32,000 nt of DNA from Candidatus Saccharimonadota bacterium (lineage in GTDB: Archaea; Nanobdellota; Nanobdellia; Pacearchaeales; GW2011-AR1). The DNA lies in contig JBEKXS010000001.1 of NCBI GenBank assembly GCA_049511795.1, forward strand, positions 30,001 through 62,000. The letters run 5' to 3'. The notes below the pieces were generated by a model, which ran no database searches, was not told the DNA's origin, and saw only the letters and a list, made by a program, of their open reading frames with translations. The position numbers were made by a program, and so were the translations under genes. Shown piece by piece: positions 1 through 32,000 of this stretch. The stretch's first letter is position 1. Every line of letters begins with the position of its first letter.

Positions 1-474
1 AATTGCCCTCAGCCAAATATTGCAATACACGAGCTGCTCCATGCTCTTGGCTTCAACCATTCTGCAAATCCAAACAACGTGATGTATCCTGTAAGTTCAT
101 GCTCTCAAACAATAGGACAGGACATTCCAGACACATTAAACCAGCTTTACACATATCCTAGTCTGCCAGACCTTGCATTTGAAAATATTTCTGCTGTAAT
201 GAACGGCCCCTATCTTAATATGAACTTCACTGTAAAAAATAATGGATTAATTGATGCGCCTGCAGCAACAGTTGATGTTTATGCAGACAATAATCATGTT
301 TACAACATACAATTGAATCCCCTAAGTATAGGGGAAGGGAGACGAATCTTTGTAACTAGCGTTTTTGTTCTTCAGAAAAATGTAAATCAGTTGAAATTTG
401 TTATAAATTCGGATTTTGAAGAATTGGACAAAAGCAACAATGAAGCGACACTAAATTATAATAATAGCAATTAA
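1..474 (+). CDS. C-terminal part of a metzincin-type zinc metalloprotease with CARDB-like tail (5' end outside window)
   Basis: Frame 1 is open from nt 1 and reads ..NIAIHELLHALGFNHSANPNNVMYP. This is the HExxHxxGxxH zinc signature followed by a Met-turn-like MYP. The ORF-track start at 79 is therefore internal. The tail (NFTVKNNG..VDVY..) resembles CARDB/adhesion beta-sandwich domains. Confidence 0.7.
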   Translation, partial: NCPQPNIAIHELLHALGFNHSANPNNVMYPVSSCSQTIGQDIPDTLNQLYTYPSLPDLAFENISAVMNGPYLNMNFTVKNNGLIDAPAATVDVYADNNHVYNIQLNPLSIGEGRRIFVTSVFVLQKNVNQLKFVINSDFEELDKSNNEATLNYNNSN

Positions 475-563
475 AGGGTTTCGTCGAGTTCTAAATCATC
501 TATCTCTTCATCAAATTCTGCTTCTTCATCATCAAATTCTTCAATCTCTTCTTTTTTAGCCAT
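471..563 (-). CDS. 30-aa highly acidic micro-protein (MAKKEEIEEFDDEEAEFDEEIDDLELDETL)
   Basis: ATG at 563-561 and TAA at 473-471. A GAGG lies 8 nt upstream of the ATG and a TATA-like AAATATTTAAAAAG lies further upstream. Too short for the ORF track. Its stop overlaps the stop of the convergent protease gene. Confidence 0.35.
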   Translation of the reverse strand: MAKKEEIEEFDDEEAEFDEEIDDLELDETL

Positions 564-687
564 TTTTTCAGCCTCGTTTCCACCTCAATTTTATTGAAAT
601 CTTAAGAAGGATTTGCTTTTTAAATATTTCTATAGACGGAGATATAGGTTTTTTCCGTCGATAATTTTGGAGAAAATTTAAAAGATA

Positions 688-730
688 AGAAAAATCCCTA
701 CCCCGCATCGATTAAAAGTAATCGATTCTG
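688..730 (-). repeat. Degenerate tRNA-Tyr 3'-exon-like relic (DR3) with 8-bp hairpin
   Basis: Minus strand reads ACAGAATCGATTACTTTTAATCGATGCGGGGTAGGGATTTTTCTTA. It aligns with the tRNA-Tyr intron end, exon 2 and 3' flank (ACAGAACCCGAT..TTCGATTCTGGGTGGGGGGAATTTTTCTTA). The hairpin ATCGATTA/TAATCGAT lies at 707-726. Confidence 0.55.
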
Positions 731-755
731 TAAGAAAAAGTTGGATTCCCTAAAT

Positions 756-1445
756 TTAACTAAAATCAGAAACATCTAGCTCTTCTAATTTCTTACCTTT
801 TGATGCAGTCTGCTCTGCCTTATACTTATATTTTTCCTGTTCTTCTTGGTATATTCTTAATAAAAGAGAAGGAATTAAGTTTAGCATAGCAGGTAAAGAA
901 TCATAACGTCCTTCTTCCCTCCCATTTTTAGACATTAGAAAATCCATAAACTTTGCAGTGAATTCTTCTATAGTTCTTGCCTTTAATTTAGGAACATAAC
1001 TTTGTTTATATTTTTTCCAAGAAAGAAATTTATTAGGAAATTCATAATTCAAAAAAGATATTTCTGTTGGAGAATTTGAGTCTTTTTCAAATTTAAGTTC
1101 TATAGCATATTTTATAAAATTATCAATTCTTAAACTAAAACCTTTTTTTGATTTCTTTTTGCCAATTTCTATTCTAGCACTTTCGCCAGATAAGTCTACG
1201 GGGTAAAAGGAGTGATAATCATCTTTCAAACCTGAAATTTGGTTTCCTAATAAATAAATATTTCCTATAACTTTGGGAAGTTTTTCACGCATTAAATCCA
1301 TGTATCTGTATGATTCTTGTTCAAGATTATCTGCAACTGCTTCAGTCTCTAATTTAGTCCTTTCAACTTCGCCAATTACTCTTTCTACATTTCCTACTTC
1401 AAGAGATTGAAGTGCCTTTAGTCTTCCCTCTAAATTTTCTGTCAT
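756..1445 (-). CDS. Hypothetical protein, 229 aa, coiled-coil-like N-terminus (last gene of 4-gene operon)
   Basis: Long ORF whose start lies 3 nt after the upstream stop. No family recognised. Confidence 0.6.
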   Translation of the reverse strand: MTENLEGRLKALQSLEVGNVERVIGEVERTKLETEAVADNLEQESYRYMDLMREKLPKVIGNIYLLGNQISGLKDDYHSFYPVDLSGESARIEIGKKKSKKGFSLRIDNFIKYAIELKFEKDSNSPTEISFLNYEFPNKFLSWKKYKQSYVPKLKARTIEEFTAKFMDFLMSKNGREEGRYDSLPAMLNLIPSLLLRIYQEEQEKYKYKAEQTASKGKKLEELDVSDFS

Positions 1446-1448
1446 TTT

Positions 1449-1898
1449 TTATTGTGCCCTTCTAGGATAATCAAATGTTCCATTGCCCCTACCTTTTGCG
1501 AACATAGTTTTGTTTCCCCATACAGTATAAACAAGATCTGCTTTTCCATCTCCATCTAGATCCTTAACAGTAAAGTCTCTTATTGCTGCATCTGCGCCAC
1601 TATTATGATCTCTTAAAACTTCTTTTTTTGGTTCAAAGCTTCCATCTCCTTTATTGCAGGCAACATAAAAAACATAATCTACATGATAAGGTCTGTTATC
1701 AAGGTTAGGAAATTCAACTCCTTGTTCATGTTTTCCATTATGCCAGTTATAAAAGTTATCCATTTGTAAAGAAATTATATCTAATTTTCTATTTCCACAA
1801 ACATCAGCATAAACAGCAGGATATTCTCTTGGTTGATGACATGAAACACTAAGTGCAGACAATCCAGCTAATGCCAATGTTTTTAATGTTTTTGTCAT
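1449..1898 (-). CDS. Putative secreted lipoprotein with FG-GAP/VCBS-like repeat
   Basis: N-terminal signal with lipobox-like LSALSVSC. DLDGDGKADLV is a typical FG-GAP/VCBS calcium-binding repeat motif. Confidence 0.6.
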   Translation of the reverse strand: MTKTLKTLALAGLSALSVSCHQPREYPAVYADVCGNRKLDIISLQMDNFYNWHNGKHEQGVEFPNLDNRPYHVDYVFYVACNKGDGSFEPKKEVLRDHNSGADAAIRDFTVKDLDGDGKADLVYTVWGNKTMFAKGRGNGTFDYPRRAQ

Positions 1899-1901
1899 TT
1901 T

Positions 1902-2168
1902 TTATTGTGCGCTTCTTACTTTTGTTAGTATAGCCTTCATATCTTCTCTTTTTCCAGAACAATCAAAAGCAATATCACCTACAAAGACATCAAGTCCGGA
2001 TGAAGCAAAAAGATTAGCAATATGCTGGGCTTCGCTTGGTTGACAGTTATTTCTCCATCTATATCCCTGCATTATTTGTTCAGCATAATGTATATTTGTA
2101 GCAGTTACTAAAGTTGTATAAAAGCTTGGATTGTATTCTTCTAACCTAGCCATTTCTTCGTTTGTCAT
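1902..2168 (-). CDS. Hypothetical protein, 88 aa
   Basis: ORF tightly coupled on both sides through the 17-nt junction repeat. No family recognised. Confidence 0.5.
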   Translation of the reverse strand: MTNEEMARLEEYNPSFYTTLVTATNIHYAEQIMQGYRWRNNCQPSEAQHIANLFASSGLDVFVGDIAFDCSGKREDMKAILTKVRSAQ

Positions 2169-2171
2169 TTT

Positions 2172-2537
2172 TTATTGTGTACCTACTTCTTTTACAACCT
2201 TTTTTTCTAAACCTAAAACTTTGTATCCTACTGGAAGTTGAAATTCTCCTTTAGCTAATTCTTCTCTTGAATAATCTCCAGAACTAAAAGCATCCATTTG
2301 TTTTCCTTCTACAACTTGTTTATGTAAAATTAACTTTGGTTTAGCTCCCCTCACATATTTTATTTCAACGATATGATAAGGAACTTCAACAATTACACTT
2401 TTATCATTTCCGTATAATTGTCCAACAACTACAAGTCTATCTACTGGTGAAAAGAATCCTGTTTCAGGGACAAACCTGATTTCACGAACTAAATATCTTT
2501 CTTCCCATTTCTTTGATACACGAGATGATAATTCCAT
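2172..2537 (-). CDS. Hypothetical protein, 121 aa (starts MEL; motif EVPYHIVEI)
   Basis: A TATA 8-mer TTTATAAA at 2559-2566 lies exactly 21 nt upstream of the ATG. First gene of the 4-gene operon. Confidence 0.55.
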   Translation of the reverse strand: MELSSRVSKKWEERYLVREIRFVPETGFFSPVDRLVVVGQLYGNDKSVIVEVPYHIVEIKYVRGAKPKLILHKQVVEGKQMDAFSSGDYSREELAKGEFQLPVGYKVLGLEKKVVKEVGTQ

Positions 2538-2592
2538 ATTTTTCCAACAAATTCCATATTTATAAATATTGTGATATTGCTGTCACTTCATA

Positions 2593-2640
2593 ATTAAGAA
2601 AATATCCCCCCACCCAGTTTTACCAAAATGGATTCTTTAG
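2593..2640 (-). repeat. Degenerate tRNA-Tyr 3'-exon-like relic (DR2)
   Basis: Segment 2593-2617 (attaagaaaatatccccccacccag) matches 4189-4213 at 23/25. That region covers the last 13 nt of tRNA-Tyr plus 12 nt of 3' flank. Upstream, AAAGAATCCAT resembles the intron end and exon-2 start ACAGAACCCGAT. Confidence 0.65.
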
Positions 2641-2676
2641 GAATTAATAGAGTCCTAAGAGAGTTAAAGAGAAAAC

Positions 2677-2931
2677 TTATTTATAATTTAGCTCATCAAA
2701 TAAGCTACTAGATTTATAACTATATTTATTATCTAAATCGTCATATTTGTTATCTTGATAAAAATACTGTTTTTTTATAATGCTTTCTAAGTCTATTTTT
2801 CTATTCTTTTTTCCTTCACGTAGATAATCTGGAAAGTAATCTATCCTGTTTTCTATTTCTTCTCTGATTCTTCTAGGCCCAACTGAAAAAACACCGCCCT
2901 GCCTTAATAAACTAAAAACCCCTTGTAGCAT
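2677..2931 (-). CDS. Hypothetical protein, 84 aa
   Basis: ORF downstream of the kinase-like gene. The ATG at 2931 is preferred over the TTG at 2937 in the ORF track. A hairpin (TTAGGA/TCCTAA) follows the stop. Confidence 0.4.
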   Translation of the reverse strand: MLQGVFSLLRQGGVFSVGPRRIREEIENRIDYFPDYLREGKKNRKIDLESIIKKQYFYQDNKYDDLDNKYSYKSSSLFDELNYK

Positions 2932-2952
2932 TCCCAAATCAACTTCATTACT

Positions 2953-4128
2953 TTAATTTCTATTACTTGACTCATAACCAGTATTAAAACCATCTATAAA
3001 TCTTTTTCTTGTTTCCTGAACCATTATATGTTCTCTACCCAAAAATGGTTTGCCTTGAATTTGTCTTGGACTAATTGGTCCATGTAAAGCGCTTTCTAAT
3101 ATATTCCTTCTCTCTCTTTCTTGTAAATCTCTTATTTCTGACCTTGAGTAATCTCTTGTATCACAAGAAGCATCAAAATCTACTAAACCGACTTTAACTT
3201 TATCAGAACCATTGTATAAAACAATGTTTCCTATATGTGCATTTGTCTGCTCAAAATTAGAACTCCAAGTCTGAACATTTCTGTCCATTAATCTTTTTAG
3301 TCTTCCTACAACAAAACCAATATCATAATAAAATTTACCCAAAGTTTTGATATATTCTTCTCCTTGTTTTGTAAATTCTCCTATTTCAATTGCACTGTTT
3401 CCTTTACCATCTCTGGTTTTTCTTCCCATGTAAAATTTATGTGTCGCTAATCCATCTAAAATTATCATTAATTCATCTAACCTTGTATCACCCTTTATTT
3501 CTGTTATTGTTGCAGTTGGTCTGACATTTCTTACTAAAACTGGATATTTCCAAAATCCTCTAACAGACATAGCTGGTTCAATCCCAACACTTTGGAGGAC
3601 TTGATTAAATTTGTTTGACATTAATTTTTCAAATTGTGCACTAAATCCTTCTTGCCCACCAACAATTCTAAAATGCCCATCACCCATATCTTGTGCAACA
3701 GGATTTTCTGGATCTACAGAAACTCCTTTAAGTTTATACCATTTTTTAGTTTCTGGATCTTGAACTAAAGCAGAGCGATAACCACTCCACAGACCAGGGA
3801 AAAAACGAGGGGTATATGTATTCATTCCTGGAAATTGAGATACCATTCTTACAATACTGTCTAATTTTTGTTTTATCTCTTTTTGCGGTTTGCTTACCCC
3901 CTGGTATTCTACCTCTTGACCGCCAGATTTAAAATGCTCTTCAATTTCTTTAAAATCTGATTCATCTACAATTAACAAATCATCATTTGGATTTCTTCCA
4001 TTCAAATTTTCAACTTGTCCTTGAGGAACAACCCTAGGAGTTCTTAAAAATTTAGGCAAATCATCTCCTATAACTTTTCCATCTGTTGTTGAAAGAGTAT
4101 TTGGATCTCTTTTAACTAATAATTCCAT
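2953..4128 (-). CDS. Atypical kinase-like protein (APH/choline-kinase-like phosphotransferase fold)
   Basis: TNAHIGNIVL..VGLVDFDAS resembles the catalytic-loop (HGDLHPGN-like) and DFD/DFG metal-binding motifs of the protein-kinase-like superfamily. KWYKLKG may carry the ATP-binding lysine. The TATA 8-mer at 4150-4157 lies 21 nt upstream of the ATG. Confidence 0.55.
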   Translation of the reverse strand: MELLVKRDPNTLSTTDGKVIGDDLPKFLRTPRVVPQGQVENLNGRNPNDDLLIVDESDFKEIEEHFKSGGQEVEYQGVSKPQKEIKQKLDSIVRMVSQFPGMNTYTPRFFPGLWSGYRSALVQDPETKKWYKLKGVSVDPENPVAQDMGDGHFRIVGGQEGFSAQFEKLMSNKFNQVLQSVGIEPAMSVRGFWKYPVLVRNVRPTATITEIKGDTRLDELMIILDGLATHKFYMGRKTRDGKGNSAIEIGEFTKQGEEYIKTLGKFYYDIGFVVGRLKRLMDRNVQTWSSNFEQTNAHIGNIVLYNGSDKVKVGLVDFDASCDTRDYSRSEIRDLQERERRNILESALHGPISPRQIQGKPFLGREHIMVQETRKRFIDGFNTGYESSNRN

Positions 4129-4200
4129 TATTTTTCAGAATAAAGATTATTTATAAACTTTATGGCATTGTAATTACTTTACAGTTACATTAAGAAAAAT

Positions 4201-4351
4201 TCCCCCCACCCAGAATCGAACTGGGGATCTATCGGGTTCTGTTTTGAATCTGAACCATTTCGGCTTTTGGGGTTTCATAGTCTTCCGTATGGAATCTCCA
4301 CCTTAGACATAATCTACAGCCGATCGCTCTAAACCACTGAGCTATGGGGGG
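4201..4351 (-). tRNA. tRNA-Tyr(GUA) with a 77-nt intron at the canonical 37/38 position; no encoded CCA
   Basis: Acceptor CCCCCCA/TGGGGGG with C1:G72 (archaeal Tyr identity pair) and A73. D arm GCTC/GAGC, anticodon stem ATCGG/CCGAT, loop CTGTAG(C), T arm CCCAG-TTCGATT-CTGGG. Exon 1 is 4314-4351, the intron about 4237-4313, exon 2 4201-4236. Confidence 0.85.
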
Positions 4352-4391
4352 CTGAAATTTGTAAACCACTTAGCTTTTTATTTCTTTCTTA

Positions 4392-4436
4392 GATTAAAAA
4401 ATCTTCCACGCCGAAACCGTATTAAAAGTAATACAG
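4392..4436 (-). repeat. tRNA 3'-exon-like relic (X) with 8-bp hairpin abutting the stop codon
   Basis: Minus strand reads CTGTATTACTTTTAATACGGTTTCGGCGTGGAAGATTTTTT. It shares a 12-nt core ATTACTTTTAAT and the block CGG.GT.G..GATTTTT with DR3. The hairpin is at 4417-4436. Confidence 0.5.
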
Positions 4437-4736
4437 TTAAGAGGAATTTGGTTTAATGATTGTGGAAATTTCTTGTAATCTATTTAACAAAGTGATATGA
4501 GAACAATTAAAGACTGTTCCATTTGGATTTGATATTCTGTCTCTCAATTCACTATCAATAGCTTTACCTGTTTTAGATTCCTTTAAGAATATCAGAGCCA
4601 AGCAATCATAATATGTTGAATTGCTTCCCTCCGGTTGGAATTGTGCTATAACATCTGTCCTTTTGTTTCCTGTCAGGTGTTTAAAATTTTGATAAAAAAG
4701 GCATGTTGAATGATGTGGACAGTATTGTGCTGACAT
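4437..4736 (-). CDS. Hypothetical Cys/His-containing protein, 99 aa (MSAQYCPHHSTC..)
   Basis: The ATG at 4736 lies exactly 21 nt downstream of the TTTTAAA box. The ORF-track GTG start at 4781 would lie inside the promoter motif. Confidence 0.5.
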   Translation of the reverse strand: MSAQYCPHHSTCLFYQNFKHLTGNKRTDVIAQFQPEGSNSTYYDCLALIFLKESKTGKAIDSELRDRISNPNGTVFNCSHITLLNRLQEISTIIKPNSS

Positions 4737-4757
4737 TAAAATATCATAAATTAGAAG

Positions 4758-4778
4758 TTTAAAAGAATTATTGTGATT
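4758..4778 (-). promoter_or_regulatory. Conserved promoter module copy A (AATCACAATAATTCTTTTAAA)
   Basis: BRE/TATA-like. The TTTTAAA box lies 21 nt upstream of the ATG at 4736. Near-identical copies occur at 5184-5204, 5509-5529 and 15744-15760. Confidence 0.5.
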
Positions 4779-4814
4779 CACAGTGGGACATGGCGTTTAA
4801 CTCTGAGCTATTGG
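4777..4814 (-). pseudogene. tRNA 5'-exon-like relic A
   Basis: CCAATAGCTCAGAGTTAAACGCCATGTCCCACTGTGAA is 32/42 identical to relic C over 4773-4814. It shares ATAGCTCAG with tRNA-Tyr. The D-stem complement is absent, so it is not a functional tRNA. Confidence 0.5.
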
Positions 4815-4829
4815 AAAAAAAGATGAAAA

Positions 4830-5162
4830 CTACCAGAAATTAATAGTACCTTTAACCCCACCACTTACCAATTTTGATTCTAAACTCTTTTTATCTTTTT
4901 TATCTGTTACTGGATTTACAATAGAAAACATGCGATTAACTTGCCTCACAAGATATCCTGGAACAATTACATAATTTACTAATCTTATACCTCTAGTTTC
5001 ATGTACTTGAACAACTAAAACTTCTTTGCCTTTATATTTAACAGGAATTTCTATAAAATCTCTTGTTACATGAACATTACCAAGATCAACTATTTGACCT
5101 TCAACCCTTCCTGTAACATTTTCTTCTTCTTCAGTATGGTATCTATGAAAATATTTTTTCAT
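4830..5162 (-). CDS. Hypothetical protein, 110 aa
   Basis: ORF with promoter module copy B 21 nt upstream of the ATG. No family recognised. Confidence 0.5.
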   Translation of the reverse strand: MKKYFHRYHTEEEENVTGRVEGQIVDLGNVHVTRDFIEIPVKYKGKEVLVVQVHETRGIRLVNYVIVPGYLVRQVNRMFSIVNPVTDKKDKKSLESKLVSGGVKGTINFW

Positions 5163-5183
5163 TTTCTTATTTAACTTTATTCC

Positions 5184-5204
5184 TTTAAAAGAATTATTGT
5201 GATT
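5184..5204 (-). promoter_or_regulatory. Conserved promoter module copy B
   Basis: AATCACAATAATTCTTTTAAA overlaps the last codons and stop (..SQ*) of the upstream gene. The spacer from 5163 to 5183 is 21 nt to the ATG at 5162. Confidence 0.5.
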
Positions 5205-5487
5205 CTTGATAAACCTCAGAATTAGCCCTTTTTATTGCATTCCTTATATCAGAAAATGTTGCTTTTCTATCCATCAAATGAGAATAAGGACCATTCAATG
5301 GAAAACCTAACCTTTTTCGGGGATTCAACCAGTGAATGAAATCTCCATCAATTACAAGAGTAAGGTCTCTGTTATCTGCTAATCTTAGATCTTTGACAAT
5401 ATATACATCTCCATCATTAGAGATGAAGGCTCTGTTTAATGCTCTTCCTTTTAGCAGGTAATCTTTTAGATTTTCTAATTTCTCCAT
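5194..5487 (-). CDS. Hypothetical protein, 97 aa
   Basis: ORF with promoter module copy C 21 nt upstream of the ATG at 5487. Confidence 0.5.
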   Translation of the reverse strand: MEKLENLKDYLLKGRALNRAFISNDGDVYIVKDLRLADNRDLTLVIDGDFIHWLNPRKRLGFPLNGPYSHLMDRKATFSDIRNAIKRANSEVYQESQ

Positions 5488-5508
5488 AAAATATGGATTT
5501 TCTCATAG

Positions 5509-5529
5509 TTTTTAAGAATTATTGTGATT
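5509..5529 (-). promoter_or_regulatory. Conserved promoter module copy C (AATCACAATAATTCTTAAAAA)
   Basis: It follows relic C directly. The spacer from 5488 to 5508 is 21 nt to the ATG. Confidence 0.5.
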
Positions 5530-5569
5530 TAAAGTGGGATAGTGCCTATGACACTGAGCTATGGGGGAC
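5529..5569 (-). pseudogene. tRNA-Tyr 5'-exon-like relic C
   Basis: GTCCCCCATAGCTCAGTGTCATAGGCACTATCCCACTTTAA contains a 16-nt exact match (CCCCCATAGCTCAGTG) to the 5' end of tRNA-Tyr. Similarity stops at the anticodon-loop/intron position. The D stem is not complementary. Confidence 0.55.
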
Positions 5570-5617
5570 AATTAAAAAAGAATAATTTGATTTTTAAGGT
5601 TTGTTATAGAAGAAGTT

Positions 5618-6991
5618 TTAATCTTCACTCATTGCTCTTTGCTCGGAAACGAAGAAAGCCTTGTTTGATTCTATTTCGTGTATGTTTCCTTCCCTGTCAA
5701 ATACTGCTGTTGCTGTTGGCAATTCAAACCTACCGACAACACCAACCTTTGAGTAAATTATGTATGAAAATATTCTGACTTCTCCAGGATTCATTGCGTC
5801 AATATTCCATTCTATTCTTCTGTTTCTTTCATCAACTCTTGTTGGAGCATCCCCACCAAATCTCTCATGAAGCTTTACCATCATAGGAAGTTGGTCAACA
5901 ATGTTTACTCTTTCAACATGATTTCTTGCTTGTGCAGATATTGAAACCCTGAGTGCAAATTCCCCGCCCTTTGCCCTCACGAATGAAACTCTTTTCCTAA
6001 GCACCAAGCTTGTTCCTGTGTATTTTCTCACAAGGAAGACAACCAATACAACAAGCAATACAAGTATGAATGGGAAAAGCCAGTTTGTCTTTACAGTTAT
6101 TTCAAAAGTTTCTCCAGGATTTATGTTCTTTGTCCACGTGTAGTAAACAACAAGACCTTCTCTCTGAACGATGTCTGGAGTTGGAGTAAAGCTTGTAAAT
6201 AATCTTGAGATAATATTTTTCTGTATTACTGTCTCAGAGCTTACAACAGTGTTTCCCTGGTTCTGCTTATCAATAACTTCTGTGTTTATCAGGATTCCAT
6301 AATCCTGCTTTGTTGTTGTAAGAATGTCTTTCTCTCCATATTTTATTACTCCTTCAACATCTGCAGTTTTTCCTATTGCATTTACTTGCGCATTCAATGT
6401 GTAAAATCCAGCCATTAAGCTCCTGAAATCAGCCTGATTCAACTGAACAGTGAATGTCTGCTTTTCATAAGGACTTAAAGCAACTGTTTTATCTAGATTA
6501 AAGAATGGAGATGAGAAATTAACATCCGCATTTCCAAAATCAAAATTTACAAGATTCTGTATGTATATATCAATAGACTGCGATTGTGGATCAACATTTC
6601 CTGAACCGATTTGGAAAGCGTCTTTCATGTCTATTATCTTGAATGTCGCGCTTTCATTGTCTATTGACCTGTCGCTTGCCTGTATGAAATAAGGAACAGT
6701 GTAATATCCTCTTTGGGAAATACTACCTATTGGAGTAAGTTGTAAAGTAATTTCTTTTGTCTGCCCATTTTGGATAGTTACATTATTTGGGTTCATGCTG
6801 AAGCCTGCAAGATTGTAAATCTGAAAATTATCAGAAAGCCCTAGGTTTGTTATATTCAAATCAAAAGTTACAGGCTGTCCTGAATCGGCAATAAGAACTT
6901 CATTCTGGCTGTTTTTTGCAACCTGGATGTTTATTGCGAGTATGTTTGGAAGAATAAAAATCAATGCTATCAAAAAAAACCACTTTTTCAT
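5618..6991 (-). CDS. Surface/membrane protein with beta-sandwich (CARDB/NEW3/DUF11-like) domains and one C-proximal TM helix
   Basis: Signal peptide MKKWFFLIALIFILPNILA, repeated beta-rich domains and the TM segment WLFPFILVLLVVLVVFLV. Confidence 0.6.
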   Translation of the reverse strand: MKKWFFLIALIFILPNILAINIQVAKNSQNEVLIADSGQPVTFDLNITNLGLSDNFQIYNLAGFSMNPNNVTIQNGQTKEITLQLTPIGSISQRGYYTVPYFIQASDRSIDNESATFKIIDMKDAFQIGSGNVDPQSQSIDIYIQNLVNFDFGNADVNFSSPFFNLDKTVALSPYEKQTFTVQLNQADFRSLMAGFYTLNAQVNAIGKTADVEGVIKYGEKDILTTTKQDYGILINTEVIDKQNQGNTVVSSETVIQKNIISRLFTSFTPTPDIVQREGLVVYYTWTKNINPGETFEITVKTNWLFPFILVLLVVLVVFLVRKYTGTSLVLRKRVSFVRAKGGEFALRVSISAQARNHVERVNIVDQLPMMVKLHERFGGDAPTRVDERNRRIEWNIDAMNPGEVRIFSYIIYSKVGVVGRFELPTATAVFDREGNIHEIESNKAFFVSEQRAMSED

Positions 6992-7071
6992 ACAAGAAAC
7001 ACAAATATTTTCTATTTAAAGATTTTGGTTCTGCGGATTTCTGGATTTTTTAGGAATTTTCCAAGAATTTT

Positions 7072-7575
7072 TTATTTTTTGCCTTCCAAATCCAAATATG
7101 CTTTTGCCTGGTTGAGAAATTTGTCGCAATCCTCGGAAAGTTTTACTTTGTATTCATCAACTCTTGAGCGTATAATCCATTTTTCATAGATTCCACGAAG
7201 GAATTTCTTGAATCCGCTTGTCTCAAATCTGCCTTCGTAATCTCTTATCAATGTTCCTTTAATGCTTACTTCAACACTGCCTTGGTTTGTTTTTACTTTT
7301 GCCCCGCCTTGCGTTACTTCTATTTCTTTCAGTGCTCTTACCCTGAATGACACTTTTCCCTCGAACTTGAAGTAATCTGTGTATTTCTTTGTTCCTGTCC
7401 AGTCAACGTCAATGCTTTTTACAGGGCCTTCTATTTTTTCCGAGTATTTGTCCTCAACAATATCAAAGCTTGTTTCATCCTCCAGCCAATCATAGCAGAA
7501 TTTGTAGAAATCTTTGAATGAAAAAACACCATTGTAGCTTATCTTGCTTGAAAAAATCAAATCCTTCTCTGGCAT
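7072..7575 (-). CDS. Hypothetical cytoplasmic protein, 167 aa
   Basis: Clean ORF. TATA-like TATTTAAA (7597-7604) lies 21 nt upstream of the ATG. Confidence 0.55.
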   Translation of the reverse strand: MPEKDLIFSSKISYNGVFSFKDFYKFCYDWLEDETSFDIVEDKYSEKIEGPVKSIDVDWTGTKKYTDYFKFEGKVSFRVRALKEIEVTQGGAKVKTNQGSVEVSIKGTLIRDYEGRFETSGFKKFLRGIYEKWIIRSRVDEYKVKLSEDCDKFLNQAKAYLDLEGKK

Positions 7576-7635
7576 TATAAAATAACTCAGATTTCGTTTA
7601 AATATTTAACTAAACCGACTGAAATAAAGGTTATT

Positions 7636-8295
7636 ATGCTGAACAATTTAATTTATAAGAATAAAATATGTCGTAAAAACATGAGTATAGGACATCCTCA
7701 GGACTACAGAGAGGCACCAGGACTTGTTGCATATGAGCATGCGCATGGAAAAAAAGTCGTTCTTGCAAGAGGAACTTTTGACGTAGGAGTTAATCTAGGT
7801 CATCGTGATTTTCTAAAAAGAGCAAAAGAGCTTGGGGATGTGCTTATAGTTAATGTTAACAATGACATTTGGGTTAGAGATCATAAGAAAGAAAAATATT
7901 CTATTGAAGTGCCAGTAGTGCCAGAAAGAGAAAGAGCAATGCTTGTAGCTGATCAGGAGATGGTTGATTATGTTTTTGTTCATCCTGCTCATGCAGATAT
8001 ACATCCTTCAATAGTTTTGGCAATTGAATGTTCCCCTAATGTTCCAGATGTACTTGCTAGAGAAGACAAAGACCCCCAAATAATAGAAATAGAAAAAAAA
8101 CAATTGTTTAGATCTCTTGGATATATTCCTGATATGAGGGCTTTGACAAGAAGTAGTTATAATATTAGCACATCTTCAATAATAAATGCAATAGCTGGCC
8201 GTGTGCAAACAAAGAGTGTTGAAGAAATATTAAATGAGTTGGGAATAATATACGATAAAAATCAACTTTCTAAATTATTAAAAAATAAAGATTAG
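7636..8295 (+). CDS. Cytidylyltransferase-family nucleotidyltransferase (RibL/TagD-like)
   Basis: Carries GTFDVGVNLGH (the GxFDxxHxGH motif) and a C-terminal ISTSSI motif typical of the family. The start could instead be the internal Met at 7681. Confidence 0.6.
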   Translation: MLNNLIYKNKICRKNMSIGHPQDYREAPGLVAYEHAHGKKVVLARGTFDVGVNLGHRDFLKRAKELGDVLIVNVNNDIWVRDHKKEKYSIEVPVVPERERAMLVADQEMVDYVFVHPAHADIHPSIVLAIECSPNVPDVLAREDKDPQIIEIEKKQLFRSLGYIPDMRALTRSSYNISTSSIINAIAGRVQTKSVEEILNELGIIYDKNQLSKLLKNKD

Positions 8296-8855
8296 ATAGA
8301 ATCCTTGCATGATGCGCATACAAGCATACCATGAATTCTGTAAAGCTCATCTCGGTTTCCGCATTCCTCGCATATTCCGTCAGTAACGACAGCGCTTTCC
8401 TTTAATTCATTTAATCTCTTCAATTTTTCTTCCTCTTCTCTTATTCTTGAAACTTCTTCAAGCTCTGGATAAACTTCTGGATGGAAATTTAGAATATCTT
8501 TTGCAGTTATTATTCCGATTAATTCACTGCCGTTAACAACAGGAAGCCTGTCAAACTTTGTTTTGTTCATTTTGCTTATTGCCTCCCTAAGATTTGCGTC
8601 CTGTTTTATAGTTATAATTTTCTTTGGAGAAATATCAATAGCCATTATTTTTGTTAAATCTGCGCTTGGCTTTTTTACCAATGCCCATAATATATCTCTT
8701 TGGGTTATGAATCCTTCTAGCTTTTTTTGGTTTACAATAAGAAGGCTTCCAACGCGACCCCTTGCCATTTTTTTTGCACAATCCAGCAAGTTTGCATTTG
8801 AGCTAATAGTTACAGGCTCTCTTGTCATCACGTCTGAAACAAGAATCCTTTTCAT
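8292..8855 (-). CDS. CBS-domain pair protein with C-terminal zinc ribbon
   Basis: Two CBS-like repeats (VMTREPVTIS.., ..LPVVNGSELIGIITAKDIL) and CEECGN..CASC. Confidence 0.7.
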   Translation of the reverse strand: MKRILVSDVMTREPVTISSNANLLDCAKKMARGRVGSLLIVNQKKLEGFITQRDILWALVKKPSADLTKIMAIDISPKKIITIKQDANLREAISKMNKTKFDRLPVVNGSELIGIITAKDILNFHPEVYPELEEVSRIREEEEKLKRLNELKESAVVTDGICEECGNRDELYRIHGMLVCASCKDSI

Positions 8856-8984
8856 ATTTTTTTTAGGTTGCTTTTCCTTATAAAGTTTGTGGGTTTTTAT
8901 TGTGCTTTTCCTTTTGTTTTGTCGTGATTTTTTTATTACAACAATATTTAAATAACTCGCCTGAGAGTAGGATTAAGAATAAAA

Positions 8985-10592
8985 ATGGCTGAAAAACCTG
9001 TTATGTTAATGCCTGAAGATGTGCAAAGACTTCTTGGAAAAGATGCGCAGAGAAATAATATACTTGCCGCAAGAATGGTGGCAGAAATCGTGAAGACAAC
9101 ACTTGGACCAAAGGGAATGGACAAAATGCTTGTATCGCCAACAGGAGATATAATTGTCACAAATGATGGAGTTACAATCCTTGAGGAAATGCAGATAGAG
9201 CATCCTGCTGCAAAAATGATGGTTGAAATCGCGAAAACTCAGGAGAGCGAAGTTGGCGATGGAACAACAACAGCTGTCATGATTGCAGGAAAGCTTTTGG
9301 AAAACGCAGAGAAACTTCTTGACAAAAAAATACATCCAACTGTAATAACAAAAGGATATAGGATTGCCTCTGAAAAATGCCAAGAAATACTGAAAGAAAT
9401 TGCCTTAAAAATCACGACAGATGATGAAGACATTCTAAAGCAGATTGCAATGACAGCTATGACAGGAAAAGGAGCAGAGGATTCAAGAGACTGGTTTGCA
9501 GACATAATTGTTAGAGCTGTAAAGCAGATTGAAACAAATGGAAAAGCAGACCTTAATGACATAAAAATCGAAAAATCAAAAGGCGATGGAATAAAAGATA
9601 CTGAATTAATCTCAGGAATTGTAATTGACAAATCAAGAATTTCCCAAGACATGCCCCAATCTGTAAGAGGAGCAAAGATAGCTCTTGTTGATTTCGCTCT
9701 TGAATTGAAAAATCCAGAGATAGACACAAAAATTTCAATCTCTTCCCCTGATCAACTTCAGGGATTTTTAGATCAGGAAGAAAGGGAAATCAGGGAAATG
9801 ATTGAGAAAGTAAAAATTTCAGGAGCAAATGTTATTTTTTGCCAAAAAGGAATTGATGATTTTGCGCAATATCTTTTGGCAAAGGAAAAAATCTATGCTT
9901 GCAGAAGAGTTCCAAAAAGCGACATGGAAAAGCTAGCAAAAGCAACAGGAGCAAAAATAGTGAGTAATCTAACTGAATTAAATCCCTTTGAGCTTGGAAA
10001 TGCAGACCTTGTTGAAGAAACAAAGCATGGTGAAGACACACTGACATACATAAGAGGATGCCAGAATCCAAAAGCGCTTACAATATTAATCCACGGAGGA
10101 ACAGAGCATGTTATCGACGAAATTGAAAGGGCAATTCGTGATGGTTTGGGCGACGTAGCCTGCTCTTTGCAGTCTGGCTTGGTTGTCGCAGGCGGAGGAG
10201 CTGTTGAAATAGAGCTTGCAAAAAGGCTTAGAGAATTTGGTCATAGTCTCAGCGGTAGGGAACAATTGGCAATAGACGAATTTGCATCAGCACTTGAATT
10301 TATTCCTTCAACACTTGCAGAGAATGCAGGAATGGACCCTATAGATGTTATTACAGAATTAAAATCAAAGCATGATTCAGGAGAAAGAAACGCTGGCCTG
10401 AATTTATTTACAAACAAAATAGAAAATGTTTTGGAAGCTCGCATAATAGAACCATTGAAAATAAAAACTCAGGCAATAAATTCTGCTTCAGAAGTCGCAA
10501 TGATGATTCTAAGAATTGATGATGTGATTGCTTCTTCCGGAAGATCAAGTGAAATAGGAAAAATCCAAAGAAGCCCTGATGAGATGTTCTAA
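8985..10592 (+). CDS. ths: Thermosome subunit (group II chaperonin)
   Basis: Full-length 535 aa with [20 protein letters not shown] and GGGAVE signatures. Confidence 0.95.
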
Positions 10593-10619
10593 AGTTTTAT
10601 TTAAATCTTATTAATTAAT

Positions 10620-12218
10620 TTAGAAAAAAATAAGCAATATTAAAAGCGCAATTACTAATATTCCAATAATTATCCAGAAAAGATTCATACCCCATCCAAG
10701 CCACCTAATTAATAGGAATATTAAAAGTGCTATTAAAATAATTCCTAAAATTATAACAATTATCCAGAAAAGACTTATTCCTGTGCTTTGTGCTGCAGGA
10801 CTTTCTTCTGCAACAGCTGTTTTAGGAGCAAACTGATTTAGATATTGCTGATTCTCGAATGACAAATCTGGTGCAGCTACTGTTCCTGTTCTTGTGCCAG
10901 CTCCGCCTGCAGTGCCAGAGTTGCCATTTGGAGGTGTAATAATTGTTGTATTTACTGTGAAATTTATTACATTGCTTACTCCTGTATTTCCATTTGTATC
11001 AGTTGCGTAAAAAATAATGTTGTGATTCCCATCTGATAATGAAACACTTCCTGTGAAGTTTGTTGCTGAATTTTGCACAAGCTGTATTGATGTTGAATTG
11101 TTTCCATCAAGGACAAACCATGCTGTGCTTACATTCTCGTTTGTTGTTATGCTTAACAATACATTTGAACTATTGTATGTCTGTCCGTTTACAGGTGAAA
11201 TAACTGTTATTACAGGAGCTGTGTTATTTCCATGTGGAATTATAACAGGAACATTAGAAACTGTCAAAACATAACTTTGTGTAACAGGTGCATTGACACT
11301 ATCTGAAACACTTAATCCAACAGCATAATTTGTGTCCTGAGTTACATTTGGTGCTGTTCCTGAAATCAAGCCTGTTGATGGATTGATTGAAAGCCATGTT
11401 GGGTTTGCTGTAAGAGCATATGTTAAACTATCTCCATCTGGGTCAACTGCAATAACCTGATAATTGTACAATGTTGATTCATTAACTTGTGTAACAGGTG
11501 TTGATGTTATTGTTGGAGGTGAATTTACAGGATTGCTTGTATTTGCGTATCTTACAATCAATGGGAAAGTTTGGGTTACAAAGGATTTTCCATCTGAAAC
11601 CTGGACAGTAATCAAAAATTGGTAGTCTGTTGTAACATTTGGGGCAACACCGCTGACAAATCCTGCTGGATTCATTGAAAGCCATGTTGGTGCTTGTGTA
11701 AGCGAATATGCCAAAGCATCCCCGTCTGCATCTGTTGCAGTAACTTGGTAGGAATACAACTGGCTTGAATTAACACTTGTTTGGGGTGTTGATGTTATTA
11801 CAGGAATCTGGTTTGGGGGAATTACAGAAATTACCTGAAGATATAATCTTGCAGTAGCTGTCTGCCCGCTTGCTCCTGTAACTGTTGATTGAATAATATA
11901 ATTTCCAGGATTAAGATATGTTCCCTGGCCGAAGAAAAAATGATTTGAATAAGAACTGTCAGTTGTATAAACCTCAAGAAGATTGCTCAATCTATTTCCT
12001 GCAGAATCAAGCAAATCAACTTTTAAATATATATTATTTTCCAAAATAGAATTAGCATCAATTGTAATTCCAACATTTTGCCCGTTCATGATTTGAAGAG
12101 TGTTTGAAGTAGTTGATTCATAAAATAAAGCTGTCTGAACGCTGCTTGCGCTTACAAGCACTGCTAAGAAAACAAACATTGCTGGAATCAAAAGTAATTT
12201 TTTGTTAAGTGTGTTCAT
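10620..12218 (-). CDS. Secreted adhesin-like protein with two cadherin-like/He_PIG Ig domains and a duplicated C-terminal TM anchor
   Basis: Signal peptide. Repeated YxYQVxAxDxDGDxLxYxL..PxWLSxNP..G.xSGxAPNVT. C-terminus LFWIIVIILGIILIALLIFLLI then LFWIIIGILVIALLILLIFF. Confidence 0.65.
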   Translation of the reverse strand: MNTLNKKLLLIPAMFVFLAVLVSASSVQTALFYESTTSNTLQIMNGQNVGITIDANSILENNIYLKVDLLDSAGNRLSNLLEVYTTDSSYSNHFFFGQGTYLNPGNYIIQSTVTGASGQTATARLYLQVISVIPPNQIPVITSTPQTSVNSSQLYSYQVTATDADGDALAYSLTQAPTWLSMNPAGFVSGVAPNVTTDYQFLITVQVSDGKSFVTQTFPLIVRYANTSNPVNSPPTITSTPVTQVNESTLYNYQVIAVDPDGDSLTYALTANPTWLSINPSTGLISGTAPNVTQDTNYAVGLSVSDSVNAPVTQSYVLTVSNVPVIIPHGNNTAPVITVISPVNGQTYNSSNVLLSITTNENVSTAWFVLDGNNSTSIQLVQNSATNFTGSVSLSDGNHNIIFYATDTNGNTGVSNVINFTVNTTIITPPNGNSGTAGGAGTRTGTVAAPDLSFENQQYLNQFAPKTAVAEESPAAQSTGISLFWIIVIILGIILIALLIFLLIRWLGWGMNLFWIIIGILVIALLILLIFF

Positions 12219-12219
12219 T

Positions 12220-13308
12220 TTAGAATGTAAATCCTAATCCGGCTTTCCAGATGTTTCTTTTTCCAACTTTATTATAATTAAGGTTTAAGTTAACTCCGCT
12301 GAAATTTAATCTAGCTCCTGCGTTTAATGAAAGCAAATAGTTTGTAACATTGTTTTCTGTTGAGTGTGATATTTGGTAAGTAGAATCTCTTTGAACACCA
12401 TTTGTTTCATAACTGATTGTTTCCTGTCCGTTTTTGTCCTGCGTTCCCTTGACCATTCTTGCTCCAGCACCAACAATTAAGTCAAGCCAGTTGAAAGGCT
12501 CAACAAGAATTCTTCCACCAGCTTCTGCAATTCCTCTTTGGAATCTTGAAGTATTTATTACTGTATTAGTTGTTTTGTAAATTCCAGGGCTAAGGGATTG
12601 TCTTAAAACCTGTGTTGTGTCTGAGTGATTAAATGTATCATAAGGATTTTCCTTGACTGCAGACCAATTTCCATATCCTTCAAGCCTTAATCCCCTAAAA
12701 ACTTCCCCATTTACAAAAGCTTCCAAAGATAATTCTCTATTTGTTCCATATAATGCTGCAAGTCCTGCCTCAACACTATTTCTAGCATATCTTGATGGTC
12801 TGAATTCAGGACCTGTTGATTGTACAGGATGCGTTACAGATGTAACTGGTGCAATTGGTGCAACATATCTTGCCTTTGCAATTGAATCAGCTATTCTTGC
12901 TCTTTCTGCATAAATAGAATCAACTTTTACTTGGGCTCTTCTTACTAATTCTCTTACCAAAGAATCTGAATTTATGTGATAAGGAACTTGTCTTGTTGGA
13001 ACAACATTTCTTGATGTAGTTCTATGGGTTAATGTTTTTCTTGCATGGGTATTTCTTGTTGTTCTATGTGTTTGAGGTCTTTGTGTTTGAATTTGAGGCT
13101 GTTGTGCTTGCTGTCTTTGATATTCTGTAATTTCTGAGCATATCTGATTGATCATGTCTGCAGGGTAGTAAGGAATGAATGGATTAAGATAAAGTCCAGA
13201 TACTGGTTGAGGAAGATTTTGTGGATTCTGTGCTTTAGCTGGATTTGCAAAAGCTAAAGATGCTGCCAAAACAGCTCCAGACAACCCTAATTTACTTGTT
13301 AAACTCAT
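12220..13308 (-). CDS. Secreted protein with Q/T/R-rich linker and C-terminal beta-barrel-OMP-like domain
   Basis: Signal peptide ..AFANPAKA/Q. Alternating-hydrophobicity strands (SVEAGLAALYG, LSLEAFVNG, IAEAGGRILVEP, YLLSLNAGARLNF, VNLNLNY) are followed by a terminal ..WKAGLGFTF ending in Phe. Only 1 nt separates it from the downstream adhesin gene. Confidence 0.5.
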   Translation of the reverse strand: MSLTSKLGLSGAVLAASLAFANPAKAQNPQNLPQPVSGLYLNPFIPYYPADMINQICSEITEYQRQQAQQPQIQTQRPQTHRTTRNTHARKTLTHRTTSRNVVPTRQVPYHINSDSLVRELVRRAQVKVDSIYAERARIADSIAKARYVAPIAPVTSVTHPVQSTGPEFRPSRYARNSVEAGLAALYGTNRELSLEAFVNGEVFRGLRLEGYGNWSAVKENPYDTFNHSDTTQVLRQSLSPGIYKTTNTVINTSRFQRGIAEAGGRILVEPFNWLDLIVGAGARMVKGTQDKNGQETISYETNGVQRDSTYQISHSTENNVTNYLLSLNAGARLNFSGVNLNLNYNKVGKRNIWKAGLGFTF

Positions 13309-13394
13309 TAGTTTCTCAAGCTAAAAAGGGTATTTAAAGATTTCTGTATGTGACTATTATGTAATTACTACACTAAAAGTCTAGACATTCAGTG

Positions 13395-14381
13395 TTAAAC
13401 AAATCCTGTCTTCAAAGTTTCTTCCCATGTTTTCAATCCAAGGGCAACAAGAGCCTCGCGGAAAGTTAAAATCGGCTTTTCATATTTGTAGAAGTCATCA
13501 AGCGCAATTCTAGGACATGCGAGTTCAATAAAAGCGTCAATATTGTAAAAATTCATCACTTTATCAGGAGTCATTTCAGACATTGTTATAACAACTGCAT
13601 TTTTTCCAGCTTCCTTCAGCTTTTGAAGCAGGAATTTTGGAGAGCCGAACTTTTGTCCAGGTTTTATCTCGACAATTATCGCAACATTTTCAGCTTCCCT
13701 TAATTTTTCTATTGAAATTGCTCTTTGCTTCAGTATTTTTTCCCTAAGGCCTTTCATACTTCTCACGTCGTCATTGTAAACATCAATAAGAACAACTGGC
13801 TTTTCCAAAGCAAGAGAAGCACCCATTGAATGAAACTGATTTCCTATAATAACAAAAGCCTCGACATCTTTTTGTATTGCCTTCAATCCTTCATACTGGC
13901 AACCAACAATATGTCCTTCATAAGCAACATTTCCAACTTTTTTTGAAAGAATAACTTTTTTCCCTGCTTTTCTGTAGAAATCCAGAATATTCTTTAAATC
14001 ATGACGATGCTGAATTGAATAAGACAATCCGATTGTCTTGAATTCTTTTATTTCCTTGAGAGATTTTTTTAAAATTGGATTTAGGTCAAGAAGGTCTTTT
14101 ACTTCTATATATAATATAGGAAATTTGGAAGAAATAAATTCTGCATGACCAAAATGCACAATCAAATCACATCCAAGCGCTTGTGCTTCCTGAACAGCAA
14201 TTGAGCAAGCTCCCCAGCATGTTTCTCCTGAGAAAATAACTTCAATTCCAAGAGGCTCAATCCAGTTTGATATTTCAGGCGCATGCTTTTTTATTCCCTC
14301 TGCCAGCTGAACCAAAACTCTTTTCGGTTTTCTTTTCTTCAGTTCTTTCAATAATTTTTCCTTTTCAAAATCAAGTGCCAT
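13395..14381 (-). CDS. dph2: Diphthamide synthesis radical-SAM enzyme Dph2
   Basis: Full-length similarity pattern to archaeal Dph2 (..RVLVQLAEGIK.., GETCWGAC.., DLIVHFGHA..). Confidence 0.85.
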   Translation of the reverse strand: MALDFEKEKLLKELKKRKPKRVLVQLAEGIKKHAPEISNWIEPLGIEVIFSGETCWGACSIAVQEAQALGCDLIVHFGHAEFISSKFPILYIEVKDLLDLNPILKKSLKEIKEFKTIGLSYSIQHRHDLKNILDFYRKAGKKVILSKKVGNVAYEGHIVGCQYEGLKAIQKDVEAFVIIGNQFHSMGASLALEKPVVLIDVYNDDVRSMKGLREKILKQRAISIEKLREAENVAIIVEIKPGQKFGSPKFLLQKLKEAGKNAVVITMSEMTPDKVMNFYNIDAFIELACPRIALDDFYKYEKPILTFREALVALGLKTWEETLKTGFV

Positions 14382-14389
14382 TTTTTATT

Positions 14390-14650
14390 TTAAACTACTA
14401 TTTCAACTTCGCCCGAAATTATTTTGCATTGGCATGCAAGCCTGTGCTTTTTGTCTCTTTTCAAATCATTTTCCTCTTTTGTCAATGGAGAAAGATTTTC
14501 TTCTCCTTTAACAATATCAATCATGCATGTGCCGCAAACTCCATTTTTGCAGTTGAATTCAACGCCGAGAATTTCAGCTACGTTTCTAATATTTTCACCA
14601 TCTTTCACTTCTTTTGCCTTCCCTGTTTTAGAATTTTTTAACGTTGCCAT
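14390..14650 (-). CDS. Small 2Fe-2S ferredoxin-like protein (86 aa)
   Basis: CKNGVCGTC (Cx4Cx2C) plus a distal LACQC. The start is taken at MATLKN (14650) so it does not overlap the TrxR-like gene. 8 nt separate its stop from the dph2 ATG. Confidence 0.7.
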   Translation of the reverse strand: MATLKNSKTGKAKEVKDGENIRNVAEILGVEFNCKNGVCGTCMIDIVKGEENLSPLTKEENDLKRDKKHRLACQCKIISGEVEIVV

Positions 14651-14672
14651 TTTATTTTTCTGAGAACTATAC

Positions 14673-15614
14673 TTATAAGCCTTTCTTATTGATATATTCA
14701 TATGCGCTGTATGCTGCTGTGCATGCGTCTGCAACTCCTGTTATAAGCTGCTTGAAAGGCTTGTCTGTAACATCTCCTGCTGCGAAAATACCAGGAATAT
14801 TTGTTTCAGAAGTCATATGGTTTATTATAATTTCTTTTTCCTTATTTAGCTTCACTCCAAGATTTTCCGCAAGCTCTGAGAGAATTATGTGACCTATTGC
14901 AACAAAAACACCATCGAGCTTAAGCTCTTTTGAACTTTTATAAGATTTATTTAACATAACAGATGTAACTGCTTCCTTACCTTTAACTTCAATGATGTTT
15001 GTGTTATTTATTACTTCAATCTTTTTGTTCTTTTGAACACGGGCAAAATTTATTGGTTCTGGATGTATTTTGGATCCCCTATATATTATATACACTTTCT
15101 TTGCATGCTCTGAAAGGAATAAAGCATCTTTAATAGCGCTGTCGCTTCCCCCGACAACTCCTACAATTTTATTTTTGTAAAGAGGGCCGTCACATAAAGC
15201 GCAGTAATGTACACCACGATTCATCAACCTGTCTGCACCAGGAACTTCCAATTTTCTCCATCTTGTTCCTGTCGCGAACAAAATTGTTTTTCCATTATAC
15301 TCTGCTTTTTTTGTTTTTACGCTGAAACCTGTTTTTATTTTCTTTATTTCCTCTGCTTTTTCTGTCTTTATTGTCACTAAATCATATGAGCGAGCATGCT
15401 CTTCAAGTTTTTTTGCTAATTCAAAACCCTTTATTTTTGTAAAACCCGGATAATTTTCAACAATGTCTGTTGTTGTAATAACTCCCCCAACAGGAAGGTC
15501 TGTTCCATGGCTGAACCCAAGAACAAGCGCTTTCATTCCAAGCCTTGCAGCATACATTGCCCCTGCTAAACCTGCTCCTCCACCACCAAGAATGATAAAG
15601 TCATAGGATTCCAT
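14673..15614 (-). CDS. Thioredoxin-reductase-like flavoprotein lacking the NADPH signature
   Basis: Contains GGGGAGLAGA (FAD site), the CALC redox dithiol and GGSDSA. The HRRDxFRA NADPH 2'-phosphate motif is replaced by YRGSKIHP. The start is taken at MESYDF. Confidence 0.75.
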   Translation of the reverse strand: MESYDFIILGGGGAGLAGAMYAARLGMKALVLGFSHGTDLPVGGVITTTDIVENYPGFTKIKGFELAKKLEEHARSYDLVTIKTEKAEEIKKIKTGFSVKTKKAEYNGKTILFATGTRWRKLEVPGADRLMNRGVHYCALCDGPLYKNKIVGVVGGSDSAIKDALFLSEHAKKVYIIYRGSKIHPEPINFARVQKNKKIEVINNTNIIEVKGKEAVTSVMLNKSYKSSKELKLDGVFVAIGHIILSELAENLGVKLNKEKEIIINHMTSETNIPGIFAAGDVTDKPFKQLITGVADACTAAYSAYEYINKKGL

Positions 15615-15743
15615 TATATTATAGCACAATTATTCCCCCTTAATTATAATTTATACTTTTTGTTAAACACTTATCATATATAAAGGTAGTCTTTAACCTA
15701 CTCTGTTAACTTAAAGGTTGGTTTTAGATATAATCTACAAATA

Positions 15744-15760
15744 ACAATAATTCTTTTAAA
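15744..15760 (+). promoter_or_regulatory. Conserved promoter module copy D (ACAATAATTCTTTTAAA)
   Basis: Same 17-mer as copies A and B. TTTTAAA lies 21 nt upstream of the second ATG (15782). Confidence 0.5.
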
Positions 15761-15781
15761 TGAAGAAATGAGATTAATATG

Positions 15782-16144
15782 ATGGAATTAGATAGTGCAA
15801 CTTTAAGCTATGATGGACGCTGGGGGACAGGTACATGTTATTTGCCAAATGCACAGAAATTTATTGAAGGACTTCCAATTGTAGTCATGGGATTTGGAGG
15901 AATAGTTCCAGAAGTGAGAATTTTTCCTAATCAAGATAATAATGGAGAGATTTTTATGGAAGTTCCACATGGCATCGTACTTCGTGGATTAGAAAGAATT
16001 CATTCTGCTGGATATGAAGCAAGATTAATTTATGATGACACAAATGAAGACAACCCTCAGTTATATATTTACAAGGGTTTGGCTCTAATTGTAACTAAAC
16101 AAAAGAAAGAGGGCATAAAAGTTAGGAGCCATAACTCATCTTAA
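15782..16144 (+). CDS. Hypothetical protein, 120 aa (starts MEL; motif EVPHGIVLR)
   Basis: ORF. The 15782 start is preferred because of the 21-nt promoter spacing and the shared ATGGAATTA start sequence. Confidence 0.55.
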   Translation: MELDSATLSYDGRWGTGTCYLPNAQKFIEGLPIVVMGFGGIVPEVRIFPNQDNNGEIFMEVPHGIVLRGLERIHSAGYEARLIYDDTNEDNPQLYIYKGLALIVTKQKKEGIKVRSHNSS

Positions 16145-16383
16145 TCAATTCTAACCATCTATTAGGAGTTTCAAACTTAACACTTGTAGCCAGTTCATAA
16201 GAAAGAAGATTACAATATAAGTGTTTAACCAAATGTTAAGCCTTTTAATTAAGATTATGAACGATAGATTTTATAAAAGCTTTGTTTGACAAATACAATC
16301 AATCATCATAAAATTTATAAAACACGATTTGGTTTAGACTAAATAATCCTTTTATACTTAAAGAGATGAAAGGAGGTTGAAAA

Positions 16384-17163
16384 ATGGAAGAAGAAAAAAC
16401 AGTAACAATAAGCAAATTAACTATCTGGAAATCAGCTGTTGTAATTCTTGTAATTGCTCTCGCTGCTTCTATCTTAACAGGCGGTTTTGGAATCAAAGGC
16501 TCAACAGGAGCTGCTGTAAATACACAAAACACTGGAGCGACACAACAACAAGGAACAACTAATGCTGACTTAAGCGCTTTCACAAGTAATTCTGATCTTT
16601 ATCCTTCTCTTGGACCAGACAATGCTAAAAATACAGTTGTTGAATTCGCAGACTTTCAGTGCCCTTACTGCGCATTAGCTTCTGGACTTCCAAGTTGGAC
16701 ATCACAATTTGCAAGCCAATATGGAAGCTTAATAGGAGCTGCAGGAAGTGCAGAACAAGCTGCTCAACAAGGACAAATCAAATTTGTCTTTGTAACAATG
16801 AATTTCCTTGATAATCCAACATCAACAAATGGTACTGAATCAACATATGCTGCAGAAGCAGGATTCTGCGCAAATGACCAAGGTCAATTCTGGGCAATGC
16901 ATGATGCAATTTACAAAGCAAGCACAGGACCAACTGAAGATGACGGAAAATATACTAAGGCTAACTTGATTAAACTTGCTCAAGGAATTTCTGGTTTGGA
17001 TATAACAAAATTCACGAGTTGTTTGAACAGTGATACAGATTTATCAAAGGTTCAGCAATCAGCAAGTGTAGCAAGCGCAATCGTGCAGGGAACACCTTCA
17101 TTCTATGTAAATGGACAGTCGGTTCAACCCTCTTGGACAGCAATCCAAGCAGCATTCAAATAA
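16384..17163 (+). CDS. Membrane-anchored DsbA-like thiol:disulfide oxidoreductase (CPYC)
   Basis: N-terminal TM helix, thioredoxin-fold FADFQCPYCA active site, and a GGAGGT Shine-Dalgarno 7 nt upstream. Confidence 0.8.
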   Translation: MEEEKTVTISKLTIWKSAVVILVIALAASILTGGFGIKGSTGAAVNTQNTGATQQQGTTNADLSAFTSNSDLYPSLGPDNAKNTVVEFADFQCPYCALASGLPSWTSQFASQYGSLIGAAGSAEQAAQQGQIKFVFVTMNFLDNPTSTNGTESTYAAEAGFCANDQGQFWAMHDAIYKASTGPTEDDGKYTKANLIKLAQGISGLDITKFTSCLNSDTDLSKVQQSASVASAIVQGTPSFYVNGQSVQPSWTAIQAAFK

Positions 17164-17256
17164 ATTTTTATTTTTTATCTCTTTTTCTTTTATATTTTTC
17201 TCGCCTAGCTTTTGCTATCAGAAACATTAATAAAGATTTTTTTGCTGACTTGAACA

Positions 17257-17967
17257 ATGATAATAAAAAAGTCGGTGCTGTGGACATTTGTTGTAATTAT
17301 ATTAATAGTTTTGTTCTTCCTTTTTTTGAATCCATTTGATTCATCTCCAAGTGTAGGAGCAATGAATCAATCTATATTTATGAGCAATCCAAGCATTTAC
17401 CCTTCTTTGGGTCCTGATAATGCAAAGAATGTTGTCATTGAATTTTCTGATTTTCAGTGCCCTTATTGCGCATTGGCTTCAGGACTCCCAAACTGGACAA
17501 GCCAATTTCAAGGAACACAATATGCAAGCATGATTAATGCTGCAGGAAATGCAGAGCAGGCTGCACAGCAGGGACAGATAAAATTTATTTTTGTGACAAT
17601 GAACTTCCTTGATGGAACAAATCATGGTGGAACAACAACTGAATCAACTTGGGCTGCAGAAGCAGCTTTCTGCGCAAATGATCAAGGAAAATTCTGGGCA
17701 ATGCATGACTTAATTTACGGAGCAAGCACAAGTCCTAGTGAAGATACTGGAAAATACACAAAAGCAAACCTTGAAATTCTTGCACAAAATATTCAGGGAC
17801 TTGACCAAACACAATTCAAAAATTGTCTTGAAAGCGACATAGATTTACTGAAAGTCCAGGCATCTGAAACAACTGCAATGTCAATAGTTACAGGAACTCC
17901 ATCATTCTTTGTCAATGGAAATCCTGTCCAGCCTTCATGGACAGCAATCCAGGCAGCATTCAAATAA
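17257..17967 (+). CDS. Membrane-anchored DsbA-like thiol:disulfide oxidoreductase, tandem paralog
   Basis: Collinear with the previous protein and near-identical in long stretches (YPSLGPDNAKN, DFQCPYCALASGLP, AEQAAQQGQIKF.FVTMNFLD, QPSWTAIQAAFK). Confidence 0.8.
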   Translation: MIIKKSVLWTFVVIILIVLFFLFLNPFDSSPSVGAMNQSIFMSNPSIYPSLGPDNAKNVVIEFSDFQCPYCALASGLPNWTSQFQGTQYASMINAAGNAEQAAQQGQIKFIFVTMNFLDGTNHGGTTTESTWAAEAAFCANDQGKFWAMHDLIYGASTSPSEDTGKYTKANLEILAQNIQGLDQTQFKNCLESDIDLLKVQASETTAMSIVTGTPSFFVNGNPVQPSWTAIQAAFK

Positions 17968-18036
17968 TTTTTTCTTCTAGATAATACCTTCATAACCTTT
18001 ATATGATGAATTTTGCTGAGAACTTAACTAAAAAAG

Positions 18037-18441
18037 ATGGCGCAATATTTACTTGCATTAATACTTTCTGTGATTGGCTTTGCACTTGCTTATCATATCT
18101 GGAATAAAAAGGCAAGCAAGGAAAAACTTGTTTGCATAATCGGAGAAGACTGCAGCAAGGTTGTTGAAAGCAAATACGGAAAAACTTTCGGAATTGACAA
18201 TACTGTTCTGGGCATGCTGTATTATTTTTTTGTGATGGTTGCAGCTTTGGTTACACTTTTTTTACCAATGTTTTTGACTATTCCTTTATTTGTCAAAGGA
18301 TTTCTAGCAATTGCTGGCTTGTCAGCATTGTTTTCGCTTTACCTAACTTTTGTACAGGTTGTTTTCCTGAAAGAATTCTGTGAATACTGCCTCGGAAACA
18401 CTTTAATAACAATTCTTATTTTCGTGATGCTGGTTTTGTAA
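18037..18441 (+). CDS. Vitamin K epoxide reductase (VKOR) homolog
   Basis: Four predicted TM helices, loop cysteines CIIGEDC and active-site CEYC in the last helix. Confidence 0.75.
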   Translation: MAQYLLALILSVIGFALAYHIWNKKASKEKLVCIIGEDCSKVVESKYGKTFGIDNTVLGMLYYFFVMVAALVTLFLPMFLTIPLFVKGFLAIAGLSALFSLYLTFVQVVFLKEFCEYCLGNTLITILIFVMLVL

Positions 18442-18494
18442 ATAAATCAGCATAAAGAAAATATTAATAAAGGTAAAATAATACAATATCCTTA

Positions 18495-18719
18495 ATGAGA
18501 GATGACACTTTAATCTGGATTATTATTGGAGCTGTCTTAGTCATTGCCATATTTTCAGGGCTTTGGAACGGATTTTTTGGATATAGCGGAATGATGGGCA
18601 TGATGTACGGCGCTTACGGATTTCCAATGATGATTTTTGGATGGATTTATGGAATATTAATTGTTGTCGCGCTTGCGCTTCTTGTTCTTTGGCTCGCAAA
18701 GAAAATTCAGGAGAAATAA
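18495..18719 (+). CDS. Small Gly/Met-rich membrane protein, 74 aa
   Basis: Two hydrophobic helices flank GYSGMMGMMYGAYGFPMM. Confidence 0.45.
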   Translation: MRDDTLIWIIIGAVLVIAIFSGLWNGFFGYSGMMGMMYGAYGFPMMIFGWIYGILIVVALALLVLWLAKKIQEK

Positions 18720-18720
18720 A

Positions 18721-18882
18721 ATGAGAATACTTTCAATACCTTTGGTTGTTTTGATTTTAATTATACTATTTGTGTTAATATTTGTTGGAATAATTATCAG
18801 CATGCTTGAGAAGCTTCTTATTCTTGCTATTTTGGTTCTTGTTGTTATCTGGCTTTTCAAGCAGGTAAAGAAGAAGAGATAA
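18721..18882 (+). CDS. Small membrane protein, 53 aa
   Basis: The ATG lies 1 nt after the previous stop. Two hydrophobic helices. The ORF-track 18661 start overlaps the upstream gene. Confidence 0.4.
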   Translation: MRILSIPLVVLILIILFVLIFVGIIISMLEKLLILAILVLVVIWLFKQVKKKR

Positions 18883-19611
18883 TTATTTTTTCAGCCATTC
18901 ATAGCCTTTTTCTTCCAAATGGTCGACAAGTTTCCCAGCACCTTCTTTGACAATTTTTCCATTAAGCATTATTGAAACTTTGTCTGGTTTTACATATTCA
19001 AGAATTCTTTTGTAATGAGTTATTATCAAAACTGTTTTATCTTTTGACATGAACTTGTTTATTCCGTTAGCAATTATTCTTAGGGAATCTATATCCAAGC
19101 CAGAATCTGTTTCATCAAGGATTGCAACCTGTGGATTCAGGACAAGAAGTTGAAGTATTTCTGATTTTTTCTTTTCTCCACCGGAAAATCCCTTGTTTAG
19201 ATAGCGAGACAGGAATTCTCGCGGGATTTTCAGTTCGTCTGCTGTTTTCTCCAGCAATTCCTGAAATTCCATTAAAGAAAGCTTTTTTTCATGGACAGAA
19301 TTGTAGGCTTGCCTCAAAAAGCTTGAAAGCTTTACACCTTCAATTTCAATAGGATTCTGGAATGAGAGAAACAAACCTAATTTTGCCCTTTCGCTGACGC
19401 TTAATTTCAAAATATCCTGATCATTGAATAAAATTTGCCCTTCATTAACATTATATCTTGGATCACCTGCAATTATATTTGCTAAAGTTGATTTTCCGCT
19501 TCCATTTGGACCCATCAAAGCATTAACTTTTCCTTGCTCAAGATTTAAGTTAAGTCCTTTCAGGATTTCTTTTCCTTTGAAAGCAACATGGAGATTTTTT
19601 ATTTCAAACAT
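18883..19611 (-). CDS. sufC: Fe-S cluster assembly ATPase SufC
   Basis: Walker A GPNGSGKST, ABC signature FSGGEKKK, Walker B ILDETDSGLD. Confidence 0.9.
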   Translation of the reverse strand: MFEIKNLHVAFKGKEILKGLNLNLEQGKVNALMGPNGSGKSTLANIIAGDPRYNVNEGQILFNDQDILKLSVSERAKLGLFLSFQNPIEIEGVKLSSFLRQAYNSVHEKKLSLMEFQELLEKTADELKIPREFLSRYLNKGFSGGEKKKSEILQLLVLNPQVAILDETDSGLDIDSLRIIANGINKFMSKDKTVLIITHYKRILEYVKPDKVSIMLNGKIVKEGAGKLVDHLEEKGYEWLKK

Positions 19612-19613
19612 TT

Positions 19614-19901
19614 TTATAAACTATATTTTTTAAGAAGCTCATCTGAATAATCTTTTTCTACATCTGACAATTCCCACCTGACTCCATCCCTTATAACAAG
19701 ACCTCTTTCGTCTGGTACAAATTCGGTAAAGTGATAGCAACGAATATCATTATCTATTCTTGCCAGAATAACATATTCTAATTTTTTACCTGATTCAACA
19801 CCTACAATAAGAGTTTTTCCTAAATGAATTCCCCCTCTTTGATTTTCTCTTTTCAATAATGTTCTGTTTATCATTCCAGGGGGCAATCTTTCTGTTAACA
19901 T
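19614..19901 (-). CDS. Orphan 95-aa protein embedded between sufU and sufC
   Basis: ORF with 1-nt and 2-nt gaps to its neighbours. No family recognised. Confidence 0.5.
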   Translation of the reverse strand: MLTERLPPGMINRTLLKRENQRGGIHLGKTLIVGVESGKKLEYVILARIDNDIRCYHFTEFVPDERGLVIRDGVRWELSDVEKDYSDELLKKYSL

Positions 19902-19902
19902 T

Positions 19903-20277
19903 TTACTTTAACGCTCCTTTAACAGCTTCAAAAGAAAGCAGCGCGCATTTCATTCTTGAGGGAGTTAATTTTGTTTTCAAAAGATCAAGAGCTTCTTCAC
20001 CTTTCATGTTTTTTACCTGAGAAATAGGCATCCCTTTGATTTTGTCTGTAAGCAAGGAGGAAGAAACCATTGAAACAACACAACCAGAGCCAGAGAATTT
20101 TATATCATCGATTTTTCCAGCTTTAACATTCATCTCAACAGTTATTTCATCGCCGCAGATTGAATTGTGCGAAGTATGCTTATGGCTTGGATTTTTTAGT
20201 TCTCCGAAATTGCTTGGGCTTTTGTATAACTCAAGTATTTCTTCCCTGTACATGTCATCTACATTTTCGTGGGCCAT
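19903..20277 (-). CDS. sufU: SufU/IscU-like Fe-S scaffold or sulfur acceptor
   Basis: Carries NSICGDEI, GSGCVVS and MKCALL, the three conserved Cys motifs of the NifU-N/SufU family. Confidence 0.85.
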   Translation of the reverse strand: MAHENVDDMYREEILELYKSPSNFGELKNPSHKHTSHNSICGDEITVEMNVKAGKIDDIKFSGSGCVVSMVSSSLLTDKIKGMPISQVKNMKGEEALDLLKTKLTPSRMKCALLSFEAVKGALK

Positions 20278-20278
20278 T

Positions 20279-21502
20279 TTATTTGAATTTCTCCTGGGCT
20301 TCTTTTAATGAATCAACAAGAGCATCAATATCTTCCAAAGTATTGTAAAAAGCAAGACTTGCCCTACAAACACCGTTTTTTGCATTAATTATAGACATCA
20401 AAGGCATTGCGCAGCAATGTCCTGCCCTGACAGCAATCTTTTTTTCATTGAGAATTTCTGAAATGTCATGAGGATGTATAGAACCTAAAGTAAAAGATAT
20501 CACAGGTATGCTTTCTCCAGTGTTTGGATGATAAATTTTTATTCCAGGAACTTCGTTTAATCTTTTTAATGCATATTTCAGCAAATAAGCTTCCCATTCC
20601 TTTATGTTATCAAGTCCTATTTTTTTAGTGTAATCAATTGCTTCTGCCAAACCGATTGCTTCTGCAATGTTTTGTGTTCCAGCCTCGAATTTCTCAGGCA
20701 GTTTTGTCCATGTCGCTGAATCAAATTTAACAAATTCAATCATGCCGCCACCAAAATTGAAAGGCGGCAGTTTTTCCAACAATTGCTTTTTTCCATAAAG
20801 AATACCAATTCCATTCGGTCCAAGCATTTTGTGGCTTGAAAAAGCAAGAAAATCGCAGTCAAGAGATTTTACATCAACAGGAATGTGCTGGATTGCCTGC
20901 GCTGCGTCAATTATTGTTATTGCTCCCTTTTCTTTTGCGAGCTTGACCATTTCTTTTACAGGATTTACTGTTCCAAGAACATTTGAAGCATATGCAACAG
21001 AGACAATTGCTATTTTGTCTGTTAGCTTTTTCTTAAAGTCCTCAATATTAAGAGTAAAATCAGGATTTACCTTAACAAAATTTAATTTCCATCCATTTCT
21101 TTTGCATAATTCCTGCCACGGAACAAGATTTGAGTGATGTTCCATTTCTGTAATAATAATTTCATTTTTTCCTTTTGGAATAATTTCAGAAATTGTGTAA
21201 GCCAGCAAGTTAATTGATTCTGTTGTGTTTCTTGTGAATATTATTTCATCTTGCTCCGCATGAATAAAATCAGCTATAACTTTTCTTGCCTGGTCATATC
21301 TTTTCATTGCTTTTTCTGCAAGAGTGTAAATTCCGCGACCGATGTTTGCATTATCTTTTTCAGAGAAATTCTTTACAGTGTTTATCACACTTGTTGGCCT
21401 TTGGCTTGTTGCTGCGTTGTCCAAGTAAACAAGACCAAGATTATGGCTGAAAATAGGGAAATCCTTCTTTATCTGCTTTGCAACTTCATTTGTTATTTTC
21501 AT
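20279..21502 (-). CDS. sufS: Cysteine desulfurase SufS (class V aminotransferase)
   Basis: PLP-lysine context FSSHKMLGP and active-site RAGHCCA. The start is taken at MKITNE, 1 nt after the sufB stop. Confidence 0.9.
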   Translation of the reverse strand: MKITNEVAKQIKKDFPIFSHNLGLVYLDNAATSQRPTSVINTVKNFSEKDNANIGRGIYTLAEKAMKRYDQARKVIADFIHAEQDEIIFTRNTTESINLLAYTISEIIPKGKNEIIITEMEHHSNLVPWQELCKRNGWKLNFVKVNPDFTLNIEDFKKKLTDKIAIVSVAYASNVLGTVNPVKEMVKLAKEKGAITIIDAAQAIQHIPVDVKSLDCDFLAFSSHKMLGPNGIGILYGKKQLLEKLPPFNFGGGMIEFVKFDSATWTKLPEKFEAGTQNIAEAIGLAEAIDYTKKIGLDNIKEWEAYLLKYALKRLNEVPGIKIYHPNTGESIPVISFTLGSIHPHDISEILNEKKIAVRAGHCCAMPLMSIINAKNGVCRASLAFYNTLEDIDALVDSLKEAQEKFK

Positions 21503-21503
21503 T

Positions 21504-22913
21504 TTATACAACAGAGTTTTCAATCTCCAACTCAATCAATCTGTTTAATTCAACTGCATATTCAAGAGGCAATTCTCTTATTAAAGGTTCAATAAATCCA
21601 GAGACAATAATCTTTGTTGCCTCTTTTTCTGAGAGGCCACGAGACATCAAGTAAAACAGCTGCTCATCTCCTATTTTTCCAACAGCTGCTTCATGAGAAA
21701 CTTCAACTTCATTTTCATCAACTTCCATGCTTGGGAAAGTTGTTGCTTTGCTTTTGTTGTCCAACATAAGACCGTCGCAGCGAACGCTTGATTTTGAGCC
21801 TGTACAGCCGTTTTTTACCTTTACAAGACCACGATAAGCTGTTATTCCGCCGTTCATGCAAATGCTTTTGCTTATTATGTGCGAGCTTGTGTTTTTTGCA
21901 AAATGATATGCTTTGCATCCTGTATCTTGATATTGCCCGGCGTTTGCATATGCAATTCCTGTGTAGTCTGTTTTTGCATTTTCCCCTATAAGAACAGAAG
22001 AAGGGTAAAGCATTGTTACCTTGCTCCCTGTATTTCCATTTACCCATTCCATTATACCATTTTCATGAACAATCGCGCGTTTTGTGTTAAGATTGTAAAC
22101 ATTTTTGCTCCAGTTTTCAATGCTTGAATAACGGACACGGGCATTTTTCAAGACGTGAATTTCAACACCTCCTGCATGAAGAGAATTTTCAGAATAAACA
22201 GGAGCAGAACAACCTTCTATATAATGAACTTCGCTGCCTTCGTCTGCAATTATCAAAGTATGCTCGAATTGTCCTCCTTTTCTTGCATTCATCCTGAAAT
22301 AAGCCTGAAGAGGCAGGTCAACTTTAACTCCTTTAGGAACATAAATGAATGTTCCCCCTGACCAAAAAGCTCCATGAAGAGCTGTAAACTTATGAAGATT
22401 TGCAGGAATGCAATTTGTCATGAAATATTTTTTGAATAATTCAGGATGCTGTTTTAAACCCTCATCGCAGTCAAGGAAAATAACGCCAATATCTTCCCAT
22501 TGTTTTTTCAGCTTGTGGTAAATGACCTCTGATTCATATTGAGCCCCAACACCCGCAAGAGCTTCCCTTTCAGCCCTTGGAATTCCTAATTTTTCATAAG
22601 TATTTTTTATATCTTCAGGAACATCATCCCATGTTTTTGCATTTTTCTTTGCATCTGGCTTTATGAAATATGAAATTTCCTGCAGATTCAAATCAGCAAG
22701 GCTTGGCCCGAAGTTTGGCATTGGCATTTCATTGAATAATTTTAATGCATCAAGCCTTTTTTGCAGCATCCACTCTGGCTCGTTCTTGTCTTTTGAAATT
22801 TGGCGCACAAGCTCTTCGCTTACTCCAGCTGTTGCTTTGAATTTCAGTTTCTCTGGGTCGCTATGGTCATAAATTTCTCTACTTATTTTTATTTTTTGCT
22901 CTTGTTTTTCCAT
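21504..22913 (-). CDS. sufB: Fe-S cluster assembly protein SufB
   Basis: 469 aa with typical SufB/SufD beta-helix core and C-terminal FIEP..LP.EYA..LN motif. Confidence 0.9.
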   Translation of the reverse strand: MEKQEQKIKISREIYDHSDPEKLKFKATAGVSEELVRQISKDKNEPEWMLQKRLDALKLFNEMPMPNFGPSLADLNLQEISYFIKPDAKKNAKTWDDVPEDIKNTYEKLGIPRAEREALAGVGAQYESEVIYHKLKKQWEDIGVIFLDCDEGLKQHPELFKKYFMTNCIPANLHKFTALHGAFWSGGTFIYVPKGVKVDLPLQAYFRMNARKGGQFEHTLIIADEGSEVHYIEGCSAPVYSENSLHAGGVEIHVLKNARVRYSSIENWSKNVYNLNTKRAIVHENGIMEWVNGNTGSKVTMLYPSSVLIGENAKTDYTGIAYANAGQYQDTGCKAYHFAKNTSSHIISKSICMNGGITAYRGLVKVKNGCTGSKSSVRCDGLMLDNKSKATTFPSMEVDENEVEVSHEAAVGKIGDEQLFYLMSRGLSEKEATKIIVSGFIEPLIRELPLEYAVELNRLIELEIENSVV

Positions 22914-23133
22914 TTTTCTTATTTGATATCACTTTATTTACATCTTTCAGCATCATTCCTATTTCCTCGTCAGACATTCCATGCATCATTGCGCCGTTTT
23001 CCAATGTATCAAACTCTGAAAAATGGCATCCTATGCAGTGCAATCCATATGAAATCAATATCTCTATTGCTTCAGGATGTTGCTCAATTAAAGGGTTTAT
23101 TGGCGTTTGCCTTGTAATTTCTTGTATTTTCAT
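22879..23133 (-). CDS. DUF1858 hybrid-cluster-associated redox disulfide protein
   Basis: ..HPEAIEILISYGLHCIGCHFSEFDTLENGAMMHG.. matches the DUF1858 CxGC pattern. Its 3' end overlaps the sufB start by 35 nt. Confidence 0.7.
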   Translation of the reverse strand: MKIQEITRQTPINPLIEQHPEAIEILISYGLHCIGCHFSEFDTLENGAMMHGMSDEEIGMMLKDVNKVISNKKNGKTRAKNKNK

Positions 23134-23414
23134 AACTTATCTATTTTGGCTGCGACTTTAAAATCTTTCTCTGTCAGCCCACCTGCAGAATGAGTTGTAA
23201 GCTTTACTTCTACTTTGTTGTAATCATGAATTCTTACATCTGGATGATGCTCTTCCTCATTTGCAAGAGGAACTATCTTATCAACGAATTCCACAGCTGC
23301 TGTGAAATCAGGGAATTCAAACAAGCGCATTATGTACTGCCCATTGTCTTCAAGGCTCCAGTCAGGAGTTTTCTCAAGATACGAGCTAATCTGCGCTATA
23401 CCTAAAGGAGGCAT
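23130..23414 (-). CDS. Pterin-4a-carbinolamine dehydratase (PCD/DCoH) family protein
   Basis: EEHHPDV..Y.KV.V.LTTHSAGGLTEKD signature. The start is taken at MPPLGI. A 4-nt ATGA overlap links it to the downstream gene. Confidence 0.8.
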   Translation of the reverse strand: MPPLGIAQISSYLEKTPDWSLEDNGQYIMRLFEFPDFTAAVEFVDKIVPLANEEEHHPDVRIHDYNKVEVKLTTHSAGGLTEKDFKVAAKIDKL

Positions 23415-23419
23415 AGAAA

Positions 23420-24028
23420 TCAAAATAACTTGGATTTCAAATAGTTTTCGTTTACCTTTTCCCAATTGACGACATTCCAGAATGCATCAACATAATCAGG
23501 CCTTCTGTTTTGATATTTCAAGTAATAAGCATGCTCCCAAACATCTATTCCAAGAACAGGAATCAGTCCCTGACTTATTGGATTATCTTGGTTTGTTGTT
23601 TTAACAATTTCCAATTCTTTTTTTGAATTCAAGACAAGCCATGCCCATCCGCTTCCGAAGACAGTTGTTGCAGCGTCCTTGAATAATTCCTTGAATTTGT
23701 CAAAACTTCCGAATTTTTTGTTAATTGCCTGAAAGACTTCTCCCTTTGGCTGCATTCCTTTTTTCAAAATAGGCCAGAAGAAAGAATGATTAACATGCCC
23801 CCCTCCATTGTTTCTTACAGCTGTTCTTATATCTTCAGGAACAGAATTCAAATCTTTAATCAAATCTTCAGCTGTCTTGTTCTGCAATTCTGGATGAGAT
23901 TCCAGTGCCTTGTTGAGTTTGTCTACATAAGCCTGATGATGCTTTGTATAATGGATTTCCATTGTTTTTGTATCTATGAAAGGCTCAAGTGCATCATACG
24001 CATAAGCTAGTTTTGGTAGTGTGTGCAT
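23420..24028 (-). CDS. sod: Fe/Mn superoxide dismutase
   Basis: [22 protein letters not shown] and DVWEHAYYL metal-ligand motifs. Confidence 0.95.
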
Positions 24029-24109
24029 GTTAATAACCCCTTAAAATTAAGTTAATTTGTCAGGAAATAAAGGTTTTTAATATTTGTGGATTTGCTATCT
24101 ACAAGGCAT

Positions 24110-24191
24110 GCCCGGATGGCACAATGGTACTGCGCCGGTCTCGAAAACCGGTTTCCGAAAGGATTTCTAGGTCCGATTCCTAGTCCGGGCG
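24110..24191 (+). tRNA. tRNA-Ser(CGA), long variable arm, no encoded CCA
   Basis: Acceptor GCCCGGA/TCCGGGC, 3-bp D stem, anticodon stem CCGGT/ACCGG, loop CTCGAAA, variable arm TTTCCGAAAGGATTT, T arm CTAGG-TCCGATT-CCTAG. A T-run follows. Confidence 0.8.
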
Positions 24192-24263
24192 ATTTTTTAA
24201 ATTCACATCAAAAGAAGTATTTATAAGAGAATTTATCTTAGAATAATTAATAGTGTTAATAAA

Positions 24264-24437
24264 ATGAATAAAACAAATAAACTAATTTTCTCGCTGTTTA
24301 TTGGGGTTGTAGCGATGGTTATAGCAAGTCTTGTTCATTCAAGCTGGAGTTTTACTAATCTGTTGATATTTGGGTTAGTAGTATTTGTAGTAACATGGAT
24401 ATTAACTTTACTGATAAAAAGGAAAAGAGCTAAATAA
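24264..24437 (+). CDS. Possible 57-aa two-helix membrane protein
   Basis: Manually translated: MNKTNKLIFSLFIGVVAMVIASLVHSSWSFTNLLIFGLVVFVVTWILTLLIKRKRAK. Below the ORF-track length cut-off. Confidence 0.3.
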   Translation: MNKTNKLIFSLFIGVVAMVIASLVHSSWSFTNLLIFGLVVFVVTWILTLLIKRKRAK

Positions 24438-24458
24438 TTCTTTATAAGAAATAAAAAG

Positions 24459-24529
24459 TGCGCCGGCCGAGAATTGAACTCGGGTCTGAACCTTGGCAAG
24501 GTCCTATTCTACCACTTAACTACCAGCGC
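24459..24529 (-). tRNA. tRNA-Gly(GCC), no encoded CCA
   Basis: Acceptor GCGCTGG/CCGGCGC, anticodon stem GGACC/GGTTC, loop TTGCCAA, T arm CCGAG-TTCAATT-CTCGG. Confidence 0.85.
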
Positions 24530-24569
24530 ATGTTTTAGAGAAATTCAGGTTGTTTTTAAAATTTTAGAA

Positions 24570-24950
24570 TTAGTGTTTTCCGTTTTTGTTCTTCTTCTTT
24601 TGTTTCCATCCTATAAAAAACAAAATACCTATTAAAAATGCAGGACCTGCAATTTGGAGAATCCATAATAAATAATACCCTTGAAAAAGTGACCTTATCA
24701 TTACCGATATAATGTAAAGCAATCCTGCTAAAACAAAGGAAATTGCCCCGAAAAGTTCATGTTTCCAGGCAATTATTAAACAAACCAATAAAATAATTGA
24801 TGGAAGATTATGGATGAATAAACCAACACAACAGCTTAAGAAATTGTTACAGCTATCAAAAACATCAAAGGAAAATACAGCTAGAAATAAAATAAATAAT
24901 ATTGCCAATATTCTAGATGCCCAGAATATAAAACCTCTTTTTTTCGCCAT
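24570..24950 (-). CDS. Multi-pass membrane protein, 126 aa
   Basis: Four hydrophobic helices. The ATG lies only 8 nt after the tRNA-Val discriminator base. Confidence 0.55.
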   Translation of the reverse strand: MAKKRGFIFWASRILAILFILFLAVFSFDVFDSCNNFLSCCVGLFIHNLPSIILLVCLIIAWKHELFGAISFVLAGLLYIISVMIRSLFQGYYLLWILQIAGPAFLIGILFFIGWKQKKKNKNGKH

Positions 24951-24958
24951 CTCTTGAA

Positions 24959-25029
24959 TGGTCCTAGCAGGGATCGAACCTGCGCCTAGTCGGTGTAAAC
25001 GACTTGTTCTGCCATTAGACTATAGGACC
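24959..25029 (-). tRNA. tRNA-Val(UAC), no encoded CCA
   Basis: Acceptor GGTCCTA/TAGGACC, anticodon stem AGTCG/CGACT, loop TTTACAC, T arm GCAGG-TTCGATC-CCTGC. One D-stem mismatch. Confidence 0.8.
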
Positions 25030-25165
25030 GCTTAAAATTATACTTGAATATGGCTTTTAAGTTTTTGGCTTTTTTGCTTAAAACTCTGTCATTAAATATT
25101 ATTTATTAACTTAAAAGTGACATCATTTCACAAAGTTTATAAAGTAGCAATTTATCCCACCTTTT

Positions 25166-25318
25166 ATGAAGATTAAGATAAGTATCTCTATGGAAGAAGA
25201 GCTTGACAAGAGGCTCGAAGACAAAGTAAAGGACAGCATTTTCAGAAACAAAAGTCATTTAATTGAGTATGCTGTAAAATCATTCTTAAAAAAAGAGAAA
25301 ATGGGGGCAAGGAGATAA
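25166..25318 (+). CDS. Ribbon-helix-helix (CopG/MetJ-like) DNA-binding protein, 50 aa
   Basis: Manually translated: MKIKISISMEEELDKRLEDKVKDSIFRNKSHLIEYAVKSFLKKEKMGARR. The pattern is beta-strand then two helices. TATA TTTATAAA (25136-25143) lies 22 nt upstream. Its stop overlaps the next ATG (TAATG). Confidence 0.55.
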   Translation: MKIKISISMEEELDKRLEDKVKDSIFRNKSHLIEYAVKSFLKKEKMGARR

Positions 25319-25848
25319 TGGAAAATAACAACGGACAGAAGAAAAAATCTAGAATGGAAAGCATTGTTGATACTGCAGGACAAATGCTTCTTTCACTCAC
25401 AGGAGCTCCTACTGATTATCTTTCTGGTTTAAGGGGTGTTGGAATTCTCGCAGCAAGATCATACGGAGCATTAGCTATTTTGCCTACAGGAGCATTTTAT
25501 GGGAAATGTAGAAATCATTGCTATAAAGATAGAAAAGTAACTGATGAAAGTCCTTTATCTAAAAAATGGTTGGCAGAAATGAAAGCATTTCTAAGTTTTC
25601 AGGTTCCTCTGTATGCAACTACTTTGGCTATGGGCAGTCTTGCTTCTCATCTTGGTTATCATGAATTAAAAGTTGACCCTGAAAAGATATTAACTGGAGT
25701 TGGACTTTTAACTTTAGCATCTCCAATAGCTGCACCGGGTACAGGATTATGGATGGAAGCAGGCAGAAAAATCTTCGGTTTAGATTCTGCAGGCAAAAAA
25801 GCAAGAAAAAGTCTTGAAGGAGAATTAATTAAATCAACAACTTTATAA
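25318..25848 (+). CDS. Membrane protein resembling the AlaE (L-alanine exporter) family
   Basis: Recalled similarity to E. coli AlaE: DT..., SG(L/M), P.G.FYG/PYGMYR, LAEMKAFLSFQVPLYA versus LADILAYVTFQSPVYV, G..G...E.GRKIF. This is a call from memory and has not been searched. Confidence 0.4.
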   Translation: MENNNGQKKKSRMESIVDTAGQMLLSLTGAPTDYLSGLRGVGILAARSYGALAILPTGAFYGKCRNHCYKDRKVTDESPLSKKWLAEMKAFLSFQVPLYATTLAMGSLASHLGYHELKVDPEKILTGVGLLTLASPIAAPGTGLWMEAGRKIFGLDSAGKKARKSLEGELIKSTTL

Positions 25849-25885
25849 AAACAAATAAACTTTTACAATAGAAACACAACAAACA

Positions 25886-27730
25886 ATGACAGACAAAAAA
25901 AACAAGGACGAAAAACATGAGAATTCTGAAATGCAGGAAATACCTGGTATGGATTTGAATAATCAATACAGCGGTAAGAAGCCAATTCTTCCTGAAGGAA
26001 CAGAAAAACTTCAGAAAGAAATGGAGAAGACAAAAAAAGAATTTGACAAAATTAAGGCTGCAATTGTCAAGAAATATCCCTTTGTTCAGGCAATAGGGTT
26101 AATTGCTCCGCAGGCCGTGAAGCTTTTTGTCGAGGATGAAATAGGGGAAAATGTTCCACCTGAAGAACTTGCAAAACTGCAGAAGAAAAATCATATTTAT
26201 GTAATAATTCCTGAGGAAAAATTCAAGGAAATACCAAAAATAAAGAAAGAAATCATTGAAGAAGTTGAGAAAATAAAAAAAGATGTCTGGATTTATGTAA
26301 AAACTCCTGTTGATATCTGGGAAGCTTGCCTTGACAGCAAGTTTGACTTGGTTTCTGCAATAGGAATGTCTTATCCTCTTTATGATACAGGAATTTTGGA
26401 ATCTTTGAGAGTTGCAGAAATACACAAGGCACTTGTTCTTCAGAAATTTGATAAATATATTGTTTCATATGTTATTGCAGGAAGCATGGTAAGAGGAGAC
26501 ACAACAAAAGAATCAGACGTTGATGTTTTTATTGTCATAAATGATACAGATGTCAAGAGAATGCCAAGGCTTGAGCTTAAGGAAAGGCTCAGAAGCATGA
26601 TTTTGAATTATATTGGTGAAGCAACAGCACTTGCAGGCTCTAAGAAAAATATTCTTAATGTTCAGCCGTATCTTTTGACTGATTTCTGGGAAAGTGTCAA
26701 GGATGCTCATCCAGTCATGTTCACTTTCATAAGAGATGGTGTTCCATTGTATGATAGAGGAACCTTTTTGCCATGGAAAGCTTTGCTTAAAATGGGAAGA
26801 TTGAAACCAAGCCCCGAAGCAATTGATATGTTCATGTCAATGGGAGACAAGGCTGTTAAAAGGGCAAAGGCAACTTTTATGGATATTCTTGTCCAGGATA
26901 TTTACTGGAGCATACTTACTCCAAGCCAGGCATTATTGATGCTTTACGGGCTTCCACCTCCAACACCAAAGCAGACAGCTGCGGAAATGAAAAGAGTATT
27001 TATGGACAAGGAAAAAATGCTTGAGAAAAAATACATCACAATACTTGAAACAATAATTCAGGCATACAAGGATTTCGAGCATGAAAAACTTAAGGAAATA
27101 AAAGGTGCAGAATTAGATAAAATGCTTGCAGATACAGAAGATTATCTCAAGAGATTGCAGGAACTTAGAAAGCAGATAGAGAAAAGAAGCCAGGAAAAAA
27201 CAATAGACCAAAGTTATACAGACATTTTCAATCTTCTTGAAGCTATTTTCGGTAAAAAGAAGCAGACAGAGCTTGTTGATGATTTTGAAAAACTTGTAAA
27301 AGAAGGAAAGTTCACTCAGAATCACTTAAGAATCCTTAAGGATGTTGTTGGAGCGAGAGTAGAGTTCAAAAAAGGAAAACTTGATTCAAGAAAAGTTGAT
27401 GAAGCAAGAAAAAATGCCTCTATCCTAATAAATGAACTTATTGACTATTCGCAGAGAGCTGATTTAATGAAAATGGAGAAGGGAAGAATGAGAATAAAAT
27501 ACATGAAAGGCGGACAGAATGTAAATGCAGAGCTTTTGCATTGCAACGGAACCAGTTTCTTGTTTGAAGGAGAAACAGTAAAAAAAATAACAGACAAAAT
27601 CGAAAACTCCAGCATGAAAGAAGTTTCTGAATGCATGGCAAACCAGAAAATGTCAAAATCATTGGAAATAAAGCCAAAAGTCTTTGAGCTTTTGAAAAAA
27701 GAACTTGGTGATTTTGAAATAATCCTGTAA
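25886..27730 (+). CDS. Large Pol-beta-superfamily nucleotidyltransferase with an N-terminal degenerate NTase-like copy and helical C-terminal region
   Basis: Active motif AGSMVRGDTTKESDVDVFIVIND (GS..D.D). Residues about 60-190 repeat the fold pattern (HIYVIIPEE.., IYVKTPVDIWEACLDSKFDLVSAIGMSYPLYDTG) without GS/DxD. Confidence 0.65.
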   Translation: MTDKKNKDEKHENSEMQEIPGMDLNNQYSGKKPILPEGTEKLQKEMEKTKKEFDKIKAAIVKKYPFVQAIGLIAPQAVKLFVEDEIGENVPPEELAKLQKKNHIYVIIPEEKFKEIPKIKKEIIEEVEKIKKDVWIYVKTPVDIWEACLDSKFDLVSAIGMSYPLYDTGILESLRVAEIHKALVLQKFDKYIVSYVIAGSMVRGDTTKESDVDVFIVINDTDVKRMPRLELKERLRSMILNYIGEATALAGSKKNILNVQPYLLTDFWESVKDAHPVMFTFIRDGVPLYDRGTFLPWKALLKMGRLKPSPEAIDMFMSMGDKAVKRAKATFMDILVQDIYWSILTPSQALLMLYGLPPPTPKQTAAEMKRVFMDKEKMLEKKYITILETIIQAYKDFEHEKLKEIKGAELDKMLADTEDYLKRLQELRKQIEKRSQEKTIDQSYTDIFNLLEAIFGKKKQTELVDDFEKLVKEGKFTQNHLRILKDVVGARVEFKKGKLDSRKVDEARKNASILINELIDYSQRADLMKMEKGRMRIKYMKGGQNVNAELLHCNGTSFLFEGETVKKITDKIENSSMKEVSECMANQKMSKSLEIKPKVFELLKKELGDFEIIL

Positions 27731-27731
27731 A

Positions 27732-28811
27732 ATGGAATATTTGTTCATTCTTGGAAGAAATCCAGAACTTTCAATTCTTGAATTGCAGGGATTTTTTGGA
27801 AATTTCAATTACAAAAAGCAAAAAAATGCGATTTTGGCAGAAGTTCCTGAAATAAAAAAAAGAATTATCAACCGTTTTGGTGGAGTTATTGCAATTGGGC
27901 AGGTTATTGATATAAAAAAATTGAACTCGCCTAATACAACTTCTAATAAACTAAATTATGTTGTATGGAATTTTACAGATAATGATAAATTTTTCGATGA
28001 AATCAGGGAAGAATTAAAAATCAAGTTCAAGGAAGATAGCTTTAAGGCAACAGAAAAGAAAGTATCAAATTTTCTCAAGCTGCAATCAGGGCAAGAAGTA
28101 AGAACCTTGAGCTCAAACAAGCTTATTGATGAGCAGTATTTTGTTTTTAATGATAAATTTGGGAAAATAATTGAAACCTGCAATTATGAAGAACTTGAAA
28201 AACAGGACATGGAAAAACCCGTGAGAAGAGAAAGCTTGGCAATTTCTCCTCGTTTATCTAAAATAATGATTAATCTTTCGAAAACAAAGCCAGGAGAAAC
28301 AATTGTTGACCCTTTTTGTGGGGTTGGTGTTATTTTGCAGGAAGCCTTAAGAGATGGAATAAATGTTATTGGAATTGACAAAGATCCTGAAGCAATACAA
28401 GGAATTTTGAAGAACCTGAAATGGGGGAAATTTTCAGAGGAAAACTACAAAATTATCAATGGAGATTCAAGCACTGTAAAAATAAAAAAATCAAATGCAA
28501 TTGTTACAGAGCCTAGCTTGGGCCAGGTTCTCAAATATGCACCTAACAAGGAAACAGCGATTGAAATGATAAAAGAATATGAAAAATTAATTATCAGGGT
28601 TTTGAACAATATGAAGGAAAATATTACAGGAAGATTTGTTTTTACAGGCCCATTTATACAGACGACATCAAAATCAGCTGTAAAGAGAATAGGATGCGAT
28701 GTAAACAAGATTCTCAGCAACACAAGGCTCAGGCTTGTTTCTGGATTTCCCATTGCAGAATTCAGAGAAAACCAAGCTGTCGGCAGGGAAATTTTTGTTT
28801 TAGTTCATTAA
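27732..28811 (+). CDS. Trm11/Trm-G10 (COG1041)-like SAM-dependent methyltransferase with non-canonical motif IV
   Basis: The N-terminus MEYLFILGRNPELSILEL is typical of COG1041. ..SPRLSKIMINLSK..GETIVDPFCGVGVILQEA..GINVIGIDKD is motif I/II. The expected DPPYG is TEPSLG. The ATG lies 1 nt after the upstream stop. Confidence 0.6.
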   Translation: MEYLFILGRNPELSILELQGFFGNFNYKKQKNAILAEVPEIKKRIINRFGGVIAIGQVIDIKKLNSPNTTSNKLNYVVWNFTDNDKFFDEIREELKIKFKEDSFKATEKKVSNFLKLQSGQEVRTLSSNKLIDEQYFVFNDKFGKIIETCNYEELEKQDMEKPVRRESLAISPRLSKIMINLSKTKPGETIVDPFCGVGVILQEALRDGINVIGIDKDPEAIQGILKNLKWGKFSEENYKIINGDSSTVKIKKSNAIVTEPSLGQVLKYAPNKETAIEMIKEYEKLIIRVLNNMKENITGRFVFTGPFIQTTSKSAVKRIGCDVNKILSNTRLRLVSGFPIAEFRENQAVGREIFVLVH

Positions 28812-28857
28812 TTTTGCATTAAAAACCTTTAAAAACTATTTTTCTTGATGTTATATA

Positions 28858-29118
28858 ATGACAAACGGAAGAGTTATACAATTCAGAAGAGGAGTAAATA
28901 CTATTCGGGAAAGGCATTTTATCATAGAACCTGAAGGAGTAAAAGACAGGAAAGAAGCTTCACAGCTTATAGGAAAAATTGTTGAATGGAAATCTCCTGC
29001 AGGCAAAATAATCAAGGGAAAAATCACTGCTGCACACGGAACCAAAGGCCTTGTTCGCGTTGTCTTTGAGCGTGGATTGCCGGGCCAGGCATTGATAACA
29101 AAGGTGGAGATAAAATAA
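28858..29118 (+). CDS. rpl35ae: Ribosomal protein L35Ae (eL33)
   Basis: 86 aa with ..GKIVEWKSPAGKIIKGKITAAHGTKGLVRVVFERGLPGQA.. TATA TTTAAAAA lies 22 nt upstream. Confidence 0.85.
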   Translation: MTNGRVIQFRRGVNTIRERHFIIEPEGVKDRKEASQLIGKIVEWKSPAGKIIKGKITAAHGTKGLVRVVFERGLPGQALITKVEIK

Positions 29119-29119
29119 A

Positions 29120-29671
29120 ATGGCACTAAGAAAAGCATCTGCATACACACACAAGCACGTTGTTCCTTTCACAAGGACAAGCAGCAAAAAAGGGAAAGCT
29201 TACATAAAGACAGTTCCGCCTCAGGCAATTGTCAAATTCTCAATGGGCTCTCAAGGTGATTTCGAATCTGGAAAACTTCCCTTTGTTCTTACAATGATAG
29301 CTGAAGAGCATGCGCAGATAAGAAACAATGCTTTGGAAGCTGCAAGGCAGTACATAAACAAGCAGCTTGATACAGACCTTCCAGGACAATATTATTTCAA
29401 GGTCGTTCCTTACCCACATCACATTCAGAGGGAAAACAAAATGCTTACAGGAGCTGGTGCAGATAGAATGCAGACAGGAATGCAGCTTTCATTCGGGAAA
29501 TCTGTAGGAAAAGCAGCAATTGTAAGGCCAAATGATCCAATTTTTATGATTGCAATTCCAAATGAAAAAGCAACTGTAACTGTAAGAGAAATATTTAGGA
29601 TAGTCAAGCCAAAGCTTCCCTGCAAGACAAAGATACTTTCTGAAATAAAACAAGCGCCTCCTCAAATCTAA
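29120..29671 (+). CDS. rpl10e: Ribosomal protein L10e (uL16)
   Basis: MALRKASAYT..PFTR.S....YI...P...I.KF.MG pattern. 1-nt gap after rpl35ae. Confidence 0.9.
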   Translation: MALRKASAYTHKHVVPFTRTSSKKGKAYIKTVPPQAIVKFSMGSQGDFESGKLPFVLTMIAEEHAQIRNNALEAARQYINKQLDTDLPGQYYFKVVPYPHHIQRENKMLTGAGADRMQTGMQLSFGKSVGKAAIVRPNDPIFMIAIPNEKATVTVREIFRIVKPKLPCKTKILSEIKQAPPQI

Positions 29672-29700
29672 CTTATTATTAACTATGTAGTAGTTACATC

Positions 29701-29718
29701 CACAATATTTATAAATAT
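29701..29718 (+). promoter_or_regulatory. Promoter 18-mer CACAATATTTATAAATAT (identical copy on minus strand at 2556-2573)
   Basis: An exact 18-nt repeat upstream of two unrelated genes. The TATA 8-mer lies 28 nt upstream of the 29744 ATG. Confidence 0.45.
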
Positions 29719-29743
29719 CAAAATCATGAAAAAATATAATAAA

Positions 29744-30325
29744 ATGGCTAAACAAACAAAACCAGACTTTCAGAAGTACCAGTATGGTGCATTAGCTGGA
29801 AGATTCCTGGCATCCAAAGAAAGTGGTAGATATGCTCCCGGAGCTTTAGAAGTTCTTGCAGGCGCAAAAGGTCTTGATCTTGGCGAAGAAGCTCTTGGTT
29901 TCATAAGAGGAACACAGGCTTCTGAAAAAGGAATTCAAACAGCAGCAGGAATTTATACTGGTAAATTTGAAGAGAAAAGAGGAGAATATACTCCTGCAGA
30001 ATTAGCTAATTGGTACGGACCTGTATTAGCTTATGCAAATTTAGAAAAAAAAGATCAGGATAAAATTCTTGCAACATTAAATGAGCATGATGAAACTTTA
30101 AATGCAATTAGAGAAGCTTCTGAAAAAGCAAATTACATTGTAGATGCTCCTGATGGACTTTTCACTGATGAGCAAAAAGATAGGGCAAAGAAACTTGTGG
30201 AAAAATATCAAAAAGTCTTGCTTGTAATAAATGTTCTTGACAACTATAAGTTTGAATCATTAAGAAGCGATGCAGTCACTGTAACAAGCGCAACAGATTT
30301 AAAGGGTCTAGCTTCTAAACTTTAA
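29744..30325 (+). CDS. Hypothetical protein, 193 aa
   Basis: ORF. The 29726 ATG lies only 10 nt from the TATA box, so MAKQTKPDF (29744) is preferred. Confidence 0.5.
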   Translation: MAKQTKPDFQKYQYGALAGRFLASKESGRYAPGALEVLAGAKGLDLGEEALGFIRGTQASEKGIQTAAGIYTGKFEEKRGEYTPAELANWYGPVLAYANLEKKDQDKILATLNEHDETLNAIREASEKANYIVDAPDGLFTDEQKDRAKKLVEKYQKVLLVINVLDNYKFESLRSDAVTVTSATDLKGLASKL

Positions 30326-30378
30326 TTTTATTTTAATTTATATTAATTTGTAAAAAATTATACATTTTGGGGCTTATT

Positions 30379-30402
30379 AAGCATTGATTTTTGTTAATGC
30401 TT
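30379..30402. terminator. 7-bp hairpin between convergent genes
   Basis: AAGCATT-gatttttgtt-AATGCTT in a T-rich context between the 30325 stop and the 30426 stop. Confidence 0.35.
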
Positions 30403-30425
30403 GCCCACGAAATTTTTATATTCAA

Positions 30426-31277
30426 TTATTCAATCAAATCCTTGACAAGTTGTGCCATTACATCCAAGAATTCTTCTGTCCTGTCCTGCCAAGCATCAAT
30501 TTCAATACCACGAAGCTCATTAATTTCTCCGTGAGCTATTTTTTTATGAAGAACGAGCAAATCCCTGTACCATATTACATATTTCATGTTAAGCTTTTTT
30601 TCATCGACAAATGTTGTTTTCAAGTCAATTCCAACATGCTCTGGCGAAGCAGGAGGAACATTTGCGGCTATGAGTGCAGCATGAGCTGAATCAACCATCG
30701 CCCAATACAATCCTTCTATTGAGTTTAATACAGAAACTTTGCTTCTCATTATATGCATCGGAGCTCTCTGTAGTGCACTATATATTGCTTCTGGAGTTGA
30801 TTTTATTTTTCCTTTTAATAAAAGACTTTTTAATGGGTCAAAAAATCCAGCCATATCAATCATTGCCTCTCCATAACGGAGAACATTAAGTACAACAGGA
30901 TCTCCGCGCATCAAATCTTCCCACCATGTGCTTAGCTTGACAGTATTTATGTGCAAAGCCATTTGGTAAGGATTTGCCTTTATTATTTTTTCAAGCTCTT
31001 CCCTGTACCATGCAATTAATTCTTCATCCCAGTTTATTGCAACATCATCAAGAAGAATTATTATGTCAATATCAGACCCTGTCACAGCTGTCTGTTTTGC
31101 AGTTGAGCCAAAAAGAACAACTGACTTTATCAGCTTGTCAAATCTCTGGTAAGCTTTTGTTGCAAAATCCATTGCAATGTCACTTTCTTTTTTAAGCTGT
31201 AATGTAGGAATATTTTTTGGAATCTTCGGAATTTTTAATTTAGAATTTGCTTTCTTCACAACTCTTTTTTTTGCCAT
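30426..31277 (-). CDS. Nucleotidyltransferase plus helical (HEPN-like) domain protein, paralog of the 25886 core
   Basis: VVLFGSTAKQTAVTGSDIDIIILLDD (GS..D.D). Collinear similarity to the 614-aa protein (DPVVLNVLRYGEAMIDMAGFFDPLKSLLLKGKIKSTPEAI versus HPVMFTFIRDGVPLYDRGTFLPWKALLKMGRLKPSPEAI). Confidence 0.7.
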   Translation of the reverse strand: MAKKRVVKKANSKLKIPKIPKNIPTLQLKKESDIAMDFATKAYQRFDKLIKSVVLFGSTAKQTAVTGSDIDIIILLDDVAINWDEELIAWYREELEKIIKANPYQMALHINTVKLSTWWEDLMRGDPVVLNVLRYGEAMIDMAGFFDPLKSLLLKGKIKSTPEAIYSALQRAPMHIMRSKVSVLNSIEGLYWAMVDSAHAALIAANVPPASPEHVGIDLKTTFVDEKKLNMKYVIWYRDLLVLHKKIAHGEINELRGIEIDAWQDRTEEFLDVMAQLVKDLIE

Positions 31278-31327
31278 TTTATATGCTACAATATATATTA
31301 TCCAATATAGTTTTTAAATTTACTCAA

Positions 31328-32000
31328 TTACTCCATCGGTCTTCCAGACATTCTGCTTCCTTGAGCTCCAGGAGATTGTCCGCCAAGTTCTGAAGGAAGT
31401 CTTGAAAATCCTGAACCAAAAGTTTCATAATTTATCTGAGGAAGCCAATTTCCTGCAAGCCCTCCCTGATATCCTTGGTATAATCCAGATGCCTGAGACC
31501 AATAAGGCGCCATTTTCATACTGTAAATAGGAGAACCTAAAGATTCAAGATTTTCTTGGAAAGGAGGTGTTCCGAAATGCTTCCACCAATGCCCCGCTTC
31601 AATGATTTTTCTTGCATCATATCCTTTTTCTCCAAGCTTTTCCATAATTTGTTTGAAGGGAACATTTCCCATTCCCATTGGGAGCTCTGTGTGCTCCATT
31701 CCAAAATTATCAGAAAGATGAATTTGTTTTAATACGGGAGCGACTTTTTGAGATTCTTTAACTATATCTTCTTCTGTATAACCATATCTTCTGAGAATAT
31801 TTATATGTCCCACATCCCATGTCGCACCAATTAGTTTGTTTGCCTGTTTTCTTGCTTCATCTTCTGTCATACCAGATTTTTTGGCATTGTCTATGAAAAC
31901 ATCTCTTGTTTTCTCAACAACAGCTCTTACATCTTCTCCTTTGCTTAATGCATGTGTTGCAGGAGGATTTTCTATTACAAGAACAGGAGATGTATCTTTG
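31328..32000 (-). CDS. Xylose-isomerase-like TIM-barrel (sugar phosphate isomerase/epimerase family) protein, 5' end outside window
   Basis: The frame stays open to the window end, upstream of the ORF-track Met. WDVGHINI and HLSDN..E...PMG are typical metal-ligand contexts of the AP-endonuclease-2/xylose-isomerase TIM family. Confidence 0.55.
   Translation of the reverse strand, partial: KDTSPVLVIENPPATHALSKGEDVRAVVEKTRDVFIDNAKKSGMTEDEARKQANKLIGATWDVGHINILRRYGYTEEDIVKESQKVAPVLKQIHLSDNFGMEHTELPMGMGNVPFKQIMEKLGEKGYDARKIIEAGHWWKHFGTPPFQENLESLGSPIYSMKMAPYWSQASGLYQGYQGGLAGNWLPQINYETFGSGFSRLPSELGGQSPGAQGSRMSGRPME

Follow-up and report, generated by a model that had tools for sequence, protein, structure and literature searches.

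Partial tRNA gene copies bounding gene blocks at a Pacearchaeota tRNA-Tyr locus are probable scars of repeated insertion at both ends of the gene

After integration targeted to a tRNA gene, a complete tRNA copy is present together with a partial one (PMC9897764). The att sites of archaeal elements prefer the 3' end of the gene, 'with various 5' limits', and may reach outside it; pTN3-like integrases (Thermococcales) target the 5' half, and the rebuilt tRNA is then expressed from a promoter of the element (PMC8371274). Tandem integration and loss of the integrase after integration have been documented for archaeal elements in the same review, in which the terms DPANN and Nanoarchaeota have 0 occurrences (PMC8371274). 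At the tRNA-Thr(GGU) locus of Caldiarchaeum subterraneum, a 5' tRNA fragment lies 1.8 kb upstream of the intact intron-bearing tRNA, and the inserted DNA, which codes for a recombinase and has further copies in the genome, has been linked to intron gain (Sugahara et al. 2012, PMC3293823).

In this study, an array of gene blocks around a tRNA-Tyr gene was analysed in a 32,000-nucleotide stretch of DNA (the window) from a Pacearchaeota (DPANN) genome. Its features, in descending order of position, are as follows.

5618-6991, minus strand: upstream anchor, a conserved 457-aa core gene (1536 homologues; syntenic in L011-L014, L031 and L032)
5590-5604, minus strand: ancestral promoter of tRNA-Tyr, ACAAACCTTAAAAAT, which today precedes relic C
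5552-5567, minus strand: core of relic C, an attL-type scar, exact 16-nt copy of the tRNA-Tyr 5' end
5508-5551, minus strand: putative arm of inserted DNA with promoter module ATCACAATAATTCTTAAAAA, homologous to the arm of relic A
5194-5487, minus strand: cargo gene ORF97
4830-5162, minus strand: cargo gene ORF110
4757-4818, minus strand: relic A, a degenerate paralogue of C (core-like CCAATAGCTCAG, arm and promoter module)
4437-4736, minus strand: ORF99, encoding a small Cys-rich protein
4392-4434, minus strand: X, terminator-like (hairpin GTATTA-CTTT-TAATAC and T-run), not demonstrably tRNA-derived
4373-4384, minus strand: TATA-like presumed replacement promoter of the intact tRNA, from sequence inspection
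4201-4351, minus strand: intact tRNA-Tyr(GTA) gene (exons 4313-4351 and 4201-4236; intron 4237-4312, with a conserved core at 4264-4306)
4189-4213, minus strand: DR1, tRNA 3' end and flank, repeat partner of DR2
2677-4128, minus strand: one gene with a protein-kinase-like fold (391-aa and 84-aa ORFs, in-frame TAA at 2953-2955)
2593-2617, minus strand: DR2, an attR-type scar copying the tRNA 3' end and flank, with a hairpin (2614-2631) in front
756-2537, minus strand: four genes of the same orientation, encoding 121, 88, 149 and 229 aa, with three copies of RCACAATAAAAAATGACA joining them
686-731, minus strand: DR3, a degenerate tRNA 3' half (last 6 intron nucleotides to 3' flank) with an X-type hairpin, at the synteny breakpoint
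471-563, minus strand: downstream anchor, a gene for a conserved 30-aa acidic protein, beyond which lies a peptidase M10 gene

The intron-containing tRNA-Tyr gene proposed in the initial annotation is real: it matches Rfam RF00005 (52.8 bits, E 8.6e-9), its intron (~76-80 nt) is in the canonical position and covarying stems are present in a seven-species tRNA-Tyr alignment. ARAGORN did not detect the gene at 4201-4351. The locus layout is 100% identical across contigs from five samples, which excludes an assembly artefact. In composition the array is atypical and foreign (GC 0.319 versus 0.354; dinucleotide distance 145, against a maximum of 60 in background windows of the same size).

The syntenic locus was compared, as had been suggested, in seven related genomes (L011-L014 and L031-L033, L033 being a 3-kb contig). 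The tRNA-Tyr gene lies between the same core genes in six of them (the L033 contig shows none), and the genes adjoining it on both sides differ in every relative. An ancestral downstream neighbour of ~200 aa is present in L012, L013 and L014 and absent from the window and L011. The latter genome carries a DR3-type 3' relic of its own at the breakpoint that DR3 marks in the window, and keeps an intact tRNA on the ancestral promoter. In L013 the conserved promoter is followed by a 15-nt candidate 5' relic, 46 nt and the intact tRNA. Significant relics are those of the window and L011, to which L013 may add a short footprint.

On the 5' side, relic C matches tRNA positions 2-17 exactly (16/16; 0/500 shuffles as good), and past position 17 the identity drops abruptly to 6/22 (P=3e-6). 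It stands directly after the conserved 457-aa gene, the place of the intact tRNA in L012, and the 15-mer ACAAACCTTAAAAAT, with the same 22-nt spacer, precedes the intact tRNA-Tyr in L011 and L031 (z=8.3). Relic C is thus confirmed as a copy of the tRNA-Tyr 5' end, but the tRNA likeness that the initial annotation had extended to the anticodon loop amounts, beyond position 17, to a faint residual similarity of C and A to the rest of the 5' exon (p=0.035 and 0.016), ending at that loop. Relic A, reported as another 5' copy, is clearly C-like (80% identity over 59 nt, z=12.7) but not significantly tRNA-like on its own (102/1000 shuffles). The last 4 codons of ORF97 and the downstream promoter correspond to the A module, with identity over 22 nt.

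Both outer 3' relics withstood comparison with shuffled controls, as did C: DR2 matches 4189-4213, 3' flank included, at 23/25 positions (z=7.2, 0/1000 shuffles), and DR3 matches the tRNA 3' end and flank with z=4.2 (0/1000). The claim that terminal intron nucleotides open the 3' relics is borne out for DR3, whose upstream part (ACAGAA-TCGAT...TCGAT) matches the intron end and 3' exon (6/2000), but not for DR2, whose upstream part gives no significant match (855/2000). Synteny with the sister genome L011 restarts at window position 698, inside DR3, which abuts the ancestral downstream flank. The identification of X as a further 3'-exon relic could not be upheld, since it is not significantly tRNA-like (63/1000 shuffles) and its counterpart in the sister genome, a hairpin with a T-run at L011:19289-19332 (z=11.4), has no tRNA adjacent; X also resembles the hairpin part of DR3 (z=6.5).

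At least four of the 10 ORFs, all initially regarded as orphans, are not: the 391-aa and 84-aa ORFs form the single kinase-like gene, and ORF229 and ORF99 belong to cellular DPANN families. The kinase-like gene is accessory, as its best non-self homologue is only 51% identical even with the L011 genome present in the protein database (P0102). ORF149 contains FG-GAP repeats. Homologues of ORF99 in the relatives form an operon with the thermosome gene (32-44% identity to the genes upstream of it by tblastn, in L011 with two copies, L013, L014 and L032; the L031 copy in this slot was found by sequence inspection), and in the window the thermosome slot, only 4 kb away, is empty of this family.

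The description of the array as integrase-less is correct for the window, in which no scanned ORF matched a recombinase in Pfam, PHROG or NCBIfam. No integrase or mobile-element gene was found in the window or among the precomputed Pfam matches of the island genes of L012-L014, L031 and L032, the genomes covered by this profile comparison, and neither a free copy of the att arms nor an alternative one turned up in viral and metagenome collections. Integrase loss and tandem integration being already documented, the lack of an integrase is not enough to define a new 'platform'.

The partial tRNA copies that bound the blocks most likely record repeated DNA insertion at the two ends of the tRNA-Tyr gene. 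This agrees with one of two readings offered initially, serial gene capture at a tRNA attachment site, which is supported by the promoter of C, the flank at DR3, the variable neighbours and the composition. We infer that insertions have recurred in this Pacearchaeota lineage at the tRNA-Tyr gene, which lies between the 457-aa gene and the small acidic-protein gene, and that circular DNAs with a short tRNA-like attachment sequence would have recombined site-specifically with the chromosomal gene. At least two insertions would have occurred at the 3' end, with a shared block running from the T-stem or 3' half to ~12 nt beyond the gene, and at least one, probably two, at the 5' end, with a shared block of 16 nt (CCCCCATAGCTCAGTG). 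Every event would rebuild an intact tRNA, with a partial copy remaining beyond the insert, and 3' events would push older scars outwards, the well-preserved DR2 being presumably young and the degenerate DR3, still joined to the ancestral flank, old. In the 5' event the gene would have become detached from its ancestral promoter and from its original first 16 nt, which remain as relic C, and it is now presumably transcribed from an insert-supplied promoter; the TATA-like sequence at 4373-4384 is not homologous to the conserved tRNA-Tyr promoter. Relic A may be the equivalent junction of a related neighbouring insert, and X may be the hairpin that terminates the ORF99 block. The recombinase may have been lost or may act in trans (encoded elsewhere), and the remnant would be a decaying, compositionally foreign 4.9-kb island. 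Points against serial insertion are the absence of integrase and mobile-element genes and of further att-arm copies in the searches above, the small size of the inserts (0.4-1.9 kb), the stronger degeneration of A than of C, the variable content without significant relics in L012, L014, L031 and L032, and the three cargo genes from cellular DPANN families, which have housekeeping contexts elsewhere and are not of virus or plasmid families.

Like archaeal tRNA-targeted elements (tyrosine-recombinase att scars, 'gene capture in archaeal chromosomes', PYG1-type islands), the locus pairs a complete tRNA with a partial copy at the opposite end and has an identity block reaching the 3' end and beyond (PMC9897764, PMC8371274), tandem or serial occupancy of one tRNA, apparent integrase loss and variable presence among relatives. 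Unlike them, it retains no integrase or backbone genes, its 0.4-1.9-kb blocks carry cellular DPANN cargo and its host belongs to the Pacearchaeota. With pTN3-like integration it shares an insert upstream of a rebuilt tRNA, the old promoter and 5' fragment left behind and, as far as the presumed promoter goes, tRNA expression from an element-brought promoter (PMC8371274); here, however, identity covers a core of just 16 nt, the tRNA adjoins no integrase gene of the pTN3 type and a short non-coding spacer follows a terminator-like hairpin upstream. The Caldiarchaeum locus likewise has a 5' fragment with native upstream sequence ~1-2 kb before an intact intron-containing copy and an insert between them, whereas the present one shows no recombinase, no intron change and extra 3' scars. 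Split or permuted tRNA genes (Nanoarchaeum equitans and others) also provide tRNA half-like pieces lying apart in a DPANN genome, but here an intact tRNA-Tyr is present and the pieces are without a foldable D-arm, anticodon arm, T-arm or complementary leaders. Integron cassette arrays are similar in having co-oriented small cassettes between hairpin-containing imperfect repeats, with the youngest scar closest to the insertion point; the likeness is limited to layout, as there is no intI-like gene or attI here and the repeats come from a tRNA gene. To our knowledge, nothing comparable to such arrays is known in archaea.

Local rearrangement without site specificity, in a fragile and recombination-prone intergenic zone around tRNA-Tyr where segmental duplication or illegitimate or homologous recombination with the DNA of relatives produced the relics without any att/integrase system, is an unlikely explanation. 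The missing integrase, the several relatives with variable content and no relics, the 46-nt footprint in L013, the repeated promoter modules (which could mediate unequal crossing-over) and the absence of an ORF99-family gene from its usual slot nearby are compatible with it, but the exact or near-exact cores have abrupt boundaries precisely at the two tRNA ends, the tRNA stays intact through every event and the array is foreign in composition. Moreover, with only 32-42% identity between ORF99 and the two L011 copies, a simple local relocation does not account for this gene. The cellular cargo also fits functional gene capture rather than decayed mobile elements, in which a recombinase encoded elsewhere would capture single cellular genes at both tRNA-Tyr ends, each cassette with a portable CACAATAA-type promoter module, a hairpin and a tRNA-like core. 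Blocks do consist of one to four genes with a promoter module and terminal hairpin each, six of the seven CACAATAA matches in the window lie at block or gene junctions within the array, arms of neighbouring blocks are related (A to C and X to DR3, as above; for the left ends of the two 3' blocks the score is 26, where shuffles reached at most 23) and the scar nearest the tRNA is the best preserved. Such an integron-like platform is nevertheless quite improbable: no recombinase was seen, promoter modules are not limited to the array, being present at ordinary genes elsewhere in the window (15743-15762 and ~29675-29740) and in L011 at a distance from any tRNA, significant relics are confined to the window and L011, with a short candidate footprint in L013, a second array is not known, and the premature stop in the kinase-like gene suggests decay instead of a maintained system.

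The other reading of the initial annotation, in which successive tRNA copies took nested insertions at their intron, would make C/DR2 and A/X halves of disrupted tRNA genes. It draws on the acceptor complementarity of A and X (7/7 including one G.U; p ~0.014, a chance of ~1.4%), the faint likeness of C and A to the 5' exon up to the anticodon loop and the six terminal intron nucleotides opening DR3. Yet identity stops in the D-loop in C and begins at the T-stem in DR2, neither at the intron, and no relic holds intron-proximal sequence of the 5' side. The complementarity of C and DR2 is trivial because both derive from the same tRNA, X lacks a demonstrable tRNA origin, with an L011 homologue far from any tRNA, and L011 carries a DR3-type relic beside an intact tRNA on the ancestral promoter, all of which makes nesting very improbable. 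That the relics reflect chance similarity or some generic AT-rich repeat of intergenic DNA is scarcely credible; X and A alone do not beat shuffles against the tRNA, but for C, DR2 and DR3, which beat every shuffle, this is refuted, C having an orthologous promoter and DR3 lying at the synteny breakpoint. With repeated insertion at both ends of the tRNA-Tyr gene as the most likely origin of the array, the locus would be an instance of a process already known from archaea, here with no recombinase gene present.

The stretch comes from an archaeon with a low GC content (~34–35%) and encodes a thermosome, diphthamide synthase, SufB/SufS and superoxide dismutase. Its first 7.1 kb are 100% identical in contigs from five independent samples, among which no population variant of the layout was seen over that distance, and the layout of the array described here is therefore not an assembly artefact. 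The array comprises ~4.9 kb of minus-strand gene blocks around an intact tRNA-Tyr gene, between a gene for a 457-aa protein and a gene for an acidic protein. It most likely consists of tRNA integration scars around a decaying island, which is a known kind of structure and a fresh example of it in Pacearchaeota. Unusual here are the scars on both sides of one tRNA gene, the very small blocks, the cellular-type cargo and the lack of a recombinase. The features concerned are:

5552–5567, minus: relic C, on the 5' side of the tRNA; 16/16 exact match (0/500 shuffles)
4757–4818, minus: relic A, on the 5' side of the tRNA; not significant alone (102/1000 shuffles)
4392–4434, minus: X, proposed as a 3'-type relic; not significant (63/1000 shuffles)
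4373–4384, minus: TATA-like sequence ahead of the intact tRNA-Tyr, differing from the ancestral promoter
4201–4351, minus: intact tRNA-Tyr(GTA), with a long insertion in the anticodon loop (Rfam, 52.8 bits)
4313–4351 and 4201–4236, minus: the two tRNA-Tyr exons
2593–2617, minus: DR2, 3'-type relic; 23/25 identical, including 12 nt of 3' flank (z=7.2)
686–731, minus: DR3, 3'-type relic (z=4.2)

The relics were compared with the tRNA and its flanks, with dinucleotide-shuffled sequences as controls. Five tRNA-half relics had been proposed in the initial annotation; C, DR2 and DR3 score better than the shuffles, whereas A and X do not reach significance on their own. All of them are intergenic, and a permissive Rfam scan (E<=10) scored none of them as a tRNA. 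Identity of C to the tRNA drops directly past the core (the tRNA-matching part), from 16/16 to 6/22 (P=3e-6), and the rest of the 5' exon has left a faint residual likeness in C (p=0.035) and A (p=0.016). A and C share 80% identity over 59 nt (z=12.7), and at the sequence level A is clearly a paralogue of C. DR2 is not tRNA-like in its upstream part (855/2000). The upstream part of DR3 (ACAGAA-TCGAT...TCGAT) matches the last six intron nucleotides and the 3' exon (6/2000), and DR3 therefore has the look of a copy of the entire 3' gene half, now decayed. X is similar to the hairpin of DR3 (z=6.5) and closer still to a hairpin with a T-run at 19289–19332 of the sister-genome locus L011 (z=11.4), where neither ARAGORN nor Rfam found a tRNA (both also missed the tRNA-Tyr of L011 itself); the analysis took X for a putative terminator-like module and discarded it as a tRNA relic. 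The two 3' blocks are alike at their left ends, which was at first read as a longer DR2 repeat; a promoter of this type also stands ahead of an unrelated gene at 29726, and only ~20–25 nt of DR2 are therefore tRNA-specific.

The 457-aa gene, which lies upstream of the array, belongs to the Pacearchaeota core and has 1536 homologues. Seven related loci were retrieved, whose proteins are 88% (L011), 73% (L033), 69% (L012), 68% (L031), 66% (L032), 65% (L013) and 62% (L014) identical to that of the window. In all but the short L033 contig the gene order is kept (thermosome, CBS, 167-aa gene, 457-aa gene, variable region, peptidase M10), with the tiny acidic-protein gene, where called, just before peptidase M10. 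An intron-bearing tRNA-Tyr lies within the variable region of L011–L014, L031 and L032. Relatives carry empty or differently filled tRNA-Tyr sites: in L012, the simplest layout, the tRNA starts 36 nt past the 457-aa gene, so that its 5' side is empty, and content differs among L011, L013, L014, L031 and L032 on one or both sides of the tRNA. The tRNA of L012 is followed by a gene for a ~200-aa membrane protein, also present in L013 and L014 (36–45% identity) and absent from the window and L011. In L033 an opposite-strand PaREP1-like gene (2385–2849) directly follows the 457-aa gene, and no tRNA-Tyr is seen in the 760 nt that remain of that short contig, which would be a further variant of the locus.

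Homology between the window and L011 extends through the 457-aa gene, is found again at the tRNA, and resumes from window position 698, inside DR3; DR3 is thus joined to the original downstream flank, and L011 carries a degenerate 3' relic of its own (CCAGATTCTAGATGGGGATTTTTC) at the same breakpoint. In L011 and L031 the promoter ATAACAAACCTTAAAAAT and a 22-nt spacer stand ahead of the intact tRNA-Tyr. In the window this promoter stands, equally spaced, ahead of relic C instead of the intact gene (z=8.3), which makes C the 5' end of the original tRNA gene, left in place. L013 (~11650–11750) has a similar arrangement on a small scale: after the conserved tRNA-Tyr promoter come a 15-nt 5' relic (CCCCTCTAACTCGG), 46 nt and the intact tRNA, which may be what remained when an earlier 5' insertion was deleted again. 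The array also differs in composition, with a GC content of 0.319 vs 0.354 and a dinucleotide distance of 145 from the rest of the window (maximum of 60 for same-size background windows).

The ten ORFs of the array had been described as orphans; this does not hold for the kinase-like pair, ORF229 and ORF99, which have relatives in DPANN archaea, and at least three cargo genes come from cellular DPANN families, not from virus or plasmid families. The 391-aa ORF has ~100 homologues across DPANN archaea, in varied housekeeping contexts (adjoining GlmS, class-I aminoacyl-tRNA synthetase and aRF1 genes), and is shorter than these by 60–90 residues. The 84-aa ORF aligns to the missing C-terminus (E=2e-10) and lies in the same frame, separated by one TAA; therefore the two ORFs constitute one gene with a premature or read-through stop. 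This TAA (2953–2955, within the kinase-like gene at 2677–4128, minus) is present in the contigs of all five samples and is either a fixed nonsense mutation or programmed read-through. The predicted structure (pLDDT 84.9) has weak matches to the protein-kinase-like folds WaaP, Bud32 and maltokinase (E~4e-4), and the label "kinase-like" is acceptable at the level of the modelled fold. For this gene PHROGs gave one weak, unannotated match (E 0.003), and the viral contigs contained no relative.

ORF229 has 38 representative relatives, and one homologue (48% identical) stands alone between rpS3Ae and YbjQ/GINS/SRP54 genes; the predicted structure of ORF229 (pLDDT 90) matches nothing significantly in the PDB and is not folded like a recombinase. 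ORF99 is 32–44% identical to a ~100-aa Cys-rich gene located directly upstream of the thermosome gene, and co-oriented with it, in L011, L013, L014 and L032; an equivalent occupies this slot in L031 (judged by sequence inspection), and the slot is empty in the window and L012. The regions concerned are window 8856–8984, L011 7283–7834, L013 8406–8708, L014 8426–8731, L031 87–392 and L032 5151–5477. In the relatives the gene for the Cys-rich protein (MxxYCPHxxxCPFY...) leads an operon of two genes, the second being the thermosome gene, and L011 has two tandem copies of it; ORF99, in the tRNA array, is a divergent copy of this family, the usual slot of the window being without the gene. ORF149 contains FG-GAP repeats, the other small ORFs (97, 110, 121 and 88 aa) have no matches in the profile libraries scanned, and PADLOC gave no credible defence-system match.

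The earlier observation that no integrase is present was borne out: none of the window ORFs scanned matched a recombinase in Pfam, PHROGs or NCBIfam, nor a Cas1 or transposase, and the window has no element backbone genes (replication, capsid, conjugation). Among the Pfam hits precomputed for island genes in L012–L014, L031 and L032 there are likewise no recombinase or backbone genes. Searches of viral contigs with the kinase-like family, the 5' core, the arm (the insert-side sequence adjoining a core) and the operon junction returned only unrelated tRNAs or single chance matches. In metagenome contigs the 36-nt 3' exon had 0 matches, in a collection that is incomplete (a same-strain JGI contig contains the exon), and the C/A arm had one chance match, inside an unrelated coding region.

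Site-specific recombination of a circular DNA with a tRNA gene classically restores the gene and leaves a partial copy of it at the far end of the insert (PMC9897764). We infer that recombination of this kind produced the array. At the 3' end, serial events would have pushed older scars outward: DR2, the nearest and best-preserved scar, would bound the kinase-like gene, and DR3, older and degenerate, would bound the four-gene block and abut the ancestral flank. An insert with a 16-nt core would have entered at the 5' end, between the gene on one side and its old promoter and first 16 nt (C) on the other, and A would be the corresponding junction of a related, adjacent insert; homologous A and C arms are what tandem integration of related elements would be expected to give. 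Excision would be predicted to yield the attP junctions ...CAAATTTCAG-CCCCCATAGCTCAGTG-TCATAGGCAC... and ...TTGGTAAAA-CTGGGTGGGGGGA(WW)TTTTCTTAAT-GTAACTGT..., and the integrase would since have been lost. Serial capture at a tRNA attachment site, one of the two readings initially offered, is thus supported by the relics, the ancestral promoter and flank, the variable content and the composition.

Each of these steps has archaeal precedents. Tyrosine recombinases of archaea prefer the tRNA 3' end "with various 5' limits", and att can reach outside the gene; pTN3-like integrases target the 5' half, and a promoter of the element then drives expression of the rebuilt tRNA; also documented are tandem integration at a single locus and integrated elements that have lost their integrase (PMC8371274). 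In Caldiarchaeum a 5' tRNA fragment lies 1.8 kb upstream of an intact intron-bearing tRNA (PMC3293823). The array shares with tRNA-targeted islands the complete tRNA with partial copies at the opposite boundaries, the differently filled site in relatives and the atypical composition, but contains neither an integrase gene nor backbone genes, its cargo having homologues in cellular contexts. The 5' relic keeps the ancestral promoter and a different promoter-like sequence precedes the intact tRNA, which may fit pTN3-like integration; a pTN3-type integrase is absent. Partition of an SSV-type "suicidal" integrase, with att within its ORF, into int(N) and int(C) does not apply, as the relics all lie between genes and the flanking ORFs have no similarity to integrases. 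Split tRNA genes (complementary leaders, no intact gene) were rejected, since tRNA-Tyr is intact and the relics are not scored as tRNA, and so was a casposon or transposon with target-site duplication, for want of terminal inverted repeats, Cas1 or transposase; the 5' insert ends show only a 6-nt subterminal inverted match (by inspection).

The other initial reading, nested insertion at the intron of successive tRNA copies, is disfavoured. The borders of similarity lie in the D-loop and T-stem rather than at the intron, a tRNA origin of X could not be demonstrated, and L011 has a DR3-type relic together with an intact tRNA on its own promoter. Of the acceptor complementarities cited for nesting, that of C and DR2 is trivial, and that of A and X (7/7 with one G.U) has a chance probability of ~1.4% over plausible registers. 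Rearrangement that was not site-specific is an unlikely source of the array, accounting more poorly than recombination at the tRNA for exact cores at precise tRNA ends and for the foreign composition.

More improbable still would be a working, integron-analogous capture platform, in which a recombinase encoded elsewhere inserts and shuffles single cellular genes at both tRNA-Tyr ends, each with a portable promoter module, a hairpin and a tRNA-like recombination site, the long intron confining usable att to the two exon ends. Promoter modules and hairpins are indeed common to neighbouring blocks, and six of the seven window matches of CACAATAA are in the array, concentrated at block junctions. 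However, promoters of these types also stand ahead of ordinary genes at 15779 and 29726 and, in L011, at places away from any tRNA, the kinase-like gene is interrupted, and several relatives combine variable content with no detectable relics. Nor does the array resemble an integron (intI, attI, attC hairpins): there is no integrase, and the hairpins preceding DR2, DR3 and X form no single conserved attC-like family.

Some further details of these modules were recorded. The array-type promoters elsewhere in the window (15743–15762 and ~29675–29740, plus) are of the types AACAATAATTCTTTTAAA and TTAACTATGTAGT..CACAATATTTATAAATAT..GAAAAAATA, and CACAAT directly upstream of the TATA box is BRE-like in look. 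Three consecutive gene junctions (1440–1456, 1893–1909 and 2163–2179, minus) have RCACAATAAAAAATGACA in common, the upstream proteins ending in ..(T/A)Q* and the downstream ones beginning with MT; the four genes so joined have no other relation to each other, and the last one has a homologue that is solitary elsewhere. In L011 (19289–19690, minus) ~340 nt separate the promoter module ATCACAATAATTCTTAAAAA from an X-type hairpin, with only short broken ORFs between them, which looks like a decayed cassette of the array type away from any tRNA; 19250–19720 of L011 has no protein similarity to any window cargo.

The exons of tRNA-Tyr are identical in the window and L011, and the L011 intron is ~50 nt longer, with an extra insert of ~48 nt. 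A ~43-nt intron core, CTAAGGTGGAGATTCC-loop-GGAAnACTATGAAACCCCAAAAG (window 4264–4306, minus; L011 12656–12700; equivalents in L012–L014, L031 and L032), is (nearly) invariant across seven species whose acceptor stems differ. Its loop helix covaries (TTCC/GGAA vs TCCG/CGGA), it contains a K-turn-like GA/GA internal loop, and it matched no Rfam family, the permissive scan included. Such conservation may point to a functional intron-embedded RNA or an L7Ae-binding site. ARAGORN in bacterial mode missed the intron-bearing tRNA-Tyr in the window, L011–L014, L031 and L032, and Rfam at its gathering threshold missed the 202-nt L011 gene with its longer intron. At loci like these annotation will often say that tRNA-Tyr is lacking, and the array is a useful case for annotators, with att-type tRNA fragments as markers of island edges.

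The array is a probable case of insertion aimed at a tRNA gene from both sides, 5' and 3', in Pacearchaeota, DPANN archaea whose integrated elements and recombinases have so far been poorly described. If a recombinase acting in trans were found, the array could be regarded as a candidate for an archaeal cassette system. It represents a route of accessory-gene gain and loss at a fixed hot spot in small genomes, some of the genes gained being replacement copies of cellular genes that are otherwise conserved.

Follow-up and report, generated by a model that had tools for sequence, protein, structure and literature searches.

A candidate electron supply for a diphthamide enzyme in a tiny archaeal genome

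In a 32,000-nucleotide stretch of DNA (the window), the genes of a thioredoxin reductase (TrxR)-like flavoprotein, a small [2Fe-2S] ferredoxin (Fdx) and Dph2 follow one another closely, and the question raised by this locus is whether the flavoprotein and the ferredoxin supply electrons to Dph2, to each other or to a wider set of proteins. Archaeal Dph2 has been activated in vitro with dithionite only (PMC8251694, PMC6143161), archaea lack Dph3 (PMC6143161), and a limited literature search found no report of the natural electron donor of archaeal Dph2. In yeast, Dph3 is reduced by Cbr1, a member of the FNR superfamily, and repairs the [3Fe-4S] cluster (PMC8251694). The locus and its relatives supply concrete candidates for such a donor, namely an 86-aa ferredoxin, an FNR-type flavoprotein and a TrxR variant, in tiny genomes with few alternatives. 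Should one of them prove to be that donor, archaeal Dph2 would have its first known physiological reductant.

The locus and its genome

The string lies on the minus strand and consists of the TrxR-like low-Mr flavoprotein (14673..15614; 313 aa), the plant-type ferredoxin (14390..14650) and an unsplit Dph2 (13395..14381; 328 aa). The three-gene cluster with gaps of 22 nt and 8 nt, as described in the original prediction, agrees with the open reading frames and the sequence: the TrxR stop codon occupies 14673-14675, Fdx runs from an ATG at 14650 to a stop at 14390-14392, and the ATG of Dph2 lies at 14381. An alternative TrxR start, the TTG at 15629, stands five bases past a GGGGG run and would give a protein of 318 aa. 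The non-coding stretch 5' of the string (15615..15700, minus strand) holds this run and two TATA-like AT boxes (~15648-15655 and ~15677-15684), and may act as the promoter from which TrxR, Fdx and Dph2 are transcribed together.

The genome, a 530-kb Pacearchaeota-type MAG of a DPANN archaeon, encodes one TrxR, one thioredoxin (C1:96358-96648, the one Thioredoxin match, 93 bits, with a WCMPC site) and one ferredoxin, which is the sole Fer2 match. Whole-genome searches found no PFOR, flavodoxin, Fer4 (4Fe-4S ferredoxin) or FNR-type reductase/NAD_binding_1 protein, and tblastn with the FNR-like, TYW1 and Dus proteins of relatives gave no match in this genome. Two SAM-cleaving Fe-S enzymes were found, Dph2 and Elp3, the Elp3-like protein being the sole canonical radical-SAM enzyme, and the Dph5 gene is located at another place in the genome, away from the string.

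A thioredoxin reductase with a remodelled nucleotide pocket

The flavoprotein matches Pyr_redox_2 at 1.4e-39 and scores 300.9 bits against TIGR01292 (TrxB), below the equivalog cut-off of 343.45. The FAD-binding motifs of low-Mr TrxRs, GxGxxG (GGGGAG, residue 10), ATG (114) and GxFAAGD (GIFAAGD, 275), are all present, as are the redox CxxC of the second domain (CALC, 138-141), which is invariant across 42 relatives, and the Trx-binding Arg/Lys, and the WCMPC thioredoxin of the genome provides a substrate. The NADPH motifs, defined as GGGxxAxE and HRRDx[F/L]R (PMC5627308), are both departed from. The replacement of HRRDxFRA (also written HRRDxxRA) by YRGSKIHP at residue 178, with CALC and the FAD site kept, had been predicted and is confirmed here; the pyrophosphate motif, which the original prediction did not mention, is altered too, from GGGxxAxE to GGSDSAIK (GGSDSA at 155). 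HRR retains one of its Arg residues, and at the R181 position many relatives have Arg where this protein has His.

CALC, GGSDSA and YRGSKIHP together characterize a clade-specific variant, called type A in the following, whose motif set is GGSDSAxK[DE] and Y-R-G-x-x-I-[HR]-P-E-P, and more than 120 protein clusters are >70% identical to the TrxR of this genome. Since conservation in the changed motifs (0.89 and 0.82 in 42 sequences) is no lower than across the whole protein (mean 0.75), the pocket is read as conserved and not degenerate, and as far as sequences tell type A is a large, uncharacterised TrxR clade with a nucleotide pocket that is remodelled yet conserved. The electron donor of this clade bears on thiol redox balance in DPANN archaea.

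The ferredoxin and Dph2

The ferredoxin is a member of the Fer2 family (PF00111; 2.2e-12, 47.2 bits against a cut-off of 21), and its ligands Cys34, Cys39, Cys42 and Cys73 (CX4CX2C...C) are invariant in 37 homologues; it also has a Cys75. Its best match among solved structures is Ferredoxin-4 (PDB 9i2a; 46 bits, 4e-11), which we take to be R. capsulatus FdxC. The scores speak against a YfaE-like function in maintaining RNR (24 bits against the cut-off of 75 of the YfaE model) and against an ISC-type ferredoxin (TIGR02007, 25.9 bits against 132), and both were rejected. Dph3/Kti11 itself, a CSL-type zinc finger with one iron, was also rejected, the fold being Fer2 and the likeness lying in the proposed function only. 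Dph2 matches Diphthamide_syn at 8.9e-75 and TIGR03682 with 264 bits, above the cut-off of 202.8, which identifies it as an archaeal Dph2; it has three domains, with Cys59, Cys161 and Cys289 at conserved positions, and these are putative cluster ligands, assigned from P. horikoshii Dph2.

Conservation of the string and its partners

The order TrxR>Fdx>Dph2 is found in 15 relatives in the family sample of genomes and, by a contig search, in at least 26 species-level genomes or loci that were assembled independently, all linkage data coming from one archaeal order whose genomes are not independent. The locus search was seeded with a nine-sequence subset of the 37-sequence Fdx alignment, the full set being too poorly conserved as a seed. 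The co-directional string is spread over many genera and its flanks are not conserved, the orf121 and orf362 of the window recurring in at most one relative; the string has thus passed the neighbourhood check by which the original prediction proposed to be judged. Intra-string spacers range from 6 to 4223 nt, often with other genes inside.

Among the neighbours of Fdx in 52 archaeal-labelled species-level loci are TrxR (30), Dph2 (29, within 3 kb) and peroxiredoxin (25). The linkage of Fdx and Dph2 survives rearrangement of both order and orientation: Fdx is convergent on a split Dph2, with pieces 25-38% identical to the Dph2 of this genome, in five loci (L039-L043), while the order is Dph2N>Dph2C>TrxR>Fdx in L044 and Dph2N, Dph2C>Fdx>SufB in L170. 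The radical-SAM enzyme TYW1 lies within ~1.7 kb of Fdx in four loci (L040, L042, L043, L056). Searches for longer forms of Dph2 and Fdx found no fusion of the two, which weighs little.

Co-occurrence sets limits to this linkage. Among the 151 genomes of the sample, the searches recovered Fdx in 33 and Dph2 in 129, and genomes of the same genus, G144, G007 and G020 among them, have an intact Dph2 and no Fer2 gene that could be found, so Fdx is not a general Dph2 reductant. The presence of Fdx tracks that of a small FNR-type flavoprotein, absent from this genome: strong FNR-like orthologues (PF00970 + PF00175) occur in 24 of the 151 genomes, 22 of which have Fdx (Fisher p = 3e-16, with no phylogeny correction). 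In one locus (L138) the FNR-like gene starts right after the Fdx stop codon; in G109, G055 and G120, where Fdx is found on a different contig, it is still only 1-2 kb away from Dph2.

Proposed role of the ferredoxin

The reading that we prefer, with somewhat less than even confidence, is that Fdx carries electrons, in an accessory capacity, within a conserved Pacearchaeota island devoted to redox and Fe-S maintenance, with Dph2 as a likely client and a role resembling that of Dph3. It is built on gene identities, motifs, synteny and co-occurrence, from which the electron transfer is predicted. The TrxR-like flavoprotein would be the housekeeping thioredoxin reductase, its GGS/YRG pocket remodelled but under selection, and would most likely still be fed by pyridine nucleotide, not by ferredoxin. 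The ferredoxin would act as a one-electron carrier which, going by its gene context, most likely reduces or re-activates oxygen-labile [4Fe-4S] clusters, those of the neighbouring Dph2 first, then that of Elp3 and perhaps clusters under construction on SUF; the same context suggests a way of working like that of Dph3 in eukaryotes, whose clients are both Dph1-Dph2 and Elongator.

In most relatives, electrons would probably pass from NAD(P)H through the FNR-like protein to Fdx. Because the FNR-type gene is missing in this genome, the adjacent TrxR-like flavoprotein becomes the only candidate Fdx reductase found, a choice by exclusion that makes this the weakest step of the scheme; the step would require a TrxR with an intact CxxC to reduce a ferredoxin, a putative reaction. 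For archaeal Dph2, the ferredoxin can be regarded as a testable, non-exclusive candidate electron donor. Possible, but doubtful for now, is the broader proposal that Pacearchaeota have an archaeal counterpart of Cbr1/Dph3, in which Fdx would reduce or re-activate the clusters of Dph2, Elp3 and TYW1 and the reductase would be either FNR-type or a remodelled TrxR with a dual role.

Alternative explanations

The alternative that survives best, although we consider it rather unlikely, is a general redox island in which Fdx helps to build or mend Fe-S clusters and to defend against peroxide, for instance as an electron source for SUF or HesB-type carriers, and stands beside Dph2 solely by inherited gene order. 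Several arrangements speak for it. In one genus (L046, L047, L050, L051) the genes after Fdx are SufB-SufU-SufC, and in L045, L058 and 17 of 28 bacterial loci they are DUF1858-HesB, bacteria being, to our knowledge, without Dph2. Eight loci have Fdx-Prx-SOD, closely preceded in one case by the gene of a Fur-family regulator, and 10 of the 26 trio loci have a peroxiredoxin (Prx) gene standing between Fdx and Dph2. In the window itself, 4.5 kb separate the string from a SUF and SOD operon (18883..24028, minus strand; sufC, sufU, sufS, sufB, a DUF1858 gene, a pterin-4a-carbinolamine dehydratase-like gene and Fe/Mn SOD); it is context outside the finding, and the kinds of gene that it holds directly adjoin Fdx in relatives. 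Moreover, Dph2 works without Fdx in close relatives. On the other hand, Fdx stays next to Dph2 when gene order and orientation change, even where Dph2 is split and very divergent, the FNR-like partner adjoins Dph2 where Fdx sits elsewhere, and the neighbours of Fdx include a further SAM-cleaving enzyme, TYW1. The two readings overlap, since a repair role would make Dph2 a client too.

An improbable alternative is a couple in which reduced Fdx feeds the motif-less TrxR, and through it thioredoxin and peroxiredoxin. A ferredoxin:TrxR couple was one of the two options of the original prediction, which likened the flavoprotein to the ferredoxin-dependent flavin thioredoxin reductases (FFTR/DTR-type) and other NADPH-independent archaeal TrxRs. 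Such a couple would suit the alteration of both NADPH motifs, the adjacency of TrxR and Fdx in the 30 loci mentioned, often accompanied by Grx-like and Prx genes, and the greater frequency of Fdx with type A (~20 of 55 type A genomes versus ~13 of 96 others, by the analyst's count). A plant-type ferredoxin is also the donor of cyanobacterial FFTR, which needs a C-terminal aromatic tail to bind it (PMC8154056). The TrxR of this genome, however, ends in ...YEYINKKGL, three residues beyond the NTR core and with no aromatic tail, and its relatives have short tails at most, mostly without an aromatic residue. Placement against FFTR, DTR, TaTrxR and DFTR, made by phmmer bit scores and motifs, brings it nearer to archaeal NTRs, with 204 bits for that of Methanosarcina mazei (4zn0) versus 112-129 for clostridial FFTRs (6gna, 6gnc, 6gnd) and 124 for the Gloeobacter DTR (5j60); the TrxR tree covers sequences of this archaeal order only, with a root picked by the analyst. 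Fdx is missing from about two thirds of the genomes with type A. Three genomes (G144, G020, G059) have type A as their only TrxR, and no Fer2 gene was found in any of them; in L165, Fdx directly precedes a canonical HRR-type TrxR. The source of reduced Fdx was not found in this genome among PFOR, FNR-like, flavodoxin and Fer4 proteins, and the altered pocket is conserved, not degenerate.

The FFTR/DTR-type membership is therefore unsupported, for the cyanobacterial form on account of the missing tail and the Fer2-free genomes. For the clostridial form (~288 aa, with a 2[4Fe-4S] partner) it fails on the length of 313 aa, the full-length alignment to NTRs and the lack of any Fer4 match in the genome. 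A ferredoxin-NAD(P)+ reductase of the YumC/Chlorobaculum FNR type, which lacks CxxC, was rejected: CxxC is present here, and the TrxR-like members of that group (3lzw, 2zbw, 6gas) score only 90-94 bits.

Very unlikely is a dedicated two-component Dph2 reductase, in which the TrxR-like protein has given up thioredoxin reduction and feeds Dph2 through Fdx. The tight gaps of the string, the L044 order and the failure to find another flavoprotein candidate in the genome would fit it, but the protein is the sole TrxR of a thioredoxin-bearing genome and retains CxxC, the FAD motifs and the Trx-binding Arg/Lys, and type A occurs both in ~20 sampled genomes without Dph2 and in genomes with Dph2 and without Fdx. 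A supply dedicated to Dph2 had also been put forward in the original prediction. Its link between ferredoxin and Dph2 is plausible, but the exclusivity is too strong, because this TrxR has no substitute in its genome and type A persists where Dph2 is lacking, and because Fdx is far rarer than Dph2 and lies about equally often beside peroxiredoxin. Lastly, chance or an assembly artefact, to which a compact genome with common co-directional gene runs might lend itself, is already refuted by the same order recurring between differing flanks in the 15 relatives and at least 26 species-level loci, and keeps almost no probability.

Comparison with known systems

With FFTR (6gna/6gnc; the cyanobacterial FFTR is the DTR, 5j60/6xtf), the flavoprotein shares the low-Mr TrxR fold, FAD, CxxC, departures from the NADPH motifs and a neighbouring plant-type ferredoxin gene; unlike FFTR, it has no aromatic tail, is not shortened, is closer to NTRs and is the sole TrxR in ferredoxin-free genomes. 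Other low-Mr TrxRs without HRRD are Thermoplasma TaTrxR (3cty), Desulfovibrio TRi (5nii) and the NADH-preferring TR3 (PMC5627308). The replaced HRRD, the lineage-specific clade derived from NTR-like ancestors and a donor that is unknown or shifted are common to these and to type A, which differs in its motif set and in keeping one or two basic residues; the pocket of type A is strongly conserved, whereas that of TRi is degenerate.

The ferredoxin resembles Ferredoxin-4 (9i2a) and the YfaE-like small plant-type ferredoxins in the CX4CX2C...C pattern and small size, but the kinship is distant and the organism and genomic context are different. Escherichia coli passes electrons from NADPH through Fpr (FNR) and flavodoxin or ferredoxin to radical-SAM enzymes, and has oxidative-stress regulons. 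What this system shares with the present one is a supply by flavoprotein and carrier for SAM-cleaving [4Fe-4S] enzymes, together with the grouping or co-regulation of genes with those of SOD, peroxiredoxin, the thioredoxin system and SUF.

The nearest likeness to the preferred role, that of an accessory carrier with Dph2 among its clients, is the yeast chain from NADH through Cbr1 and Dph3 (Kti11) to Dph1-Dph2 and Elongator, which has a small iron protein, a reductase of the FNR superfamily and a diphthamide [4Fe-4S] client. Its clients match the Dph2 and Elp3 of this genome, and the FNR-type gene of relatives tracks Fdx. Unlike yeast Dph3, a mono-iron CSL zinc-finger protein, the carrier here is a non-homologous plant-type [2Fe-2S] ferredoxin, the FNR-type gene is absent from this genome, and the archaeal system is known from its genes.

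The three-gene cluster and its conservation

The thioredoxin reductase (TrxR)-like flavoprotein (313 aa, 14673-15614, with TTG at 15629 as an alternative start), an 86-aa ferredoxin (Fdx; 14390-14650, Fer2 2.2e-12) and Dph2 (13395-14381; TIGR03682 at 264 bits, above cut-off) are encoded on the minus strand with gaps of 22 and 8 nt, which bears out the tight one-strand cluster of the original prediction. As also predicted, the flavoprotein retains its CALC and FAD motifs and carries YRGSKIHP in place of HRRDxxRA; beyond that prediction, its pyrophosphate motif is altered too, with GGSDSAIK replacing GGGxxAxE (motifs as defined in PMC5627308). Family searches matched it to Pyr_redox_2 and, at 300.9 bits, to TIGR01292, under the cut-off of 343.45. 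Divergent from this gene lies a 121-aa ORF (15779-16144, plus strand) with neither a Pfam or NCBIfam match nor a counterpart at relatives' loci. The observation was confirmed, and its interpretation, a ferredoxin-dependent TrxR couple or a dedicated electron supply for Dph2, is partly supported.

The string is kept in related genomes, its order being conserved in 15 relatives of the family and all three genes being present at 26 loci (contig set, one genome per species), with spacers of 19-1544 nt (TrxR-Fdx) and 6-4223 nt (Fdx-Dph2) that often contain genes for peroxiredoxin (10/26 loci), glutaredoxin-like proteins (9/26) or superoxide dismutase (SOD; 8/26). Conservation in relatives of the genes that flank the trio in the window was looked for and not found. 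At L039-L043 Fdx is convergent on a split Dph2 only 25-38% identical to that of the window, and other orders are Dph2N-Dph2C-TrxR-Fdx (L044) and Dph2N, Dph2C-Fdx-SufB (L170). The Fdx-Dph2 linkage thus survives rearrangement, which argues for selection and not descent alone, although every instance comes from a single archaeal order.

In many genera (e.g. L037-L044) Dph2 is split into N and C pieces of about 85 and 240 aa, which lie side by side in some cases and apart in others; a split Dph1/2 has been reported previously in DPANN (PMC6143161). DPANN-type strings, such as TrxR-Fdx-Dph2 or Fdx-Prx-SOD, also occur on contigs labelled Omnitrophota (L104) or Methanosarcinales (L132, L143, L145 and L165), all probably mis-binned or mislabelled.

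A new thioredoxin reductase clade

Alignment and a tree of 60 TrxR sequences, all from the order, separate three kinds: one with the canonical HRR motif (GGGDSAxEE and HRRDxLKA), one in which Glu follows the second beta-strand (GGGNSG and LESxPxITGE) and the clade of the window gene, type A (GGSDSAxK[DE] with YRGxxI[H/R]PEP). Type A is a new TrxR clade, and more than 120 public protein clusters, all automatically named, share over 70% identity with the window protein. Within type A the altered motifs, with conservation of 0.89 and 0.82, are no less conserved than the whole protein (0.75), so the pocket is remodelled and not decayed. The GGGNSG class (Y[IL][LF]E[ST]xxxxTGE; L059, L060, L062, L063) is acidic at a position that is acidic in NADH-binding enzymes as well, and it shares genomes with type A (G045, G069, G130, G145). 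Many type A C-termini form a short tail ending in Cys (...KVVAC, ...KIEC, ...KILTC; e.g. L080, L085, L086, L088, L009, L012, L089), absent from the window protein and its nearest relative.

Assignment to the ferredoxin-dependent types (FFTR/DTR), as first proposed, is not supported. In comparison with solved structures the window protein reaches 204 bits with the NADPH-type enzyme of M. mazei (4zn0), 183 with 7jyp, 169 with TaTrxR (3cty) and 148 with E. coli TrxR, but 112-129 bits with clostridial FFTRs and 124 with Gloeobacter DTR (5j60). Cyanobacterial FFTR requires a C-terminal aromatic tail for binding plant-type ferredoxin (PMC8154056), whereas alignment of the C-termini revealed none in the window protein. 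Type A is moreover the only TrxR in three genomes in which no Fer2 was found (G020, G059 and the single-contig genome G144), so it cannot depend obligately on this Fdx. At L165 a canonical TrxR of the HRR type, together with an RNR gene, follows a member of the same Fdx family at a distance of 11 nt. By elimination, the electron donor of type A would be a pyridine nucleotide.

Type A is also present in about 20 sampled genomes without Dph2. Dph2 was not found in 22 of the 151 sampled genomes of the order, and the 20 listed (genera g19, g22, g24, g28, g35, g38, g40, g46 and g68; 89-95% complete) all carry a match to the window TrxR; diphthamide synthesis may have been lost in some Pacearchaeales.

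The ferredoxin and its neighbours

Fdx, whose closest solved structure is Ferredoxin-4 (9i2a), has four invariant cysteines (C34, C39, C42, C73; 37 homologues) and a patchy distribution, occurring in 33/151 sampled genomes vs 129/151 for Dph2. Within 3 kb of Fdx at 52 archaeal-labelled loci lie type A TrxR (30 loci), Dph2 (29), peroxiredoxin (25), glutaredoxin-like (16), SOD (9) and Fe-S assembly genes (5). Fdx-Prx-SOD arrangements occur, one with a Fur-family regulator upstream, SufB-SufU-SufC follows Fdx in some loci, and TYW1 lies within about 1.7 kb in four. A DUF1858-HesB fusion follows Fdx in two archaeal lineages and in 17/28 loci labelled bacterial, Chlamydiae and Verrucomicrobia among them. 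The theme common to these contexts is Fe-S clusters and oxygen stress. In bacterial-labelled MAGs (L150-L180), Fdx and the DUF1858-HesB/IscA fusion gene immediately after it form a conserved pair, apparently undescribed so far.

The window itself encodes sufC, sufU, sufS, sufB, DUF1858 and SOD genes (18883-24028), as well as VKOR and two DsbA-like proteins (16384-18441). Between sufB and sod (22936-23465) are the DUF1858 gene, whose product has 66 aa, and a gene for a protein resembling pterin-4a-carbinolamine dehydratase. The DUF1858 gene here corresponds, in unfused form, to the fusion adjoining Fdx elsewhere.

A proposed electron supply to Dph2

An FNR-like flavoprotein of about 235 aa (PF00970 + PF00175), structurally closest to reductase domains of the FNR type, such as those of NADH-cytochrome b5 reductases, tracks Fdx across the sampled genomes: strong orthologues occur in 24/151, and Fdx is present in 22 of these (Fisher p = 3e-16, with no correction for phylogeny). 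Its start codon immediately follows the Fdx stop codon at L138, the two genes are 230 nt apart at L111, and it lies 1-2 kb from Dph2 in three genomes (G109, G055, G120). It is likely the cognate reductase of Fdx. In five genomes with the trio (G000, G017, G016, G012, G122) it was not found.

The host genome (530 kb, three contigs, 92.5% complete), related to MAGs named as Candidatus Pacearchaeota, Woesearchaeota and Nanoarchaeota, encodes one TrxR homologue and one Fer2 ferredoxin, both in the window, one thioredoxin (WCMPC site), Dph5 and one canonical radical-SAM enzyme (Elp3-like); no Fer4 ferredoxin, PFOR, flavodoxin or FNR-type NAD_binding_1 protein was found in it. Of what this genome is known to encode, just a flavoprotein could generate reduced Fdx, and a single candidate was found, the TrxR variant next door; by exclusion, electron flow from TrxR to Fdx is favoured over the reverse.

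Fdx is a plausible electron donor to Dph2 but not one specific to it, since close relatives do without Fdx and other genes often adjoin it; the dedicated supply of the original prediction is too strong a reading. Electrons would pass from the FNR-like flavoprotein through the [2Fe-2S] Fdx to Dph2, and Fdx might also supply Elp3 and TYW1; the chain would be part of an island that also comprises the thioredoxin system, peroxiredoxin, SOD and SUF.

In yeast, electrons flow from NADH through Cbr1 to Dph3, which reduces Dph1-Dph2 and repairs it in air (PMC8251694); the same paper, through its reference 15, gives Dph3 as also required for Elongator-dependent tRNA modification. Dph3 is absent from archaea (PMC6143161). 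The Pacearchaeota data fit a chain that would work like Cbr1/Dph3 without being homologous to it, and the finding pairs this proposed variant on a known type of electron-supply chain with a new TrxR clade.
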